NCBI GenBank assembly: GCA_015655125.1 | Contig: JAATFP010000109.1 | Coordinates: 1,798 to 65,797, forward strand | From: Chitinophagales bacterium | GTDB taxonomy: Bacteria; Bacteroidota; Bacteroidia; Chitinophagales; Chitinophagaceae | DNA: 64,000 nt | Reading direction: 5' to 3' | Shown here: piece after piece, positions 1 through 64,000 of the stretch | How positions within the stretch are numbered: position 1 is the first letter of the stretch | Layout: every line of letters starts with the position of its first letter | The notes under the pieces: generated by a model | Database searches by the model: none | The model's input: the letters and a program-made list of their open reading frames with translations, nothing else | What the model was told of the DNA's origin: nothing | Translations under genes and position numbers: made by a program

Positions 1-90
1 CGGGGACAAAGACGGGAAATAATACCCTGCCGCTATGCCTGCAATAATACCGATCAGCACCTGTATATATAAGACTTTTAAATATTTCAT
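1..90 (-). CDS. dctA: C4-dicarboxylate / dicarboxylate-amino acid:cation symporter, 5' part only (runs off the window edge)
   Basis: Minus strand from ATG at 90 reads MKYLKVLYIQVLIGIIAGIAAGYYFPSLSP. LYxQVLxxI is the typical DctA N-terminus. Not in the ORF track (too short). Confidence 0.7.
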   Translation of the reverse strand, partial: MKYLKVLYIQVLIGIIAGIAAGYYFPSLSP

Positions 91-208
91 CTGCAGATTT
101 TTGAAACAATAATTTGTCCGGATGATCATTATTTTTTTTGAACAAAATCCCGCAGGTAACTACAACTGGTCATTGCTTCCTTGTAAAAATCAGTATTGTT
201 GTATTCTT

Positions 209-509
209 TCACAAATTTTTTTGTTGAAGGTATACTTTGTCTTTAATCCTTATTTGCGCCGCCGGTGATGGCGGGCGGGTTTGAGCGTTCCGGTCCACAT
301 CAAAAAATTTCAGATAAAGAGTATTGATCCCTAATTTTTCAACTCGTGTCATTTTAAAATCCGAAGGATTGAAAATTGATTTCGAGAAATAAGATGGAAC
401 GGTTTACCGCTCGCGGCGGTGATGATTCCTGCTCACAGGAAATCAAACCGCAGAGGAATACAATCGTGCAAAATATACAAAACGATAATTTCCTGGCAAG
501 AATGTTCAT
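209..509 (-). pseudogene. Frameshifted, truncated remnant of a Bacteroidota lipoprotein gene
   Basis: ATG at 509 gives MNILARKLSFCIFCTIVFLCGLISC (lipobox LISC) and stops at 354. A second frame (403..209) gives YFSKSIFNPSDFKMTRVEKLGINTLYLKFFDVDRNAQ and stops at 209. One indel near 390-395 joins the two frames. Confidence 0.55.
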
Positions 510-574
510 GGATGCAAATTATGATTTTTAGGGATCATGGGTTCCCGTTAATTCCTGCCGCTCTTTCTTTTCCC

Positions 575-649
575 GTCATTGCCAGAAACGAGGCAATCCC
601 GCTTTTCCTGGAAAAACAACAGGCGATTGTTTGTTCCCTTTCAATTGAC
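575..649. repeat. Degenerate REP-like inverted pair (GTCATTGC...GCAATC type)
   Basis: gtcattgccagaaacgaggcaatc (575-598) faces a degenerate complement gattgtttgttccctttcaattgac (625-649). Confidence 0.4.
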
Positions 650-753
650 ATGCTTAGATAAGTCTCGCCGAACGATCAAAACCATAAGCCCAAAACTTTT
701 TGTAACAAATTATCTTTCAAAGCATCTAACTTTATACCATAACCATTTACAAC

Positions 754-1683
754 ATGAACTTACTGGAAGTAAAGAACGTAAAGAAATATTTCGCTACGCA
801 AAAAGCGGTGGACGACATCAGTTTTACGATTGAAAAAGGCAGCATCTTCGGATTGCTTGGCCCCAATGGGGCGGGCAAGACAAGTCTGTTGCGGATGATT
901 ACCGGAATTTTTTACCAGGACAGCGGTGAGATAAATTTCCAGGGAAAACCTTTCCGGGCATTGGAAGATGCGGGCAACATCGGCTACATGCCCGAAGAGC
1001 GTGGCTTATATAAAAAAATGAAGATTGGCGAACAGGCCATTTACCTTGCAAGGTTAAAGGGTTTGAGCAAAACACAAGCCACCGAAAAAGTAAAGGAATG
1101 GTTCGCAAAATTTGAAATGCAAAGCTGGTGGAACAAAAAAGTGGAAGATCTGAGCAAAGGCATGAGTCAGAAATTACAGTTCGTAACCACCGTCTTGCAC
1201 GAACCTTCACTGATCATTCTGGATGAACCTTTCAGCGGCCTTGATCCGGTGAATGCAAATCTCATCAAAGATGAAATATTCAAACTGGCGAAGAATGGCA
1301 GTACCATCATCTTCAGCACGCACAGGATGGAACAGGTGGAAGAAATCTGCGACCACATCATTTTGCTTAACAAAGGGAAAAAGATACTCGACGGTACTAT
1401 CAAAAGCGTAAAACAGGAATTTAAGGAAAACATATATGAATTAGGCGCAGCAACACTTGCCGAGCACCTGATGACACATATTTTTGAGGTGGTGAAACAT
1501 CAGCCCGACAGAATATTACTGAAGCTTATGTATGATACCACACCAAACGACGTGCTGCAATATTTTCTCCATAAAAATGTCGCCATCAATTCTTTTAATG
1601 AAGTAATGCCTTCGCTGAATGATATTTTCATCAGGCTGGTGGAAGGAACGGATGCGGCAAGACAATTTCAACAAATCTCCTAA
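754..1683 (+). CDS. ABC transporter ATP-binding protein (NatA-like, ABC-2 type)
   Basis: Walker A GPNGAGKT, signature LSKGM, Walker B IILDEPF, H-loop STH; 309 aa. Confidence 0.95.
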   Translation: MNLLEVKNVKKYFATQKAVDDISFTIEKGSIFGLLGPNGAGKTSLLRMITGIFYQDSGEINFQGKPFRALEDAGNIGYMPEERGLYKKMKIGEQAIYLARLKGLSKTQATEKVKEWFAKFEMQSWWNKKVEDLSKGMSQKLQFVTTVLHEPSLIILDEPFSGLDPVNANLIKDEIFKLAKNGSTIIFSTHRMEQVEEICDHIILLNKGKKILDGTIKSVKQEFKENIYELGAATLAEHLMTHIFEVVKHQPDRILLKLMYDTTPNDVLQYFLHKNVAINSFNEVMPSLNDIFIRLVEGTDAARQFQQIS

Positions 1684-1700
1684 CAACTTATTTCAACAAT

Positions 1701-2948
1701 ATGAGCAAGATCGGTTTAATCATTGGCCGCGAATATTTCACGAGGGTTAAAAAGAAATCTTTCCTGATAACCACGATCCTTGTGCCTGCCGTCATCATCG
1801 CTTTTTATGCGGTGATTATCGCCATCGGAGCAAAAGGCAGCACAGAAAAACAAAAGATTGCGGTTGTAGATCAATCAGGATTGCTGGCGGATTCTAAAGC
1901 AGCCAACAATAAAGACTACACGATCATCAAAAATGAAAGTGAAACATCGTTTGTAAAAAAATACCAGGCGCAGGGATATGAGGCGTTCTTGTATATTCCG
2001 AAAGTAAATCTCGATACACCACATGGAATCGTTCTCCATAGCGAGTCTACCGTGAGCTTTGCAACCACCGAGGCAATCCGGAACATCATCGACCAAAATA
2101 TTGAAGCAAAGCGATTGTCGGCTTCCGGAATTGACCCTGCGAAATATCAACAGATCAAATCCGATGTAAAGATCGAAACTACGATCGATACCAAAGATGG
2201 CGGCAAGAAAGGAAACATATATGTAGCATACGGTGTGTCTTACGGTTGCGGAATCCTGATATATATGATGATGATCATTTACGGCACGCAGGTAATGCGC
2301 GGCGTAACGGAAGAAAAAACCAACCGCATTGCGGAGGTAGTGGTAAGTTCTGTAAAACCTTTTGAATTGATGATGGGCAAGATTATCGGCATCGGTGCAG
2401 TTGGCTTAACACAATTTGCTATCTGGATATTGCTGATATTCGGCATCTCGCAGGTCTTCCCGATGCTAGCGCCTGATACGACTATTTTATCGGGAATCAT
2501 GCAGGGACTCTCTTCTTTGCCCGTGGGTAGAATTATATTGTATTTCCTCGTTTATTTCGTAGGCGGCTATCTCACTTACGCGTCGTTATTTGCAGCGGTA
2601 GGCAGCGTTGTAAGTGAAGATCAGCAGGAAGCGCAACAATTGATGTTTCCCATCCTGATGCCGATCATCCTTGGCTTTGTGATCATGAGCAAGGCAGTGA
2701 ATGATCCCAATAGTTCGCTTGCTGTATTTGGCAGTTTGTTTCCGCTCACTTCACCGATCGTGATGATGGGAAGGATCACTTACAGTATTCCGGTATGGCA
2801 GGTTGCCACTTCTATGTTGCTTCTCGTTGCATGTTTTCTTTTATTAACATGGCTCACCGGAAAGATCTACCGCACGGGAATTTTAATGTATGGCAAAAAA
2901 CCAAGCTGGAAGGAAATGATGAAATGGGCATTTAGAAGCAATACATAA
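1701..2948 (+). CDS. ABC-2 type permease (NatB-like)
   Basis: N-terminal TM helix, large soluble loop, EEKTNRIAEVVVSSVKPFELMMGKIIG motif, C-terminal TM bundle; 17 nt after the ATPase gene. Confidence 0.9.
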   Translation: MSKIGLIIGREYFTRVKKKSFLITTILVPAVIIAFYAVIIAIGAKGSTEKQKIAVVDQSGLLADSKAANNKDYTIIKNESETSFVKKYQAQGYEAFLYIPKVNLDTPHGIVLHSESTVSFATTEAIRNIIDQNIEAKRLSASGIDPAKYQQIKSDVKIETTIDTKDGGKKGNIYVAYGVSYGCGILIYMMMIIYGTQVMRGVTEEKTNRIAEVVVSSVKPFELMMGKIIGIGAVGLTQFAIWILLIFGISQVFPMLAPDTTILSGIMQGLSSLPVGRIILYFLVYFVGGYLTYASLFAAVGSVVSEDQQEAQQLMFPILMPIILGFVIMSKAVNDPNSSLAVFGSLFPLTSPIVMMGRITYSIPVWQVATSMLLLVACFLLLTWLTGKIYRTGILMYGKKPSWKEMMKWAFRSNT

Positions 2949-2971
2949 TGAACAATTAATAGTTCCTCCTA

Positions 2972-3006
2972 ATTAAAATGCCTGCTACTTTAGCAGGCAT
3001 TTTAAT
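2972..3006. terminator. Bidirectional intrinsic terminator between convergent genes
   Basis: Perfect 16-bp stem attaaaatgcctgcta / tagcaggcattttaat, loop ctt. Confidence 0.8.
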
Positions 3007-3037
3007 GTATAAAAAATTATCAACTATTAATTATCCA

Positions 3038-4066
3038 TTAAGCTGTCGTACTCGTCACCGAAGCCGCCTCTTTTTCCAATTGGGCTTTTTCATCGCCAAA
3101 TACGGCATTATTAATTTCAGCATTCACATATTTGTACAGGATATCGCTGATCAGCAAAAAGATGCCGAGTACGCAGCCCATGATGAAACCAATGATCGCA
3201 TATATTGATCCCGAGGTTCTTTTTTCTTCAAAAGGCGGATCGGGCTTGTCCAGCGTTTCAATAATCGGTGTTACTTTTTGCCATCGCCAGAGGGCCTCTT
3301 CACGGTTATTGGCGGCGGCATCGCGCTGACGGACCACACGCCCCTTGTCGTTGATCAGGTTCTCTTTGGGTATGGTGTATTCGATCTTTTCTTCCGGAAC
3401 AAACAAGGTCGTGTTTGCCATATGAATTGCCTGCCTGTCGTATTCATCCAACACCTGTTGCAGCGAATCCAGTTTACGTACCGTAAAGTCGTAGTCGAAA
3501 CGCGCTTTCTTTACTTTCAGGTCTTTATAGAATTGAGATATCTTATCGATAAGCACGTAGCTGATCGGCGAAATGATGTCTTTGTCAGTGCTGCTGAAAG
3601 TGATTTCCAGGATGCCGTTCTTATTGATTTTAGCCGTCATCCCATTTTTGATGATCTCTGCACCTACGGCCCGAAGTACAGTATCCGTAAGCTTTTTTTT
3701 ATCGCCGTAAGTATTTTCAACCAATACTTCAGCAATGCGGCGGTTACCAAGTTGAGGTATCCTTTCCATCGCCACAGCTTCTCGGGTAGAGCGGCTTGTA
3801 GCGAGTTCTACGATATTGATAGAAGCTTCCTGGCTGAAGCTTTTGGGAGCATCATTGCCCGTAAGAGTGCTGATCAAGGTGCTGGTGGCGGAATTTTCAG
3901 TAGATGCCGTCAAAGGAAATACGGATGCTTTGGCAGTATAAATGACCGGCTTTTTTTTTGCATAGATATACATTGCTGCGCCGCCGACCAGGCCTGTAAC
4001 AAGCACCAGCAGCTTTAATTTTCCAAGCCTTCTGACTATTTTTCTTACAAGTTCGATCGATGTCAC
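3038..4066 (-). CDS. Polysaccharide co-polymerase / chain-length determinant-like protein (Wzz/GumC-like)
   Basis: Two TM segments flanking a periplasmic coiled-coil region, YTAKASVFP after TM1, Pro-containing motif before TM2; directly downstream of the SLBB exporter. GTG start. Confidence 0.6.
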   Translation of the reverse strand: MTSIELVRKIVRRLGKLKLLVLVTGLVGGAAMYIYAKKKPVIYTAKASVFPLTASTENSATSTLISTLTGNDAPKSFSQEASINIVELATSRSTREAVAMERIPQLGNRRIAEVLVENTYGDKKKLTDTVLRAVGAEIIKNGMTAKINKNGILEITFSSTDKDIISPISYVLIDKISQFYKDLKVKKARFDYDFTVRKLDSLQQVLDEYDRQAIHMANTTLFVPEEKIEYTIPKENLINDKGRVVRQRDAAANNREEALWRWQKVTPIIETLDKPDPPFEEKRTSGSIYAIIGFIMGCVLGIFLLISDILYKYVNAEINNAVFGDEKAQLEKEAASVTSTTA

Positions 4067-4078
4067 GCGTTACAGGAT

Positions 4079-6475
4079 TTAATTGATATTTTTCAAAATA
4101 ACGGCAGTCAACACCACGGGTATGGCAGCTACGATGATTGATTTTGCAAGGTCGCCGATCTCTTGCCCTTTAGGTTTTACCGGCACTACTACTACCGATC
4201 CTTCTTCTACATGCGGGTAGAAATTGAAGAATAAGAAGTTTTTGGTACGGCGGCTGCGACCGTTCGCATAGGTTACAAATACGCGCTTGCGCCACGGACG
4301 AACCCCGAAACCGCCCGCCTTGTCAATATAATAAAGAAGATTTGTATGCTCTTTGTCAAATGCAATTTTAAGCGGCGCCTGTACGCTTCCCTGCACGCTT
4401 ACAAAAGGATTGATCTCCGGCACGAATACCTCATCATTCTCCTGAAGTACAATATCATATTTAGAGTTTTTGTATTTCAATGCTTTATACAGGTCTATAC
4501 TTACCGGCTCATCCTGCATTTTTATTTTTGCGTTCAGCACGGAGTCAATCGCTTTGGCGCCAAGCCCGGCCGTATCTATATCGGGCCTCTGCACCACGCT
4601 TTCGCGCAACAGATCTGTTTTTCTACGCATCAATACTGCGCCGGAAAGATTGGCATTGTCTTTCAAACCACCTGCCCTTGCAAGGTAGGATGACAACCGT
4701 TCGTATTTATTCAGTCGCGAATAAAGGCCGGGATATTTCACCAGTCCGCTCAACTTGATATTTTGTTGTAATTCAAAATTCGGATTTTTTCTTACAAACA
4801 CCTGATCGTAAGGTTTGAGCTTTACCTGCGATGAAGCAGAATCCAGCTGAAGATCGGGTGGAATAGCATATGATTTTACAATGGTGCGCGTAGGCTTGAT
4901 GGCTTGCTTCGCCGAATCGATATCTACAATACTTGAAATTTCAAGTCGCCCGTATTCAGCAGATTGCTTGATACCGCCCGATAAATAAATCAGATCCTGC
5001 AACGTCATTCCGCCGTATTTGCGCACCTTTCCTTCTTTGCGCACTTCGCCGAATATTTCCACATATTGCGGATCGCCAAATTCGCTTTGTGCAAAAAGCT
5101 GGATGATGTCATTGGGCTGCAACAATACATTGCTGCTGCTATTGAGGTCGTTTTTTTGCACACCAGAAAGATCGATCTCCAGCCTGTCGGATTGCAGGTT
5201 GGTGGAATCGCCTGCGCCGCGGAATATATAAGCGCGTGGCAGGTAAGTATTTCGTGTAACCCCACCGGCACGGTTGATGATGTCAAACAAACGGTCGCCT
5301 TTGCGCAGCTCATATACATCAGGATAAGTGATTTCGCCGCGCACTTCCACCTTATTGGCGATTCCGGGTTTGATAAGATCAACTTTCACAATGTCACCAT
5401 CTTCCAGTAAAAAATCCTGCCCATCCAGTTTGAGGATCGCATTGGCGTTTACATCTCGTTGCTTCTGCTGTTCATCTTCAGAACGAATGACTTTCAGATT
5501 AGAGGCAAGCGCATCCGGATTTAAACCACCACTATATTTAAGCAAGGCTTTCACGCCTTCATCTTTTCTTAACTGGTAAAACATAGGGCGCTTGAACTGC
5601 CCCGTTGCCAATACTTTCTTTTCATAAAAGCCAACAATGATGAAATCATTGTTCTGGAGGTAAATATGTTTACCAAAATCCCCCGTGGTAAGGTATTTAT
5701 AAACGTCCAATTCGTCTATCACAACGCCCGCCCTTTTTATCTGGATATTTCTCAGGTTCCCGAATTGCGTGGTACCGCCTGCGCGCGCTATCAATGAAAA
5801 GGCATTGGTGAATGCCGATACGGTTTGAATGCCCGGTTCTTTTACTTCGCCCACAACATTCACGTTGATGCTGCGCGGCTGGCCGATTGTGATGGAAATA
5901 TTGGTTCCCGCCGGCGACACCGAGCGGAATCGAGAATAAATAATCGCACGTGCATTTTCAAAAGTAAGGCCGGCTACATTGATCTTACCCAACCCCTGCG
6001 GGAAAATGGCACCGTCCCGCGCAACGATATAGCTTTCCTGGAATTCCGCGCCACCCCAAAGCGCTACGATAACATGATCGCCCACGCCCAAGGGATAATC
6101 CAGCGGCGGAGTGGAAAGCTCCGAAATATCCATGGATGCCGCTCCTTCGAAAGCACCTTCTCCGAAGGTTTTTTCCGGGCTGTAAGCATTGTGTTTGATA
6201 TTGTCTTTCAGCACGCTGTCCTGATCCACTTTGTTATTTTTCCGGTTGAGGTCAGCATTTTTATCCGAACCTTTTTTGCTGTTGGCATCGCTCAGCAGAC
6301 TCCGCAACTGTGTATTGGACATATTTTGCGGGTTAATCTGACTGGGGTTAAGTTCATTTGGATTCTGAACATTGGGAATCTCCACAGGCGGCTGGCAATA
6401 GGCCACAAAACCCAAAATCACCAATGAGATGACCATAAAAAACCTGTGTATAAATCTTAAGATTCCGCTTTGCAT
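4079..6475 (-). CDS. Polysaccharide export protein with multiple SLBB domains (Wza/KpsD-like)
   Basis: Poly_export-type motif DYPLGVGDHVIVALWG, repeated VxVxGEVxxPG beta-grasp (SLBB) units, C-terminal helix; 798 aa. Confidence 0.85.
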   Translation of the reverse strand: MQSGILRFIHRFFMVISLVILGFVAYCQPPVEIPNVQNPNELNPSQINPQNMSNTQLRSLLSDANSKKGSDKNADLNRKNNKVDQDSVLKDNIKHNAYSPEKTFGEGAFEGAASMDISELSTPPLDYPLGVGDHVIVALWGGAEFQESYIVARDGAIFPQGLGKINVAGLTFENARAIIYSRFRSVSPAGTNISITIGQPRSINVNVVGEVKEPGIQTVSAFTNAFSLIARAGGTTQFGNLRNIQIKRAGVVIDELDVYKYLTTGDFGKHIYLQNNDFIIVGFYEKKVLATGQFKRPMFYQLRKDEGVKALLKYSGGLNPDALASNLKVIRSEDEQQKQRDVNANAILKLDGQDFLLEDGDIVKVDLIKPGIANKVEVRGEITYPDVYELRKGDRLFDIINRAGGVTRNTYLPRAYIFRGAGDSTNLQSDRLEIDLSGVQKNDLNSSSNVLLQPNDIIQLFAQSEFGDPQYVEIFGEVRKEGKVRKYGGMTLQDLIYLSGGIKQSAEYGRLEISSIVDIDSAKQAIKPTRTIVKSYAIPPDLQLDSASSQVKLKPYDQVFVRKNPNFELQQNIKLSGLVKYPGLYSRLNKYERLSSYLARAGGLKDNANLSGAVLMRRKTDLLRESVVQRPDIDTAGLGAKAIDSVLNAKIKMQDEPVSIDLYKALKYKNSKYDIVLQENDEVFVPEINPFVSVQGSVQAPLKIAFDKEHTNLLYYIDKAGGFGVRPWRKRVFVTYANGRSRRTKNFLFFNFYPHVEEGSVVVVPVKPKGQEIGDLAKSIIVAAIPVVLTAVILKNIN

Positions 6476-6524
6476 TTGAGTAATGGGTTAATTTAAAATT
6501 TTTAATTGGGGCAAATATACTGTA

Positions 6525-7475
6525 TTATTTGTGTGCAATCCGCAGCAGTTCATTGTATTCACCCCAAATCTCGCGAACGATATCGGCAGCAGGTTTGATG
6601 GATCTTATAAGACTGCTCACCTGCCCTATTTCCAGTTCTCCCTCGTCAAGGTCGCCCTCAAACATGCCTTTCTTTGCCCGCCCGCGCCCGAGCAGATTTT
6701 GCAAATCTTCCGGCGACGCGTTCCGTGCCTCTGCTTGCTGCACTTCGCTGTAAAATTTATTTTTAATGAGCCTCACAGGCGTGAGTTGTTTTAAGGTGAG
6801 TACGGTATCCCCTTCTTTTGCCTGCAAGATGCTGTTTTTGAAATTGTCATGACAGGATGCTTCCGGACTGGCGATGAACCGGCTGCCGATTTGCACGCCA
6901 TCTGCGCCGAGCATCATTGCTGCAGCCATTTGCCTGCCGGTGGCGATACCACCGGCGGCGATCACCGGAATGGAAACAGTTTCCCGAACAGCGGGGATCA
7001 ATACAAAACTGGTCGTCTCCTCACGGCCATTGTGGCCGCCGGCTTCGAAGCCTTCAGCTACAACTGCATCACATCCCGCATCCTGTGCCTTTAACGCAAA
7101 TTTTGAACTGCTTACAACGTGTACCACTTTGATACCGTGCTGTTGTAAAACAGATGTATAGATTTTGGGATTACCCGCGCTGCTGAAAACGACAGGCACC
7201 TTTTCGTCGATGATTGCCTGGATATGCCGATCGATAGCCGGATATAATAATGGAACATTGACCGCAAAGGGCTTGTTCGTAGCCGCTTTGCACTTTTGAA
7301 TATGCTCTTTCAGTACTTCGGGATACATGCTTCCTGCGCCCAGCATTCCGAGTCCGCCGGCGTTGCTCACTGCGCTGGCAAGCCGCCATCCGCTCGCCCA
7401 GATCATTCCAGCCTGGATGATGGGAATCTCAATGTTAAAGAGTTGAGTTATTTTATGGGAGTTTGTCGCAAGCAT
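6525..7475 (-). CDS. Nitronate monooxygenase family flavoprotein (FabK-like enoyl-ACP reductase)
   Basis: PIIQAGM, AEGFEAGGHNG, VIAAGGIA, GVQIGSRF motifs of the NMO/FabK FMN TIM barrel. Confidence 0.85.
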   Translation of the reverse strand: MLATNSHKITQLFNIEIPIIQAGMIWASGWRLASAVSNAGGLGMLGAGSMYPEVLKEHIQKCKAATNKPFAVNVPLLYPAIDRHIQAIIDEKVPVVFSSAGNPKIYTSVLQQHGIKVVHVVSSSKFALKAQDAGCDAVVAEGFEAGGHNGREETTSFVLIPAVRETVSIPVIAAGGIATGRQMAAAMMLGADGVQIGSRFIASPEASCHDNFKNSILQAKEGDTVLTLKQLTPVRLIKNKFYSEVQQAEARNASPEDLQNLLGRGRAKKGMFEGDLDEGELEIGQVSSLIRSIKPAADIVREIWGEYNELLRIAHK

Positions 7476-7483
7476 CAGGCAAG

Positions 7484-7605
7484 TTTAGAAGTTTAGCGAT
7501 CATAGTTAGTTGCAGCGTAAGGACCATACATTTATCAATTCAGGCAGACTTAAAGTAGATTTGAATTCCGAATGCAATCTAACCTCTAATCGCTAAACTT
7601 CTAAA
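7484..7605. repeat. 122-bp spacer bounded by perfect 17-bp inverted repeats
   Basis: tttagaagtttagcgat (7484-7500) and atcgctaaacttctaaa (7589-7605). Confidence 0.8.
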
Positions 7606-8613
7606 TTATCCCCGGCTTCCACCAAGATCAATCGCCGTATTATCACCAATGTTTAAATTACGGCTCACGCCTTTCACTTCCGCATCGCTGCCAATGAGTG
7701 AATTATTTAAAACAATCTCATACAAATTAGAATAGGCCCCCACGATGGAATCCTTTATGATCACGTGGTTGATGATCGTATGATCGCCGACGGCGACGTT
7801 GGGGCCGATCACAGAATTCTGGATCACGCAACCCGCGCCGATACTTACGGGGGGAATAATTATGGTATTGGAATAATCTTCCGAGGTTTTCACATTGCCG
7901 CCGAATTTTTTCAACAGGATGGCATTGGATGCCAGCAACGATTCCTTTTTTCCGCAATCAAACCAATTCTGTACCTTAAAGGCCTGGAACCTCGCACCCT
8001 GCTGAATCATGCATTCCAACGCATCTGTGAGATTAAATTCGTCGTAGCTGCGGATCTTGTTGTCCTGGATTTTTTTCAGACAACTGAAAAGAATCGCCGT
8101 TTCTTTTATTTTATATACGCCCACAAGTGCCATATTGCTCTTTGGGATGGCGGGTTTTTCCACTACGCGGCTGATGAAAAAGCTGCCATCTTCCATTTCG
8201 GCTACGCCGAAATTTCGGGGATCATCCACTTTTTTTACACCCAGCATTGAAAAAGGGGTTTTGAGCATTTCCTGTACGTCGTATTCTGCGATCGTATCGC
8301 CCAAAACAATGAGTACCTCGTCTTCGCCCACTATTTCTTTTGTAAGATCGATGGCATGTCCTGTACCCTGCCGCTCACTCTGGGTAACGAAATAGCAGTT
8401 CAGTTCAGGGTAATTACTGATCACGTAATCCTGGATTTTTTCACCAAGATAGCCGATTATGAAAATGAAATCGGTGATGCCGGCATCACGAAGCTGGTCA
8501 ACGATAATGCTGAGTATAGTTTTCCCTGCAAGGGGAATCAATGCTTTTGGTTGTGTGTATGTATGCGGGCGAAGCTTTGTTCCTGCCCCCGCAACCGGTA
8601 TGATAGCCTTCAT
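7606..8613 (-). CDS. Sugar-phosphate nucleotidyltransferase (glucose-1-phosphate thymidylyltransferase-like, long form with LbH tail)
   Basis: AIIPVAGAGTKLRPHTYTQPKALIP, VEKP, WFDCGKKESLL; C-terminal hexapeptide-like repeats. Confidence 0.9.
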   Translation of the reverse strand: MKAIIPVAGAGTKLRPHTYTQPKALIPLAGKTILSIIVDQLRDAGITDFIFIIGYLGEKIQDYVISNYPELNCYFVTQSERQGTGHAIDLTKEIVGEDEVLIVLGDTIAEYDVQEMLKTPFSMLGVKKVDDPRNFGVAEMEDGSFFISRVVEKPAIPKSNMALVGVYKIKETAILFSCLKKIQDNKIRSYDEFNLTDALECMIQQGARFQAFKVQNWFDCGKKESLLASNAILLKKFGGNVKTSEDYSNTIIIPPVSIGAGCVIQNSVIGPNVAVGDHTIINHVIIKDSIVGAYSNLYEIVLNNSLIGSDAEVKGVSRNLNIGDNTAIDLGGSRG

Positions 8614-8833
8614 TTATAAACGCGCCCGTTACCACGGAGACTTTGGTTTACAATATAATTCTCACACTTGTAAAAAAGCAAGGGGTGTTTAGCCGGGAAG
8701 ACGGGAATAAATTAAAAACATTTTACTTATTTCTCTTGCATCTCCCCGAAAACATCATTGCTTCAAAAGTGAAAGTAATACATTTTAGATAAACGCAAAG
8801 CGCTCCTCATTTTAATTAGACATTATTTAAAAC

Positions 8834-8866
8834 TTTGGATAAAAAAGAAGCTCCTGCTTATATTTG
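8834..8866 (+). promoter_or_regulatory. Bacteroidota primary-sigma promoter of glyA
   Basis: TTTG (8834-8837), 21 nt, TATATTTG (8859-8866): full match to the established TTTG-N19-21-TAnnTTTG consensus. Confidence 0.8.
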
Positions 8867-8885
8867 CGCTATAAAAAAATATGCC

Positions 8886-10166
8886 ATGCAAAAAGACAGC
8901 GTGATTTTTGACCTGATAGATAAAGAACTCGACCGCCAGCGAAAAGGAATTGAGCTTATCGCCAGCGAAAATTTCACCAGCCTTCAGGTTATACAGGCAA
9001 TGGGAACATCGCTTACCAACAAGTATGCAGAAGGTTATCCCGGCCGACGCTATTATGGCGGCTGCGAAATCGTGGACCAGATCGAACAATTGGCCATTGA
9101 CCGTATCAAAGAAGTGTTCAGCTGCGAATATGCAAACGTTCAGCCGCACAGCGGTGCACAGGCAAATGCCGCCCTGATGCTGGCGATCCTGCAACCAGGC
9201 GACAAGATTCTCGGCCTGGACCTGAGTATGGGTGGACATCTTACACACGGTTCTCCTGTAAATTTTTCAGGCAAATTGTATCAGGCGCATTTTTATACCG
9301 TTAAAAAAGATACCGGCCTCATCGATTACGAAATGCTTGAAGAAAAGGCACGTGCCGAAAAACCAAAGCTGATCATCGCCGGCGCCTCTGCTTATAGCCG
9401 CGACATTGATTATTCACGTATCCGCAAAGTTGCCGATGAGATTGGTGCTTTTGTAATGTGCGACATGGCGCATCCCGCAGGGCTGATCGCAAAAGGCTTA
9501 CTCAGTTCGCCGTTTGATCATTGCCATTTTGTAACCAGCACCACGCATAAAACATTGCGCGGACCGCGTGGCGGAATTATCCTTATGAAAAAGGATTTTG
9601 AAAATCCATTCGGCTCCAAAGATCCAAAAGGCAATATCCGCATGATGAGCAATCTCATCGATATGGCAGTTTTCCCAGGCACACAGGGCGGTCCGCTCGA
9701 ACATGTGATTGCTGCAAAAGCAGTGGCATTTGGTGAATTACTTACCGATGAATACACCACTTACATCATACAGGTTCAAAAAAATGCGCAGGCGATGGCT
9801 AAAGCCTTCGTTGCAAAAGATTATAACATCATCAGCGGCGGTACCGACAATCACCTGATGCTGATCGATCTTCGTAATAAAAATATCAGCGGCAAAAAGG
9901 CACAGGAAACGTTAGACAAAGCACACATTACACTCAATAAGAATGCTGTTCCCTACGATGACAAAAGCCCTTTCGTTACCAGTGGTATCCGTGTTGGCGT
10001 TCCGGCAATCACCACCCGGGGCATGAAAGAAGAACACATGCAGACAGTAGTGGATATGATCGACAAAGTGCTGATGAACATCGATGATGAATCAGTGATC
10101 GCTGCTGTAAAAGAAGAAGTGTTTTCGTTTATGGCACAATTTCCGCTGTATCCTGAACTAGGGTAA
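8886..10166 (+). CDS. glyA: Serine hydroxymethyltransferase
   Basis: [36 protein letters not shown] (PLP lysine). Start moved to ATG 8886, downstream of the promoter. Confidence 0.98.
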
Positions 10167-10178
10167 CAAATAACAGTT

Positions 10179-10201
10179 GTCAGCCTGAGCTTGCCGAAGG
10201 C
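10179..10201. repeat. REP-like element, family GTCAGCCTGAGCTTGCCGAAGGC
   Basis: 21/23 identical to the reverse complement of 43214-43236; further copies at 43304-43325 and 62855-62900. Confidence 0.75.
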
Positions 10202-10226
10202 TTGTACAACATTCAATAAAAATAAT

Positions 10227-10649
10227 ATGATACAAAGAATACAAAGTATTTGGTTGCTGCTTGCTTCGGTGCTTGCTTTTGCAGGATTAACATTGCCCTT
10301 TTACAGCGGCGTAAACGTTTCCGGCGAATTACAATATACGCTGAAAGGCACGGAGAACCTGGGTTTCCAGGTGTTAACCATCACCGTCGGACTGCTTGCA
10401 TTGATCGCTATTTTTATATACAAAAACAGGAAAACGCAGACCAGGATGGTTTTGGCGGCGGTAGTGTTACAACTTGGCCTCACCTATTTATATTATCATT
10501 ACACCAAAACGATTTTTATCAATTCACCTTATAATACGTTTGCGTTGTGGTCGGTTTTTCAGCCGTTGGTGCTGATCTTTCTGATATTGGCGATGCTTGG
10601 GATCAGGCGGGATAGTAAGATCATTGCGGATAGCAACAGGTTGCGCTAG
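10227..10649 (+). CDS. DUF4293-like membrane protein
   Basis: MIQRIQSIWLLLA start, four TM segments, IFxYKNRKxQ and C-terminal IRRDxKIIADSNRLR. Start moved to ATG 10227. Confidence 0.8.
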   Translation: MIQRIQSIWLLLASVLAFAGLTLPFYSGVNVSGELQYTLKGTENLGFQVLTITVGLLALIAIFIYKNRKTQTRMVLAAVVLQLGLTYLYYHYTKTIFINSPYNTFALWSVFQPLVLIFLILAMLGIRRDSKIIADSNRLR

Positions 10650-10697
10650 CAGCCGACAACGGACGACCGGCCACCGATGGAGTAAAATAATTTTAAG

Positions 10698-10723
10698 AGC
10701 CTGCGTTTTTCGCGGGCTTTTTT
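10698..10723 (+). terminator. Intrinsic terminator of glyA-DUF4293
   Basis: agcctgcg-ttttt-cgcgggct followed by a T run. Confidence 0.75.
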
Positions 10724-10834
10724 ATTATGTGTTAATGCTCCGGCCCGGAGGGTGTTCCAATTTAGCTGTTCGGTCGTCTCTTAGAAAATCTCAAAAGTTT
10801 TAACGCCCTTGCATTTTAATACAAAACATTTTCT

Positions 10835-10842
10835 TACATTAG
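10835..10842 (+). promoter_or_regulatory. Probable -7 element of the thr operon
   Basis: TACATTAG, one mismatch to TAnnTTTG, 5 nt before the leader ATG. No well-spaced -33 TTTG. Confidence 0.5.
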
Positions 10843-10847
10843 TGCCG

Positions 10848-10925
10848 ATGTTACAATCGACAAACAATACCGAACCTTCACAAAAAGTAGTTTTTAACAC
10901 TACAGCTACTATCACAACCCGCTAA
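10848..10925 (+). CDS. Thr/Ile-rich leader peptide (thrL-like), 25 aa
   Basis: MLQSTNNTEPSQKVVFNTTATITTR*: 7 Thr in total, 5 Thr + 1 Ile in the last 8 codons; ends 88 nt before thrA. Confidence 0.8.
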   Translation: MLQSTNNTEPSQKVVFNTTATITTR

Positions 10926-11013
10926 GGGTTGCACTTCTTCATATCACCAATCGGGCATCAGCTATCACTTTACAAGGTTTGTTCTATCAATCAATTTCAA
11001 TTAAACATTCAAT

Positions 11014-13458
11014 ATGCAGGTATTAAAATTTGGCGGAAGTTCTGTGGCCAATGCAGAAAATATAAAAAGGGTCATTGCAGTAATAAAAGAAAAAAATAAA
11101 GCCGACAAAACGGTGGCAGTGGTTTCTGCATTGGGAGGTATCACGGACCTGTTGCTGCATTGCAGCGAACTGGCCGCTTCCGGTAACGAAAGCTACAAAG
11201 AAAAGATCCACGAAATTGAACAGCGGCACCTCACCGCTGTGCGCGACCTTATCCTCGTTACCAATCAAAGCAGTGTGCTGAGTTTTGTAAAAACACAGTG
11301 CAACGAGATCGAAGACATTCTGAACGGAATATTTTTGCTGAAGGAACTATCTGCACGCACCAAAGACCGCATCGTAAGTTATGGCGAATTGCTTTCTTCA
11401 CGAATTATCGCCGCAGCGTTAAATACAAACAACACACCGGTTCAATGGATCGATTCAAGATCATTGATCGTTACAGATTCCGGCTTTGGAAATGCGGCTG
11501 TTGATTTTGAAGCTACCAATAAAAATATCCATGAATATTTTTCAGAAAATGCCGCATCGCTTTTTCTCGCTCCCGGGTTTATCGCATCCAATGAAGAAGG
11601 TATCCAGACAACCCTGGGCCGTGGCGGATCAGATTATACTGCGGCTATTTTTGCTGCTGCACTCAACGTGTCCAATTTTGAAATATGGACAGATGTATCC
11701 GGAATGATGACCGCCGATCCGCGACTGGTAAGCAACGCAAAGATTATCCCGCAGATATCTTACCAGGAAGCGATGGAACTTTCCCATTTCGGTGCGAAAG
11801 TGATTTACCCGCCCACCATTCAGCCGGTGATGAACAAAGGCATCAGTGTGTGGATCAAAAATACTTTTGCCCCGCAAGATACCGGAACGGTCATTCAGCA
11901 GGATCTTTACTCCAAATCAGATACTGCCATCACCGGCATTTCCAGCATCAGCAAGATCGCATTGATCAGTCTTGAAGGAAGCGGCATGGTTGGCATTCCT
12001 GGTTTTTCACGAAGATTGTTTGCCGCACTTGCAAGCGAAAAGATCAATGTGATCCTCATCACGCAAAGTTCTTCCGAACATTCCATCACGGTTGGCATCA
12101 ACGAAGAGAATGCACACACCGCCAAAAAAGTAATTGATATTGCCTTTGAATATGAAATCGCAGGTAAACGGGTGCAGCCGTTGATCGTGGAAACAAACCT
12201 GTCGATTGTTGCATTAGTAGGCGACCGGATGAAGAATCACACCGGCATCAGCGGCCGGCTGTTCAATGCGCTCGGAAAGAACGGGATCAATGTCCGCGCC
12301 ATTTCACAAGGCTCATCAGAGAGAAATATATCAACCGTTATAAGCAGCAACGATGTAAAAAAAGCGATCAACGTTATTCATGAAGCATTCTTCGAAACGG
12401 ACATTAAAGAAGTGAATGTATTCCTGGCAGGCGTTGGAAATGTTGGTGGAAGATTACTGGCACAAATTCAAAAACAACAACAATATTTGCTCGATAAACT
12501 ACGGTTGAAAATAAAAATTGTTGGTGTTGCCAACAGTAAAAAATTCGTGATGAATGAAGAAGGCATCAACCTCGAAAACTGGCAGGATGCATTGCAGCAT
12601 GGAACGGAAGCTTCCACCGGAGATTACATCGATGCCATCAGAAAAAAGAATCTCCGCAACATGGTTTTTGCCGACGTAACAGCAAACGAAAAGGTGGCCG
12701 GTTGTTACGACAGCCTGCTCGAAAAAACAATTGCGGTGGTGGCATGCAATAAAATCGCCTGCTCATCTTCTTACGGATATTACAAAAAGATAAAAGAACT
12801 CGCCACCGAATACAATGCACAGTTTTTATTTGAAACAAACGTTGGTGCGAGCTTGCCTATCATCGGCACATTGAATGATCTGATGCGCAGCGGCGACAGC
12901 ATTCACAAGATGCAGGCCGTATTAAGCGGAACGCTCAACTTCGTATTTAATAATTACGATGGTAAAAAAAGTTTTGCTTCTGTTGTAAAACAGGCGCAGG
13001 ATGAGGGTTATACCGAGCCTGATCCGCGCCTCGATCTCGGCGGAAAAGATGTTATGCGAAAAATCATGATCCTCGTACGCGAAAGTGGAAAGGAGGTTGA
13101 AATGGATGACATCGAAAACAATTCTTTCATGCCGGAAGAATGCATGCAGGGAAGCGTGGAAGATTTTTATGACTCTATGGAAAAGCATGAGGCGCATTTC
13201 AAAAAAATATTCGACGACGCCGTGAATGCAGGTTGTAAATTAAAATTTGTCGCCGGTTATAACAATGGAAGAGCATCCGTAGGTTTACAACACATCGATC
13301 CGCAGCATGACTTTTATCATTTGTATGGTAAAGACAATATTGTTTTATTTCACACAGACAGGTATGTTGATCAGCCGTTGGTGATAAAAGGCGCGGGCGC
13401 AGGTGCGGATGTAACGGCATCGGGAATTTTTGCGGATATTATAAGGGCGACAAAATAA
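11014..13458 (+). CDS. thrA: Bifunctional aspartate kinase / homoserine dehydrogenase I
   Basis: VLKFGGSSV, TLGRGGSDY, two ACT domains, GVGNVG Rossmann fold, ETNVGASLP, YTEPDPR. Confidence 0.98.
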   Translation: MQVLKFGGSSVANAENIKRVIAVIKEKNKADKTVAVVSALGGITDLLLHCSELAASGNESYKEKIHEIEQRHLTAVRDLILVTNQSSVLSFVKTQCNEIEDILNGIFLLKELSARTKDRIVSYGELLSSRIIAAALNTNNTPVQWIDSRSLIVTDSGFGNAAVDFEATNKNIHEYFSENAASLFLAPGFIASNEEGIQTTLGRGGSDYTAAIFAAALNVSNFEIWTDVSGMMTADPRLVSNAKIIPQISYQEAMELSHFGAKVIYPPTIQPVMNKGISVWIKNTFAPQDTGTVIQQDLYSKSDTAITGISSISKIALISLEGSGMVGIPGFSRRLFAALASEKINVILITQSSSEHSITVGINEENAHTAKKVIDIAFEYEIAGKRVQPLIVETNLSIVALVGDRMKNHTGISGRLFNALGKNGINVRAISQGSSERNISTVISSNDVKKAINVIHEAFFETDIKEVNVFLAGVGNVGGRLLAQIQKQQQYLLDKLRLKIKIVGVANSKKFVMNEEGINLENWQDALQHGTEASTGDYIDAIRKKNLRNMVFADVTANEKVAGCYDSLLEKTIAVVACNKIACSSSYGYYKKIKELATEYNAQFLFETNVGASLPIIGTLNDLMRSGDSIHKMQAVLSGTLNFVFNNYDGKKSFASVVKQAQDEGYTEPDPRLDLGGKDVMRKIMILVRESGKEVEMDDIENNSFMPEECMQGSVEDFYDSMEKHEAHFKKIFDDAVNAGCKLKFVAGYNNGRASVGLQHIDPQHDFYHLYGKDNIVLFHTDRYVDQPLVIKGAGAGADVTASGIFADIIRATK

Positions 13459-13562
13459 GGAATTTGAAATAAGAAGTACATACGAAAACATGTTTAAAAG
13501 CCGAAAGTCAATATACTTGATAAAATAAATTTCATTTCTTATTAAAATATAAACTTGAAAAG

Positions 13563-14492
13563 TTGAACATAATAAAAAAAATAACTGTCCGGTCTCCGGC
13601 CACCGTGGCCAATCTCGTTTGCGGATTCGACGTGCTGGGCATGTGCCTCAACGCGCCATACGATACTATGGAAGTTCATTTGCTGGATGAACAAAAAGTA
13701 ATCATTCATAGTACCGACGGATATCCGCTTCCGACTGATCCGATGTTAAATACAGCCGGCGCCCCTTTGGTAGAAATGATCGGCGAACTCAATGCAGGCA
13801 TCGGCTTCGAAGTTATGATCAACAAAAACATCAAACCCGGAAGCGGACTGGGTTCCAGCGCGGCAAGCGCGGCCGGCGCAGTAGTGGCGGCCAATCATTT
13901 GTTGGGAAATGTTTTCAGCAAACCAGATCTTGTCCGCTTTGCAATGACCGGAGAAAAAGTTGCTTCCGGTGTTAAACATGCCGACAACGTGGCGCCCTGC
14001 ATTTACGGTGGCGTAACGCTGATCCGCAGTATTTTTCCACTGGATATTGTAAGCATCCCGGTGCCGGAATTGTTTGTAACGGTGGTGCATCCGCAGATCG
14101 AAGTGAAGACGGCCGATGCGCGGCAGATATTGAGAAAGGAAGTGTTGCTGAAAGATGCGATCCGTCAATGGGGAAACATCGCCGGACTGGTGGCTGGCTT
14201 CATGCAAAACGATATGGAACTCATAGGGCGCAGCCTGGAAGACGTGATCATCGAACCTGTGAGAAGCATACTCATCCCGGCTTTTGATGAAGTTAAAAAC
14301 CGAAGCAAGATTGCAGGCGCATTGGGCGGCGGAATTTCCGGTTCGGGGCCATCCATTTTCATGCTAAGCAAAGAAGAAGCAACAGCAAAAAAAGTAGAAA
14401 CGGAAATGCAGGAAATTTATACCAAGATCGACCTGCCATTTTATACTTATGTAACAACGATTAATAATGAAGGCGTAAAAATAAACCCGTAA
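13563..14492 (+). CDS. thrB: Homoserine kinase
   Basis: PATVANLVCGFD, GHMP motif PGSGLGSSAAS, HADNVAP, ISGSGPS. TTG start. Confidence 0.97.
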   Translation: MNIIKKITVRSPATVANLVCGFDVLGMCLNAPYDTMEVHLLDEQKVIIHSTDGYPLPTDPMLNTAGAPLVEMIGELNAGIGFEVMINKNIKPGSGLGSSAASAAGAVVAANHLLGNVFSKPDLVRFAMTGEKVASGVKHADNVAPCIYGGVTLIRSIFPLDIVSIPVPELFVTVVHPQIEVKTADARQILRKEVLLKDAIRQWGNIAGLVAGFMQNDMELIGRSLEDVIIEPVRSILIPAFDEVKNRSKIAGALGGGISGSGPSIFMLSKEEATAKKVETEMQEIYTKIDLPFYTYVTTINNEGVKINP

Positions 14493-14527
14493 GGTCTTTA
14501 AAAACGTTGCAGGTTTTACAAAATAAT

Positions 14528-15826
14528 ATGAAATATTTCAGCACCAGTAACAACGCATCAAAAGTAGATTTTAAAGAAGCTACCGTTAACGGCCAGGCAC
14601 CCGATAAGGGGTTGTATTTTCCTGAGTACATTCCGCAGCTGCCAAAAGAAATCATTGATAACATTGATCAATATTCAAATGAGGATATTGCACTTGAAGT
14701 GATCCGGCCTTATGTTGGCGACACGATCCCGGAAGAAGTGTTGAAAAAGATCGTTTCCGAAACAATCAATTTTTCTATTCCGCTTGTCGCTGTTACAGAG
14801 AACATTTCTTCTCTCGAACTGTATCACGGACCAACATTGGCTTTCAAAGACATTGGTGCCCGTTTCATGAGCAGGTGCCTGAGTTATTTTGTTCGCGAAG
14901 AAAATAAAAAGGTAACGGTGTTGGTCGCTACTTCCGGGGATACCGGCGGCGCGGTTGCCAACGGCTTTTATGATGTTCCGAATGTAGACGTGATCATTTT
15001 ATATCCGTCAGGGAAAGTGAGCAGCGTGCAGGAAAAACAATTGACGACGCTGGGAAAAAATATCCATGCGCTGGAAATAAAAGGCACTTTCGACGATTGT
15101 CAACAGATGGTGAAAGAAGCGTTCATGGATGACGAACTGACGGGCAAAATATTTTTAACATCTGCAAATTCCATCAACGTGGCGCGTTGGCTGCCACAAC
15201 AATTTTATTATTTCTTCGCTTACAGGCAATGGGCCGACAAAAAAAATCCACCTGTAATTTCGGTACCGAGCGGCAATTTTGGAAATATCTGTGCGGGAAT
15301 TTTGGCACATGCATCCGGCTTGCCGGTAAAACACTTCATTGCCGCATGCAATGCGAACGACGTAGTACCGGAATTTTTACGTTCCAATAATTACATTCCC
15401 AAAAAAGCGGTAGCCACTATTTCAAATGCAATGGATGTGGGCAACCCCAGTAATTTCGTTCGCATCATGGAAATATTTTCGGGAAAAACAGATGAACTGA
15501 AAAATAATTTATCCGGCGCAACAGTTTCCGATGAAGAAACAAAAACAACTATCAAAATGGTGTTTGAAGAAGAAGGCTATTTACTCGACCCTCATGGCGC
15601 AGTGGGTTATTTTGCGTTGAATGAATACCTGCGAAATCACCCGAACGAAAAAGGCCTGGTCGTTGAAACGGCGCACCCGGTAAAGTTTTACGATGTGGTG
15701 GAACCGGTGATAGGAACGAAGGTTTCTATTCCGGAAATTGTAGAAGTGCAATTAAAACTGAGAAAAAAGAGTGTATTGATGGAAAGTGATTATGAAAGCT
15801 TGAAAGCGTTCTTGTTGGGAAGATAA
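14528..15826 (+). CDS. thrC: Threonine synthase
   Basis: LELYHGPTLAFKDIG (PLP lysine), ATSGDTG, SANSIN, VPSGNFGN. Start moved to ATG 14528. Confidence 0.97.
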   Translation: MKYFSTSNNASKVDFKEATVNGQAPDKGLYFPEYIPQLPKEIIDNIDQYSNEDIALEVIRPYVGDTIPEEVLKKIVSETINFSIPLVAVTENISSLELYHGPTLAFKDIGARFMSRCLSYFVREENKKVTVLVATSGDTGGAVANGFYDVPNVDVIILYPSGKVSSVQEKQLTTLGKNIHALEIKGTFDDCQQMVKEAFMDDELTGKIFLTSANSINVARWLPQQFYYFFAYRQWADKKNPPVISVPSGNFGNICAGILAHASGLPVKHFIAACNANDVVPEFLRSNNYIPKKAVATISNAMDVGNPSNFVRIMEIFSGKTDELKNNLSGATVSDEETKTTIKMVFEEEGYLLDPHGAVGYFALNEYLRNHPNEKGLVVETAHPVKFYDVVEPVIGTKVSIPEIVEVQLKLRKKSVLMESDYESLKAFLLGR

Positions 15827-15935
15827 TTTCTTTTAACTATTAAGTTGAAAGTTTCACGAAGTTTTCTGTACAACAACTCCATTAAACTCCGCAGCAAAAA
15901 ACTTCATGCGCCTTCGTCCCTTCGCGACTTGCCGA

Positions 15936-18749
15936 TTATAAAAACCTTCCTGTATAACTTTCCTTCACCTTTTTGAGATCCGCAGGCTTTCCTTCAAACA
16001 CCAGGTTGCCGCCGGCATCACCCGCTTCGGGACCGAGATCAATGATCCAATCAGCGCACTTCAACACATCAGTATTGTGTTCAATCACGAAGATAGAATG
16101 ACCTTGCTCGATCAATGCATTGAAAGACGTAAGTAATTTTTTGATATCGTTAAAATGAAGACCAGTCGTTGGTTCATCGAAGATGAATAAAATATGTCCC
16201 TGTGCTTTTCCTTTTCCTAAAAACGATGCAAGTTTCACGCGCTGTGCCTCGCCACCACTTAACGTGTTGGACGATTGACCAAGCTTGACATACCCCAACC
16301 CTACATCGCTCAGCGGCTGAATTCTTTTGGCCACGTCTGCACCAAGTTTTTTATCCTTGCTGAAAAATTCAATCGATTCATCCACGCTCATTTCTAAAAT
16401 ATCATGGATATTTTTTTCCTGGTATTTCACCTCCAGCACTTCCTCCTTGAATTTTTTCCCATTGCATACATCGCACACCAGGTGTACATCTGCGAGGAAC
16501 TGCATTTCCACAATTTGTTCGCCTTCACCTTTGCAGGCATCACATCTTCCCGCATCTACGTTGAAAGAAAAATGTTTCGGCAAAAAACCACGCATCTTAC
16601 TCAACGGTTGTTTTGCAAACAGGTCGCGGATCTCGTCGTATGCTTTTATGTAAGTAACGGGGTTGCTGCGACTTGATTTTCCAATCGGATTCTGGTCCAC
16701 CATTTCAACCTGGCTCAGGTGCTCCACATCGCCTTTCAATCCACGAAACAAGCCTGGCTTATCTGTCCCTTCGCCTTTCAGTTTTTGCAAGGCAGGATAG
16801 AGAATTTGTTTGATTAATGTTGTTTTTCCGCTTCCACTCACACCACTGATGGCGCATAAAATATTCAAAGGGAATTTTACGGTGATGTTTTTCAGGTTAT
16901 GTTGGCTGGCACCTTCCACCGTAATACTGCGTGTCCATTTGCGAACGTTTTTGGGTGGATCGATGGATAATTTTCCGGATAAATATTTCCCGGTAAGACT
17001 TTCCGGGTTGGCAACGATCTCGTTGTAATTCCCTTCAGCAATTACTTCACCACCCAGGTGACTTGCAAGCGGCCCCATGTCGATGATGTGATCGGCTTCG
17101 CGCATCATCATTTCGTCGTGTTCTACTACCACGACCGTATTTCCAAGATTACGCAGTTCTTTTAAAACACCGATCAGCCTTTCCGTATCGCGGCTGTGAA
17201 GGCCGATGCTGGGTTCATCTAAAATGTATAACGAATTGGTAAGGTTACTGCCAAGGCTCCGCGTCAATTGTATGCGCTGACTTTCACCGCCACTCAATGA
17301 ATTAGCAAGGCGGTTTAAAGTAAGATAGCCCAAACCCACGTCCATTAAGGTTTTGATGCGGGTGTTGATCTCGAGTAAAATTCTTTTCGCGATTTGTTCG
17401 TCAAATTTACCAAGCTTTAAATCCCTGAACCAAACCTGCAGATCTTTTACAGGCATTTCACACAACCGGCCAATATGTAAGCCACCTACTTTTACGTACA
17501 ACGCTTCTTTGCGCAAGCGATATCCTTCGCATTCCGGACACAAGGTTCTTCCGCGATAGCGGCTCAATAAAACACGGTATTGAACCTTGTATAAATTTTG
17601 TTCTACCTCTTTAAAAAAATCGTTGATGCCATTTGCATAACTATTTCCTTTCCAGAGATCGTCCAGTTGTTTTTTCGTAAGATCCATGATCGGCTTATGG
17701 ATCGGAAAGTCGAACCTTTTCGCCGCGCGAATGAATGCTTCTTTCCACTCACCCAGTTTTTCTCCCTTCCACGGCGCAACAGCGCCTTCGTACAAACTCA
17801 GTCTTTTATCCGGAATGATCAGATCAGGGTCTATTCCAAGGATCATCGAAAATCCTTCGCAAGTTGGACATGCGCCGAATGGATTGTTGAACGAAAATAA
17901 GTTCGGAACGGGTTCTTCAAACTGAATGCCGTCGAGTTCAAATTTGTTGCTGAAAGGAAGCACCTTTTTTTCATTGATCTCGAGTTCCATCACACCTTCG
18001 CCTTCGTAAAACGCAGTACCGACCGAGTCTCCGAGCCGATGCAGATCGTCCTCGTCAAAATCTTTTTTCACGATCCTATCCACTAAAATAAAAGTATTTG
18101 CAGCAAGCTTTATGCTTTTGGCTTCCAGCAGATCTTCTATCCGTAAAATTTCACCTTTACTATACAAACGTGAAAATCCTTTCTGCAATAAAATATTCAG
18201 CTCTTCTTTATTGTCGCGGTTCGCGTGATTTTTAAATGCTGCCAGGATCAAAATTTTATCGCCTTCCGCACATTCATTGATCGCTTTGATGACATCGGTT
18301 ACGTCATCCTTTTTTACCTCGCGTCCGCTCACCGGCGAGATGGTTTTACCGGCGCGCGCAAACAACAAACGCAGGTAATCGTAAATTTCAGTCATGCTGC
18401 CTACCGTACTTCTTGGCGTGCGCGTAATCACTTTTTGCTCGATGGCGATCGCCGGACACAAACCTTTTATATAATCAACATCAGGCTTATTCATGCGTTG
18501 CATAAACTGGCGCGCGTAAGCGCTCAGACTTTCTGCATATCTTCTTTGTCCTTCGGCAAATAAGGTATCGATGGTCAGCGATGATTTTCCTGAACCTGAA
18601 ACGCCTGTAACAACGATAAGTTTATTGCGCGGTATCGCTACATCCACATTCTTCAGATTATGAACCCTTGCACCTTTGATAAAAATATCGTTATGATCGG
18701 AAACCGCAGGAGTTGCAGCCTTTTTTTTGGAGGAGGTTTTTGCTTGCAT
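15936..18749 (-). CDS. uvrA: Excinuclease ABC subunit A (UvrA family)
   Basis: Two ABC domains (GVSGSGKSS and [14 protein letters not shown] signatures, DEP Walker B) and CxxC zinc-module pairs. Confidence 0.95.
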
Positions 18750-18759
18750 ATGATGTAAA

Positions 18760-18767
18760 CAAAGTTA
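18760..18767 (-). promoter_or_regulatory. -7 element of uvrA
   Basis: Minus strand TAACTTTG, 10 nt upstream of the ATG. Confidence 0.6.
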
Positions 18768-19184
18768 CGGATTTTGCTACATTTTTTAGCTTTTTGTTTT
18801 TTGGAGGAGGACGGAAATGCAGCTAAATTATTTTATCTGATCACATAATTCATCGGCATTGTAAAGACGTCTTGCCGGAAAGAAATCTGTCTTGATGAAG
18901 AAATTCGTGCCAAGGTGAAAAAGGCAAATTTTTAAACACTTTTTTTAACATTTGAAATGATCCGGATCATGAGAAAATATTCTTTTGCAGAAGTTGTAAT
19001 AAATTTTTACAAAAAAATTAATTTCGCATAACGCTCATTTTTAATGATTTATTGCAAAAAAGTAGTTTTTTACAAACATATTTTTAAAAAATATATAAAA
19101 AAATTTGGCGGATTAAATTTAATTCCTAATTTCACACTTCCAATATCCAATTAAAGTGAAAAGCCGATAAAGCCTATCTAACAG

Positions 19185-19258
19185 ACTTCTACGTGCATTC
19201 TCTTCTAGTTGGAACAAACAAACCAAATTGTCCAATAACCAACAAAAACCGTAGAAGT
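19185..19258 (+). promoter_or_regulatory. Predicted structured 5' leader of the sigma factor gene
   Basis: Outer stem acttctacg (19185-19193) / cgtagaagt (19250-19258); inner stem ttggaacaa (19209-19217) / ttgtccaa (19228-19235, one bulge). Confidence 0.5.
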
Positions 19259-19259
19259 T

Positions 19260-19841
19260 ATGAAATTTCTAAACAACCTCACTGACCAGCAGCTCGTACA
19301 CCTTTACATGGATGGCGATTCAAATGCTCTTTCAACTCTTGTAACGCGCTACAAAGACAAGATCTTTACTTCCATTTATTTGCTTGTAAAAGACAAATAC
19401 TTAGCAGAAGACATTTTCCAGGACGTTTTCATCCGGATTATCGACACTTTAAAAGGTGGCCGTTATACAGACGAAGGGAAGTTTCTTCCATGGGCAATGC
19501 GTATTGCGCACAATCTTTGTGTGGATCATTTCAGGAAAGTAAAACGCAGCCCGGCCATCAAAACCAGCGATGACCGCGATATTTTTGAAGTGTTAAATTT
19601 TTCCGAAGCAGGTGTTGACCAGCGTATGATGGCTGAACAAACACACGAGAAAGTAAGAAAGATGATTGATATGTTACCTGAAGATCAGCGTGAAGTGATT
19701 ATCATGCGTCATTACGCCGACCTGAGTTTCAAAGAAATTTCTACCTTAACCGACTGCAGCATCAACACTGCATTAGGAAGAATGAGATATGGTTTGATCA
19801 ACCTTCGCAAAATGATGACTGAAAAGCAAATTGCTTTGTAA
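19260..19841 (+). CDS. ECF-type sigma-70 factor
   Basis: Region 2 (AEDIFQDVFI, WAMRIAHNLCVDHFRK) and region 4 (LPEDQREVIIMRHY, SINTALGRMRY); 193 aa; no anti-sigma gene adjacent. Confidence 0.93.
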   Translation: MKFLNNLTDQQLVHLYMDGDSNALSTLVTRYKDKIFTSIYLLVKDKYLAEDIFQDVFIRIIDTLKGGRYTDEGKFLPWAMRIAHNLCVDHFRKVKRSPAIKTSDDRDIFEVLNFSEAGVDQRMMAEQTHEKVRKMIDMLPEDQREVIIMRHYADLSFKEISTLTDCSINTALGRMRYGLINLRKMMTEKQIAL

Positions 19842-19875
19842 GATATAGGTTCCACATCCCCAAAGAGAACCAACT

Positions 19876-19911
19876 AAAAACTCCGCAGATCTGTCTTGCG
19901 GAGTTTTTTTT
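19876..19911. terminator. Bidirectional intrinsic terminator
   Basis: aaaaactccgca...tgcggagttttttt between the convergent sigma and dsbD genes. Confidence 0.85.
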
Positions 19912-20034
19912 GCAATGGACTGCCATGGTTTTCGCAGGTAATTCAGATAATTTTTAAACTACGATCTTGCAGGTCACAACCAGCCAGTCTGCAACCGCTA
20001 TTGTTTGCGATGTCTTCCAATTCCTACACTATTT

Positions 20035-21993
20035 CTATTTCTTCTCAAAAGCATCTACCCCGCATTGCAACCATGCCAGGTATTCGGATTTTGATGGAGT
20101 GTAGCCAACAGGATGAGATAATAACACTTCATCGGTATTTAAGACAGCATACAAAGGTTGCGCATTGTTCTTGAAATTTTCTGTTTCGAAAGTTGCCCAT
20201 TTGTCGCCTATCGTGATAATCTGCTTATCTGCACCTTCCTTTGTTTTATAAGTAAATTGTTCGGCGGAAGGTAATTTCTTTTTATCGTCAACATATAGGG
20301 AGATGACGATAAAGTTTTCTTTCATGAGTTTATATACCTCCGGATCGCTCCATACATTTTCTTCCATGCGACGGCAATTTACGCAGGCATAGCCGGTGAA
20401 GTCGAGTAATATGGGCTTATGTTGTTCGCGCGCCATCTTTAATCCGGCTTCATAATCGCGCGAGCAATTCAGATCGAGTACGCAATCATGGCCGCTTTTA
20501 TAAATACTATTGTAAAGCGGTGGCGGAAATCCACTGATCAGTTTAAGGTTAGCATACTTCGTATTTGTCAAACCCGGAATAAGATAAAGCGTTGCGGTTA
20601 CGGCGATCAACCCTAATAAAACGCGTACCGGAGGTAATTTCGTTTTCGGAGAATCATGCTTAAACCTGATCACGCCAAAAAGATATAATGCCAATGCAGC
20701 GGTCACCAATACCCAGATACCGATAAACACCTCGCGTTTTAACAAGCCCCAATGCATTACAAGATCGGCATTTGATAAGAATTTGAATGCAAGTCCGAGC
20801 TCGATAAATGCCAGCACGATCTTTACGGAAGTGAGCCATCCGCCCGACTTCGGCAATGATTTGAGCCAGTTAGGGAAGAGAGCAAACAATGCAAAAGGCA
20901 GCGCCAGCGCCAGTCCGAAGCCGCCCATACCCGCAGTAAGCTGCATTGCTCCACCATCGGCAGAAAGCGAACCTGCCAGAAGCGAACCGAGTATCGGGCC
21001 CGTGCAGGAAAACGATACCAGTGCCAGCGTGAGTGCCATAAAGAAGATCCCTGCAATGTTACCCGCACCAGCTTTACTATCTGTACTATTGGAGATGCTG
21101 CTCGGCAAGGTGATCTCGAACAACCCGAAAAAAGAAAGTGCGAAAACGATGAAGATCACAAAAAACGCAATATTGAGATATGGATTGGTAGAGATATTAT
21201 TGAGTATCTCCGGATTGTTGTGATCAAGAAAATGAAACGGCAGGCTCAGCAATACATAGATCATGAAAATAAAAAAGCCATAGAGGAAAGCATTAGTGAT
21301 ACCGGCTTTGCGGCTCGTTGCTTTTTTTGTAAAGAAAGTTACTGTTAATGGTATCATTGGAAACACGCATGGCGTAAGCAAAGCCACTAATCCGCCTAAA
21401 AAACCAAGTATGAATAATGAAAGTAATCCCTTTGACCCGGGTGCAGCGGCGCTGCCGTTTGCACCACAATCCGTGAGCGGCTTATCGAGATTTATTGCCG
21501 GGATCAAAATGCGGTTGGCATTTGCCGCAACAGCAACACCCCCTTCCAGGTTTGCAGCAAGCGGATCATCATGATGAAGAAATGTTTTGCCATCGGCGAT
21601 ATCATAACTGATCGTGAATTTTAAAACAGCCGGAACCTGACCAGTGATAGAAACGACCTGGTTAAACTGTACCGAGGAAGCAAACGCATCTACGTTTTTT
21701 TCAAACACACCGTCCTTAATAATAATTTGCTTACTGAAAGATGCAACCTGGATGAAAGTAGTAGCGCTGTCCTCATCATTTAAAACAATGCCTTCCAGTT
21801 CTTCCATTTCCATTTTAGGATAGATATACCAACCCTTGTCGATACTTCCGGAAACGGACAGATCATATTTGCCTTCTGCTTTCTTTTTTGCAGTCACCTG
21901 CCATTTCACATGCGAACTATCCTGCGCAATTGAGTTCGCTGAAAAACCAATCAGAAAAAACAGGACCGCCGATAACCATTTAACCTTCGCCAT
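20035..21993 (-). CDS. dsbD: Thiol:disulfide interchange protein DsbD (N-terminal domain, CcdA-like TM domain, thioredoxin-like C domain)
   Basis: TM cysteines TPCVFPMIP and FSCTGP; C-terminal FTGYACVNCRRME. Confidence 0.9.
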   Translation of the reverse strand: MAKVKWLSAVLFFLIGFSANSIAQDSSHVKWQVTAKKKAEGKYDLSVSGSIDKGWYIYPKMEMEELEGIVLNDEDSATTFIQVASFSKQIIIKDGVFEKNVDAFASSVQFNQVVSITGQVPAVLKFTISYDIADGKTFLHHDDPLAANLEGGVAVAANANRILIPAINLDKPLTDCGANGSAAAPGSKGLLSLFILGFLGGLVALLTPCVFPMIPLTVTFFTKKATSRKAGITNAFLYGFFIFMIYVLLSLPFHFLDHNNPEILNNISTNPYLNIAFFVIFIVFALSFFGLFEITLPSSISNSTDSKAGAGNIAGIFFMALTLALVSFSCTGPILGSLLAGSLSADGGAMQLTAGMGGFGLALALPFALFALFPNWLKSLPKSGGWLTSVKIVLAFIELGLAFKFLSNADLVMHWGLLKREVFIGIWVLVTAALALYLFGVIRFKHDSPKTKLPPVRVLLGLIAVTATLYLIPGLTNTKYANLKLISGFPPPLYNSIYKSGHDCVLDLNCSRDYEAGLKMAREQHKPILLDFTGYACVNCRRMEENVWSDPEVYKLMKENFIVISLYVDDKKKLPSAEQFTYKTKEGADKQIITIGDKWATFETENFKNNAQPLYAVLNTDEVLLSHPVGYTPSKSEYLAWLQCGVDAFEKK

Positions 21994-22004
21994 AAAAAAT
22001 GTTT

Positions 22005-22030
22005 AAAAAAAATCCCGATAAAATCGGGAT
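22005..22030 (-). terminator. Terminator-like hairpin between the two dsbD-related genes
   Basis: Minus strand atcccgat-ttt-atcgggat followed by a T7 run. Confidence 0.6.
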
Positions 22031-22049
22031 AGAAGGATAAAATTAAAAA

Positions 22050-22508
22050 TTATTTACCGCCAAGCTTTACACTAAACGGAATTTCTTTTGGCGGAAGACA
22101 TTTTTTATCATTGCATACCATAAATTCAACCGTACCGTTTACCACTGTGGCAGCGGCAGTTTTTACTTTCACCATTTGTTTAAATGTAACTTTCGTTGTA
22201 TAGAATTTCAATACGGAATGAAAATTTGCATCGTATTCTTTAATAAGTTTCCCATCTTCTTTCACTTTTCCATCAGCTGTTACCAGTGGGTTTTTCGCAA
22301 AAGTAAAAGCTGTCGGAACCGGTCCTTCCCCCGCGTCTTGTGCATATAAGTGCCAGCCTGGGGCAATCCCGGCAGTTAATTGTATTTCATATGTTTTATC
22401 AGCTATTTTTTTTGCAGTGTAGTTCCAGGTTACCGGGTTTTCGATCTGCGCAAAAGCGCCAGCGATGATGCTAAAAACAAAGGCAAGCGTGAGTGAAAAT
22501 CTTTTCAT
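22050..22508 (-). CDS. Stand-alone DsbD N-terminal (alpha) domain protein with signal peptide
   Basis: Signal peptide ending AFA-Q, PVTW, GWHLYA, FMVCNDKKCLPP. Confidence 0.85.
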   Translation of the reverse strand: MKRFSLTLAFVFSIIAGAFAQIENPVTWNYTAKKIADKTYEIQLTAGIAPGWHLYAQDAGEGPVPTAFTFAKNPLVTADGKVKEDGKLIKEYDANFHSVLKFYTTKVTFKQMVKVKTAAATVVNGTVEFMVCNDKKCLPPKEIPFSVKLGGK

Positions 22509-22583
22509 CGTTGAGGTTTTTAATTTATGGCAAAGATATTTCAGCGGCTGTTGGAAGGCTGTTAAACTTTGTTAATTATCTTC

Positions 22584-23249
22584 TTATGAAAGCGCAAACA
22601 ATGAGTTGAAAACGGTTTTGCCGTCTACATTGTTCAAAATATCACTGCAGGCGCGTTCCGGATGCGGCATCATGCCAAATACGTTTCTGTTTTTATTGCA
22701 GATACCGGCTATGTTATTGGTGGCACCATTTGGATTGCTTTCGGCATTTACATTGCCTGCCGCATCGCAGTAACGATATAAAATCTGGTTATTAGAAGTA
22801 AGGGTTGACAATACATCGTTGCTGGCAAAATATCTTCCTTCGCCGTGGGCAACGGGGATTTTCAGTGTAGCATTTCCTTTTTCTTCTTTAATGAAAACGT
22901 TTTTACAAACGAACTGTTGTTTTGCGTTGCGAAGCAATACGCCGGGCAACAAGCCGCTTTCGCACAATATCTGGAAGCCGTTGCAAACTCCGAGTACCTT
23001 GCCACCATTGTTGGCAAAATCGATGACGCTTTTCATCATCGGGCTAAAACGGGCGATGGCGCCGCAACGGAGGTAATCGCCATAACTGAAACCTCCTGGT
23101 AAAACGATACAATCTTCGGTGGAGAACAAGCTTAGATCTTTGTCTTTGTGCCAGAGCGGAACAACATCCTGGTTGAGATCATGTTGAAGTGCGCCGATCA
23201 TGTCCCTATCGCAATTGGAACCCGGAAAAACAACCACACCAAATTTCAT
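22584..23249 (-). CDS. purQ: Phosphoribosylformylglycinamidine synthase subunit PurQ
   Basis: VVVFPGSNCDRD, LPGGFSYGDYLR, GVCNGFQIL, MMPHPER. Start moved to ATG 23249. Confidence 0.97.
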   Translation of the reverse strand: MKFGVVVFPGSNCDRDMIGALQHDLNQDVVPLWHKDKDLSLFSTEDCIVLPGGFSYGDYLRCGAIARFSPMMKSVIDFANNGGKVLGVCNGFQILCESGLLPGVLLRNAKQQFVCKNVFIKEEKGNATLKIPVAHGEGRYFASNDVLSTLTSNNQILYRYCDAAGNVNAESNPNGATNNIAGICNKNRNVFGMMPHPERACSDILNNVDGKTVFNSLFALS

Positions 23250-23276
23250 AATATAGAATTTTAGCTTGAAGAAGTG

Positions 23277-23284
23277 CAAATGTA
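23277..23284 (-). promoter_or_regulatory. -7 element of purQ
   Basis: Minus strand TACATTTG, overlapping one end of the 53-bp palindrome. Confidence 0.6.
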
Positions 23285-23333
23285 CGATAAATGGGTTGAC
23301 ATCCCATTGGGATGTCAACCCATTTATCGTACA
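23281..23333. repeat. Perfect 53-bp palindrome (26-1-26)
   Basis: tgtacgataaatgggttgacatccca-t-tgggatgtcaacccatttatcgtaca. Confidence 0.95.
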
Positions 23334-24304
23334 AAATAGCTCACCACCACCACCATCGCCACCATCGCCCAATGAAGAAACAACGGCACCCACTTTTTTT
23401 CAGGGTAAAAGAAGGCTGCAGCCATAATTAGAGACAGCGGAACTGCCGTCAATATCCAGTAATTAAAGCCAGGAACAATATTCAAAAAAGGAATTCCCGC
23501 CGCAACAATTAGGTACAAATAAACAAGCTGCCAGCTCTTTCGGGTCTGCACCACCTGTCGACGAAGGTTGTTTTGTATGAAAACAATTCCGATCAAACCC
23601 GTTATCAGCAACAAAATGATGGCGGCCAGCGTCCATCCCGATTCATAAAAAGTGGGTAACATCAGCCCCGTCTGCGGTAGCCGGTAAGTCTTCCATTTGT
23701 CCGTGAGAAATAACCATGCACCAAAGAAGTAAAAAGGAGTACCAATACCTACGAGCGCCATTAACCACTCCGGAAGTTTGAAAGGACGCGCGATAGCCAG
23801 TCCTACCAATGCCAGCAAGGCAAATAAAATGCTGGGGTAATAAAAAAAAGTACAAACACCAATCGTCAATCCGATATTGAATATAGCCGTCTTTGGCGAA
23901 GAATGATTGTGAAGGAAACAAAGTTGCGACCAAACCCAGATCAGGAATGTATTAACTATAAGAGGAGCCGACAGGCAGAACCAGTCTGCAAAAAGGGAAG
24001 TTACCAGCAGGTAACTCATCCCTACAAGGTAGTTTGGCCGTTGCAGCATTCGCTGTGAATTAACCACGGTATTAAAACTGATGGCTTGTATGTATAATAA
24101 AACAAAACCAATGATACTGTAGATAATCGGCGAGGACGCTCCTGCCGGACGGATCAATTGCAAAAAATAATTATACAAAACACCAGCAGATACCTGTGCC
24201 TTCGGAACTTCCGGGTGCAGAAAGATGGCAAACTTAAGGACAAGTCCGTACACGAAAAGTAGAAAATTGTTGTAAGGATTGTTTGCTTTGAAGGTTGCTA
24301 TCAC
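23324..24304 (-). CDS. Conserved Bacteroidota multi-pass membrane protein (DUF6427-like)
   Basis: About 10 hydrophobic segments, 326 aa, GTG start. Family name from recall only. Confidence 0.7.
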   Translation of the reverse strand: MIATFKANNPYNNFLLFVYGLVLKFAIFLHPEVPKAQVSAGVLYNYFLQLIRPAGASSPIIYSIIGFVLLYIQAISFNTVVNSQRMLQRPNYLVGMSYLLVTSLFADWFCLSAPLIVNTFLIWVWSQLCFLHNHSSPKTAIFNIGLTIGVCTFFYYPSILFALLALVGLAIARPFKLPEWLMALVGIGTPFYFFGAWLFLTDKWKTYRLPQTGLMLPTFYESGWTLAAIILLLITGLIGIVFIQNNLRRQVVQTRKSWQLVYLYLIVAAGIPFLNIVPGFNYWILTAVPLSLIMAAAFFYPEKKWVPLFLHWAMVAMVVVVSYFVR

Positions 24305-24370
24305 AATAACGAAATTGAAAAAATTTATTACAAAAGTGAATAATAAATAGCAGAAAGCAATAAAAACGAA

Positions 24371-24512
24371 TCGCAGATTTTAAATTGATTCGAAGATCGG
24401 CCGATAATAATCCTGCTTCTTAAGGTTGCGCAAAGATTACATAAATCCGGCAACAAAGATCACCGGACGCTGAGATATGCCGGTATGCCCGGGCATGAAA
24501 AAAAATCTGTGA
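24371..24512. repeat. Spacer element bounded by CGCAGATT / AATCTGYG inverted ends
   Basis: tcgcagatttt (24371-24381) vs aaaatctgtga (24502-24512), 10/11 complementary; same ends as 57525-57702. Confidence 0.5.
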
Positions 24513-24520
24513 TCCGGCTC

Positions 24521-26035
24521 TCAATTAAAATCGATCTTCGCAAATCCCACGAAATTCCGGAACAGGCACGGCACGATTACCTGCCTTGAACTTACCTGCT
24601 TAAGTAACCTCGGCATGAATGTATACCCTTTTTCGCCGCTCTTGATGGTCGCATAACGTTTTATTTCGCCATCCGGCTGGAGCGCAAAATCATTGATCAC
24701 CTGCTTGTTTTTGTCCACAAACAGGTAATGGATTTCGCTGCCCATATTGATCGTGGCGAAAGACAGGAAGTTGTCGGTTTCCACATCAGATTGCTTTTTA
24801 TTAATGATATTGCTCCACTTCATGGTAAGGTCTTTGCTGAAGTTGAATATCATCACGTCATTATAATTGTATACCATGTCGCGTTCTGTGTTGCGGAAAG
24901 GATCGTTCCAATAGTAGCTGTTATAATAACTGTTTCGTTGAAAGCGGTAATAGTAAGGAGAAGAATAATAATACGGATCATAATAAGAACGGTTCCATCG
25001 GTTATTGAAGCCGCGGTTCTGCGAATAAAAATCTTCCATCGTGATCAGCAATCCGCTGTCTTTTTTAAGTACGATGCTTTTAATATAAAAATTATTATAT
25101 GCTGCGCGCCAGTCGAGCGTGTTGGTAAGGCGGCTGCGCAAGCTGTCATCAAAAATATTGTATGCCCGTTGTTTTTCCTGCAGATCGTCTTTATTGAAAA
25201 CGGCCGTCAGCAAGCCTTCCACATTAGCAATATTTTTTTTGTAAACAAATGAATTGATGAAGATTAATTTATTCTGGTTATCGATCTTGAAATTTACATC
25301 CATGATCTTTTTTTCATCGAGCGGGATATCTTTCGTAAAAAAACCATCTGAATTCGGCTTATGATAAGCGATCTCCAGTTTACTGATATAATCGGAACGG
25401 TTCTTATTTGATTGGCGCGTGTAAAAAAATGTGCCTTCATTGTCAATCTCCAGATCGCCGTAGGTTTCCCGGCGATCATCATAATCAAATATATTCACTG
25501 TGCTGTCTGTTTTCCTAAGTTCCGAATTAAAAAGGGACGTAGACAGCGTGAGTTTATCATTTTTGCGCATCATCTTGTACAAAAGAATCTTTTGTTTGTC
25601 TTCGCTGTTGTTCAGATAATAGATCTTGTTGTCTGCCAGGAAGCTAATTTTCGCAGTATCAAGATACATTTCGTCGCCGATCATGTTGCCCGAACCATCC
25701 ATTTTTGCTGCGTTGCAATAAATGTAGTTTCCTTTTTGATATTGAAAAAAAACAAGGAAATAATCCGGGTAAGTGATGAAGTCGACATTGAAGGTTTTCT
25801 CAGAAATAAAATCCAGTTTAATCGTATTCTCCAGTACCATATCATTCGAATAAATGGCGAGCCGGTGTTTGCGGTTGATATTTTTATACACAAGATATTT
25901 TCCGCCAAAATTTCCCAATATCTCAAAATTCATATTGCGGTTATCTTCCCGAACGATATCAGAATAAGTGACTCGCTGAGCGAAAGAAGCTGCTGAAAGC
26001 ATAAGAAAAGTGGCAAAAAGAAAGATTCGTTTCAT
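24521..26035 (-). CDS. Secreted hypothetical protein, beta-rich, with a Tyr-rich insert
   Basis: Signal peptide ending SFA-Q; 504 aa; no recognised catalytic motif. Confidence 0.8.
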   Translation of the reverse strand: MKRIFLFATFLMLSAASFAQRVTYSDIVREDNRNMNFEILGNFGGKYLVYKNINRKHRLAIYSNDMVLENTIKLDFISEKTFNVDFITYPDYFLVFFQYQKGNYIYCNAAKMDGSGNMIGDEMYLDTAKISFLADNKIYYLNNSEDKQKILLYKMMRKNDKLTLSTSLFNSELRKTDSTVNIFDYDDRRETYGDLEIDNEGTFFYTRQSNKNRSDYISKLEIAYHKPNSDGFFTKDIPLDEKKIMDVNFKIDNQNKLIFINSFVYKKNIANVEGLLTAVFNKDDLQEKQRAYNIFDDSLRSRLTNTLDWRAAYNNFYIKSIVLKKDSGLLITMEDFYSQNRGFNNRWNRSYYDPYYYSSPYYYRFQRNSYYNSYYWNDPFRNTERDMVYNYNDVMIFNFSKDLTMKWSNIINKKQSDVETDNFLSFATINMGSEIHYLFVDKNKQVINDFALQPDGEIKRYATIKSGEKGYTFMPRLLKQVSSRQVIVPCLFRNFVGFAKIDFN

Positions 26036-26124
26036 CTGTTATGGTGTTTGGTTTTCGACAGCCGGTGACCAATATGCTGATACTAATGGTTCAATCGATT
26101 TTGCATAAATTTACGGATAAAAAT

Positions 26125-26235
26125 GTTCAAGGTTCAAGGTAGAAGGTTCAAAGTTTTGCCAATTTAATACTCAATGCCCGATAGCTTTGTATCTGAATTG
26201 AATTAACTCCGAATTTTAATCCTTGAACCCTTAAC
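26125..26235. repeat. Heptamer array with inverted copy
   Basis: gttcaag gttcaag gtagaag gttcaaa (26125-26152) and tttaatc cttgaac ccttaac (26215-26235). Confidence 0.7.
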
Positions 26236-26243
26236 TACTATAC

Positions 26244-27167
26244 ATGCAAACAATACTCATCACCGGCGGAACCGGATTACTCGGAAACGCGCTCATACAG
26301 CTTTTGAAAGACAATGGTTATCACAGTATCATACTAACGCGCAGTCTGAAAGACAGGACGAACGACGAATGGGTGAGCTATGCTTTATGGGACGTGAAGA
26401 ACAGAACGATCGATCTGGCAGCCGTTCAGAGAGCCGATCATGTCATTCATCTTGCGGGCGCCGGTGTGGTAGAAAAAAAATGGACCGAAGCCTACAAAAA
26501 AGAGATCGTCGATAGCCGCACAGAAAGCGCGCGGCTTGTGATAGAAACGCTTCGCAACAATCCGCATCGTGTAAAAACTATTGTGAGCGCGTCGGCCATA
26601 GGTTGGTACGGCGAAGATAGAATTCCCGGAAAAAGTTTTACGGAAGACGATAAACCAGATCCTGGTTTTCTTGGCGAAACCTGCCGCCTTTGGGAAGAAA
26701 GCATTTCTACCGCAGAAGACCTGGGCATCCGTGTTTGCAAAATCAGGATCGGTATTTTGCTAAGTGCCGTCGGCGGCGCATACGCCGAATTTGTGAAGCC
26801 CGTAAAATTTGGCTTTGCCACTATTCTCGGAAACGGAAAACAAATGGTGAGCTGGATACATATCGATGACGTATGCAGAATATTCCTTCACGCTGTACAA
26901 CATCCATCGCTGAGCGGAAGTTACAATGCCGTCGCGCCTTCACCGGTCACAAACAAAACACTGATGATGAAGATCGGTGAAGCGCTGAAAGGGAAATTCT
27001 TCATTTCTGTATATGTTCCCGCATTTGTATTAAATATCATGATGGGAAAACGCAGCATCGAAGTACTTAAAAGTACAACAGTGAGTTGCAGCAAAATAAA
27101 AGAGGCAGGGTTTACTTTTTTGTATCCGGGGCTTGATGCGGCACTGAACGATCTCGCAAAAAAATAA
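26244..27167 (+). CDS. TIGR01777-type NAD-dependent epimerase/oxidoreductase (YfcH-like)
   Basis: ILITGGTGLLG, VIHLAGAG, SASAIGWYG, WIHIDD, YNAVAPSPVTN. Confidence 0.9.
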   Translation: MQTILITGGTGLLGNALIQLLKDNGYHSIILTRSLKDRTNDEWVSYALWDVKNRTIDLAAVQRADHVIHLAGAGVVEKKWTEAYKKEIVDSRTESARLVIETLRNNPHRVKTIVSASAIGWYGEDRIPGKSFTEDDKPDPGFLGETCRLWEESISTAEDLGIRVCKIRIGILLSAVGGAYAEFVKPVKFGFATILGNGKQMVSWIHIDDVCRIFLHAVQHPSLSGSYNAVAPSPVTNKTLMMKIGEALKGKFFISVYVPAFVLNIMMGKRSIEVLKSTTVSCSKIKEAGFTFLYPGLDAALNDLAKK

Positions 27168-27171
27168 TCTT

Positions 27172-27978
27172 CTACGTTTTAAGATCAGATTTTCTGAAAT
27201 AACTGATCACGATGTACCCGTAAATAACGATGTAGGTAACAGATGCGATAATCAGCGAATAATCGGGTACCGTACGCATATTGAAAGCTTTCGGATTAAA
27301 AGGATTTGACACCAATGAATCCGCAGCATCCAGCGGCATGAAATAACCGATCTGGCTTCCCTGGAAAGTAAAACTTGCCCACAAAATATTGTCTACAATA
27401 AATACCACCGCAAAATAAATGATGATGGCAAGTCCCGTCCGCTTCACAAGTATCGCGATCAGGAAGGCGACCATGAGATACAAGGTTGCCATCAATGCAT
27501 AATAACCTATAAAATGAACCGACCTGAAAATATCGGAAGCCGAAGGTGAATAATACAAGCCAACGGCAAGGGCAGAAAGAAAAACCAGTACCGTAGAGAT
27601 CGCAACAAAAAATATCAGCAGCGAAAATTTGGCTTTTAGAAAATCCATGCGGCTCCAGCCGTCGATGATGTTCTGGCGATGCGTTCTGTATTGAACCTCG
27701 TTGGTGATGAGCAAAATAAACAACATTCCAACAAGGATAAAAAAGAGTCCGCCAAACCAGCTTGCCGTGTGCCATATCTTTGGAAAAACATAAGGCGTAT
27801 CAATCAATGCATCGATCATTCTGCCTTCCATCCCTGATTTGGCTGAGGTAAATTCATTGTACTTGCTCGCGGAAAAAAAGAACGCCAACGGATAAGAAAC
27901 CAGAAAACCACCAAACAGGATCCAGAATGTTCTGTAGGTTTTTAATTTGAGCCATTCTATTTTAAAAAGATTCAACAT
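27172..27978 (-). CDS. ABC-2 transporter permease
   Basis: Six TM segments, LITNEVQYRTHRQNIIDGWSR motif; follows the ATPase gene. Confidence 0.85.
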   Translation of the reverse strand: MLNLFKIEWLKLKTYRTFWILFGGFLVSYPLAFFFSASKYNEFTSAKSGMEGRMIDALIDTPYVFPKIWHTASWFGGLFFILVGMLFILLITNEVQYRTHRQNIIDGWSRMDFLKAKFSLLIFFVAISTVLVFLSALAVGLYYSPSASDIFRSVHFIGYYALMATLYLMVAFLIAILVKRTGLAIIIYFAVVFIVDNILWASFTFQGSQIGYFMPLDAADSLVSNPFNPKAFNMRTVPDYSLIIASVTYIVIYGYIVISYFRKSDLKT

Positions 27979-27993
27979 ATAAATAGTTTAAAA

Positions 27994-28078
27994 GTTAGTG
28001 TTTAGAGGCTAGCAGCCGAAGCCTGAAGTTTAGAGTCGGATACGGCTTTACTTAACCGCTGAACCCTAAACACGCAAC
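27994..28078. repeat. Heptamer-register array with inverted copy inside the ABC operon spacer
   Basis: tttagag at 28001 and 28029 (4x7 apart); gtgtttag (27998-28005) vs ctaaacac (28066-28073). Confidence 0.5.
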
Positions 28079-29005
28079 TCACTTATCGCTTTTTTTACCG
28101 GTGATTTCCAGGAATTTCGTTTCCAGGGAAGTTCGTTTTATCAATAATTTTGTGAGTACAATTCCATGATCGAAACAGAATTTATTCAGCTCCGCTCCAT
28201 TGATATCTTTCGAACAGATTAACTGCACTTCTTCTCCATTTGGTTGAAGACTTTCCACTGCCGGATTCATTTTCAGTATTTCAATCAACTTTTGAAGGTC
28301 TGCGGCGGCCAGTTCTACCGTCACTTTCGCCACTTCCACACCGGCCGTTGAACTTTCAAGGATCTCATTAACTGAACCCACTTTTTTAAGTACCCCTTTT
28401 TGAATAATAGCAACATGCGTACAAACTTTCTCCACTTCATCCAGGATATGACTTGCCATGATGATCGTTTTGCCGCGCTTGTGAAGTTCTTTAATCAGCT
28501 CCCTTATTTCTGCTATTCCCGCAGGATCCAGGCCGTTGGTAGGCTCGTCAAATACCAATACATCCGGATCGCCCAGCAATGCGGACGCGATGGCCAATCG
28601 CTGTTTCATTCCCAAAGAAAATGTATTGAATTTGGATTGGCGACGTTCGTATAAATTTACGATACGCAAAACCCTTTCAATGTCGTCTTCGCTGCGGCCC
28701 TTTATCCTTGCCGATATCCGTAAATTATCTTCGGCGCTCAGGTAATGATAAAAATTGGGCGTTTCGAGCAATGTTCCCATTTGTTTGCGAACACTGTCCG
28801 GTGTTTCTACTTTAAGTCCCCACAAAAAAGTACAGCTGGTAGCATTGAGCACATTCATTACAATTCCCAGCAACGTGGTTTTGCCACTTCCATTAGGTCC
28901 CAATATTCCGAAAACGCTGCCGCCGGGAACGATAAAACTCACTTCGTTCAGTGCCTTTAAGTAGCCATAATTTTTTGAAAGCTTATCAACCGTTAATATG
29001 CTCAT
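28079..29005 (-). CDS. ABC transporter ATP-binding protein (BcrA-like)
   Basis: GPNGSGKTT, FSLGMKQR, VFDEPTNGLDP, ASH. Confidence 0.93.
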   Translation of the reverse strand: MSILTVDKLSKNYGYLKALNEVSFIVPGGSVFGILGPNGSGKTTLLGIVMNVLNATSCTFLWGLKVETPDSVRKQMGTLLETPNFYHYLSAEDNLRISARIKGRSEDDIERVLRIVNLYERRQSKFNTFSLGMKQRLAIASALLGDPDVLVFDEPTNGLDPAGIAEIRELIKELHKRGKTIIMASHILDEVEKVCTHVAIIQKGVLKKVGSVNEILESSTAGVEVAKVTVELAAADLQKLIEILKMNPAVESLQPNGEEVQLICSKDINGAELNKFCFDHGIVLTKLLIKRTSLETKFLEITGKKSDK

Positions 29006-29081
29006 TTTTGTACAAAATTAATATTGTCCAAGATAAATGTTTTTATGGTTGCCGTTTTGAAAATAAATTATAAAAGGCAAA

Positions 29082-29738
29082 TTAAGGTTGCCAGTGACGG
29101 TCGTGCCACACAGACGAAAAATCTCCCACCATGGCATAGCCGTGTTCGTTGAACCGCAGTTTGTGTAACCGCAGGCCATCTACATCATGTTGCGAAACTT
29201 TCCTGAAAAATGGGTTCATCGTTCCGCCAACCGCTCCGGGAGCCGCTGTCGGATCATATTGAAATTCAGGATCCGTGATGGTTCCGCGCGGATACATGAT
29301 GCCAGGTGCACCGGTACCGCGAATATCCAGCATTTCGGGGTGATCGAGTCCGAGGGAATGACCGAATTCATGCGCAGCCGTTGTGGAATTATTCAACAGG
29401 TTTTGTAATTTGAAATAACCGGTATTGCTGTTGATTCCGTCTACAAATGAAATATCGCCGTGTACATATTCTTCCACGCGATAAAAATTAAGGGAAGCAT
29501 TTTCGTTGCTATAAACATCTTCAGGAACCAGGTTCGGCGCATGTTCACCCACAATGTTGAATATAATCTCGTATGTTCGTCCTTGCCTTTGAACAACCGC
29601 ATGTGATTCGTTCCAATGCATGGCAATGTCATTTGCAATATTGGCCGCAAGTGCAGCCGTGGCTGCATCGCCATATAAAAATACGGAGGCATGCAAAATC
29701 AGCCGGCCGGCGGTTTCATCGAGTTCCATGATTCCCAT
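29082..29738 (-). CDS. Small zinc metallopeptidase (metzincin-type), no signal peptide
   Basis: HEFGHSLGLDH matches HExxHxxGxxH; downstream GIMYP Met-turn. Confidence 0.75.
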   Translation of the reverse strand: MGIMELDETAGRLILHASVFLYGDAATAALAANIANDIAMHWNESHAVVQRQGRTYEIIFNIVGEHAPNLVPEDVYSNENASLNFYRVEEYVHGDISFVDGINSNTGYFKLQNLLNNSTTAAHEFGHSLGLDHPEMLDIRGTGAPGIMYPRGTITDPEFQYDPTAAPGAVGGTMNPFFRKVSQHDVDGLRLHKLRFNEHGYAMVGDFSSVWHDRHWQP

Positions 29739-29744
29739 GACAAA

Positions 29745-31892
29745 TTATTTTAAATAAAGGTCAAAATAGTCGGTCACTTTTTGATAAAGATGTGCGCGAT
29801 CTTTTCCAAGCACATTGTGTTCATGTCCGGGATAGATCATATAATCTACCTGAACACCCGCATCCACGGCGGCTTTCACAAAGTTAACAGAATGTTGTTG
29901 TAACACCACCGGATCCTGCAAACCGTGAATGAGGAGCAACTTATCTTTCAACTTTACTGCTTGACTGGTAAGATCCGTTGCGGCATAACCTTCCGGATTT
30001 TCCTGCGGCATGTCCATATATCTTTCGCCATACATAATTTCATACATGCGCCAATTCATCACCGGACCGCCGGCTACGCCCGCTTTAAAGATGCCGGGAT
30101 GATGCAGTAAAAAATCGGTCGTCATAAATCCGCCATAACTCCAGCCAAACAGCCCCATACGCTTGGTGTCGATGAAAGACTTCGCGTTTAAAAAAACAAT
30201 GGCCGTCATCATATCTTCCATTTGCGGTTCGCCGGTATGACGATGAATAACCTGTTCGAAAACCTTACCCCTGCTGGCACTGCCGCGGGTGTAGATTGTA
30301 AAGATAACGTACCCTCTTTCGGCCATGTATTGGAACCAATAGTCGCTGGCACCTCCGTTCCAGCTATTGAGGATCAATTGCGCGTGCGGACCGCCGTACC
30401 AATACACAACTGCCGGGTATTTTTTCGTGCTGTCAAAATTCACCGGTGTATACATGCGGCAATAAAGGTCGGTACCTTCCTTATTTTTGATAGTGAAGAT
30501 ATTCATGTTCCCTCTTGCGTAAGATGCCAGAGGATCGGAAGATTGCACTAGCAATTTTGTTTTGCCGGTTTTAACATCGATAAGCTGAACGGTCCTGGGA
30601 TCTGTTGTGGTGCTGTAATTATCGATCACGTAATTTCCATCGCTGCTGATGCTGGTATTATGAACTCCGCTTTCAGCCGTTATCCGCGTGGTCTTCAGCG
30701 ATCTTATATTCACAGAATAAAGATTTTTTGTGATCGGCGATTCCTGTCTGGAAACGTAAAAAATATTTTCGCCTTTTGCATCAAGGCCCTTTACTTCCAG
30801 CACCTCCCATTGACCGGCGGTAAGTTGGCGGACAAGTTTGCCAGATACATCATACAAATACAATTGGTTCCACCCATCACGGCGACTTTGCCAGATGAAT
30901 TTCGTGGGATCATTTTTTAAGAACAACACCGGCACCAGCGGCTCGGTATATTTTGCATCTGTTTCTTCAAACAACGTTTTTACAAAATCACCAGAAGTTG
31001 CATCATATTGATTCAACCACATATGATTTTGCCGACGATTCAATACCGCAATAAAAATATATTTATCATCCGGGCTCCAGGCAATGTTGGTGAGAAACTG
31101 CTCTTTCGGTTCGCCTGTTTTCAGCCAGGTTGTTTGTTCGGTAGTTGTGTTATATACGCCCACCGTCACATGATGACTGCTGTCGCCGGCCATCGGATAT
31201 TTCACATTGATCACTTTTGCGGGAATCGTGGTCCAGTCGATGATCGGGTAATTTGGCACCATCGTCTGATCCATGCGATAAAAGGCTAGCGACTTCCCAT
31301 TGTTGCTCCAGAAAGTCCCTTTGGTAATTCCAAACTCGCTCTGGTGAACGCTTGAGGCGTATACGATGTTTTCAGAACCATCGTCCGTCAATTTTTTTGC
31401 TGAGTCGTTTCTGGCAACATATAAATTAAAATTGTCGAGATAAGCCGTATAGCCGTCGCTGCTCTGATCGGCATTTTCTTTTGCGCCCAGCCATTTTTGG
31501 ACCACCACTTTATATTCATCAGAAGTGTTGCTGAAAGAATATTTCGTTCCTTTCAGGCTCACCACCCAATTATCGTTGTTGAATTGGATCGGCGGAAAAG
31601 CAGCCACGGTGTCGAGTGTTCCGGCACGCAAACGCTGATTGAATTGCGACAGTGTAAGAAAGGGTGTTTCTTCTTTGCTTTTAAAATTCCCTCGAACAAA
31701 AATATCCTTTCCATCTATCTTTTTAAGATAGATATAATCATCCGTGCCTTTGATAAATTGCAGCTGGCGAAGGTTTTCGGGTGCCAGCGTTGTTCGTGCA
31801 TTCACCATTGCATCCTGCATGGTGAGCATTTTTTGCTGCGCAAAGACAGCCATACCAATAAAAAGTGCGGGAAGCAACAAGAGCTTTTTCAT
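29745..31892 (-). CDS. Dipeptidyl-peptidase IV family (S9B)
   Basis: Signal peptide, DPPIV_N-type propeller, GWSYGG nucleophile, HGLQDPVV, YPGHEH. Start moved to ATG 31892. Confidence 0.93.
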   Translation of the reverse strand: MKKLLLLPALFIGMAVFAQQKMLTMQDAMVNARTTLAPENLRQLQFIKGTDDYIYLKKIDGKDIFVRGNFKSKEETPFLTLSQFNQRLRAGTLDTVAAFPPIQFNNDNWVVSLKGTKYSFSNTSDEYKVVVQKWLGAKENADQSSDGYTAYLDNFNLYVARNDSAKKLTDDGSENIVYASSVHQSEFGITKGTFWSNNGKSLAFYRMDQTMVPNYPIIDWTTIPAKVINVKYPMAGDSSHHVTVGVYNTTTEQTTWLKTGEPKEQFLTNIAWSPDDKYIFIAVLNRRQNHMWLNQYDATSGDFVKTLFEETDAKYTEPLVPVLFLKNDPTKFIWQSRRDGWNQLYLYDVSGKLVRQLTAGQWEVLEVKGLDAKGENIFYVSRQESPITKNLYSVNIRSLKTTRITAESGVHNTSISSDGNYVIDNYSTTTDPRTVQLIDVKTGKTKLLVQSSDPLASYARGNMNIFTIKNKEGTDLYCRMYTPVNFDSTKKYPAVVYWYGGPHAQLILNSWNGGASDYWFQYMAERGYVIFTIYTRGSASRGKVFEQVIHRHTGEPQMEDMMTAIVFLNAKSFIDTKRMGLFGWSYGGFMTTDFLLHHPGIFKAGVAGGPVMNWRMYEIMYGERYMDMPQENPEGYAATDLTSQAVKLKDKLLLIHGLQDPVVLQQHSVNFVKAAVDAGVQVDYMIYPGHEHNVLGKDRAHLYQKVTDYFDLYLK

Positions 31893-31905
31893 CGACAAAT
31901 TTTAA

Positions 31906-32010
31906 AATTGAATATTCAAGGTTGATGGTTGAAAGTTAAGCCTTCAACTTTAAATAGCCAACTAACTTAACCATTGCTAATCCTGAACATTCAACCTTGA
32001 ACATTCAATT
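31906..32010. repeat. Heptamer arrays forming 20-bp inverted ends
   Basis: aattgaatattcaaggttga (31906-31925) vs tcaaccttgaacattcaatt (31991-32010), 19/20 complementary. Confidence 0.85.
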
Positions 32011-32018
32011 TTGTATTG

Positions 32019-34400
32019 TCAATTCCTGAGCGGCTTTCCGGTTTTAAGAATGCTCTGAATTCGTTCCAGCGTTTTCTTTTCGGCCGTCAGGCTAAGGAAC
32101 GCCTCTCTTTCGAGGTCGAGCAGGTATTGTTCGCTTACCAATGTTTGTTCGCTCAGATCGCCGCCACACATCACATACGCAAGTTTCTTTGCTACTGTTA
32201 CATCGTGATCGGTTGCATATTTTCCGCGGTGCATTCCATTGATCCCGGCATACATGGCGCCAAGCCCGGACCGGCCCAGCACCTTGATATCAGTACGTTG
32301 AACGGGCATCGTATACCCATCGTCGTACATATTGATCACTGCTTTTTTTGCTTCCGCAATGCGGCGGCCGATATTGATACTCACTTCGTCCAATCCTTTC
32401 CTATAGATACCCATATCGAAAGCTTCAAAAGCCGATGTCGCCACTTTTGCGGTAGCAATATTCAGGAAGCGGTTTTGTAATGTGATGGTTTCCGGTTCAC
32501 CGGGATGCATCTCATCTGCGGCGCGCAAAACAAATTCTTTTGTACCGCCGCCGCCGGGAATAACGCCGATGCCCACTTCCACCAGGCCCGTGTAAGTTTC
32601 GGCAGCAGCAATTACTTTATCCGCATGAAGACAGATTTCACAACCGCCACCCAGCGCCAGTCCGTGCGGTGCAAGCACCACCGGAATAGAAGAATAGCGA
32701 ACGCGCATCATCGTGTTTTGAAACATACGGATCGCCATGTCGATCTCATCATAATCCTGTTCGATCGCCAGCATGAAGATCATACCCACATTGGCACCCG
32801 CGCTGAAGTTGGCACCTTCATTGGCGATCACCAATCCTTTGTATTTATCTTCTGAAATCGAGATTGCTTTCTGTATTCCTTCCAACACTTCACCGCCAAT
32901 GCTGTTCATTTTAGTGTACCATTCTAATCCCACTACATCATCGCCCAGGTGATATGCGCGGCAGGCGCTGTTTTTCCAGATGGTTTCATTCGCAAAATTC
33001 TTCATCACCAGGAAGGCCTCACCACCCGGCAACGGCTTGTATTGACCGGAACTGACATCATAGGCCAAGCGCTTTCCATTCTCCACTTTATAAAAAGTCT
33101 TGTTTCCTTTTGCAAGCATTTCTTCCACCCATGCCGCCACGGCGAAACCTGCTCCCTTCATGGCTTCTACGGTTTTGGCAACGCCCAAAACGTCCCAACT
33201 TTCAAATGCCCCGATCTCCCAGCCGAAGCCGGCCATCATACCATCGTCTACGCGATACAATTCATTGCTGATCTCCGGAATGCGGTGACTGATATAAGAA
33301 AATAACGCATAATGAAACTGCCGGTAAAATTCACCTGCCTTGTCGGTACCGGCCACCAGCGCTTTCAGCCTGCTATTGAGGTCCTCTATTGGCTTCGCAG
33401 TTTCAAGCGTCGCAAACTTTGGTTTTGACCTCGGTTCGTATTCCAATGTCTGCAGATTCAGCACCTGGATATCTTTTTCGCCATCGGCGCTTTTTACTTT
33501 TTTAAAGAAACCCTGGCCGGTCTTGTCGCCGAGCCAGTTATTTTCGATCATCTTACTGAGCCAGGAAGGAATATTGAAAATGTCCTTTGCTTCATCATCC
33601 GGACAATTTTCATATACACCTTTCGCCACTTTCACCAGTGTATCGATGCCTACAACATCTGCCGTTCGAAAGGTGGCAGATTTTGGACGTCCAATAACAG
33701 GACCGGTTAATGCATCGATCTCATCGATACCCAATTGTAGTTTTTCCATTGCGTTCATAATGGCCATCATGCCAAAAACGCCCACACGATTTGCTATAAA
33801 TGCCGGCGTATCTTTCGCAAGAACAGTTGTTTTGCCAAGATACAGATCGCCATAATTCATCAGGAAATCCACTACTTCCGGATCGGTAAACGGCGTGGGG
33901 ATAATTTCCAGTAAACGCAGATACCTAGGCGGATTAAAAAAATGCGTTCCGCAAAAATGTTTCTTAAAATCTTCGCTTCTTCCTTCGGCCATCATGTGTA
34001 TCGGAATGCCCGAAGTATTGGAAGTGATAAGCGTACCGGGTTTGCGGAATTTTTCCACTTCTGTAAATACGGATTGTTTTATATCCAGCCTTTCCACCAC
34101 TACTTCAATGATCCAGTCTGCGCCGGCGACATCTTTCATATTGTCGGTAAAATTGCCGGTAGTGATGCGTTTCAACACATCTTTCGTGTAAAGTGGTGAA
34201 GGATTTGACTTCGCCGCAGCCGCAAGCGCATCGTTTACGATCTTATTACGCTCCGCAGGTTTTGCGTCGGCCGCAAGATCCTTGGGCGCGATATCCAGCA
34301 ACAATACCTGTAAACCAATGCCGGCAAAATGTGCGGCGATACGGCTCCCCATTACTCCACTTCCTAGAACGGCAACTTTTTTTATAGTTCTTTTTGACAT
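32019..34400 (-). CDS. fadN: 3-hydroxyacyl-CoA dehydrogenase / enoyl-CoA hydratase (FadN-type domain order)
   Basis: VLGSGVMG, SNTSGIP, HFFNPPRY, C-terminal crotonase domain (FSAGAN, ALGGGCE, GLVEVG). Confidence 0.9.
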   Translation of the reverse strand: MSKRTIKKVAVLGSGVMGSRIAAHFAGIGLQVLLLDIAPKDLAADAKPAERNKIVNDALAAAAKSNPSPLYTKDVLKRITTGNFTDNMKDVAGADWIIEVVVERLDIKQSVFTEVEKFRKPGTLITSNTSGIPIHMMAEGRSEDFKKHFCGTHFFNPPRYLRLLEIIPTPFTDPEVVDFLMNYGDLYLGKTTVLAKDTPAFIANRVGVFGMMAIMNAMEKLQLGIDEIDALTGPVIGRPKSATFRTADVVGIDTLVKVAKGVYENCPDDEAKDIFNIPSWLSKMIENNWLGDKTGQGFFKKVKSADGEKDIQVLNLQTLEYEPRSKPKFATLETAKPIEDLNSRLKALVAGTDKAGEFYRQFHYALFSYISHRIPEISNELYRVDDGMMAGFGWEIGAFESWDVLGVAKTVEAMKGAGFAVAAWVEEMLAKGNKTFYKVENGKRLAYDVSSGQYKPLPGGEAFLVMKNFANETIWKNSACRAYHLGDDVVGLEWYTKMNSIGGEVLEGIQKAISISEDKYKGLVIANEGANFSAGANVGMIFMLAIEQDYDEIDMAIRMFQNTMMRVRYSSIPVVLAPHGLALGGGCEICLHADKVIAAAETYTGLVEVGIGVIPGGGGTKEFVLRAADEMHPGEPETITLQNRFLNIATAKVATSAFEAFDMGIYRKGLDEVSINIGRRIAEAKKAVINMYDDGYTMPVQRTDIKVLGRSGLGAMYAGINGMHRGKYATDHDVTVAKKLAYVMCGGDLSEQTLVSEQYLLDLEREAFLSLTAEKKTLERIQSILKTGKPLRN

Positions 34401-34440
34401 GATCGAAAATTAGTTAGTTAAACAACTATTTTTAAAAAAC

Positions 34441-34471
34441 CGAAGTTAGTCGTTTCGCACAAATACACAAA
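34441..34471 (-). promoter_or_regulatory. Promoter of fadN
   Basis: Minus strand TTTG, 19 nt, TAACTTCG. Confidence 0.6.
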
Positions 34472-34551
34472 ATTTACTGTTTACTATTGAATATTTCCCG
34501 TGCGTTCGCCGGCTTACTGTTTTTATTTTTGATCGTTCTATAAATAGGAAT

Positions 34552-34571
34552 GCCCCGCATCGCTGCGGGGC
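34552..34571 (-). terminator. GC-rich hairpin after the WG-repeat gene
   Basis: gccccgca-tcgc-tgcggggc; weak U tract. Confidence 0.5.
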
Positions 34572-34598
34572 TGTTCACTTGCTTGCCTCTGATTGCAA

Positions 34599-35645
34599 TC
34601 ATTCTACAAAATATTCATTTCCGGCAGGGTTAATATACCCTGTTTTTCCAGCAAAAGTACGCACCTGCAGATATTGACCACCGGGCATCATTTTTACTTC
34701 TGTATATTTTGGCTGTATATAAGTATTGTTGAGGAAATAGTACCCTTTCAGCGTATTGTCACCGGTTACCACAAAACCACCATCGTCGTAAATAATGTCT
34801 GCGTACCCTTTAGAAATAATGTCATTGTTTTTAGTGTCTTTCACATAAGTCTTTCCATCGTGCTGAACAATTACGTATTGCGTATTGTTATTGCCGTTCA
34901 CTACTGTCAGATTTGTATTTTCAGCAGGTACGATAGACTCGCCCTTCGTTGAAAAAAGACCGGTCATTCCATTTTTTGTGACGCTCAGATACTGATTGTT
35001 TCCGGAACGAAGCAATTTAATATTGCTGTATTCAAATGGAACGATCATTTCAAACTTGCTGTTGAACACACCATACAAACTGCCTTTTTGTGCAATGTAA
35101 TATGTTTCGTCGCTTCCCTCTACTTTATAATCATTTTCGATCTTGTCAAAAAGACCGTCATTGTTAGGTAATGAATACGTTTTTTTCGTGGTAATGCTTT
35201 CAATAGGAACACGGTTTTCTGCTACCGAATTATCAGGAATAGCCGGACACTTCGGCAACGTTATACCTTTTGAGTTGATACATATTTCATAACCGCTGGC
35301 CTGAACAGATGCACCGGCGAACAGAACTGAATCACCCCCATCGTTTTTTGCATTGGGCAAATAGCCTTTACGGAATGACTTGGCAACCGTATATTTCGCG
35401 GGAATGACGAGCTGTCCCGCTTTGTTGATATAGCCCCATTTACTGCCAGCTTTTACAGCCGCCAACCCTTCCGAGAACCAACCCACTTCGTCGTATTTAG
35501 GCGCTATCACTACATTTTTATCGGGAGAAGCATATCCCCATTTATCACCGCTCCGATATGGAACGAGTGTATAATCGATTTGTTGCGCAGAGAGATTAGC
35601 CACAAAAGCAAATATGATTGCGAGTGACATTATTATCTTTTTCAT
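34599..35645 (-). CDS. Secreted WG-repeat protein
   Basis: Signal peptide ending LSA-Q; KWGYASPD, FSEGLAAVK, KWGYINKAG, KTGYINPAG repeats. Confidence 0.85.
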   Translation of the reverse strand: MKKIIMSLAIIFAFVANLSAQQIDYTLVPYRSGDKWGYASPDKNVVIAPKYDEVGWFSEGLAAVKAGSKWGYINKAGQLVIPAKYTVAKSFRKGYLPNAKNDGGDSVLFAGASVQASGYEICINSKGITLPKCPAIPDNSVAENRVPIESITTKKTYSLPNNDGLFDKIENDYKVEGSDETYYIAQKGSLYGVFNSKFEMIVPFEYSNIKLLRSGNNQYLSVTKNGMTGLFSTKGESIVPAENTNLTVVNGNNNTQYVIVQHDGKTYVKDTKNNDIISKGYADIIYDDGGFVVTGDNTLKGYYFLNNTYIQPKYTEVKMMPGGQYLQVRTFAGKTGYINPAGNEYFVE

Positions 35646-35863
35646 ATTTATATTTTCCCTGATTAAGGCAAATAGCCGACCAAACTCGGTTAAAGGAAAA
35701 ATCAGCTTCGGTTAATACGCAAGCTATCCGTTTACAAATGAATATATTCATATAACAACCGTTTGCAAATGGATAAAAATAGCTGTGGAAATATTTCTGC
35801 AATACGGGGTAGCTGTTAAATGACATCCATTTACCATATATTTATAGCCGAGCCACTTCAACT

Positions 35864-38800
35864 ATGCTTAAACAAATTTTCTATACTATTCTTATCACCT
35901 CGTTTTATGCTACGGCAGCCGGTCAGCCCCCGGCCAATATTTTTTTCCGGAAACTTACCCAGCAACAGGGCCTTAGCAAGAACAGCATCTGGAGTACCTA
36001 CCGCGATAAGCAGGGATTTCTTTGGATCGCCACTTCAAACGGGTTGAATTGCTATGATGGCTCAAATGTGACTTTATACGATTACAATAAAAATCAAAGT
36101 AATACCACCCCTGTAAATTCTGTCCGCTATATCACTGAAGATGACCAAAATCGTTTGTGGATGAGCAGCGAAACCAAGATATTTTTCTTCAATAAAAAAA
36201 CAGCACACTTCACCAATATAGACCTTACTGCATTCAAGAATAAAGTGGACCGGATTTCACACCTGTATTATGCCTCAGACGGCAACATTTATTCAGGGCA
36301 GGGAAATTATCTTTTGTGCGTCAGCAGCAAAACCCTAAAGGCAACACTTATAGAAACAGAAAAAGATAGCTCGCTTGCAAAAAAATACGGCATCTATCAT
36401 TTTGCTGAAGACAAGGAAGGCTGGCTATGGTTTTCAAATTACCCATCACTGTACGCCTACAATTTGCGAAGCGGCATTGTAAAAAAATATCCCGTATTGC
36501 CCGGAAGATTAAATAACGTAGAACCGGTAGAAGCTGGATCCATTGTTGATGACAGAAATTTTCTCTGGCTCGGAATGTACAGCAGTGGAGGCCTTGCGCG
36601 GTTCAATAAAGATGACGGTACTATTCAATATTATTCTGCAGAAAACTACCGGCAGTCGTACGCCGTAACTGCGGTTGCGCAGGATGTTAAGGACGATTAT
36701 TTCCTTTGGGTAGGAACAAAAACGCTTGGTCTTGGATTATTTGATAAACGAACATTCTCTTTTGTAAGATTTTACACAAGAAACGACGCGCGTGCCGGAA
36801 GTATCATCTCCAATAACATTTCCGCTTCAATTAATTTTGATGCCGACCAAACATGTTGGGTAAGCACTACTGATGGATTGAGTTATTTCAATCTCCGCAA
36901 CCAACGGCTGGAAACATTTTATGTTGAACCTTATGATGGAAAAAATTTCAACAGATATCAATATGAATATATTTTAAAAGACAAAAAAAATCCCGGGCAG
37001 ATCTTACTAAGTACTAAAGACAATGGGATCATTAAATACGATTATATCAATTCGCGGCAAATCTTTTCTCTGAAAAATTTATCTGCCGATCCTGAAAAAA
37101 GGTACAAGCAGAAATTTATAGACTGGTTGTACGCTGGTCGAGATGGAACCATTTGGTACAGCAGCCTTGAAGGAATTTCTATTTTAAATGAAGATGGTTC
37201 TTCCAAAAAAATACTCGACATTCAGCAGTTCAAAAGCCGCAGCGCAGAAAAACTTCAGATTTATGAAGGAACGGAGGACAACAACGAAATGCTTTGGTTC
37301 GCCACAAGTACAGGCCTATGGAAATACAATAAAAAAACCAGCTATTTTTCTTTTGCAGACACTTCTCAGCCACTATTGAAAGAAGACATGTTTTATATAA
37401 AAGCAGCTGAGAAAGGTGTTCTTTGGATCATTCTCAACAATCATTCAATTGTAAAATATAATCCGGCAAATCGTCAATTGAAAGAATGGAAAGTATATCT
37501 CGACAGCAGCACAAAAACCAGCCTCGTTCCCTTGCGTTTGATCGTTGATAAATATAACAATGTGTGGGCCACATCTGTTGAAGGCCTTATACATCTTGAT
37601 GCTACAAAAAATTCGATTAGGATTTACAAAGAAAAAGATGGTTTGTGTAGCAGTAGCTTGCTACAGATAGCATATGATGGCGACAGCATGGTATATGCGG
37701 GAAGCGAAGGTTGCGTTGCGGAGATTAATATCAACAACAAATCAATCAAAACCTACAGCGGAAACGATGGACTTGTAGACAATATTGTTCGCGGTGGCAT
37801 CATTATTAGTGGAGAGAACTTGTATATTGGCGGCCGCAATTATATCCAGGTAATGAACACCAACGGTACTATTTTCAAACACACGGCACCGTTGCTCATC
37901 ACACAGTTGCTGGCAAACGACCAGAAAATAAATTTTGACAGCAGTAACAGGGTCTCCCTGCGATTTAGTCAAAATTCGATCCAGATCGATTACCGGTTAC
38001 TGGATCTTCTCGATGAAGCTGGATTTTCGTACGAATACAGATTGTTGAATTTTAAAAATGAATGGGTAAAGGCCGGTGCGATCAATAAAGCATTGTTCTT
38101 TAATTTACCGGCCGGAAAATATGATTTTGAGGTACGGGCCGTTAACCGGAAAACCGGTATGATAGCGGCTTTTAATCGCCTTGAAGTAAAAATACAGACT
38201 CCCTGGTGGCAAAGCTGGTGGTTCAGAATAAGTGGGCTATTGGCTGTGGTGGTACTATTGTACTATTTATACAATATCAGAATTTCGAAACTACTTGCTA
38301 TCGAACGCACACGACAAAGGATCGGGAAAGATTTGCATGATGATATCGGAACCGCGTTAAGCAGCATCACTTTGATGAATACCGTTCTGAAGAAAAAAAT
38401 TATTTCAAATCCGGAAGATGCTGCAAAATTAGCCGACAAAGTTGAAGACACTTCCAGGCAAATGATACAGAATATGAGCGATATCGTTTGGAGCATCAAC
38501 CCCGGGAATGACACATTGGAAAAACTTGCCAACAGACTTCAACAGTTTATGAACGATGCTTTCGACGAAAATGAAACGGATTATACGCTTACGGTTGCGC
38601 CCACTTTGTTTACAAAAAAAATAGACATGGAAACACGAAAAGATGCATATCTTATCTGTAAAGAGATCATCAGCAATGCAGCAAAATACAGTATGGCAAA
38701 GACTTTCAGGCTGGCTCTTTCCTCTGCAGATAACATGCTGATGATTGTTGCAGAAGATGACGGACAAAGTTTTGATATAAAAAATGAACGGACAGGAAAC

Positions 38801-38905
38801 GGCTTGAACAACATTCAATTGCGCACGCAAAGGCACAAAGGATTTGCAGACCTGGTGGCAACTCCTGCAAAAGGTACAAAATGGATCATTACGATGAAAA
38901 TATAA
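35864..38905 (+). CDS. Membrane sensor histidine kinase: periplasmic beta-propeller + Y_Y_Y, TM, HisKA_3 and HATPase; no receiver or AraC domain
   Basis: GFLWIATSNGLNCYDG-type propeller repeats, YEYRLLNFKNEW / LPAGKYDFEVRA (Y_Y_Y), PWWQSWWF before TM, DLHDDIG H-box, DMSDIVW-like helix, N-box EIISNAAKY, GNGLNNI. Confidence 0.9.
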   Translation: MLKQIFYTILITSFYATAAGQPPANIFFRKLTQQQGLSKNSIWSTYRDKQGFLWIATSNGLNCYDGSNVTLYDYNKNQSNTTPVNSVRYITEDDQNRLWMSSETKIFFFNKKTAHFTNIDLTAFKNKVDRISHLYYASDGNIYSGQGNYLLCVSSKTLKATLIETEKDSSLAKKYGIYHFAEDKEGWLWFSNYPSLYAYNLRSGIVKKYPVLPGRLNNVEPVEAGSIVDDRNFLWLGMYSSGGLARFNKDDGTIQYYSAENYRQSYAVTAVAQDVKDDYFLWVGTKTLGLGLFDKRTFSFVRFYTRNDARAGSIISNNISASINFDADQTCWVSTTDGLSYFNLRNQRLETFYVEPYDGKNFNRYQYEYILKDKKNPGQILLSTKDNGIIKYDYINSRQIFSLKNLSADPEKRYKQKFIDWLYAGRDGTIWYSSLEGISILNEDGSSKKILDIQQFKSRSAEKLQIYEGTEDNNEMLWFATSTGLWKYNKKTSYFSFADTSQPLLKEDMFYIKAAEKGVLWIILNNHSIVKYNPANRQLKEWKVYLDSSTKTSLVPLRLIVDKYNNVWATSVEGLIHLDATKNSIRIYKEKDGLCSSSLLQIAYDGDSMVYAGSEGCVAEININNKSIKTYSGNDGLVDNIVRGGIIISGENLYIGGRNYIQVMNTNGTIFKHTAPLLITQLLANDQKINFDSSNRVSLRFSQNSIQIDYRLLDLLDEAGFSYEYRLLNFKNEWVKAGAINKALFFNLPAGKYDFEVRAVNRKTGMIAAFNRLEVKIQTPWWQSWWFRISGLLAVVVLLYYLYNIRISKLLAIERTRQRIGKDLHDDIGTALSSITLMNTVLKKKIISNPEDAAKLADKVEDTSRQMIQNMSDIVWSINPGNDTLEKLANRLQQFMNDAFDENETDYTLTVAPTLFTKKIDMETRKDAYLICKEIISNAAKYSMAKTFRLALSSADNMLMIVAEDDGQSFDIKNERTGNGLNNIQLRTQRHKGFADLVATPAKGTKWIITMKI

Positions 38906-38966
38906 AATAACCCTGACGGGTTATTTTAACAGAATATAAAACAAACTACATTTAAAAAAAAGTCAG

Positions 38967-39596
38967 TTGAAAGTAATCATTTTTGAAGACAATTTTCTTG
39001 TACAACAAAGCCTTTGCGAAGTGCTGCGATCCGATGACCAGATCGATGTTTGCGGCACGTATGAAAATGCAAAAGGAATCGACCGCATCTACTCGGAACA
39101 CTCGCCAGACCTTGTAATTATGGATATAGACATGCCGGAAGTGAACGGACTTACAGGCCTTTCGATCCTTAAACAAAAAAACCCGGATGCCAGGGTATTG
39201 ATGTTCACCGTATTTGAAGAAAATGACAAAGTACTTAATGCGATTTGCCTCGGAGCAAATGGCTACATTTTGAAAAGCAGCAGCGGCGAAAAAATCATAG
39301 AGTCTGTGAAAGATGTGATCAATGGCGGTTCTCCATTAACACCAGCAATCGCAAGTAAAATATTAAAGCATTTCCCAAAACACAATATGAGTACCAACGA
39401 TGAATTGCTGATGCTGACCACAAAAGAAAAAGAAGTGCTCGAATTATTAGTGAAAGGTTACAGTTATAAAAAAATCGCCGCAGAATTATTTAAAAGTGTG
39501 GAGACGATCCGGACACAAATAAAAACGATCTACAGAAAGCTGAATGTAAAATCGAATGCAGAAGCCATTATCAAAGCATTGTCGAAAACAGCCTGA
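38967..39596 (+). CDS. NarL/LuxR-family response regulator
   Basis: Receiver FED...MDIDMP...K and C-terminal LTTKEKEVLELLVKGYSYKKIA HTH. TTG start. Confidence 0.93.
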   Translation: MKVIIFEDNFLVQQSLCEVLRSDDQIDVCGTYENAKGIDRIYSEHSPDLVIMDIDMPEVNGLTGLSILKQKNPDARVLMFTVFEENDKVLNAICLGANGYILKSSSGEKIIESVKDVINGGSPLTPAIASKILKHFPKHNMSTNDELLMLTTKEKEVLELLVKGYSYKKIAAELFKSVETIRTQIKTIYRKLNVKSNAEAIIKALSKTA

Positions 39597-39637
39597 GGAG
39601 TTTAGCTATTAGAGGTTGGCAAAATCTCCCCAAATTA

Positions 39638-39666
39638 AAAAGCTTTTCGAAAACCGAAAAGCTTTT
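39638..39666. terminator. Bidirectional terminator-like hairpin
   Basis: aaaagcttttcg-aaaac-cgaaaagctttt between convergent genes. Confidence 0.6.
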
Positions 39667-39690
39667 AGAGATTTTACTATCGGCCATTCA

Positions 39691-41829
39691 CTAACTCACT
39701 CCGCTTCCGTTGACCACTACGACATCCGGGTTCACAAATTGTAATTTTCCATCCGCATCTTCCGCCATCAATATCATACCGTTGCTTTCAATTCCACGCA
39801 TTTTACGTGGTGCGAGGTTTGTTACCACTGTCACTTGCTTTCCCACTATGGCCTCCGGTGAAAAATGAAGGGCGATTCCACTCACGATGGTTCGTGTTTC
39901 AAAACCAAGATCAACTTCTAACTTTAAAAGTTTGTCGGCCTTTTCCACTTTTTCTGCAGAAACAATAGTTCCGACTTTTAAATCGACCTTCGCAAAATCA
40001 TCAAACTGAATTATTTCTTTAATCGCAACTTCTTTTACTGGTTCAGATGTTGGTTGCTCATTGGCTGTTGTCATTTCTTTTATCTTTTTGCTTTTGATTT
40101 TTAATTTCTCAACCTGCGCCAAAACCTCCGCATCTTCAATTTTTCTAAACAGCAATTCGGGCGCACGAAGGGAATACCCCACACTTAATAATTTTGTCTT
40201 ACCCCCATTTTCCCAATCCAGCATCTTGTCTACCACCTTCATCATATACGTCATTTTCTTCGCTGCAAATGGTAGAAAAGGATTGATGAAGATTGCCAGG
40301 TTTGCCGTAAGCTGCAGGCAAATATGCAGACAATTATCAATGACCTGTTGCGCTTCAGCAGTAGGTTGACCTGTCTCATCTACTCTCTTTGCAACAATCC
40401 AGGGTTCTTTTTCCTGCATGTAACGATTTCCTTTTCTTGCAAGGTCAATTACTTCATACAAGGCATCCCGGAATTTATATGATTCAATAAGCTGCTGAAC
40501 ATTTTCTTTTGCCGAACCGATGTCAGACAATAATTGCCGGTCTTTTTCATCGACGATATCGTTGTGAAACGGAGGTACTTTTCCGCCACATAATTTATGC
40601 ATCAGCACAAATGCGCGGTTGACGAAATTTCCGAAAACGGCTACCAGTTCACCATTCACAGCTTCCTGGAAGCCTTTCCATGTAAATTCACTGTCTTTTG
40701 TTTCGGGCGCGATAGCAGTCAAATAATACCGAAGTGCATCCACCATCTGATCGCCGCCGTTTTCTGCCTTTACAAAGTCGTTGATATAATCATCCATTTC
40801 GATGCTCCAGCCCCTACTGGTACTCATCTTATCACCTTCCAGATTCATGAACTCATTGCTCGGTACATTATCGGGCAAAATATTTCCATGCAACTTCAAC
40901 ATTACGGGAAAAATGATACTGTGAAAAACGATGTTATCTTTTCCAATGAAGTGTACCAGTTTGGTGTTTTTATCATACCAATAAGACTTCCAGTCTTTCC
41001 CATTGTCAAGCGCCCATTGCTTAGTGGCACTGATATAACCGATCGGTGCATCAAACCATACATACAAAACTTTACCTTCGGCGCCTTCAACAGGTACGGC
41101 AATTCCCCAATCAAGATCCCGGGTAACGGCACGTGGCTGCAAACCCATATCCAGCCAGCTTTTGCACTGTCCAAGCACATTCGGCTTCCAGTCGGCTTTA
41201 TGATCTTCAAGGATCCATTTCCGCAAAAAATCTTCATGTTTATCCAGGGGAAGATACCAGTGCGTAGTGGATTTTTTTATCGGCGGTTTGCCGCTTAAAG
41301 TACTGTGTGGATTGATGAGTTGCTCAGGACTCAATGAAGTACCGCATCTTTCACATTGATCGCCGTAAGCATTCGGATTGGCGCAAACGGGACAGGTTCC
41401 GACAATATACCGGTCAGCCAAAAAAGTATTGGCTTCTTCATCAAAATATTGTTCGGTTTCTTTTATCTGAAGATCGCCCTTGTCGTTCAACACAGTAAAA
41501 AATTCCTGCGCGGTTTCATGATGGATCGGCGCGGAAGTGCGGTGATAGATATCAAAGGAAATTCCCAAATCGGCCATATTGTTTTTCAGCATCTCGTGGT
41601 ACTTATCTACAATCTCGCGCGGGGTCGTCTTTTCTTTCATTGCCTGTATGGTAATGGCGGCACCATGTTCATCGCTTCCACACACATATACTACATCTTT
41701 TTGCTGCGCACGCAAATAACGTACGTAAGTATCTGCAGGTAAATAGGCGCCTGCAAGATGGCCGATATGCTTCGGGCCATTGGCATACGGAAGGGCGCTG
41801 GTGATCAAATATCGTTTAGGATCTGTCAT
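39691..41829 (-). CDS. metG: Methionine--tRNA ligase with C-terminal tRNA-binding domain
   Basis: ALPYANGPKHIGH, CPVC / CERC zinc knuckle, KMSTS, C-terminal OB-fold (FDDFAKVDLKVG). Confidence 0.98.
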   Translation of the reverse strand: MTDPKRYLITSALPYANGPKHIGHLAGAYLPADTYVRYLRAQQKDVVYVCGSDEHGAAITIQAMKEKTTPREIVDKYHEMLKNNMADLGISFDIYHRTSAPIHHETAQEFFTVLNDKGDLQIKETEQYFDEEANTFLADRYIVGTCPVCANPNAYGDQCERCGTSLSPEQLINPHSTLSGKPPIKKSTTHWYLPLDKHEDFLRKWILEDHKADWKPNVLGQCKSWLDMGLQPRAVTRDLDWGIAVPVEGAEGKVLYVWFDAPIGYISATKQWALDNGKDWKSYWYDKNTKLVHFIGKDNIVFHSIIFPVMLKLHGNILPDNVPSNEFMNLEGDKMSTSRGWSIEMDDYINDFVKAENGGDQMVDALRYYLTAIAPETKDSEFTWKGFQEAVNGELVAVFGNFVNRAFVLMHKLCGGKVPPFHNDIVDEKDRQLLSDIGSAKENVQQLIESYKFRDALYEVIDLARKGNRYMQEKEPWIVAKRVDETGQPTAEAQQVIDNCLHICLQLTANLAIFINPFLPFAAKKMTYMMKVVDKMLDWENGGKTKLLSVGYSLRAPELLFRKIEDAEVLAQVEKLKIKSKKIKEMTTANEQPTSEPVKEVAIKEIIQFDDFAKVDLKVGTIVSAEKVEKADKLLKLEVDLGFETRTIVSGIALHFSPEAIVGKQVTVVTNLAPRKMRGIESNGMILMAEDADGKLQFVNPDVVVVNGSGVS

Positions 41830-41923
41830 GTATTTATTCGTTTCTACGGTTTATTTACGGATAGTATCCGATTACAAACGGATGTAAGCGGATACTTCCG
41901 TTTATTTAACCTGAATATTTTCG

Positions 41924-41955
41924 CAAAAATACCTTAATTGGCGTCAACGAGCAAA
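41924..41955 (-). promoter_or_regulatory. Promoter of metG
   Basis: Minus strand TTTG, 20 nt, TATTTTTG. Confidence 0.7.
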
Positions 41956-42137
41956 CCCAACTAAAAAGCCGGCACTTTGGTGGCATCCGGAAAACCTTCA
42001 TTACCCTTAAAGACTGGTTGTCTACTTTCCTCAAAAAAGTTCTGATACCAGATTCCACGGAAAAGAGTTGGCTAAATAGTTTGAAATTATTAGTTGAACC
42101 GGAAATTTCTTTATCATAATAACTGTACATTAGAAAG

Positions 42138-43151
42138 ATGAAACGGAAAAACTTTATTGCCGGCATCCTGCCTACGGCACTTTCCTTCTCTGCATTGGCA
42201 AAAAATATGGATGAGCCGGCAAAAGATTTCATTGTTCCCGGGTATTTAAAACCTGGTGATATGATCGGGATCACGTCGCCAGCAGGTTATATAACACTGG
42301 AAGATGTTCAGCCCGCAATAAAAAAAATGCAGGAATGGGGCTTTAAAATCAGGCTCGGAAGCACTATCGGAAAACGCGATTTTACTTTTGGCGGAACAGA
42401 CGCTGAACGATTGCAAGACCTTCAACAAATGCTTGATGACCGTCAATTAAAAGCCATCATGTGTGCGCGCGGCGGCTATGGCGCGGTAAGAATAATAGAT
42501 AGTATCGACTTCTCCGTTTTCAGGAAAAATCCGAAATGGCTCATCGGGTTCAGCGACATCACCGTTTTGCACGCGCATATTACCAGCAATTTCCATATCG
42601 CAACGCTGCATTCCAAAATGTGTAACAGTTTCCCGGCCGATTGGGATGCTGCAGAACCGATGCAAAAAGAAACCATCGAAAGCATCAGCAAATGTTTAAC
42701 CGGCATACCAATGATTTACAATCTCCCTTCCAATGCCATTAACATTAACGGTTCGGCAAGAGGAATTTTAGTGGGCGGAAACCTGAAAACAATTGAAACA
42801 TTAGCCGGAAGCAAAAGTAATCTTGTAACAACAAACAAAATCTTGTTTGTTGAAGACACTGGCGAATATTTGTACAGCATCGACCGCATGTTCTGGAACC
42901 TGCAAAGAAGCGGCAAACTCGCGGAACTGAAAGGGTTGATCGTTGGTGGCTTTAAAGTAAAAAAGGATGATGTGGGGGAAGAGTTTGGGCAAACATTGGA
43001 AAAGATCGTTCTTGATAAGGTGTCAAAATATCGCTATCCCGTTTGCTTTGATTTTCCGGTTGGACATCAGAAAAATAATTATGCACTGAAATGCGGGTTG
43101 ATGCATGAATTGATAGTGGGAAAAGAATGCACATTAACTGAGATGAGATGA
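42138..43151 (+). CDS. LD-carboxypeptidase family S66 with Tat-like N-terminal extension
   Basis: ARGGYG, GFSDIT (Ser), EDTGE (Glu), PVGH (His); N-terminus MKRKNFIAGILPTALSFSALA. Confidence 0.9.
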   Translation: MKRKNFIAGILPTALSFSALAKNMDEPAKDFIVPGYLKPGDMIGITSPAGYITLEDVQPAIKKMQEWGFKIRLGSTIGKRDFTFGGTDAERLQDLQQMLDDRQLKAIMCARGGYGAVRIIDSIDFSVFRKNPKWLIGFSDITVLHAHITSNFHIATLHSKMCNSFPADWDAAEPMQKETIESISKCLTGIPMIYNLPSNAININGSARGILVGGNLKTIETLAGSKSNLVTTNKILFVEDTGEYLYSIDRMFWNLQRSGKLAELKGLIVGGFKVKKDDVGEEFGQTLEKIVLDKVSKYRYPVCFDFPVGHQKNNYALKCGLMHELIVGKECTLTEMR

Positions 43152-43213
43152 TAGTTTGGGGAATTAATAAGTAGTAATTAACAATTCCGTTTACACACGT
43201 TGCCCGGCAAACC

Positions 43214-43325
43214 GTCTTCGGCAAGCTCAGACTGACAGTACTTATCATGTTGAGTTTGCCAAAAAACATAGGTATGCAGGTTTTATCTCATCTACCGCGT
43301 CCTGTCATGTTGAGCTTGCCGAAAC
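43214..43325. repeat. Cluster of three REP-like copies (one inverted, two direct, one of them degenerate)
   Basis: gtcttcggcaagctcagactgac (43214-43236); tatcatgttgagtttgcc (from 43243); gtcatgttgagcttgccgaaac (43304-43325). Confidence 0.75.
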
Positions 43326-43413
43326 ATAAATAGAATACGGATTTTCATTCAGGTTTATTTTTAGCACAGCACGTAAATTATTAGTTGTTCATTGTTGGTT
43401 ATTACCCGATTTT

Positions 43414-46400
43414 CTACCGGATCAAAACACTTGTTCCTTTTTGATAAACCGCTTTGTGCGAAACCGGATCCACGTAATTTAATTGCCAGATATATGTTCC
43501 GCCTTCGGCAGGCTGTCCTTTTTGCCGGCCGTCCCAGCCCTGTCGCGGATTGGTAGAACTGTATAGTAACTGGCCAAAACGATTGTAAACACGCAACAGG
43601 AAATTAGTGGCAAGATCTGCATTGATCGCTTTCAACTCATCATTTAATCCATCATTGTTGGGCGTAAATGCGCCCGCAACTTTGATCAGGCAATTATCAA
43701 GTACATGCACAAATATTTCGTCAAAACTTTTGCAGGTATGATTATCAACTGTCAGTCTATATGTATTTGAAACAGGTGCTGTTATAATATGCGAAATTGT
43801 TGCGCCATTGCTCCAAAGGTAAGTGTAGCCCGCTCTTGCAGCGACGCCTATCTCCATCGTAAGGCCGGGGCATAAGGTGATATCATCGCCAAGATTTACA
43901 ACCGGAATTGCATAAATCTGCGTAGATGCAGTTGCAGAAACATCATCGCAAAACCTGTCGTGAGCAAGCAAGGTGACGGTGTAGCTTCTTTCATTAGGGT
44001 AAGAAAAACTTACTTTATTTGTGTCGGTAAAAGTTAAATTGTTGCCGTTGTCCCATGTATAACTGCTGATGTTGCCGGTAACACTTCCAAGTAGCTGTAC
44101 AACATCGCCGGCACAATATTGCGTATTCAATGTCGCAAATGAAACGGTTGGCGAGGGCGTGATGAATATCTGCCTGGTGGCAGTATCCTTGCAGCCATAA
44201 TTATTTGTGAGGATCAGACTTATCGTATAGTTGTTGCTGTTTGCATAGCTATGCGGTGGCGGTGTTACACCGGCAAAAGTGGAGTTGTCGCCGAACTGCC
44301 ATAAATATTGCAGGTTGCCTCCGGTAGATTGATTCGTAAAGGTGATCGGCCTTTCGCGGCAAACAGTATCAACAGGATCGATCGTAAACTTAGGTTCAAA
44401 TGCATTATTGAGCGGATAGCTGCGTTGCAACGTGTCGTTACATAACCCGTTTGAAACAATTAATTTAACAGTGGCCGTAATGGTAGACACCGGAAAAGTA
44501 TGCGAAACATTTTGTCCGCTGGCAGTGGTTCCGTCACTAAACGTCCACTGCCATGAATTGATACCGGACCCGCCGGAATGCGACAATACAAGTGTATCCA
44601 TTACGCAACCAAATTTTACCTGGTCATTAAAGGTTGCGGAAGGTTTTCCGAGTACATTGAAGGAAATAGTATTTGCCGGATTTTGCGTTGCATAGCAGGT
44701 ATCCGTTAATGTTAATCCACCTGCTGTGAGGTTATGTAAAACATAGGTTCCAAAATTATTTATCGGGGCGCTGAAATTGATAATGATCCAATTACTGTAA
44801 CCTGTGCCACAAGTAGATGGGTCGCCGGCGGCAGAAACGACGGTAACCGGAGTGGGACCTGTTACGGTCCATTGTGCTCCATCTGCAGAGAAGGAATTAC
44901 AAAACAATGGATGGCTGTAAAAAATTTTTACCTGAGAAGGTGTGCATTTATCAAATTGTACTGAATCGAAGACAGGCCTTGGTGCCTGACTAGCGATGAA
45001 CGTCCGGGTTGCATTTACAGGTATGAAAGAGAAACAAGTGTCCGACAAGGTATTTCCATCGCTACCGTTTTTTATGTTTACACTAAAGTTACCCGCCGGC
45101 AAATTTCCGGATAATGTTAAAGTTGCCTGGTAAGTATACCCGTTTGTGCATTGCGCGGATGCCGCAATCACATTTAAACCGCCCGGAGCAATATTGAAAT
45201 CACTGCCATCTGCACTTAATGATGCACATCTTACCGGCTTATCAAAGGCCACTTTCACCTGGAAAGGTTTGCATTCATCAAAAGCGACCGACTGAATTAC
45301 AGGCGCGATGGTCGATTGTGGTATCACCAATGGAAACGTATAGCCAGCAGGCATTACGGCACTACAGGTATCTGTCAATGTTCCGCCATCGGAACCATTG
45401 CTCACCACAAGCTGGTAATTTCCGTAAGGCAATTGATCTTGCAACGTAACATTGATGATATCCGTATATCCGCCCGGCGCACAAACAAATTGCACATTTG
45501 CGATGGCGGGATTGCCGGGAGTAATGGAGAATTCACTTCCGGAAGCGGTGATCGTATTACAGAAAACCGGTTTTGACAATTTCACCTGGAATGTCTTCGG
45601 TGCGCAGCCGGAAAAAAGAACGTTGCTGACGGCAGGCAGAGGTGCCTGGGTTGTTACAAATGCTTTTGAATATGCTGCCGCGATAAATGCGTAGCAGGTA
45701 TCTGAAATAGTATTTCCATCAGATCCGTTTCCTATAACAATATTGAAATTACCGGCTGTTAAAGGATTTTGAAGCGTCAACGTGATCTGGTTACAATAGC
45801 TATTGGAACCGCAATTCGTTGCGCTTGCACTGATGATATGCGTTCCCGGGGTTACAGAAAACTCGCTTCCATTCGCAGAAACCGATGCGCAGCTAAATAC
45901 CTTGTCAAAGTTTAAAACAATTTTATCAGGGTGGCACTCGTCAAAAACAACGGACTGGATAATTGGCGCGACCGTATTTTGCGGAATCACCAACGGGAAA
46001 TTATAACCCGCTGTGAGGCCGATCCCGCAGGTGTCTATCAAAGTATTGCCATCGGTTCCATTATTTATTGCCAGTTGATAATTTCCAAATGGCAGAGGAT
46101 TTTGCAAAGTCAACCGGACAACTTTTGTGTAGGCCGGCGAACCCGTACAAACTGTTGCGGCACCTGTAATAACAGGTGTTCCGGGTGTAACAGAAAATTC
46201 GCTGCCGGTAGAAGTGATACTCGCGCAGCGGATGGGTCTTGCAAATGTAACATCAAATACATTGGGCGCACACCCGGAAAAGGTAACACCCGTGATCGCT
46301 TGTGCAGGTTGCGCCGCTACATTGAATGGAATTGAAGCAGGTAAAAGATCGCGCAGGCAAACATTTTTGAAGGTATTTCCATCAGAACCATTTGCTACAA

Positions 46401-47200
46401 CCAGATTATGGGTGCCGGGCAACAATGGCGCCTGCAGGTTGATGGTAAGTTCGGTAACCGAACTGGAAGAACTACATTGGGATACGATTCCGCTGATTAC
46501 ATTTGTTCCGTTTGTGATACTGAATTCACTTCCGGTGGGGGTAATGCTGCTGCAAAGTATATCTTCTGAAAAAGTTATTTTTAACTGATCTGCCGCGCAG
46601 TTTGTAACGGCCACATTTGTAATAGCAGGAATAGCAACCGGATCTACAAGCACGGCTGTTCCCGAAAAGGATAATCCATAACCGGTACCAGATGCCGACC
46701 AGTTAGTAACCATCAGCAAATAATCATGGCCGGCAATTAAAGTGGGCATTCTGTTGAATCGCGATGTGGTCGTACCAGCGCAGTTCACATCCAAAAGTCC
46801 TGCGGGTGTACATCCTGTGGCTCCGGTTACACCACTGATATTTAAAGATACCATTAGATTCATCGTATAAACATCTGATGGGGCGCGGCCCGTTACGTCC
46901 ATAAGTTCCCAATCATAATCATCCGATGCCGATCCTGGTGTGATCAGAAAACCAAGTGTGCCACCATTATAACAGTGAAATTTATACCAGTTTGAATTGT
47001 CGCTGGTTACTGCGTCCAGGCAAACATTGTTATTGGGTATATCGGGGCCGCTACAACTAGGTAAATATTGCTGGTTAAAGATCAGCGTTCCGCAAACCGC
47101 CTGTGCCGTTCCGGGTGTCATTCCTGAGCCGGTACATATTTGGGATCTCACCGAAAAGGAAATAGAATAACAATAATAAAATGAGTAAAGAAGATCTCAT
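43414..47200 (-). CDS. Large T9SS-secreted surface protein (six Ig-like repeats, PKD domains, gliding-motility-associated type B CTD); signal peptide out of frame
   Basis: C-terminal AFTPNNDGLND...VYNRFGQLL...GWDG...GTYIW; PKD motifs SWQWTFSDG and YLWQFGD. Main frame opens at GTG 47151; ATG 47200 is one base out of frame. Confidence 0.85.
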
Positions 47201-47234
47201 AGTTTAATTTTGAGGTCTGTAAATTTAACAAAAA

Positions 47235-48143
47235 ATGATCTTTCCTCCTTATTTAAAAAAAGGCGACACCATTGGAATTACCTGCCCCGCAGGCTATATG
47301 GCTGCCGAAAAAGCAGAAACCTGCATAACTACTTTACAAAGCTGGGGTTATAATGTGATGGTGGGAAAAACGCTGGGAAGCACGAGTACCAGTTATTTCA
47401 GCGGAACGGATGAAGAACGGCTGGACGAATTGCAAGCTATGCTCGATGACAAAAATATTCATGCCATCCTGTTTGGCCGCGGCGGTTACGGAACGGGCCG
47501 TATCATAGACCAATTGAATTTTACAAAATTCAGGAAAAATCCGAAGTGGCTCATCGGCTTCAGTGATATCACTGTGATCCATTGCCATCTGCTGGCCAAG
47601 TACAATATCGCTTCGCTTCATGCGCCGATGGCGGCTGCTTTCAATGACGAAGGTTATGCAAACGAATTCATCGGCTCATTGAAAAATATTTTAGCTGGCA
47701 AAAAAAACAATTACAAAATTGCTCCGTGTAATTTGAATCATGTTGGCAAAGCCACTGGCAAACTGATCGGCGGCAATCTCACTTTGCTGGCAAACATGAT
47801 CGGTACAGCATCTGATTTTGATACGAAAGGAAAGATTCTTTTTATTGAAGACATCGGCGAATATCTTTACAGTACTGACAGAATGCTTTATCACTTGAAA
47901 AGAAGCGGAAAGCTCAGGAAGGTCGCCGGGCTTGTATTTGGTGGTTTCACCGATATGAAAGATACAGAACGCCCGTTTGGAAAAACGATTTATGAAATAT
48001 TAGCCGATATTGCCGGCGAAGCAACCTATCCTGTTTGCTTTCATTTTCCGGTGAGTCATGGAAAGGAAAATTATGCGTTAAAAATCGGCGGCGAATACCA
48101 GTTGAGCGTGGGGAAGAAAAGTGTGAGTCTGAAAGAACTATGA
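47235..48143 (+). CDS. LD-carboxypeptidase family S66, cytoplasmic (LdcA-like)
   Basis: GRGGYG, GFSDIT, EDIGE, PVSH; no signal peptide. Confidence 0.92.
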   Translation: MIFPPYLKKGDTIGITCPAGYMAAEKAETCITTLQSWGYNVMVGKTLGSTSTSYFSGTDEERLDELQAMLDDKNIHAILFGRGGYGTGRIIDQLNFTKFRKNPKWLIGFSDITVIHCHLLAKYNIASLHAPMAAAFNDEGYANEFIGSLKNILAGKKNNYKIAPCNLNHVGKATGKLIGGNLTLLANMIGTASDFDTKGKILFIEDIGEYLYSTDRMLYHLKRSGKLRKVAGLVFGGFTDMKDTERPFGKTIYEILADIAGEATYPVCFHFPVSHGKENYALKIGGEYQLSVGKKSVSLKEL

Positions 48144-48198
48144 TGCCTGCTCCGGCAGCCCCGGAATTGAAGAAGTGGTTGCAATCCCGATGACCTGA

Positions 48199-48235
48199 AA
48201 TTAAAGAAGCCGGTCAGTTACCGGCTTCTTTAATT
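48199..48235. terminator. Bidirectional intrinsic terminator
   Basis: Perfect 16-bp stem aattaaagaagccggt / accggcttctttaatt. Confidence 0.85.
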
Positions 48236-48266
48236 TTGTCTGCACATCTTCCGCAATCTTTTATGT

Positions 48267-50846
48267 TTATTGTTTCATGATCTTTTGTGTAAGCACATTT
48301 CCTGCCTGGATCATCTTCAAGACATATACCCCTTTTGAAAGATTCTGCATATTGATCGTTATATTATTGCTGCTGTTCGTATTTCTGTGATTCGTTGTGC
48401 TGATAACGCGGCCGGAAATATCCGTAAGTATAACAATGTAATCAGATTTATTCAGGCCGTTCAGGTAAACGCCAAGATCGTTTACTACAGGGTTCGGACT
48501 TAATACCATCGAGAGTTTTCCGTCTTCATTCAACCTGCCTTTTTTGATATCGGAAAACGAAGAGCGATCGTTGATATCCAACTGGCGAAGGCGATAGAAA
48601 TATTCAACACCCTTGCGAATATTATGATCACTAAAAATGTAGGTGCTGCGCGAACTGCTGTTTCCAGCGCCATCTACAAATCCGATCTTTACAAAATTGC
48701 TGGATGCACCTTCGCTACGCAATACTTCAAACCCCTTATTGTTTTGCTCCTGCGCAGTTGCCCATGTAAGCTGAAGCGACTCATTGGCCGGAGTTACGAC
48801 AAAGTCGATCAACGACACCGGCAATGGCGTTGTAATGGTAAGATCAACATCGGAAATATCAAAAAATACATTTCCATTTGCCTTCACCATAAATCTTACT
48901 GTTGTAGAATTGATGGAAGGCACAATGATATTCTGGCTACCATCATTCGGCGTGTTTGCCAAAACGACCGTGTTAAAATTCAAGCCGCCATCCGTACTCA
49001 TGATGATATCTACATTCTGGCAGTTAATGCCGGAAACACTGTTGGTATTTGCTACATCCCAGGTAATGGTTTTTGTATCGCCTCCTGTCCACACCAGAGC
49101 GGTATTGGGACTCGTTACCAAAAACGGACCATCATTAGTAACAGTTACGCTGAAAGTACCTGTACTGCTGCATCCGTCACCGCCGGTTGCCACACCACCG
49201 CCCCCCGGTTGGTTGTCACGTACCGTGAGCCTGAATTTCATCGTTCTTGCAACTGATGGTAAAGTTTCTCCTTTCAATCCGCCCATGCTTGAAGTTGGCG
49301 CTGCCGGATACCCAGCAAGGATCACAGGCAATGCAGGAAAATAACGCCTGCCTACCGTCAGCGGGATCCTTGATTTGAACAACGGAGCAGTTGTGCTTGT
49401 TGCACCGCCGTTCCACGTAGTGCCACCAGAGCCTGCGCTCAGGTCCCATTCTTCCCAATTATAAGTGATGGCATCTCCATCGGGATCAAAACCGTTTCCT
49501 GTTAATACAAAAGGAGTCAATTTCGGTATCTTCTGATTATTAGTGGGCATGATTACTGATGGCGCAAAGTTGCCGGTCTCTGATACAACGGGACAACTGT
49601 TACCCAATCCTGTTGTAGTGTAGGTTATGATCTCATCAAAACTAACAGTATGAAAGAACGGGTCGCTGTGTGGTTGCGTATTATCAGTTCCGCAAATTCC
49701 GGCATATGCCATAATGGTTGTTCCGCTACCTACCTCGTAAGCGGTTGCATCGTTCCTGTTTCCGCCACCACAATTATTCGTTTCACTTTCGAAAGTATGG
49801 TTGCCCCCAAACTGGTGTCCCATTTCGTGTGCTACATAATCGATGTCATAATTATCGCCTACAGGGTTTGTCAAACCGGTAACACCGCGCGCCTTTTGTG
49901 CAGTGCGGCAAACCACTCCGAGGCCTGCAATTCCGCCCCCGCCTGTACTGAATACGTGGCCGATATCATAATTGGCGCTACCGATGATATTGGTAATAGT
50001 TGTTTGATTTTGCCCAAGCATCGTCGAACCATTATTGTTGGTATATGGATCGGTAGTACCGTCTAAATATATCAGCAGGTTATTGTTGGCCACCAGCACC
50101 ATGCGAATGCCAAGTTCTGTTTCATACACGCCCACGACCCTGTTTACCGACGTTGCCATTGCACTTGCCGTGGCCTCCAATGTTGGTGCGTTGGGCGCAC
50201 ACACAGCAGTGGCATATTCACCGGTACAGGCAAGTGCCAGGCGATATGTTTTTAGCTGGGTGCCAATACAAGTCCCGGCGGCTACAAGATCCTGGGTAAA
50301 AACCTCGGCTACTTTGCAGACAAAATTATCAGCTTTTACAACATCAATATTATCACGTGAATAGTAGCTCACATACAGTTGCGTGTTTGTGCGTTCGTAA
50401 GGATCGATGAAAACATTTCCTTCCGGACTTCTTACAAATGCATGGAACCCCTGGTAAGTATAATCCAGGCGGATCGTTGCGTATGGATCATCAATTCCTT
50501 TACCTACAAAGCTTTTAATGCCCGGAAATTTTATAGCAAGTTCATCTTCCATCAGCTTTGTTTCCTGTATCCTGAATTTCCGAAGGCTGTTATCAGGATA
50601 CGGAATACTTACAATGAGACCGCTGTTTCTATCTGCAGAAAATTCTTTTGGCGCCGAATCAAGAAAAACTCTGGCATCTGTAAAGCTGAGCGTAAGCGTT
50701 TTATAATTGTTTGGTTTTACCCAACGACCGGTATTTAATTTTACAGCGGACGCTTCATTTACAAATGACCAACGCAGATCCTGGGATTGGACCGTAAAAC
50801 AAAAAACAAAAAATACGTAAATGAAAGAGGATAAATACTTGAACAT
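48267..50846 (-). CDS. Reprolysin-like (M12B) zinc metalloprotease with T9SS type A CTD
   Basis: YRLALACTGEY, HEMGHQFGGNH, GTTIMAYAGIC, TPLPVSLIDF, C-terminal LSPNP...DISGR...GVYVLK. Start moved to ATG 50846. Confidence 0.9.
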   Translation of the reverse strand: MFKYLSSFIYVFFVFCFTVQSQDLRWSFVNEASAVKLNTGRWVKPNNYKTLTLSFTDARVFLDSAPKEFSADRNSGLIVSIPYPDNSLRKFRIQETKLMEDELAIKFPGIKSFVGKGIDDPYATIRLDYTYQGFHAFVRSPEGNVFIDPYERTNTQLYVSYYSRDNIDVVKADNFVCKVAEVFTQDLVAAGTCIGTQLKTYRLALACTGEYATAVCAPNAPTLEATASAMATSVNRVVGVYETELGIRMVLVANNNLLIYLDGTTDPYTNNNGSTMLGQNQTTITNIIGSANYDIGHVFSTGGGGIAGLGVVCRTAQKARGVTGLTNPVGDNYDIDYVAHEMGHQFGGNHTFESETNNCGGGNRNDATAYEVGSGTTIMAYAGICGTDNTQPHSDPFFHTVSFDEIITYTTTGLGNSCPVVSETGNFAPSVIMPTNNQKIPKLTPFVLTGNGFDPDGDAITYNWEEWDLSAGSGGTTWNGGATSTTAPLFKSRIPLTVGRRYFPALPVILAGYPAAPTSSMGGLKGETLPSVARTMKFRLTVRDNQPGGGGVATGGDGCSSTGTFSVTVTNDGPFLVTSPNTALVWTGGDTKTITWDVANTNSVSGINCQNVDIIMSTDGGLNFNTVVLANTPNDGSQNIIVPSINSTTVRFMVKANGNVFFDISDVDLTITTPLPVSLIDFVVTPANESLQLTWATAQEQNNKGFEVLRSEGASSNFVKIGFVDGAGNSSSRSTYIFSDHNIRKGVEYFYRLRQLDINDRSSFSDIKKGRLNEDGKLSMVLSPNPVVNDLGVYLNGLNKSDYIVILTDISGRVISTTNHRNTNSSNNITINMQNLSKGVYVLKMIQAGNVLTQKIMKQ

Positions 50847-50893
50847 GGGTTGGTAATTTTCCTTTAAATATATAAATAAAAACGCAGATAATA

Positions 50894-51706
50894 TCATTTC
50901 AGCAGACTGTCGATGGCGCGATAGTATTGCTGGTGCTTGTTTAGAGAGTTGTGGCCGGTACCCGGAATTGTGAGAAAGCGATCTCCGGGTTTAAGGAACT
51001 TTTTCAACTTCGATGCGCAGCGATAGGGAATTACCCAATCATCTGCCGCAGCAAAAATCATCACCGGAACATGAATGTCCGGCAGATATTCTTTAGCCGG
51101 AATCTTATAAGTAATCATCCTGTTTACAGGATACATAAATGCGTAACATCCAAAAATATCCGGAATGCTTGAATACGGCGTTTCCAGAATGAGCAACTTA
51201 TTGCGGCTCCCAACGCTTGCATATGCAGCAATTCCGGAACCCAGCGACTTACCGTAGATGATAATGCTATCGCTGTGATAACGCGTCATGGCAAGCTTTT
51301 GTACCTGCATTGCCTGCGCATACAATTTTTCTTCTGTAAGTTTTCCGGTACTTTTTCCGAAGCCGGGATAATCGGGCATCCATACTTCGTAGCCATTTTT
51401 GGTAAATACATCTGCAAACGGTGCATATCGTTCCAGATTTTCTTTGTTGCCATGAAAGTAGATCACTACACCGCGCGGCTGTCTGGTACCCGGAAGAAAC
51501 TTCACCATATTCATTGTATCTTCTTTATTGAGAGGAACATCTACTTCTTCAAAAGGAACGTTGAATTTAAAAATGTGGGATCGGGCCAGCGGTTCCGGAT
51601 GAAACAATATCTTGTCCTGGAGATAATAAATTGCGATACCGATGCCACAATAGACAATGATGAAAACCTTCAGCCACCGGAATATTTTTCTTTTGTTGAT
51701 TGCCAT
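50894..51706 (-). CDS. Alpha/beta hydrolase, ABHD13/BEM46-like
   Basis: N-terminal TM, YFHGN, DYPGFGKSTG, GKSLGS nucleophile, GHN. Confidence 0.88.
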   Translation of the reverse strand: MAINKRKIFRWLKVFIIVYCGIGIAIYYLQDKILFHPEPLARSHIFKFNVPFEEVDVPLNKEDTMNMVKFLPGTRQPRGVVIYFHGNKENLERYAPFADVFTKNGYEVWMPDYPGFGKSTGKLTEEKLYAQAMQVQKLAMTRYHSDSIIIYGKSLGSGIAAYASVGSRNKLLILETPYSSIPDIFGCYAFMYPVNRMITYKIPAKEYLPDIHVPVMIFAAADDWVIPYRCASKLKKFLKPGDRFLTIPGTGHNSLNKHQQYYRAIDSLLK

Positions 51707-51717
51707 GTTTTATTTTC

Positions 51718-52506
51718 TTATGCCTGCAAAATATCCCTGATGATGTTGTGATATTCATTGAACATCGGCAGGTTGTTGTGTCCGCCCCCTTTTATCCTGA
51801 TGAGTGTGATACGCTTCGGATTAAGCGCCTGCAATTTTTCACTGTTGCTGATCGGGATCAACCAATCTTTGGTGCCATGAATGATATATGTATGACACAA
51901 AACTTCCGTGATCCATATATCTGTCCTCAATTGAAAACGCAACAATAATCGTAGTGGCAAGATCGGCAAAAACCGTTCCACTACTTTTTTAAAACTAAAA
52001 TAAGGCGCATCTAAAATCAGGTAACGGGGTTTATTATCGCTCGCAACTTTCGCTGCAAATCCGCTCCCAAGGCTTCTTCCGTAAACAATTAAATGTTGTT
52101 CGCTATATTGCCCTGCCAATGTTCGGTATACAAACTGCATATCATTCAGCATATCTTTTTCGGTACGCTTTCCGGTACTTTTTCCGAAGCCGCGGTAATC
52201 CACTAATACTACATCATATTTGTATCGAAAAAAATCTTTCGCATATTTTGCCCAACCTTTTATACTTCTGCTGTTGCCGTGAAAATAAAGAATCAGTCCC
52301 AGAGGTTGCTCCACCATAAAATGCAATCCGTTGATACGCACCCCAGGCTCCACATCAAAAAAAAGCTCCCTGAAAGGTGCATCATATTTGTATTGAAAAT
52401 CCTGTTGTAATTTTTCAGGCTTGAAGATAAAACGCTCCTGCACGAAATATACCACAGCGATCAATAATGCGTAGCCGATGATAATATAAAGTAAGGTTGG
52501 ACTCAA
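51718..52506 (-). CDS. Alpha/beta hydrolase, ABHD13/BEM46-like (tandem paralogue)
   Basis: YFHGN, DYRGFGKSTG, GRSLGS, HGTKD, GHN. Start moved to TTG 52506, downstream of a TATCTTCG -7 box at 52523-52530. Confidence 0.85.
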   Translation of the reverse strand: MSPTLLYIIIGYALLIAVVYFVQERFIFKPEKLQQDFQYKYDAPFRELFFDVEPGVRINGLHFMVEQPLGLILYFHGNSRSIKGWAKYAKDFFRYKYDVVLVDYRGFGKSTGKRTEKDMLNDMQFVYRTLAGQYSEQHLIVYGRSLGSGFAAKVASDNKPRYLILDAPYFSFKKVVERFLPILPLRLLLRFQLRTDIWITEVLCHTYIIHGTKDWLIPISNSEKLQALNPKRITLIRIKGGGHNNLPMFNEYHNIIRDILQA

Positions 52507-52556
52507 TAACGGAGTATTTTTCCGAAGATAGTTAAACCTGCAAGGTTTTACAAACC

Positions 52557-52859
52557 TTACAGGTTTACGTACAGTTTCCACGCACTCATGCCGCCGGAAA
52601 GATTGATAAGATTCGTGTAGCCAAAACGTTCTGAAAGCCGCTGTATTGCCAGCATGCTGCGGATACCCTTTTCACAATATAATATGACTGGTTTATTTTT
52701 GCCGATCAATCCGAGATGATCGAAGATAGAATTCATCGGAATAGAAATACCGCCGATATTGAATAGTTCGTGCTCACATGGCTCGCGAACATCGATCAAA
52801 AGAATGTCTTCGTGCGCAGATAATTTTTTATGCAGCGATGCCGCATCGATTGAATTCAT
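52557..52859 (-). CDS. Single-domain rhodanese
   Basis: LIDVREP, YCEKGIRS active-site loop, NLSGGMSAW. Confidence 0.88.
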   Translation of the reverse strand: MNSIDAASLHKKLSAHEDILLIDVREPCEHELFNIGGISIPMNSIFDHLGLIGKNKPVILYCEKGIRSMLAIQRLSERFGYTNLINLSGGMSAWKLYVNL

Positions 52860-52864
52860 CGGGA

Positions 52865-54877
52865 TCAGTATTTATAATCAGCTGCATCGGGTTCTTCTTC
52901 ATCATGATCATAGATGCGTGTCATTTTCAATTTACTTACAGGTGCCACAACAAGCGGGAATTTTTCTATCGCAACATTACTTTGTTCCAAACCAAATCCT
53001 TTTTCTTCGCTTACGCTTAATTCTTTCAGCCAGAAATAAATTTTCATGATCAGATGTTCGAAGAAAGGCAGTTCATTGTCCTGGCTAAGGAACTTTTCCA
53101 TCACGATAAACTGGAAGTCGCCACGCATGTTGTTGCGCTGCTGACTTTCATAACGGCTCATGATATTCACTTCGCGGTTTGCCACAAGATCTTCCACCAC
53201 TTTTTTGAACATGAGATTCAGTCGCGGCGCAATTCTGAAGCCCAGCCTGAATTCCACACGAATGATATCGTTTGGAATGATATGTTCCACGGAATATTCG
53301 CTTGTGTACGGATCATCCAAAGTATCCACATGTACGAACCAATAGATGTCCGCACGTTTGGGCTTGCCGCTTAAGATACTGTAGATGATCTTGTGTTCAA
53401 TTTCCTTCGGATTGTTGGCACTTGTTAAATAAACAAGATGCGTTGCATATTTAGGAACGGTAGTATCGTTGCTCAGTTCTTCCAGCTTCGGCACGTATTC
53501 TTCCACGCGGATAAATTCTACGTACCTGTTTTTGATCTTTCTTGCCCGATACCAAACGTACATCACGATAAACATGACGAAGCCGATGATCAGTGTGATA
53601 TACCCCCCATGTTTGAATTTATCCATTAATGCGATCAGGAACGCTCCTTCCACAACAAAATAAAGAATGAGGAAAATATAAATGAGCGCAGGACGAACGC
53701 GGTGTAATACAAGATAATTTGCGAACAAAATAGTGGTCATTACCATCGTGGTGATGATTGCCAGGCCATAAGCAGCCTCCATTCTGGATGATTCCCTGAA
53801 ATAGAGCACCACGCCTACGCAACCGAAAAACAGCATTGTGTTGATACCGGGAATATAAATTTGCCCCTTCGCTTCTGAAGGATAATTGATTTTCATTTTG
53901 GGCCAGAGGTTCAAACGGATGGCTTCGTTGATCAAAGAAAATGAACCCGTCACCATCGCCTGGCTGGCTATGATGGCCGCAGTGGTGGCAATGATGACCC
54001 CGGGAACGATGAACCATTCCGGCATCATATCATAAAATGCATTGATGCCACCCGCTTCTATAGCTGCGGCAGTCATGAGTTTTCCTGATTGGGTGTGAAG
54101 CAAACTCGCACCTTGTCCGAAATAATTTAGCAGCAAACAAATTTTTACAAACACCCACGACGTCCGGATATTGCCCCTGCCGCAATGCCCCAAATCGCTG
54201 TAAAGGGCTTCCGCGCCTGTGGTACAGAGAAATACGGCGCCAAGCAACCAGAACCCTTCTTTATAATTTACCAGGAAATGAATGGCATGATATGGATTAA
54301 ATGCCTGCAGTATTTTAAAATCATCGGAAATATGCACAAGTCCCAGCACGGCCAACATCAGGAACCATAGCGTCATCACGGGTCCAAACAAACGGCCAAT
54401 TCCATGGGTGCCAAATTGTTGTGAGAAAAAGAAAAGCGTGAGAATTCCTAATACGATATAAATAACGGTTTCCGTACCGATACTGTGAAATTGCGGAAGT
54501 TCTTTTAATCCTTCAATTGCCGATGTAATGGTTACGGGCGGAGTGATGATACCATCTGCGAGTAAGGCGGCGCCGCCGATCATAGCCGGGATCACCAGCC
54601 ACTTGCGCCGGCGACGAACCAATGCGAACAATGCAAAGATGCCACCTTCGCCGCGGTTGTCCGCACGAAGAACAAGTGTTACGTATTTTATGGTAGTTTG
54701 TAAAGTCAGTGTCCAGATGATGAGTGAAAGCGTTCCGAAGATGAGTTCTTCATTAACGACCCTGCCTTTTATAATGGAGTTAAAAACGTATAAAGGAGAA
54801 GTACCGATATCGCCGTAGATGATCCCTAATGCAACCAGCAAACCTACTGCAGTTACTTTATTAATGTGTTTTCCCAC
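52865..54877 (-). CDS. kup: KUP/HAK/KT potassium transporter
   Basis: GIIYGDIGTSPLY, ADNRGEGG, DGIITPPVT, GAEALYSDLGH, AYGLA. Start moved to GTG 54877; -7 box TACATTTG at 54923-54930. Confidence 0.96.
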   Translation of the reverse strand: MGKHINKVTAVGLLVALGIIYGDIGTSPLYVFNSIIKGRVVNEELIFGTLSLIIWTLTLQTTIKYVTLVLRADNRGEGGIFALFALVRRRRKWLVIPAMIGGAALLADGIITPPVTITSAIEGLKELPQFHSIGTETVIYIVLGILTLFFFSQQFGTHGIGRLFGPVMTLWFLMLAVLGLVHISDDFKILQAFNPYHAIHFLVNYKEGFWLLGAVFLCTTGAEALYSDLGHCGRGNIRTSWVFVKICLLLNYFGQGASLLHTQSGKLMTAAAIEAGGINAFYDMMPEWFIVPGVIIATTAAIIASQAMVTGSFSLINEAIRLNLWPKMKINYPSEAKGQIYIPGINTMLFFGCVGVVLYFRESSRMEAAYGLAIITTMVMTTILFANYLVLHRVRPALIYIFLILYFVVEGAFLIALMDKFKHGGYITLIIGFVMFIVMYVWYRARKIKNRYVEFIRVEEYVPKLEELSNDTTVPKYATHLVYLTSANNPKEIEHKIIYSILSGKPKRADIYWFVHVDTLDDPYTSEYSVEHIIPNDIIRVEFRLGFRIAPRLNLMFKKVVEDLVANREVNIMSRYESQQRNNMRGDFQFIVMEKFLSQDNELPFFEHLIMKIYFWLKELSVSEEKGFGLEQSNVAIEKFPLVVAPVSKLKMTRIYDHDEEEPDAADYKY

Positions 54878-54959
54878 GAAAAAATATTTTCTGTAATTGC
54901 CTTGATTTGTGTAAAGGCTACACAAATGTAAATTGAAAATTAATACAGGAAGGAAGTAT

Positions 54960-55026
54960 TTTGGGTTGTCAACCTATCCGGTTGACCTCCCAACCGGTTG
55001 TCAACCGGATAGGTTGACAACCCAAA
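54960..55026. repeat. 27-bp inverted repeat built from four GGTTGWCAACC units at 16-bp period
   Basis: Arms 54960-54986 and 55000-55026; units start at 54964, 54980, 54996, 55012. Confidence 0.9.
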
Positions 55027-55123
55027 TAAATTACCGCCGCAGAACTGGTTTTACACCAATTTATATACAAACGGCGCATTTTCCTTTTTGTTTCTCAATA
55101 TATTTATACATAAAACTAATCTT

Positions 55124-57496
55124 ATGCCAAAATATTGCTTCATGTTGATGGCTTTTTTATACGCTATGAATACCTCGGCGCAGCAAAAGCTCACAGTTGA
55201 AAAGATCATGCGCGATCCAAAATGGATCGGCACTTCGCCATCGAACGCTTTTTGGGATAAAGACGGCAACACACTGTTTTTTTCATGGAACCCGGAAAAT
55301 ACCATTTCAGATTCTCTTTATTTCATCACTAAAAACAATCCGGCACCTTTAAAAGCTTCTATAAACCAGAAGCAGGAATTAATGGATGCTGACAACCTGG
55401 TTTACAACCCTGCACGAACCGCTTATGTATATGCAAAGGATGCCGACATATTTTATACGGATATGAAATCGAAGCGTACAAAACGCATTACAAAAACAAA
55501 TGACTTTGAATTCAATCCCGTTTTTAGTTTTGGCGCAACGAAAGTTGTTTATACCCGCAGTCAGAATCTATATGCATGGGACATTTCCAGTGGCGAAACG
55601 ACGCAACTTACCAATATTCGCAACGAAGTAAATGTAACGGGCGGCCGGGGAAATCGCTCTGTCATCAATACCCAGGAAGATTGGCTGAAGAACGATCAAC
55701 TGAAATATTTTGAAGTGTTGCGCTGGCGAAAAGAAAAAAGAGATGCCGCAGATGAGTATATAAAAAACACCAAACAAAAAGAATTGCGCGTCACCGCATT
55801 GGAAGACAAAAACCTGCAGGCCTTGAACATTAGTCCCGACGGTCGTTTCATCACCTATCGCTTGTCAAAGCCGGGCAATAGCAAAGCAACCATCATCCCC
55901 GACTATGTAACAGAAAATGGTTTCACAAATGATATAAACGGCCGAACAAAAGTAGGTGCCATACAAACATCTTCGGATTTTTTTGTGTACGATCGTATTG
56001 CCGATAGTGTGTATGAGGTGAAAACCGACTCCATTCCGGGTATTAAAGACATTCCCGAATTTGTAAAAGATTATCCGAAACAATTTGACGCACGGACCAA
56101 AAGCGCCGCAAAAAGAAATGTCACTTTCTTTGGTCCTTCCTGGTCGCCGGATGGAAAATATGCATTGCTTGATATCCGCGCAGAGGATAATAAAGACAGG
56201 TGGCTGATGTTGTGGGATACTGCTTCCAAACAATTGAAAACCGTCGATCGCCAGCACGATGACGCCTGGATAGCCGGCCCCGGTATAAATACCGGAAACA
56301 CCGGCTGGATAGATAACACGCATTGCTGGTTCCAATCTGAAGCAACCGGTTATTCGCATCTATATGTATATTGTGCGGTTACAAACGTTTCGCATCCGAT
56401 TACAAACGGAAAATACGAGGTGCAGTCTGCACAACTTTCTGCGGATAAAAAATATTTTTATATCGTTACCAATGAAGTTCATCCGGGAGAGCAGCAGTTG
56501 TATCGGCTATCAATTGCCGATGGCAGAAAAGAACGCATCACATCGATGACGGGTGCCAACCAGGTATATATTTCACCCGATGAAACGCAGGTAGCTATCA
56601 TTTATTCGTACTCCAACAAGCCCTGGGAACTATATTTACAGCAAAATAAACCAGGCGCCGTTGCAAAGCAGGTAACTAACAAAGCACAAAGCGATGAGTT
56701 TAAAAACTATGCCTTCAAAGAACCGGAACTGGTAACATTTACGGCAAGGGATGGTGCAACAGTCTATGCACGATTATACAAGCCTGATCGCCCGGATCCG
56801 GCAAAACCGGCTGTTCTATTTGTGCATGGTGCAGGTTATCTTCAAAATGCCCATAAATGGTGGAGCAGCTATTTCCGGGAATATATGTTCAATAACATGC
56901 TGGCGCAAAACGGGTATTATGTGATGGATGTCGACTACCGCGCAAGTTCAGGTTATGGCCGTGGGTGGCGGACCGGCATTTACAGGCACATGGGCGGAAA
57001 AGATCTTTCTGACAATGTAGATGCCGCAAATTTCCTGGTAAAAAATTACAGTGTTGATCCGAAACACATTGGCTTGTACGGCGGTTCTTATGGCGGCTTT
57101 ATTACATTAATGGCATTGTTTACCGCACCGGATGTATTCGCATCGGGTGCAGCTTTGCGCCCGGTGACGGATTGGGCAAACTATAATCACGGTTATACAT
57201 CAAATATCCTGAATGAGCCGGCAACAGATAGCCTTGCCTATAGAAGAAGCTCTCCATTTTATTTCGCAGAAGGCTTAAAAGGAAATCTGTTGATCTGCCA
57301 TGGAATGGTAGATGTAAATGTACATTTCCAGGATGCAGTAAAATTAAGTCAGCGTTTAATAGAATTAGGAAAAGACAATTGGGAACTCGCTGCCTACCCA
57401 ATGGAAGATCACGGATTTGTAGAGCCGAGCAGCTGGACAGATGAATACAAACGTATTTTTAAATTATTTGAAACCACTTTAAAAACGAAGCACTGA
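55124..57496 (+). CDS. S9 family peptidase (DPP IV / prolyl oligopeptidase-like)
   Basis: Signal peptide, propeller repeats, FVHGAGY, GGSYGG, HGMVDVNV, EDHGF. Start moved to ATG 55124. Confidence 0.93.
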   Translation: MPKYCFMLMAFLYAMNTSAQQKLTVEKIMRDPKWIGTSPSNAFWDKDGNTLFFSWNPENTISDSLYFITKNNPAPLKASINQKQELMDADNLVYNPARTAYVYAKDADIFYTDMKSKRTKRITKTNDFEFNPVFSFGATKVVYTRSQNLYAWDISSGETTQLTNIRNEVNVTGGRGNRSVINTQEDWLKNDQLKYFEVLRWRKEKRDAADEYIKNTKQKELRVTALEDKNLQALNISPDGRFITYRLSKPGNSKATIIPDYVTENGFTNDINGRTKVGAIQTSSDFFVYDRIADSVYEVKTDSIPGIKDIPEFVKDYPKQFDARTKSAAKRNVTFFGPSWSPDGKYALLDIRAEDNKDRWLMLWDTASKQLKTVDRQHDDAWIAGPGINTGNTGWIDNTHCWFQSEATGYSHLYVYCAVTNVSHPITNGKYEVQSAQLSADKKYFYIVTNEVHPGEQQLYRLSIADGRKERITSMTGANQVYISPDETQVAIIYSYSNKPWELYLQQNKPGAVAKQVTNKAQSDEFKNYAFKEPELVTFTARDGATVYARLYKPDRPDPAKPAVLFVHGAGYLQNAHKWWSSYFREYMFNNMLAQNGYYVMDVDYRASSGYGRGWRTGIYRHMGGKDLSDNVDAANFLVKNYSVDPKHIGLYGGSYGGFITLMALFTAPDVFASGAALRPVTDWANYNHGYTSNILNEPATDSLAYRRSSPFYFAEGLKGNLLICHGMVDVNVHFQDAVKLSQRLIELGKDNWELAAYPMEDHGFVEPSSWTDEYKRIFKLFETTLKTKH

Positions 57497-57524
57497 TTTA
57501 GCATCACACCGATAAATATTTTTT

Positions 57525-57702
57525 ATCGCAGATTTTTTTCTTCCGCTGCGCGAAAATTGATTAAGGGATTACGCAGATTGGCCGCTGCGCGGGTCAGCCT
57601 CCTCAAGACACATAAAATTTGCCGAAGGCAAAAATTGCGAAGCAATAAAATCTGCGTAATCCCTTAATCAATTCGCCGAAGGCGAAAACATAAATCTGCG
57701 AT
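57525..57702. repeat. Nested inverted-repeat mosaic (BIME-like) between convergent genes
   Basis: Outer 11-bp IR (57525-57535 / 57692-57702), inner perfect 25-bp IR (57555-57579 / 57649-57673), small GAAG/GAA-loop hairpins. Confidence 0.85.
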
Positions 57703-57712
57703 CAAAAATCTA

Positions 57713-58903
57713 CTAATTCAAAATTGGCAACAGATCATATTTATCCATTACCAGCGCAGCAGCGCCGATCAGCTCTGCATCGTAGCGCAATGACGAGATC
57801 CTGATCTTGGCATTTTCTGCAATAGTGGCGATGCTGTGATCGTCTATGCCACGTTGGATCGGCGTGATCCAGATGCTTCCCGCCGCAGACCCACGTCCGC
57901 TGAGTACGATCATTTCAGGATTCAGTAAATGAATAAGCACGGCTATACCACGGCCGATATTATAGGCCGATTCGGAGATCAACTCGAGCGCAAATTCATC
58001 GCCCATTACCGCACACTCCATGATCGACCTTGCAGCCGCTTCAGCATTATCGGTTGAAATGCCCGCCAACTTTGAAACACGCCCCTGCTTTAAACCAACG
58101 ACTGCTTTTTCAGCAACCACGAGCAACGACGTTTCTGTTTGCAGGCAACCGATCTTCCCACAACTGCATTGCTTGTTATTGGTGAACAATGGTATGTGAC
58201 TGAATTCCCCGGCAAACCCATTGTCGCCTTTAAACAATTCTCCTTTGATGATGATGCCGAGTCCGATTCCCCAGCTGATATTGAGTACCATCACATTCTG
58301 TTTGCCGCGCGCAATTCCTAGTTTAAGTTCTGCTAAAGCAATAAGCGCAGAATCGTTGTCAATCAAAACCGGGATACCGATCTTTGATTGTATGTAATTA
58401 ACAACACTGGTGCCTTTTTCGGGCTTTAAAAACAGCAGGTTGATTCCTTTATTTACATCCACTAATCCGGGCATACCAATTCCAATACCCGCGATTTTAT
58501 TTTTGGGAACCGGGCAATTCTGTATAAATGCATTAATATGGCGCGTCAGTTCTTTCAGTGCATTCGGATTGTCGGTAAGCGTGAGGCCAAAACTATGTAC
58601 TTCACTTACATATGTGTTTCGCATATCAAGCAGTACGATTCTTGTGATCAGCTGATCCATTGCAACAGCTACCACATAAAGCAGTTCTTTTTTTACGGCA
58701 TACATCTGGGGCCTTCTTCCACCCGTGGACGCAGCCAATCCTGTTTCTACAACTTTATCCTCATCGATCAGCTCGTTCAGAATCTTTGTAGTGAGCGGAA
58801 CGCTTTTACTGATCTTCTTGCTCAGTTCCGCGCAGGAAAGCGTTTCTGTAAAATATAAATGTTTAATGATTTTTCGCTTTAATACGTCATTCTTACTAAG
58901 CAT
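57713..58903 (-). CDS. ROK family transcriptional regulator
   Basis: N-terminal winged HTH, STGGRRP, GIGIGMPG, IDND, GEFSH, CSCGKIGCLQT zinc motif. Confidence 0.92.
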   Translation of the reverse strand: MLSKNDVLKRKIIKHLYFTETLSCAELSKKISKSVPLTTKILNELIDEDKVVETGLAASTGGRRPQMYAVKKELLYVVAVAMDQLITRIVLLDMRNTYVSEVHSFGLTLTDNPNALKELTRHINAFIQNCPVPKNKIAGIGIGMPGLVDVNKGINLLFLKPEKGTSVVNYIQSKIGIPVLIDNDSALIALAELKLGIARGKQNVMVLNISWGIGLGIIIKGELFKGDNGFAGEFSHIPLFTNNKQCSCGKIGCLQTETSLLVVAEKAVVGLKQGRVSKLAGISTDNAEAAARSIMECAVMGDEFALELISESAYNIGRGIAVLIHLLNPEMIVLSGRGSAAGSIWITPIQRGIDDHSIATIAENAKIRISSLRYDAELIGAAALVMDKYDLLPILN

Positions 58904-59047
58904 AATGGAGGATTGGCTACTATATTTTAAGGTAGTGAAAGTTTTTTTAATAGGGAGATTTTTTTTCGGCGGAATCTTTTTGTTACGGGTTACGAGTAGC
59001 GGGTTAGTATATTGGAAGTAAGTTTTATAAATAGCTAAGTTCCCGTT

Positions 59048-59138
59048 TTTTTACCGCAGAGAAATAAGGCTGCAGCGTTTACGCAGCGTACTCAGATCTC
59101 TGCGTAAACTCCATTTTCTCTTTTCTCTGCGGTAAAAA
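59048..59138. repeat. Nested inverted repeat, CGCAGAG / CTCTGCG type
   Basis: 17-bp outer IR (59048-59064 / 59122-59138); 10-bp inner IR (59077-59086 / 59100-59109). Confidence 0.85.
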
Positions 59139-59172
59139 GTTATAAACGATAGAATAACTGCCCACGCACTTT

Positions 59173-59202
59173 AAAAAAGAGCCCCTTCCAAAAGAAAGGG
59201 GC
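59173..59202 (-). terminator. Intrinsic terminator of ftsZ
   Basis: Minus strand gcccctttc-ttttg-gaaggggc-tctttttt. Confidence 0.75.
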
Positions 59203-59303
59203 CACATACAAACTGTAATTACAAACACACTCTTGTTGAATAGTTGAACTATTCAAATATGATGAAGGCTTTGCGGCAAATTATCCTGCCGCAAAGCCAA
59301 CGA

Positions 59304-61226
59304 CTAATCTGGTTTTTTTCCGTCTAAAAAAGTGTTGATGGTGCTGATCTCAGCCTGGTTGTTATCGTCTGATTTTACAGTATAGTTGCTGTAAAAATTT
59401 TCCACGTTTGCAATCTGGTTATGAATTTCCATATTGCGACGGAGGTAAGCTGGGACCGTTTCAAACTCATTGTTAGGATCAGCTGCATTGATGTTGAATG
59501 ACAAATTACGCAGCTTCGCAATGCGTTCCGTAGCCCGGCGCCTGAGTTCGTCTGTTTCGTCCTGCATTGCAGGATCCTCAACAGGGGACATCATGATGGG
59601 CTGAGTCTGTTGTACAACTGGCTGTTCCTCCGCCGCTTTTTGGGACTCTTTTACTACCAGCTGCATTTCTTCCGCAGGTTCGTCGGCCTGCAGGCTCAGT
59701 TGCAATGGTAGTGGTTCCTCGGTCGAATTGGATTCCGAAATCTCCGGTTTCACCTCTGCATAAATCTGCGAAGGCTTGGCCAGAAAGCCCCCCGACGAAA
59801 GGGAACTTTTATTGCTAGCATCTTTATTTAAACTATTGTTTTCCGGCTGGGAAACGGTATTGCTTTCAGCACTTGCCGGCGTTGGTTTTTGAGAAGGAAC
59901 AGGGATGCTGGTATCGAGATCAAATTCAACTACCGGAACCTGATCCGCAGCCGAAGATATCTCAAAAAATACCGGTGCCTCTTCAATTTTTTCCACAGTA
60001 TTTTTACTTGGTACTTCTACTGAAGTATCTGTTTCCGCCAGCGTTGGCATGAAAGGATCCACTTCTTTCACTTCTTTCATCTCTTCCTTTACTTCCTCCT
60101 TCACTTCCGTTTTTTCTGCCGCTACCGGTTCATCAAATTGTAAAGATGGTTGTATTTTCTTAGATACCGGAACCTGCACAGGCATATCGAGAGACATAAC
60201 GATCTTTTCATTTTTTGCTTCCGGAACAACCGTTGCGGTTGATTCTTTTGCAAACGGGTCCTTATGCTCAAAACCTGTAGCAATCAGTGTAATCCCGATT
60301 TGCGATCCAAGCGTGTTGTCGTATCCAAGTCCAAGAATCACATCTGTATCTTCACCTGCCTGGCTCAACAAATAATTCTGTATCACTTCCACTTCATCCA
60401 TTGTGAACTCATGTTCGCCCTCGGCGGAATTGATATTGATAAGTATCCATTTCGCACCACGGATATCATTGTCATTTAGCAGAGGGGATGTCAGGGCATT
60501 TTCAATTGCATTGAATGCGCGGTTTTCGCCTTCGGCAGAGGCACTGCCCAGGATCGCCACACCGCCGTTGCTCATCACGGTGCATACATCAGCAAAATCC
60601 ACATTGATCTGACCGGTGCTGTTGATCACATCGGTAATACATTTTGCGGCAGTGGCCAACACATTATCTGCTTTTGCAAAAGCCTCTTTCATCTTCAGGT
60701 TTCCAAACTGGTGACGCAATTTATCATTGCTGATCACGAGCAAAGTATCTACATGACTCTTGAGCAACATGATACCTTCTTCGGCCTGCGCGATGCGTTT
60801 TTTCCCTTCGTATGCAAAAGGTGTTGTAACGATACCGACTGTAAGAATACCAAGATCCTTACAGATCTTCGCCAGTATCGGCGCGCCGCCGGTGCCGGTA
60901 CCACCGCCCATACCGGCAGTAATAAACGCCATCTTTGTATTTACTTCCAGGATGCGCTTGATTTCTTCAAGGCTCTCTTCCGTGGCCTGGCGGCCGATCA
61001 TCGGATTAGCACCCGCACCCAAACCTTGCGTAAGGTGTGGCCCGAGTTGAATCTTGTTAGGGACATTGCTCAACGCAACTGCCTGCGCATCCGTATTGCA
61101 TATAATAAAGTCTACGCCTTCGATATTTTGCGAAAACATGTGATTGACAGCATTGCTTCCGCCACCGCCCACACCAATAACCTTGATGATGGACGATTGG
61201 TCTTTTGGCAAATCAAATTGAATCAT
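59304..61226 (-). CDS. ftsZ: Cell division protein FtsZ with long acidic linker
   Basis: GVGGGGSNAV, tubulin signature GGGTGTG, NVDFADV, C-terminal VPAYLRR. Confidence 0.98.
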   Translation of the reverse strand: MIQFDLPKDQSSIIKVIGVGGGGSNAVNHMFSQNIEGVDFIICNTDAQAVALSNVPNKIQLGPHLTQGLGAGANPMIGRQATEESLEEIKRILEVNTKMAFITAGMGGGTGTGGAPILAKICKDLGILTVGIVTTPFAYEGKKRIAQAEEGIMLLKSHVDTLLVISNDKLRHQFGNLKMKEAFAKADNVLATAAKCITDVINSTGQINVDFADVCTVMSNGGVAILGSASAEGENRAFNAIENALTSPLLNDNDIRGAKWILININSAEGEHEFTMDEVEVIQNYLLSQAGEDTDVILGLGYDNTLGSQIGITLIATGFEHKDPFAKESTATVVPEAKNEKIVMSLDMPVQVPVSKKIQPSLQFDEPVAAEKTEVKEEVKEEMKEVKEVDPFMPTLAETDTSVEVPSKNTVEKIEEAPVFFEISSAADQVPVVEFDLDTSIPVPSQKPTPASAESNTVSQPENNSLNKDASNKSSLSSGGFLAKPSQIYAEVKPEISESNSTEEPLPLQLSLQADEPAEEMQLVVKESQKAAEEQPVVQQTQPIMMSPVEDPAMQDETDELRRRATERIAKLRNLSFNINAADPNNEFETVPAYLRRNMEIHNQIANVENFYSNYTVKSDDNNQAEISTINTFLDGKKPD

Positions 61227-61331
61227 AACTGTGAGTTTGCGGGATTGAAATGATGTGGGAGATTTTCTGATCTAAAACAATTCTCTTATTTCTTTTCAAT
61301 TCCGGTTAAAGTTGTGTTAGTAAGTATGTGC

Positions 61332-61398
61332 TGCGAATTACGGGGTTGCGCGTTATTTATTGTTTTCGATCCGTAATTCGCAATTTGTAATTAAAATT
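61332..61398. repeat. Heptamer array with 12-bp inverted copy between ftsA and ftsZ
   Basis: tgcgaattacgg (61332-61343) / ccgtaattcgca (61371-61382); ccgtaat tcgcaat ttgtaat taaaatt. Confidence 0.75.
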
Positions 61399-62776
61399 TT
61401 GCGTCTTCTTCTTCCTTGAACATTTCGATCAGATTGTTCTTCATCGCATCCATAAAACCTTTGATGGTTTTTTTCTTCGGCGTCGGAACAGCAGGCTGAT
61501 GGCTGGTTTCAGGTGCTGCAAAATCTTCTGTTATCACTTCTTCTTCCGCCGCTACTTTTACATCTTTACCCGCAACCTTGATGAAATTCTGCTCGAACGT
61601 TTTGTTCTTATTTTCATAATCATTGTATCCTTTCAATATCAGGCCGATACAAGTACTGTACATTGGTTTCGCCAGCTCTTCGATATGGCCGCCGCTCAAA
61701 TGCTCGTTCGGAAAACCGATCCGCGCATTCAGGCCCGTTACATATTCGGTAAGCTGTAAAAGGTGCTTAAGCTGAGATCCGCCACCAGTAAGGATCACAC
61801 CGCCATTCAACATCCTGTTATCAAGGCCTACCTGTTTCAGATGATAGCTCACAAAATCCATGATCTCGCTCATGCGCGCCTGGATGATGCTCGCAAGATT
61901 CTTTACAGAAATTTCTTTCGGTGCCATGCCGCGCAAACCAGGAATGGTAATGAACGCATTTGATTTCGCTTCGTCAGCAAGTGCGCTACCGAATTGAATT
62001 TTCATTTGCTCGGCCTGCGTTTTCAAAACACCCAAACCGGTTTTGATATCATTTGTAATGTTTTCACCACCGAACGGAATAACCGCCGTATGTTTTAAAA
62101 TACCTTCATAAAAAACCGCAAGATCGGTTGTACCACCACCGATATCAACAATGGCCACACCCGCTTCCAGATCCTGATCGCACATTACAGCCGCAGCAGA
62201 GGCCAATGGTTGCAATACGAGATCTTTTGTTTTTAACCCGGCTTTATCAACGCTGCGGTTGATATTTCGGATCGCATTTTTATCGCCGGTAATGATATGA
62301 AAGTTTGCGCCTACTTTCACACCGCTGTAGCCGATCGGGTTTGGAATATTCTGAAAATTATCTACAGTAAATTCCTGCGGAATAACATCGATGATCTGAT
62401 CACCTGCCGGAATGTAAGTGCGGTATTGATCAGCGATTAGTTTGTCGATCTCTTCCTGACGGATCTCTTCCTCATTTTGCTGACGCACAATATCGCCGCG
62501 CGTTTGCAGACTTTTTATATGATGACCGGCGATACCAACATATACCTCGCCGATCTCCAGGTTAGGGTTCGATGCATAGCAATTCTCCAAAGCTGTTTGA
62601 ATGGCTTTAATGGTCTGGTCGATATTCAGCACCATGCCATGTTGCACACCATTGCTATTGGCTCTGCCGAAGCCGAGTATCTCCAATTTGCCGAATTCAT
62701 TCTTGCGTCCGGCGATGGCAGCAATTTTTGTTGTACCAATGTCTAAACCGACAATTACTGGTTGTTCGTGATTCAT
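61391..62776 (-). CDS. ftsA: Cell division protein FtsA
   Basis: VGLDIGTTKI, VDIGGGTTD, ILTGGGS. Confidence 0.98.
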   Translation of the reverse strand: MNHEQPVIVGLDIGTTKIAAIAGRKNEFGKLEILGFGRANSNGVQHGMVLNIDQTIKAIQTALENCYASNPNLEIGEVYVGIAGHHIKSLQTRGDIVRQQNEEEIRQEEIDKLIADQYRTYIPAGDQIIDVIPQEFTVDNFQNIPNPIGYSGVKVGANFHIITGDKNAIRNINRSVDKAGLKTKDLVLQPLASAAAVMCDQDLEAGVAIVDIGGGTTDLAVFYEGILKHTAVIPFGGENITNDIKTGLGVLKTQAEQMKIQFGSALADEAKSNAFITIPGLRGMAPKEISVKNLASIIQARMSEIMDFVSYHLKQVGLDNRMLNGGVILTGGGSQLKHLLQLTEYVTGLNARIGFPNEHLSGGHIEELAKPMYSTCIGLILKGYNDYENKNKTFEQNFIKVAGKDVKVAAEEEVITEDFAAPETSHQPAVPTPKKKTIKGFMDAMKNNLIEMFKEEEDAKF

Positions 62777-62854
62777 AAAGTGTTGTTTTGTGTTTGTATG
62801 TTTTGTGTTTGTTTGTCTATGTTTATTATTTAAGAGTATCCATATCTGATTCCA

Positions 62855-62900
62855 TGTCAGCCCTGAGTTTACTGATGGCCTTCGACAACTCAGGCTGACA
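62855..62900. repeat. Inverted pair of REP-like elements (same family as 10179)
   Basis: tgtcagccctgagtt...aactcaggctgaca; the right copy reverse-complements to gtcagcctgagttgtcgaaggc. Confidence 0.75.
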
Positions 62901-62936
62901 GGATTTCACTATTTGGGCCGCGCTCTGCCCCGCATA

Positions 62937-64000
62937 TCAATAATCATTCCTGGGCATCACTGCTTTCGGTTTTTGTACCGGCTTTTTATCTCCCGGTTTT
63001 TTCACTGCAGGCTTTGCAACAACGACTGGCTTTTTTTCTACAGGTTTTACAACTGGTTTCGCCACAGGTTTTGCCGTTGGCCTAACTGCCACCGGTTTTT
63101 CAGCCGGTTTGGCACCAGGCTTTACAACCTTTGCTGGTATTACTTTTGGCATTGGTACCGACAAAGGTTTTATCACATCTTCAACCTCGCCATCCATTCC
63201 TTCGTCGTCGCGCTCCACAGATTGCTGGATAAGCGAGGCATCCACCAGCACATTATCATTTCCCGGTGCGGCTATCTTTAACGAATCCGCAGCTTGTATG
63301 GCAGCGGTGACGGCCATATAGTTCATCAGTTGTAATGTGCGCAACGAATCCTGTACCACATCTTCCTTGCCGCGCAATTTTGCTACCACCTGATCTTTGT
63401 ATTCGAGATCTATTACACCGTAACGTCCCCACCCATATTTCCCGATCACAGTTTTATAAAACAGTTTTAACTTTTTAAATTTACCATCGATATCGGACCC
63501 ATCTCCAAAAACAATTTGCTGATCACCCAACTTCGGTGTCATTTCAAAAGTGCGGTCAGGCATTATATCTACCTGGTCTATCATTGCCATCAAAAAACTA
63601 TCATTCTGAATGGCAATGCTGATTCTTTTAATATCCCTTAGCAAGGCACTGTCCGCCGGTTGCAGCACTCGTGCTTCAGAGGGAAAGCCGGTAAATACAG
63701 GCAACCGGGCAGAAAATTTTTCGCTGATCGGCAACATCATCGTCGCACTATCAATGTAAAATGTGTTACTGCCTTTGGTAAAAACCCTCGCCACCGGTTC
63801 GCGTTCATCCACATCAACCTGCAATACGTTGTTGCGATCGAAAAATAATTCTGCATTATCCACCCAAACATCTCTTTCGATTGCTGCTTCGATTTGTTTC
63901 AAATTAAAATCCGCTACCGGCGTTCCTTCCGGCTCCCTTCCAATGTAATCGACTATAATCCTCAGCACATCTTTGTTATCGATGAAAAAATTGTTGTTCA
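62937..64000 (-). CDS. ftsQ: Cell division protein FtsQ/DivIB, 5' end beyond the window
   Basis: Frame open to the window edge; POTRA-like region, EREPVARV, IVFGDG; directly upstream of ftsA-ftsZ. Confidence 0.88.
   Translation of the reverse strand, partial: NNNFFIDNKDVLRIIVDYIGREPEGTPVADFNLKQIEAAIERDVWVDNAELFFDRNNVLQVDVDEREPVARVFTKGSNTFYIDSATMMLPISEKFSARLPVFTGFPSEARVLQPADSALLRDIKRISIAIQNDSFLMAMIDQVDIMPDRTFEMTPKLGDQQIVFGDGSDIDGKFKKLKLFYKTVIGKYGWGRYGVIDLEYKDQVVAKLRGKEDVVQDSLRTLQLMNYMAVTAAIQAADSLKIAAPGNDNVLVDASLIQQSVERDDEGMDGEVEDVIKPLSVPMPKVIPAKVVKPGAKPAEKPVAVRPTAKPVAKPVVKPVEKKPVVVAKPAVKKPGDKKPVQKPKAVMPRNDY

Follow-up and report, generated by a model that had tools for sequence, protein, structure and literature searches.

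The window analysed here, a 64,000-nucleotide stretch of DNA from a Chitinophagales bacterium, carries the operon thrA-thrB-thrC. The intergenic region ahead of thrA (10650-11013) is bounded on its other side by a DUF4293 gene, which stops at 10649 and has its own strong intrinsic terminator behind it (10695-10721). Read from the window sequence, a small ORF of 25 codons, MLQSTNNTEPSQKVVFNTTATITTR*, runs through this region from an ATG at 10848 to a TAA at 10923-10925, with 88 nt between its stop codon and the thrA start. Five Thr codons and one Ile codon are found among the eight codons ahead of its Arg codon. A preliminary description of this DNA had proposed an unannotated Thr/Ile-sensing leader peptide with its stop codon in the loop of a small hairpin. 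The ORF is present at these positions with the same sequence, the hairpin caaccc-gctaa-gggttg was found at 10915-10931 with the TAA in its loop, and the base counts that had been given (21 C and 7 G in the ORF, 20 C and 8 G in 10931-11013) are exact. The features of the locus are as follows.

10809-10842, + strand: probable promoter, with a -33 TTG at 10809-10811 and a -7 box TACATTAG at 10835-10842 (sequence; boxes of relatives)
10848-10925, + strand: leader peptide ORF, 25 codons (homologous ORFs at about 90 Chitinophagaceae loci; codon periodicity)
10887-10903, + strand: hairpin P0, gtagt-ttttaac-actac (MFE folds)
10899-10919, + strand: regulatory codon run ACT ACA GCT ACT ATC ACA ACC, encoding TTATITT (sequence and homologs)
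10915-10931, + strand: hairpin P1, 6 bp, with 5' arm caaccc (10915-10920), loop gctaa (10921-10925) and 3' arm gggttg (10926-10931) (covariation, 85 sequences)
10932-10948, + strand: U-rich single-stranded spacer (10932-10939) and CAUAUC box CATATCACC (10940-10948) (85 sequences)
10953-10964, + strand: short hairpin P2, GGGC-atca-GCTa (arm covariation)
10965-11013, + strand: A/U-rich variable spacer up to the thrA start codon, without a terminator (scan and homologs)
11014-15826, + strand: regulated operon thrA-thrB-thrC (Pfam)
11014-13458, + strand: thrA, aspartokinase-homoserine dehydrogenase (Pfam AA_kinase, ACT and Homoserine_dh)
13563-14492, + strand: thrB (Pfam GHMP kinase)
14507-15826, + strand: thrC (Pfam Thr_synth_N and PALP)

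The -7 promoter box of the Bacteroidota is of the type TAnnTTTG. In the window the leader ATG lies only 5 nt past the box TACATTAG, and boxes of the form TAnnTT[TAC]G stand 4-5 nt (mostly 5) ahead of the ATG in 10 close relatives; another clade has a box TAATTTAG at 11 nt and a GTG start. Because only 5 nt separate the box from the ATG, the leader ORF is probably leaderless or nearly so, the transcription start being placed here by the promoter box. A second ORF past the leader stop, a 56-codon open frame from a TTG at 10929, was rejected, as indels between P1 and the box break its frame in homologs.

Conservation of the codon run and of the RNA elements

Taken alone, a single Thr-rich small ORF is not significant, because the whole genome has about 20 small ORFs that start with ATG and contain 5 or more Thr within 8 codons. 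Among the usable thrA loci of the same genus (Ferruginibacter), 16 of 19 have the ORF, which is 24-32 codons long, has the Thr/Ile run at its end, usually followed by TTR-stop, and stops 78-99 nt ahead of thrA. The element is carried by at least 72 of 80 named Chitinophagaceae thrA loci (from Ferruginibacter, Niastella, Terrimonas, Chitinophaga, Puia, Sediminibacterium, Longitalea and Ginsengibacter), a homologous ORF was found at about 90 Chitinophagaceae thrA loci overall, and a Thr/Ile run with synonymous variation was seen in about 100 loci of four families. The last ten codons of the homologs hold on average 5.2 Thr and 2.2 Ile, while the N-terminal half drifts, and synonymous codons are freely mixed (ACA 183, ACT 160, ACC 154, ACG 31, ATT 184 and ATC 34). 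Entropy across the run has a 3-nt periodicity, rising from 0.4-0.9 bits at first codon positions to 1.3-1.65 bits at third positions; this is a coding signature, indicating that the run is translated. The final residue, R and sometimes L or P, tracks the hairpin sequence and is not conserved for itself. Judged from these alignments, conservation effectively excludes a non-functional ORF, and we regard the leader ORF as genuine. Alignment of thrA upstream regions across the Chitinophagaceae, which had been suggested as a check of the original proposal, thus found the Thr codons conserved with synonymous variation, and the conserved run in relatives supports a Thr/Ile-sensing leader peptide ahead of thrABC.

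The RNA that encloses and follows the run is also conserved. In P1 the last Thr codons form the 5' arm, and the stop codon lies within the loop. Across 85 sequences, pairing was found in 87.5% of cells, compared with at most 47% in slid-partner controls, and compensatory changes occur at 7 of the 9 pairs (29 cells); the covariation score was reached by none of 500 shuffles. In homologs the stem is 6-9 bp long, with variants such as CAAUCCGC/GCGGAUUG, CAAUCCC/GGGAUUG, ACUCCGC/GCGGAGU and UACCCC/GGGGUA, and one genome has lost the loop stop codon by mutation, its ORF running on to a TAA immediately past P1. The 3' arm of P0 is formed by the first Thr codons of the run. In most of 102 homologs the P0 region is more stably folded than shuffled sequence, with a mean z of -1.38 and z below -2 in 40% of them; the signal is weak in the window itself (z -0.69), and the arm sequences vary between taxa.

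Past P1 and the 8-nt U-rich spacer lies an almost invariant box with the consensus CAUAUYAYC; its ATA is common to all 85 sequences, and its flanking C and T reach a conservation of at least 90%. Across different families, despite their differing P1, the start of the box is 17-20 nt past the first base of the stop codon, close to the expected front edge of a terminating ribosome. The P2 hairpin that follows changes its arms between taxa (GGC/GCU, GGGC/GCUU, UAGGA/UCCUA, UGGGA/UCCCA, GGCA/UGCC and GGGGU/ACCUU), and its score of 9.43 was matched by none of 200 chimeras (8.69 ± 0.20). In about half of the Chitinophagaceae leaders the box recurs within the ORF, 77-98 nt farther upstream, as a second copy that encodes a recurrent H-I-(I/T)-(P/S)-S and is degenerate in the window. 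Of this architecture the preliminary description had recognised the hairpin, but had missed P0, the covariation of P1, the CAUAUC box, P2 and the wide spread in the Bacteroidota.

A covariance model was built from the run, P1, the box and P2 and was searched in 401 Bacteroidota genomes, 47 of which matched, with one match per genome. The matches include all 5 genomes of the same genus and 10 of 17 from other genera of the Chitinophagaceae (15 of 22 for the family); other families of the order, among those listed, gave none in 12 genomes. A further 9 matching genomes belong to two other families of the same class (kinship labels f19 and f21), and 23 belong to a family (f45) whose kinship label places it in another class of the phylum. 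All 29 matches with a locus lie at most 210 nt upstream of the ThrA start, and nine weaker matches, inspected separately, all precede thrA. In the window's own genome the module was found once, and this single occurrence led us to reject the idea of a general expression platform. The distant forms have: a Thr/Ile run ending ...ACC CCU UAG; a P1 of the form UACCCC-UUA-GGGGUA; a box ACAUAUCAC at the same distance; a P2 that covaries and is a long hairpin in f19; and a short C/A-rich or A-rich spacer followed by thrA, without a terminator.

Search for a terminator and an antiterminator

A scan of 10400-11400 found no plus-strand terminator from the end of the ORF to thrA, nor any within the first 390 nt of thrA itself; the sole strong terminator in that range is the one past the DUF4293 gene (10695-10721). 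No consistent GC hairpin with a U-tract was found from the ORF to thrA in 87 homologs or in the other families, so that the missing intrinsic terminator, as claimed at the outset, is borne out in the window and is a conserved property of the homologs. A stricter filter (at least 5 bp, at least 3 GC and at least 5 U of 8) was passed by only 28 of the 87 homologs; P1 and its U-rich tail account for most of all the sites listed. In the same genome a terminator, AAGGGCUUACUGAAAAGUGAGCCCUUUUUUU, stands between the his leader MILSFVPSMQNFIHIHHHHTLPHGKLC (contig C82) and hisG; since this terminator is of the textbook kind, the organism is able to make classical attenuators. Complementarity scans and chimera tests revealed no conserved antiterminator partner for a freed P1 3' arm or for the box. 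Of the hallmarks of a classical attenuator, tandem Thr/Ile codons directly ahead of thrABC and coding-type conservation are present, whereas an intrinsic terminator and a mutually exclusive antiterminator were not found in these searches. An Rfam scan of 10400-11300 at E up to 10 gave no match to Thr_leader (RF00506) and none of any kind on the leader (10848-11013).

Several other structures were considered and rejected. P2 with a U-run could serve as a terminator in one Ferruginibacter clade only; the U-run is absent in the window, and the stem has 3-4 bp with G-U pairs. Pairing of the P1 5' arm with the GGGC of P2 was discarded, as GGGC is unchanged where P1 changes, and a T-box-like reading of tRNA by AYC and UGGN in the box was discarded because these positions are not conserved. 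In some clades the box region reads TAYCTTTG, resembling a -7 box; an internal promoter would leave the invariant CATAT unexplained, has no properly spaced -33 element and is missing from the window. Pairing of the box with the leader's own start region (GUGGUA/UAUCAC) recurs in several clades, some duplexes reaching -10 to -14 kcal/mol. Its excess over a shuffled box is weak (z -0.39), a chimera test found no covariation (-7.36 for own and -7.41 for other partners), and the pairing was rejected. In near-leaderless relatives this pairing is irrelevant.

The probable sensor and its possible outputs

We consider it highly probable (roughly 0.9) that the module is a ribosome-mediated sensor of Thr and Ile. 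A scarcity of charged tRNA-Thr or tRNA-Ile would slow translation of the run and, as the run lies between P0 and P1, a stalled ribosome would have to melt both hairpins. For the output, our tentative preference, held at somewhat less than even odds, is Rho-dependent premature termination that is relieved by a ribosome stalled on the Thr/Ile run. The stalling, the loading of Rho, the pausing and the direction of regulation are steps that we infer, and they would proceed as follows: with Thr and Ile plentiful, the ribosome would be released at the stop codon, leaving about 90 nt of C-rich, G-poor leader RNA naked; Rho would load on this RNA and halt RNA polymerase ahead of or early in thrA, with P1 and the U-rich/CAUAUC stretch probably forming a hairpin-dependent pause that keeps the polymerase within reach; and, with Thr or Ile scarce, the stalled ribosome would cover the C-rich stretch, block Rho and melt P1, allowing the polymerase to continue into thrABC.

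Several observations are consistent with this proposal. A rho gene is present, with a Rho_RNA_bind domain (PF07497, 123 bits; G000:C40:107717-107938) in a 551-codon open frame, which fits the N-terminal insertions reported for Bacteroidota Rho (PMC12360218). The composition of the leader ORF (21 C to 7 G in 78 nt) is seen in 0.3% of the genome's 78-nt windows, and the leader ORFs of homologs have a median C/G of 2.67, with 87% at 2 or above. In the 60 nt ahead of the Thr run, C exceeds G in 97% of 102 homologs, compared with 64% of ordinary 5' regions, and this excess before the run persists where the peptide is free to vary. The U-rich/box stretch lies 10-12 nt downstream of P1, a geometry which resembles that of a hairpin-dependent pause such as the trpL 1:2 hairpin. 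The regulatory sign is right for Rho, with release exposing C-rich RNA and stalling covering it, and tnaC, speFL and cruR are established cases in which a Rho site, inside a uORF or adjoining it, is masked by a stalled ribosome (PMC12360218).

Other points count against Rho. The C over G bias is partly forced by the Thr codons (ACN); P0 and P1, in the absence of a ribosome, sequester part of the C-rich run and should hinder loading; and a ribosome halted at the first hungry codon would leave about 100 nt of RNA uncovered on its downstream side, where Rho could in principle load. A near-invariant CAUAUC exceeds what a Rho site usually needs, which suggests a sequence-specific partner, and Rho is not known to read sequence in this way. 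The spacer ahead of thrA, whose C-rich, G-poor composition had been the original evidence for Rho, has this composition in the window (20 C and 8 G) but not in homologs, where its median C/G of 1.3 is at the level normal for 5' regions of the genome (1.2); that part of the argument therefore falls away, and what is conserved is the C-rich, G-poor leader ORF. It is also possible, if doubtful, that the module is a ribosome-gated bipartite entry site for Rho or another factor. The boxes CAUAUCAYC near the 5' end of the ORF and past P1 would then be joined by the folding of P0 and P1, and a ribosome on the run would melt both hairpins and sit between the boxes, so that the factor could not engage; phage lambda tR1, in which rutA and rutB are brought together around boxB, may be likened to it. 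If true, this would amount to phylum-wide, terminator-free amino-acid attenuation in the Bacteroidota, operating from a leaderless leader ORF.

Outputs that bypass termination by Rho must be weighed against it. An AU-rich single strand between two hairpins is the usual layout of endonuclease sites, and the AU-rich strand between P1 and P2 fits it, so that a site of the RNase E/G or RNase Y kind might lie in the U-rich spacer and box. Cleavage there would inactivate or destabilise the thrABC message; a ribosome on the last Thr codons or the stop codon would melt P1 and extend as far as the edge of the box, thereby protecting the site. In a variant, stalling would stabilise the near-leaderless mRNA against 5'-end-dependent decay, as in ermC. 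The regulatory sign would be correct, and the placement of the box 17-20 nt past the stop codon in different classes despite differing P1, approximately at the front edge of a terminating ribosome, also agrees with ribosome-protected processing. A 5' end mapped by dRNA-seq 10 nt ahead of the thrA AUG of B. thetaiotaomicron (PMC7366714 supplement) is a lead only; the thrA leader of that species falls outside this motif. No nuclease is known to recognise CAUAUC, and on the whole we consider processing unlikely. We give an equally low rating to a trans-acting partner, either protein or small RNA, whose binding site would be the box presented by P1 and P2 and perhaps also the upstream CAUAUCAYC copy early in the ORF. 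Such a partner would repress thrABC unless a ribosome stalled on the run remodels P1 and so keeps it from binding. In favour are the near-invariant ATA and its flanks, in a single-stranded context and in four families, and the second copy 77-98 nt upstream in about half of the Chitinophagaceae leaders. However, that copy is degenerate in the window, no candidate factor is known and no conserved neighbour gene was noted, and such a two-component scheme is less economical.

Two further readings seem less probable still. P1 with its U-rich tail could be a cryptic, weak intrinsic terminator or pause site, perhaps assisted by NusA/NusG and modulated by the ribosome; P1 with AYAUUUUCAUAU is terminator-like by lax rules in roughly one third of homologs, and the distance from hairpin to box is constant. 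The window's tail, CACUUCUUCAUAUC, fails even lax rules, however, and the genome's real terminators carry long U-tracts directly past the stem. Moreover, with Thr plentiful a coupled ribosome, or one at the stop codon, would cover the P1 5' arm and prevent termination, whereas with Thr scarce a ribosome at the first Thr codons, about 25-30 nt upstream, would leave P1 free. Since P1 would thus form when Thr is scarce, the sign is wrong, by this reasoning, for a biosynthetic operon; with its U-tract also weak, P1 was rejected as a terminator, and the broader reading has, in our opinion, little chance of being correct. The chances are even slimmer for control of thrA translation, in which a stalled ribosome would bring about a refolding that exposes the thrA start region. 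Translation initiation in the Bacteroidota proceeds without Shine-Dalgarno pairing and depends on unstructured, A-rich start regions, so that small structural changes could matter, and CAUAU is able to pair with AUAUG at the window's thrA start. In partition function calculations, however, the unpaired probability of the thrA start was 0.594 in the free and 0.587 in the stalled state, and a rise above 0.1 was seen in none of 87 homologs; the modelled ribosome thus leaves the start region unchanged, which disfavours the translational route that had been put forward at the beginning. The folding of the 87 homologs likewise did not show the erm/cat-type behaviour of a stalled ribosome opening a sequestered start. 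Duplexes between the box and the thrA start are equal to those of a shuffled box (z -0.04), and the sequence ahead of the thrA AUG is not conserved. Rho-dependent termination, relieved by the stalled ribosome, stays our preferred, if tentative, output.

Relation to known leaders

Leader-peptide attenuation is textbook knowledge, but nearly all of the examples that define it come from proteobacteria and end in an intrinsic terminator. The nearest relative of the present element in function is the enterobacterial thrL (Rfam Thr_leader, RF00506), which likewise has a short ORF with a Thr/Ile run immediately ahead of thrA-thrB-thrC and probably the same logic, in which the speed of the ribosome on the run reports the supply of Thr and Ile. 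The element differs from thrL in that: it does not match the RF00506 model and has no terminator/antiterminator pair; its run directly adjoins a stop codon located in a hairpin loop; its ORF is probably leaderless; and its CAUAUC box and P2 have no counterpart in thrL. In the 1:2 pause hairpin of E. coli trpL, regulatory codons occupy the 5' arm and the leader stop codon lies in the loop, and P1 has the same layout. Segment 2 of trpL, however, goes on to pair with segment 3, preventing the 3:4 terminator, and there is no equivalent of 3:4 here. With tnaC, speFL and cruR, where a stalled ribosome masks a Rho site and there is no intrinsic terminator (PMC12360218), the element would share the use of Rho that we propose; in those systems, however, the nascent peptide detects a small molecule and the ribosome stalls at the stop codon or close to it, while here tRNA charging would be sensed through a codon run.

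Leader-peptide attenuators are also known within the phylum, namely the Bacteroidetes trp leader motif and the ilvE and hisG leaders of Flavobacterium psychrophilum (PMC9723704 supplement). These share with the thr element the phylum and a codon-run leader peptide, and the organism's own his leader is classical; the his examples inspected end in a clear GC hairpin with a U-tract, in contrast to the thr module, which has none. F. psychrophilum offers no thrA leader for comparison. In B. thetaiotaomicron a transcription start has been mapped 35 nt ahead of an 18-codon sORF upstream of thrA, and a second 5' end, just past a hairpin, lacks TEX enrichment in one of the two conditions (PMC7366714 supplement). 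The sORF in its thrA leader, as read from gut metagenome contigs, is a different one and poor in Thr, and the leader does not belong to this motif. Our literature search found no description of a thr leader in the Bacteroidota, and Rfam holds no family matching the module. The abstract of Vitreschak et al. 2004 reportedly mentions candidate attenuators in 'Bacteroidetes/Chlorobi'.

As far as sequence comparison can tell, the element is a known kind of Thr/Ile sensor combined with an undescribed, widely conserved output module. A Thr/Ile sensor is here joined to an output other than the classical one: a hairpin whose loop contains the stop codon comes first, then an invariant CAUAUC box, then another hairpin. 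Several families of the Bacteroidota, drawn from two classes, share this output module, which would be a new Rfam cis-regulatory family and would add an unannotated small ORF to many genomes. As the motif is compact (about 170 nt) and several of its carriers are cultivable, among them Ferruginibacter yonginensis, F. paludis, Niastella populi, Terrimonas ginsenosidimutans and Chitinophaga, it is directly testable. In the Bacteroidota, translation starts without Shine-Dalgarno pairing and Rho carries unusual insertions. Termination by Rho, nuclease cleavage, a pause or a binding factor may each turn out to be the output, and knowing which could reveal how this phylum links transcription and translation with RNA decay.

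The start of the thr leader ORF and its variants in relatives

A gap of 5 nt lies between the putative -7 promoter box, TACATTAG, and the ATG of the Thr/Ile-rich leader ORF (box and ATG at window positions 10835-10850). This box-to-ATG spacing is kept at 4-5 nt in ten close relatives, being 5 nt in most. The mRNA of the leader peptide therefore probably has no 5' UTR, or one of at most 2 nt.

The leader has decayed in three genomes of the same genus:

L015, genome G015: P1, the hairpin holding the stop codon in its loop, is retained (TAACCCGCCAGGGTTA); neither the Thr run nor the stop codon survives
L018, genome G018: the sole remnant is an ACCCGAAAGGGT hairpin
L017, genome G008: no recognisable remnant of the thr leader was found

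These three leaders are natural variants in which regulation would be lost. A different alteration is seen in a Chitinophagaceae MAG (OZ245715.1), where the P1-loop stop codon is changed to CAA and the ORF ends instead at a TAA directly 3' of the P1 3' arm (…TTRQGL, then stop). In one genus of a family from another Bacteroidota class (L127 and relatives, family f45), the spacer between the short hairpin P2 and thrA is occupied by up to five tandem copies of CUCACAA, and is rich in C/A and poor in G.

Two genome bins call for comment. A contig labelled “MAG: Citrobacter freundii” (QFQQ01000034.1) has a Chitinophagaceae-type thrA (67% identical) together with the thr leader motif, and this bin is probably mislabelled or contaminated. 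The single bin G017 holds two full-length thrA genes (contigs C8 and C7), each 73% identical to the window thrA, reflecting either a duplication or two strains binned together.

The thrA leader of B. thetaiotaomicron type

L151, 5880-6085, human gut metagenome contig: thrA leader, B. thetaiotaomicron-like

In this leader, a small ORF of 18-19 codons (MMKYYPHTVTSMCTMTLWG, then stop) reads through an ACCC-UUU-GGGGU hairpin, and a second hairpin, CAAUCACCC...GGGGAUUG, lies 21 nt upstream of the thrA AUG. A B. thetaiotaomicron 5' end listed in the supplement of PMC7366714 maps to -10 relative to the thrA AUG, which is just 3' of this second hairpin.

His-rich frames and the his leader of the same genome

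A small His-rich ORF (MSTHLSYKIAHHHHHRHHRPMKKQRHPLFF...) at window positions ~23312-23432 (+) adjoins a perfect palindrome. This ORF is probably a chance frame, because the 1.3 kb downstream of it contain no his gene.

A his leader is present elsewhere in the genome, outside the window:

G000 contig C82, 31004-31087 (+ coordinates), minus strand: unannotated His-rich leader peptide, MILSFVPSMQNFIHIHHHHTLPHGKLC

Downstream of this leader lies an intrinsic terminator of the textbook type, AAGGGCTTACTGAAAAGTGAGCCCTTTTTTT, with hisG (Pfam HisG match, 181 bits) after it. This arrangement is a classical attenuator, in contrast to the thr leader of the same genome.

Follow-up and report, generated by a model that had tools for sequence, protein, structure and literature searches.

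Gene-less inverted heptad arrays in a Bacteroidota genome as probable satellites of PF05635 (IVP) cassettes

An inverted array of tandem heptamers between two protein-coding genes, together with the other listed loci of the same layout, was analyzed in a 64,000-nucleotide stretch (here called the window; positions 1798-65797 of contig C89) of a 3.75-Mb, 116-contig MAG whose source is a wood-decay metagenome assembly. These loci are quite probably ORF-less satellites of IVP cassettes and intergenic counterparts of the IVS of 23S rRNA, because the arms of gene-less elements match, in kind and in heptamer, the arrays that bracket the PF05635 genes resident in the same genome. Such a reading joins two old puzzles, namely intergenic heptanucleotide repeats, which to our knowledge have been without known function or generating mechanism since about 1990, and the S23p/IVP proteins of rRNA IVS, for which we know of no function since about 1993; both are long-unexplained features of bacterial genomes. 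An annotation rule follows for the intergenic spacers concerned, which make up about 9% of those in this genome. A full-text literature search found no paper tying heptad arrays in general to PF05635, the nearest being the Coxiella IVS paper, with heptamers beside an S23p ORF (PMC4990558), and the TAACTGA paper (PMC4679880); what is new here is the gene-less population, its match to resident cassettes, and the co-occurrence test. The host, a Bacteroidota MAG, is probably a member of Chitinophagaceae, judging solely from one accessory gene, for IVP, whose closest homologue sits in a Ferruginibacter MAG. The features discussed are collected in Table 1.

Table 1. Heptad-armed elements, neighbouring genes and IVP genes (positions without a contig prefix are those of the window)
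Feature	Location	Strand	Description
Focal element, left arm	31904..31925		AAAATTGAATATTCAAGGTTGA; GTTCAAG/GTTGAAn-class heptads; reaches 31930 at 89% identity
Focal element, spacer	31926..31990		65 nt; left part keeps heptad register: TTGATGG TTGAAAG TTAAGCC TTCAACT
Focal element, right arm	31991..32012		TCAACCTTGAACATTCAATTTT; reverse complement of left arm, 1 mismatch
FadB-like gene	32019-34400	minus	its stop codon borders the focal element on one side
DPP-IV/S9 peptidase gene	29745-31892	minus	its start codon borders the focal element on the other side
TAATAAT/AGTAATA-class element	2946..3040		arms 2946-2964 and 3022-3040, 19 nt, 2 mismatches
TTTAGAG-class element	7484..7605		arms 7484-7505 and 7584-7605, 22 nt, 91%
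Degenerate GACGACC-class element	10650..10778		exact complementary core 8 nt (10662-10669 / 10771-10778)
GTTCAAG-class element, divergent spacer	26125..26235		exact complementary core 9 nt (26131-26139 / 26221-26229)
Degenerate TTTAGAG-class element	27994..28078		fills the 100-nt ABC ATPase/permease junction (27979-28078)
Eighth locus, absent from the earlier list	43160..43412		degenerate TAATAAT-type arms ~43160-43188 and 43376-43412
Small AATTACG-class hairpin	61332..61398		12-nt perfect arms 61332-61343 / 61371-61382, then TTTGTAATTAAAATT
IVP cassette	C24:23305-23695		GTTCAAG...CTTGAAC
IVP cassette	C36:75027-75381		GTGAATA...TATTCAC
IVP cassette	C95:16832-17192		ATGATCT...AGATCAT
IVP pseudogene cassette	C95:112377-112692		TTTAGAG...CTCTAAA
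Fifth IVP gene	C52		flanked by a GACGACC array and, opposite, by a contig end

Anatomy of the elements and extent of the heptad population

The inverted heptad array described in the first-pass annotation was confirmed as an element of about 110 bases, in which two 22-nt arms match at 21 of 22 positions around the 65-nt spacer (27 nt at 89% in an extended version), and lag 7 is the best lag, with self-identities of 0.64 and 0.54 in the two arms and 0.1-0.4 at other lags. Its left side, read in sevens, is TTGAATA TTCAAGG TTGATGG TTGAAAG TTAAGCC TTCAACT, a small inner hairpin occupies about 31928-31948 of the spacer, and no homology was found between this spacer and those of other copies. The right arm stops 6 nt short of the stop codon (32019-32021) of the fadB-like gene. 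The heptamer class of the element, GTTCAAG, is also that of the IVP cassette on C24.

A predominance of period 7 was evident by every measure used. With TRF at a score of at least 50, there were 41, 75 and 23 repeats of periods 7, 14 and 21 genome-wide, whereas period 6 was absent and periods 8, 9 and 10 each occurred once. A strict lag-match scan (at least 17 of 20 matches) returned, at lag 7, 139 segments between genes and 19 within them, compared with 0 and 6 at lag 6 and 8 and 6 at lag 8 (about 0 in shuffled sequence), and a relaxed scan returned 373 arrays at lag 7 compared with 18, 59, 53 and 67 at lags 5, 6, 8 and 9. In the 5.8 kb of intergenic DNA of the window, 23 loose lag-7 segments were detected versus 3-5 at lags 5, 6, 8 and 9. 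Intergenic tandem 7-nt units in excess of neighbouring periods, a feature of STRR/LSSR-type repeats, are thus present here. The first-pass annotation had made its proposal depend on an enrichment of period 7 over periods 6 and 8, and this enrichment is decisive, because period 7 exceeds the neighbouring periods by a wide margin. At the strict threshold the population amounts to about 150 loci genome-wide, at least 77 of which are paired hairpins, and gene-less elements outnumber gene-bearing ones by about 25:1.

Heptamer classes include GTTCAAG, ATGATCT, TAATAAT, GTGAATG, GACGACC, TTTAGAG, AATTAAG and others. When blastn-short was run on about 150 long-spacer inverted repeats, families of 19, 17, 16, 9, 8, 8 and fewer members were obtained, some of them not heptad-periodic. 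The earlier statement that the loci share no sequence and would not be grouped by blastn was therefore wrong, since the elements cluster into heptamer families; within the window, the loci at 26125 and 31906, for example, share the GTTCAAG type. Arrays of the same class were also observed to cluster in successive intergenic spacers (C34:37335-39889, C95:13835-17249, C103:32321-37399 and C114:45432-49503), which suggests local spread, or exchange among neighbouring elements.

The inverted arrangement, proposed from loci of the window, holds genome-wide: 95 of the 169 strict arrays had an inverted partner within 200 nt (local score of at least 12) versus 12 with a direct partner, while about 45% had no detectable partner. 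Median arm and spacer lengths were 25 nt and 52 nt in 77 paired elements, so that long-stem terminal inverted repeats, a feature of IVS, are found in the population as well as in the focal element. Without exception the arms are arranged as X...rc(X), and on each strand the G-rich array comes first, at the 5' side (left arm G>C in 58 elements vs 8). As this fixed polarity makes either strand read alike, sense and antisense folds are equally stable (19 vs 19 in a comparison of folding energy in 39 paired elements from tandem spacers), and because the palindrome reads alike on both strands, this split is evidence neither for nor against selection at the RNA level. The arrays are imperfect mixtures of unit variants, the order of which is mirrored between the two arms of one element and differs from copy to copy.

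Spacers compared among copies were unrelated apart from short AT-rich motifs. A core common to all families was ruled out, the rare AT-rich AAAATTTTTAGAGATTTTAAAA being confined to a few spacers of two families: it or its complement occurs in ATGATCT- and GACGACC-class spacers at C21:1063, C24:26927, C36:78453, C45:48839, C82:1532 and C86:4148. The motif is rare genome-wide, and most of its exact copies adjoin heptad arrays. GC-rich terminator hairpins with flanking A/T runs were observed within spacers at 2972-3006 and about 10700-10733 in the window and at C86:4148-4332, C82:1532-1709 and C22:14072-14208, where a terminator that belongs to the locus seems to be enclosed by the arms. Such spacers are hard to explain by the mere insertion of a ready-made unit; they fit the formation of arms round pre-existing sequence as well as they fit insertion.

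Among the seven loci of the window listed in the first-pass annotation, lag 7 was the best lag in all seven, but the inverted layout with long arms was found in only three (2946, 7484 and 31906). In the remaining four (10650, 26125, 27994 and 61332), exact complementarity is limited to cores of 8-12 nt, and these loci look like decayed members. The arms of the 2946 element contain the stop codons of both convergent genes, and its spacer holds a perfect 16-bp terminator-like hairpin. The 7484 element, whose first two units have a period of 8, occupies the entire spacer of two minus-strand genes. At 10650, the array CAGCCGA CAACGGA CGACCGG CCACCGA begins directly 3' of a stop codon, and the terminator hairpin in its spacer is an ordinary one; the left array at 26125 has four heptads (three near-perfect GTTCAAG and one variant, GTAGAAG); and the TTTGTAATTAAAATT stretch at 61332 includes the stop codon of the gene at 61391-62776. 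The eighth locus, at 43160, encloses a copy of a different palindromic repeat family (43217-43323).

Several other palindromic repeats were observed nearby. The family enclosed at 43160, consisting of CTGTCAGNCTGAGCTTGTCGAAGG and its complement, was also found at C18:4815-4944, C63:20816-20891, C68:2878-2980 and C116:1686-1764, and is nested in a heptad-armed spacer twice, namely within the AATTAAG arms at C18 and the degenerate TAATAAT arms of the window. A separate family that is not heptad-periodic, with 25-bp perfect arms AATTGATTAAGGGATTACGCAGATT, about 70-120 nt between the arms and often CGCAGAT-containing sub-repeats, is present at 57555-57673 of the window and at 18 other loci (e.g., C103:6666-6809), and its 19 members make it the largest inverted-repeat family of the genome. 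In addition, GGGTTGACA / TGTCAACCC occur in both of two perfect palindromes at 54960-55026 (27 bp, with GGTTGWCAACC units at a 16-bp period) and 23281-23333 (26 bp), which may be candidate sites of one DNA-binding protein. A two-member inverted-repeat family (59048-59138 of the window and C49:92006-92078) has the form TTTTTACCGCAGAGAAA...TTTCTCTGCGGTAAAAA round a second hairpin, GTTTACGCAG...CTGCGTAAAC.

With respect to genes, as counted from crude ORF calls, 77 elements lie in tandem spacers (background 1020), 36 in divergent (388) and 15 in convergent ones (333); they are at or above expectation in divergent spacers and, if anything, depleted in convergent ones. They occupy short spacers and come as near to start codons as to stop codons, and the closeness to a stop codon that had been taken as a shared feature of the loci is thus no preference. 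Neither confinement to 3' ends (36 divergent vs 15 convergent) nor strand-specific stability, as in intrinsic terminators, was observed. Stops in all three frames, a further feature claimed for the arrays, are indeed present in 116 of 139, but since 7 mod 3 = 1 this is largely arithmetic, and tiled random heptamers give 88.5 +- 5.7.

Relation of gene-less arrays to IVP cassettes

Six genes of the PF05635 family (23S_rRNA_IVP/S23p, regarded as Avd-like; PMC10053308) were identified in the genome, none of them in the window. Inverted heptad arrays, of classes also found in gene-less elements, flank four of the six on both sides, and the C24 protein matches the Xanthomonas S23p pentamer 2GSC. Among X...rc(X) array pairs 130-4000 nt apart, IVP genes were the only recurrent cargo, the remaining pairs being arms of neighbouring elements. 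The candidate partner of the arrays is the cargo gene family itself and not a nuclease or recombinase, as had been suggested.

The association extends well beyond this genome. IVP genes were present in 26 of the 31 genomes searched (30 relatives from 13 genera of the order plus this genome), and at about 24 of 30 retrieved IVP loci of relatives the arms on either side were inverted and gave lag 7 as the best lag, each locus having a heptamer of its own. A survey of named genomes covered one IVP subfamily at 75 loci with both flanks available, from Chitinophagales, Cytophagales, Flavobacteriales and Bacteroidales as well as single Balneolales, Acidobacteria and Paceibacterota MAGs. In this subfamily an inverted repeat (score of at least 14) was found at 60 of the 75 loci and a direct repeat at 11; lag 7 was best in 47 of the 60 inverted-flanked loci, the left arm had G>C in 50 versus 4, and the heptamers had a common GTTnnnn or ATTnnnn core. 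The link between heptad arrays and four-helix-bundle IVP cargo, which had been proposed earlier, is thus supported here, in relatives and in named genomes. A best period of 8 or 9 was observed in inverted arrays at some IVP genes (units such as GATTTAAA and GGTTCAAG), at loci L233, L238, L243, L264, L271 and L303 of other Bacteroidota genomes and, in the related genome G010, at L032; seven is thus not a strict ruler.

The gene-less arrays are tied to the cassettes by further tests. In 81% of 155 such arrays, the consensus heptamer differs by no more than one mismatch from at least one of the six resident cassette heptamers, compared with a mean of 33% and a maximum of 65% when six cassette heptamers were drawn from other genomes (p <= 0.002), and exact matches amount to 28% versus 1.4% in that null. 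Arms of the same class as those of a cassette, another feature of IVS, are thus found in these arrays, the focal element included. The co-occurrence test used 26-158 kb sampled from each of 19 relatives. In five IVP-less relatives, two of them congeners, 2 lag-7 arrays were detected in 539 kb, which equals the background of lags 6 and 8, whereas 14 IVP-positive relatives had 75 in 1173 kb (binomial p = 2e-10). The heptad excess correlated with IVP genes (Spearman 0.48, p = 0.03; n = 20 including this genome, with no phylogenetic correction), two IVP-positive genomes (G028 and G005) having no heptad excess in the sampled DNA. Similarly, IVP protein identity correlated with heptamer similarity (Mantel r = 0.185, p = 0.005).

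A six-frame HMM search found no IVP remnants in gene-less elements, so that the suggested reading as emptied cassettes, taken literally, is not supported; one extra weak IVP fragment was located at C115:4127-4268. A PF05635 ORF between the repeats, as seen for four of the six IVP genes elsewhere, is absent from the contig of the window, and given the lack of both ORF and remnants the window loci are filed as ORF-less relatives and not as cassettes. Since homology among spacers, target-site duplications and IVP remnants are all lacking, describing these elements as cassette derivatives refers to the identity of their arms and not to a traceable descent.

Gene-less arrays of the AATTACG class were observed at 61332-61398 of the window, C59:56370-56467 and C45:58964-61342, and no resident IVP cassette has that heptamer; AATTACG-armed cassettes are present in the relatives G019 and G028. 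These arrays may be orphans of a lost cassette.

Gain of the elements and weighing of explanations

Comparison of orthologous junctions shows a gain of elements between genes whose junctions in relatives are plain, which supports this part of the earlier interpretation. The fadB/dppIV junction is 126 nt long here, 89 nt with a plain terminator in the congener G006 and 70 nt in a metagenome relative (L050), the best metagenome relatives of a flanking gene being at most 71% identical, and heptads upstream of dppIV were found in none of 20 regions from other relatives. Likewise, the ABC ATPase/permease junction spans 100 nt here; it measures 2-67 nt in 11 relatives, a twelfth has overlapping genes, and the element is absent from all 12. 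In the only other DNA run that contains the organism, which is shallow, the contigs end at the element, and the organism was not found in the metatranscriptomes of the source study.

The part played by the IVP protein and by the stems can be pictured as follows. The IVP protein would recognise its cognate heptad array as DNA or RNA, and may be required in trans for creating, copying or maintaining arrays. By analogy with rRNA IVS stems, the 17-35-bp stems of well-paired elements, transcribed from either strand, could serve as RNase III-type substrates (RNase III, rnc, is encoded in the genome) or as insulators between cistrons. A period of 7 would place stop codons in all three frames and might thereby make insertion at gene ends tolerable.

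Three other explanations, each of which fails specific tests, were weighed against the satellite reading. Ordinary heptanucleotide SSRs of the STRR/LSSR kind could arise by replication slippage and become inverted by template switching, with IVP genes merely sitting in, or captured by, hairpin-prone spacers. Heptanucleotides are the commonest long SSR class in many prokaryotes, for which polymerase slippage was suggested (Mrazek 2007, as far as summarised in PMC4679880), and heptamer copy number differs among Coxiella strains (PMC4990558); locus-specific spacers and the lack of target-site duplications and gene remnants would also agree with such an origin. It is nevertheless unlikely, as slippage alone does not explain why arrays are missing from IVP-less congeners, why most gene-less arrays use the heptamers of resident cassettes, why the heptamer core tracks the protein subfamily across orders, why polarity is fixed, or why the partner arm mirrors an imperfect mixture of unit variants. 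Very unlikely, in our view, are host regulatory hairpins (terminators, or structures for mRNA stabilisation or processing) that evolved in place and came to resemble cassette arms by convergence. The hairpins are stable (mean about -39 kcal/mol), many lie directly 3' of stop codons, and the focal arms open with an A-run and close with a T-run, but in divergent (promoter-promoter) spacers they are at least as frequent as expected and in convergent ones, if anything, depleted, stability has no sense-strand bias, the same junctions in relatives have short plain terminators or short gaps, and several elements enclose a separate ordinary terminator. No Rfam or tRNA match was found in the window.

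Scarcely any credence can be given to conventional MITEs or REPINs moved by a transposase (DDE or RAYT/IS200-type) encoded elsewhere in the genome. A size of about 100 nt, terminal inverted repeats, high copy number, sequence families and the clustering of same-family arrays in neighbouring spacers would be expected of them; yet direct repeats of at least 5 nt flank 2.6% of the elements compared with 2.5% of shuffled partners, the interior is not conserved among copies, and no cargo other than the IVP gene recurs between X...rc(X) arrays. No transposase for the elements was found, and no RAYT (Y1 transposase, PF01797) was detected in the genome, the lone Y1_Tnp match being sub-threshold (21.3 bits vs a cut-off of 23). 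Two other candidates appear unlikely: invertons, as the spacers, at about 50 nt, would be short for inversion by an invertase and the adjacent genes are housekeeping genes in both orientations, and integron attC sites, as the cassette-array logic of integrons is absent.

Beyond the satellite reading, a broader proposal is put forward only tentatively and is more doubtful. PF05635 pentamers might be sequence-specific heptad binders that create, copy or maintain their own arrays without a transposase, and together with gene-less satellites they might form one very widespread minimal class of selfish elements, which could also explain 23S IVS, as copies inserted into rRNA, together with some or all of the STRR/TAACTGA-type repeats of cyanobacteria, Beggiatoaceae and Bacteroidota.

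Comparison with known systems

Like MITEs and REPINs, the elements are non-coding palindromes of about 100 nt that occur in many copies and are related to a few gene-bearing partners. They differ in having no target-site duplication, no conserved interior and no transposase or RAYT; the spacers are unrelated, with no interior from an autonomous transposase element shared among copies, and the partner gene encodes not a transposase but a four-helix-bundle protein with no known catalytic activity. The Avd protein of diversity-generating retroelements, a nucleic-acid-binding pentamer of the four-helix-bundle type, is homologous (PMC10053308), but neither a reverse transcriptase nor a template/variable repeat pair was found in this genome.

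A likeness is also seen to heptameric repeats, although STRR are hosted by cyanobacteria and the host here belongs to Bacteroidota, with GTTCAAG, ATGATCT, TAATAAT, GTGAATG, GACGACC and other units, which differ from the canonical STRR units. STRR, LSSR and TAACTGA repeats likewise consist of tandem heptamers between genes, often directly next to start or stop codons, with several heptamer types per genome and a sporadic occurrence among relatives (PMC4679880). In Beggiatoaceae, Cyanobacteria and five Bacteroidetes, MacGregor (2015) reported direct repeats of TAACTGA and further heptamers, which are missing from close relatives; one set among 170 was inverted, and no protein partner of the PF05635 family was proposed (PMC4679880). 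Those repeats are described as direct and have been linked to no protein family, whereas more than half of the arrays here form inverted pairs, which track PF05635 cassettes.

The elements also invite comparison with the IVS of 23S rRNA. ORF-less IVS of enterobacteria are about 100 nt in size, similar to the elements here, and we know of no report of heptad periodicity in them. Those of Salmonella, to the extent that Burgin 1990 is cited in PMC4990558, resemble the present elements as gene-less stem-loops within a transcribed region, and differ in their rRNA location. ORF-bearing IVS (Coxiella burnetii, Leptospira and Xanthomonas; PMC4990558) sit in helix 25 or 45 of 23S rRNA, whereas the elements here lie between protein-coding genes; moreover, the window copies are ORF-less, their arms are wholly heptad arrays of several classes, and there are more than 100 copies per genome. 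The IVS of Coxiella burnetii is a 428-nt selfish element with an S23p ORF; its terminal inverted repeats form a stem of 28 bp that RNase III cleaves, and it has GACAGAT heptamers in 2-4 tandem copies, a number that varies among strains (PMC4990558). Thus the ORF-bearing IVS and the elements described here have in common a terminal inverted-repeat stem of 20-30 bp, the S23p/PF05635 gene family and terminal tandem heptamers, of variable copy number in Coxiella, and both are regarded as selfish elements.

Follow-up and report, generated by a model that had tools for sequence, protein, structure and literature searches.

The DNA analysed here is a window of 64,000 nucleotides (contig C89, positions 1798-65797) of a draft genome of 3.75 Mb in 116 contigs, with 43% GC. 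Within this window, the gap between the divergent genes kup and an S9 family peptidase gene contains a 67-bp element made of four 11-nt units (Table 1). Its letters read TTTGGGTTGTCAACCTATCCGGTTGAC-CTCCCAACCGGTT-GTCAACCGGATAGGTTGACAACCCAAA, and it forms a perfect inverted repeat of 27 nt around a non-complementary centre of 13 nt. The initial annotation had described four units at an exact 16-bp period and a perfect inverted repeat, and a repeat finder recovered both: start-to-start spacings of 16, 16 and 16 bp, and two arms of 27 nt (54960-54986 and 55000-55026), 13 nt apart and 100% complementary. The neighbouring genes had also been named correctly, since the N-terminus of the Kup product reads GDIGTSPLY, the peptidase carries the domains given in Table 1 and PurQ, encoded elsewhere in the window, carries a GATase_5 domain (Pfam). 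The element precedes the kup -7 box by about 30 bp, and 97 bp separate it from the start codon of the peptidase gene.

With one mismatch at most, GGTTGWCAACC was found seven times in the window, compared with 0.75 expected, and none of 100 shuffles reached seven. The hairpin predicted for the kup/S9 element has a folding energy of -55 kcal/mol as RNA (z = -11.6) and of -35 kcal/mol as DNA (z = -10.9). In Rfam it had no match at the gathering score, only sub-threshold matches to hairpin-shaped families (miRNA precursors). A reading of the element as an intrinsic terminator was rejected, as the genes on either side diverge and the sequence after the hairpin, TAAATTACC, has no T-run; T-runs are present after a few other copies (C36 and C95).

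The palindrome upstream of purQ contains a second copy of the same repeat. As had been proposed, it includes two units of the kup/S9 type, 16 bp apart (starting at 23294 and 23310). The palindrome itself has perfect arms of 26 nt (23281-23306 and 23308-23333): one arm contains the last codons and the stop codon of the upstream gene, and the other abuts the -7 box of purQ. It had also been noted that a minus-strand TACATTTG lies downstream of both palindromes, and this was confirmed (54923-30 and 23277-84). At both loci this octamer is simply the common Bacteroidota -7 box: TANNTTTG is present within 150 bp upstream of 682 of the 2903 ORFs, and the exact octamer TACATTTG upstream of 48. The window holds another hairpin element at 31906-32010, with the 7-mers GGTTGAT and GGTTGAA in its arms, which belongs to a different repeat class; several kinds of small intergenic hairpin insert are present in this genome.

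Table 1. Coordinates of the repeat copies, their units and the associated genes (window positions, unless a contig is given)
Feature	Position	Strand	Remarks
Second family copy in the window (purQ)	23281..23333	.	inverted unit pair, 23294-304 and 23310-320
kup (potassium uptake)	52865..54877	-	probable GTG start at 54877; neighbour, outside the element
TACATTTG, -7-type promoter box of kup	54923..54930	-	30 bp from the element; ordinary promoter element
Dispersed repeat copy, 67 bp	54960..55026	.	four 11-nt units, 16-bp period
Unit 1	54964..54974	.	GGTTGTCAACC
Unit 2	54980..54990	.	GGTTGACCTCC; degenerate, 2 mismatches to GGWTGWCAWCC
Unit 3	54996..55006	.	GGTTGTCAACC
Unit 4	55012..55022	.	GGTTGACAACC
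S9 family peptidase gene	55124..57496	+	Peptidase_S9 and DPPIV_N domains; neighbour, outside the element
RAYT-like gene, 217 aa	C65:25182-25835	-	bracketed by family-1 arrays; outside the window
44% identical paralogue of the C65 gene	C20:32574-33191	-	GGTAGACTACC-7-GGTAGTCTACC 87 bp upstream (C20:33278-33306)

The repeat is dispersed over the whole genome, and the draft state of the assembly makes all repeat counts lower bounds. Exact GGTTGWCAACC occurs 27 times, against about 1.4 occurrences by chance as estimated from base composition, and the exact pattern of two units with a 5-nt spacer (11-5-11) occurs at 22 sites, the reversed control pattern at none. When up to two mismatches were allowed, the distances between units showed a single sharp maximum at 16 bp, formed by 34 pairs, accompanied by harmonics at 32 and 48 bp and by a minor peak at 14. 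The cluster listing shows that the true unit of this family, called family 1 here, is GGWTGWCAWCC. Its commonest form is GGTTGACATCC or the complementary GGATGTCAACC, as a rule preceded by tg and followed by c(a). Units are usually separated by 5-nt spacers and form arrays of 1-5 units, direct or inverted; a looser scan gave about 26 multi-unit arrays (2-5 units) in both arrangements, with 66 units in total. The four units at C65:25115 are all separated by tacag, and the five units at C116:107187 by cttcg; such identity of spacers throughout an array indicates tandem duplication. The array at C5:9593 is a four-unit palindrome resembling the kup/S9 element. Direct arrays have perfect arms of at most 7 nt, folding being limited to inverted pairs.

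The position of the arrays relative to genes was determined from crude greedy ORF calls on the draft contigs. Setting aside the array of contig C1, which lies at the 5' end of such a crude ORF call, no multi-unit array was located inside an ORF of at least 100 aa (P ~2e-22 for a coding fraction of 85%). Six arrays lie in divergent, five in convergent and 13 in tandem gaps, and two at contig ends; 6.5 divergent, 3.8 convergent and 13.7 tandem locations are expected from the number of intergenic base pairs (chi-square p = 0.79). For four of the five convergent pairs, the flanking ORFs were scanned against Pfam, and five of these eight ORFs matched a family above the cut-off. Both flanks matched in one pair, formed by ATP synthase OSCP and an M36 peptidase; the other matches were a LigB dioxygenase, a menaquinone VitK2_biosynth protein and a DHOR di-haem oxidoreductase, and the remaining three ORFs had a sub-threshold Pfam match or none. 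The genes beside arrays have no common function in the Pfam scan. As array contexts match the intergenic background, copies are scattered without regard to promoters, the distribution that the initial annotation had named as evidence against an operator.

We searched for the 11-5-11 motif in 40 relatives, of which 24 are congeners and 16 come from elsewhere in the order, and found it in none of them. Among 185,579 genomes, one per species, it was present in only 24 stretches. Five of these stretches come from a single Dehalococcoidia MAG, where they are copies of one longer repeat, and GC-rich soil lineages account for several others. In the Dehalococcoidia MAG (CBDCPI01; L022, L025, L033, L037, L041) the direct pair GGATGACAACCcgtgtGGATGACAACC is found in five repeat copies whose flanks are identical over at least 120 bp; the longer repeat is probably the end of a multi-copy element. 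Arrays of the 11-nt family unit with a 16-bp period were seen in three Gemmatimonadaceae MAGs (L023, L036, L045), in an Acidobacteriaceae (L024) and a Cytophagales (L026) genome and in metagenome contigs (L092-L095). In the unrelated GC-rich soil lineages the arrays consist, for example, of GGATGACAACCgcgcg three times or GGTTGTCATCCtgcca five times, often beside sequence of the ...GAGATCCCTCGCTCCGCTCGGGATGAC type, and no RAYT or TIRYT gene was found near them within these short loci. A metagenome scan for three-unit arrays returned four contigs, all from GC-rich organisms, and none of these short contigs carries a homologue of the C65 protein described below. The left flank of the kup/S9 element, searched in metagenomes as the signature of an empty site in a close strain, gave no match.

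Conservation upstream of kup and purQ orthologues, which had been suggested as a check of the operator reading, was not observed in the congeners where the gaps could be compared. Congeners are at most 76% identical to this genome at the DNA level in kup, and at most 80% in the purQ region. The kup/S9 gap of G073 lacks the element and is shorter by about 70 bp, and the conserved left flank AAGGAARTATTTT stops exactly at the edge of the element. In G061, G074 and G071, the purQ gap contains no units, but both the ancestral -7 box, TATTTTTG, and the upstream gene's end, ...YFVR*, are present. The motif being missing from relatives and from syntenic gaps, a conserved regulon is excluded. In two other congeners, the purQ gap has received other, unrelated insertions (G009, L083, G009:C427; G055, L091, G055:C3, ~65762-66478), which in G055 consist of tandem repeats of the GAATATCGAATGT type. 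Different small repeats seem to have landed repeatedly in the gap upstream of purQ.

On contig C65, family-1 arrays bracket a gene encoding a RAYT-like protein of 217 aa. The gene's 3' end is 8 bp away from four direct units, and its start is preceded by an inverted pair at a distance of 70 bp. The gene was recognised only through these two arrays. On the other side of the four-unit array, an ORF similar to 3-hydroxyacyl-CoA dehydrogenase (C65:24222-25136) overlaps the array by 22 bp (25115-25136), and the repeat units supply its last residues, ...RDDNLQG*, and its stop codon.

The C65 protein had no match in Pfam. In NCBIfam it matched NF047646, REP_Tyr_transpos ('REP-associated tyrosine transposase'), with E = 7e-8 and 32 bits, for a cut-off of 80 bits. 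A library-wide phmmer search with the C65 protein returned 6992 cluster representatives with E <= 1e-3. Among the homologues, one carries the JGI label RayT, and the closest named one is from Ferruginibacter sp. In an alignment of 40 sequences, H62 and H64 (HUH) and N156 are invariant, and N61, Y152 and H154 nearly invariant; these residues make up the HUH motif and a YxHxN(P) tyrosine motif, and the C65 protein itself reads YIHANE at the latter, not NP. A profile made from the 40 sequences had its best PDB match in 4ER8, E. coli TnpA_REP, with E = 1e-5 and both motifs aligned; the profile was needed for this, as a single-sequence phmmer search of the PDB with the C65 protein found nothing. 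The AF2 model of the protein has a pLDDT of 94 and a pTM of 0.90, and its top Foldseek match was again 4ER8 (E = 1e-5, TM 0.63 normalised by target length). Ranks 2-10 were occupied by chains of Thg1-like tRNA(His) guanylyltransferase, followed by the TnpA proteins of IS608, IS200 and ISDra2.

A search of the genome with Pfam Y1_Tnp (PF01797) found only C114:5527-6027 (+), with 21 bits; NCBIfam REP_Tyr_transpos gave 81.8 bits for the same ORF. This gene (L006:1435-1938) is a canonical RAYT with the motifs SNHIHLIWQ and YIHQNPVKAG, in the subclass 2.6 style typical of Bacteroidota. It was rejected as a partner of family 1, as no family-1 units are present within 1.5 kb of it.

Homologues of the C65 protein were found in 73 of 121 congeners, in 1-6 copies per genome and with at most 44% identity. 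We examined 34 homologue loci, 29 of them from congeners, and in 31 the two flanks share a 10-mer or longer word, the unit differing from locus to locus; mismatched pairs of loci share such a word in 27% of cases, a figure inflated by the related units of some loci. Flanking units include GGTAGTCAACC, present as 9 plus 4 units with a 14-bp period, and GAGATGTCAACT, with a period of 15-16 bp. Other loci carry the pairs GGTCGACCACC-7-GGTGGTCGACC and GGTTGACAACC-7-GGTTGTCAACC, the units AGGTGACACCTT or AAAGTTTACACC, each with its complement, or a four-unit palindrome of GGGTAGTCTTCTC. The hairpin GGTGACACC...GGTGTCACC was found in only 11 of the 121 genomes; it flanks or adjoins a homologue in five of them (G017, G023, G045, G068 and G073), and is present in 13 copies on 12 contigs in G065.

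The genome under study also encodes a paralogue of the C65 protein, on contig C20, with its own unit pair upstream (Table 1). The corresponding repeats, family 2 (aaaGGTWGWCWACCttt), occupy about 10 intergenic loci, for example C22:79849, C40:48465/48548 and C91:16839. Hybrid units such as GGTTGACTACC link family 2 to family 1. A low-copy Y1 gene flanked by its own dispersed repeat is the pattern that defines a REPtron, and the source of the family-1 repeats appears to be the transposase-like gene that lies between them.

Classical REP units are imperfect palindromes of 20-40 nt, with a guide tetranucleotide, GTAG (or CGTC), at the foot of each hairpin. The present system shares with the REP/BIME-RAYT and REPIN systems of Proteobacteria (E. 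coli TnpA_REP, Pseudomonas REPINs) palindromic, intergenic, lineage-specific repeats whose inverted doublets form hairpins, and a low-copy Y1 gene placed between cognate repeats and co-varying with them. It also shares the HUH motif, the catalytic tyrosine in Y...NP and the fold of TnpA_REP, 4ER8 being the best match by profile as well as by structure. It differs from them in the number of copies, tens instead of hundreds, in the frequent direct-repeat arrays and in the length of the unit, 11 nt, which does not allow a single unit to form a REP-like hairpin. Family-1 units start GGTTG or GGATG and lack the GTAG guide, whereas family-2 units and the units beside the closest homologues in congeners start GGTAG. 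The similarity of the C65 protein to canonical RAYTs is weak, as indicated by the NCBIfam score of 32 bits. With the TnpA proteins of IS200/IS605 the C65 protein has in common the HUH-Y1 fold and, presumably, hairpin recognition on single-stranded DNA; unlike these elements, the gene is present in one copy plus a 44% identical paralogue, with neither IS ends nor tnpB, and the repeats spread without it.

Among RAYT-related proteins, subclass 2.1 of TnpA_Y1 is characterized by the signatures NH[YF]H, FQ and Y[IV]HLNP and a length of 238 aa (Quentin et al., 2018; PMC6006769). The consensus of the family studied here reads NHFH, LFxRPF (FQ in place of WQ) and YIHANP, for about 217-220 aa, and by these motifs it probably belongs to subclass 2.1, which is group 1 of Bertels et al. 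(2017; PMC5581495). In Bacteroidota, subclass 2.6 has been associated with 'atypical' structures (PMC6006769, PMC5581495). Subclass 2.1 genes were reported to have no REP-like sequence beside them and were equated with TIRYTs (PMC6006769; PMC3733652), and only modest repeat abundance was found around group 1 RAYTs (PMC5581495); in contrast, flanking units were present here at 31 of 34 loci. TIRYTs are RAYT-like genes located between inverted repeats, often carrying GGGGWSAS, which form 'moderately abundant families ... in dimers or clusters' (Di Nocera et al., 2013; PMC3733652). The present system resembles them in its RAYT-like HUH-Y1 gene flanked by non-GTAG repeats, and in the moderate abundance of these repeats as singles, dimers and clusters. 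GGGTTGAC, GGGATGAC and GAGGTGAC each match the TIR motif GGGGWSAS at 7 of 8 positions, the comparison being with the published consensus. The differences are the architecture, with units of 11-14 nt in tandem or inverted arrangement and a period of 14-18 bp in place of long TIRs, and the host, a Bacteroidota. In conclusion, this is a system of the REPtron/TIRtron type, a kind already known, with a repeat architecture that is unusually regular and made of short units.

With the family, its distribution, the empty orthologous sites and the flanked gene with its motifs and its fold established, we consider it probable that the kup/S9 element is one dispersed copy of a lineage-specific intergenic repeat family, cognate to the divergent RAYT/TIRYT-like HUH-Y1 protein of C65, which would have mobilised it by a single-strand mechanism. 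The biochemistry of TnpA_REP and of IS608 is established for those enzymes. By analogy with IS200/IS605 and TnpA_REP, the C65 protein would recognise the units on single-stranded DNA, inverted pairs folding into hairpins; as TnpA_REP and IS608 do, it would then cut beside the units through a 5'-phosphotyrosine intermediate and rejoin them elsewhere. Rejoining would seed new copies in intergenic DNA, and slippage would let arrays grow in 16-bp steps, which would account for the identical spacers. The copy between kup and the peptidase gene would be an insertion that took place in this lineage. The mobility of the repeats is suggested by their distribution, and the C65 gene is linked to the units by association, so that another factor might spread them in place of its protein. 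The kup/S9 copy is most likely a passenger without a dedicated regulatory role, possibly with some effect on either promoter.

Of the two readings offered by the initial annotation, a small palindromic mobile repeat agrees with the RAYT-like gene flanked by family arrays and with homologues that have their own cognate units. The other reading, a multimeric operator common to kup and purQ, is very unlikely. It would have a species-specific regulator bind GGWTGWCAWCC arrays and co-regulate kup, purQ and about 25 other loci; the quasi-palindromic 11-mers would suit dimer sites, several arrays are in gaps that contain promoters (6 divergent, 13 tandem), and the purQ palindrome abuts a -7 box. However, five arrays lie between convergent genes in a distribution that equals the background, neither the 40 relatives nor the orthologous regions of kup and purQ contain the motif, neighbouring genes have no function in common, and a transposase-like gene is flanked by arrays. 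The number and orientation of units are freely variable, and the period takes values of 14, 15, 16 or 18 bp in other copies and in related systems. The varying period argues against the need for a fixed helical phase and weakens the proposal that a 16-bp period places successive dimers on alternate faces of the helix; the suggested link to nucleotide second messengers received no support.

Terminator, mRNA-stabilising, nucleoid-protein and gyrase-site functions have been proposed for REP/BIME sequences of E. coli. Elements spread by the RAYT-like protein could likewise have been domesticated, and now be kept for one of these structural or RNA functions. Inverted pairs form very stable hairpins, many copies are found right after stop codons in tandem or convergent gaps, a few of them (C36, C95) precede T-runs, and, in agreement with the domestication model (PMC5581495), RAYT-like genes are found widely in the genus at low copy number. 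We nevertheless regard domestication as improbable, because the kup/S9 element lies between divergent promoters with no T-run, direct-repeat arrays are unable to form hairpins, and the elements are not conserved at orthologous sites. An independent local origin, in which slippage or template switching at each locus would have amplified chance seeds with no mobilising enzyme, would fit the tandem duplication evidenced by identical spacers (four units with tacag on C65, five with cttcg on C116), and also the perfect locus-specific extensions of some palindromes, which point to templated copying. This origin is hardly credible, as it requires the same 11-mer to have arisen at about 26 unlinked loci in a single species but never in 40 relatives, and also to have come to lie on both sides of the RAYT-like gene, a pattern that recurs at 31 of the 34 loci of homologues.

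The unit resembles a tRNA T-arm or anticodon loop, and also HincII and FokI sites, which was set aside as a coincidence of the WTGWCAW core. Identification as parS, matS or a DNA uptake sequence was also rejected, the motif being species-specific, low-copy and arrayed.

In six of 14 inverted arrays, the perfect palindrome reaches at least 5 bp past the units, into locus-specific DNA. It is extended by 13 bp at purQ (23281-23333), by 13 bp at C116:111659 (C116:111646-111698) and by 19 bp at C20:38901 (C20:38882-38946). Of the two arms at purQ, the distal one corresponds to the ancestral end of the upstream gene, and congeners have no counterpart of the proximal one; inverted copying of the flank thus seems to have occurred, and comparison of the sequences suggests that this took place after or during insertion. 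Insertion of the repeat into a pre-existing terminator hairpin was rejected for this locus, since the proximal arm is missing from the orthologous regions, and the distal one is made up of ...YFVR*, the ancestral coding end. Locus-specific extensions are predicted neither by target-site duplication nor by the known RAYT/IS200 (Y1) pathway. Our guesses are that palindromes could be extended through template switching at the hairpin, or through cross-strand rejoining.

These observations can be combined into a broader proposal, which we put forward tentatively and consider rather doubtful as a whole. A large and so far poorly characterised RAYT-like clade, with 6992 cluster representatives and present in most genomes of the genus, would have a distinct repeat architecture, made of arrays of quasi-palindromic units of 11-14 nt with a period of 14-18 nt, co-varying with the protein. 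Once inserted, inverted pairs would grow locus-specific perfect palindromes by inverted copying of their flanks; at purQ, this would have extended to the last codons of a gene. If true, this architecture would represent a new repeat type for Y1 enzymes, and the growth of palindromes a new route to bacterial intergenic palindromes and to promoter-proximal hairpins.

For the locus studied here, the two conspicuous palindromes of the window belong to one repeat family, and this removes a regulatory connection of potassium uptake with purine synthesis that was tempting but false. The pairing of a Y1 transposase-like gene with its cognate repeat is documented in a genus of Bacteroidota, for a clade that had been surveyed as lacking REPs or as having only 'TIRs'. 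The locus-specific outgrowth of palindromes raises a small mechanistic question, and the many pairs of protein and unit provide a natural data set on how such enzymes read their DNA targets.
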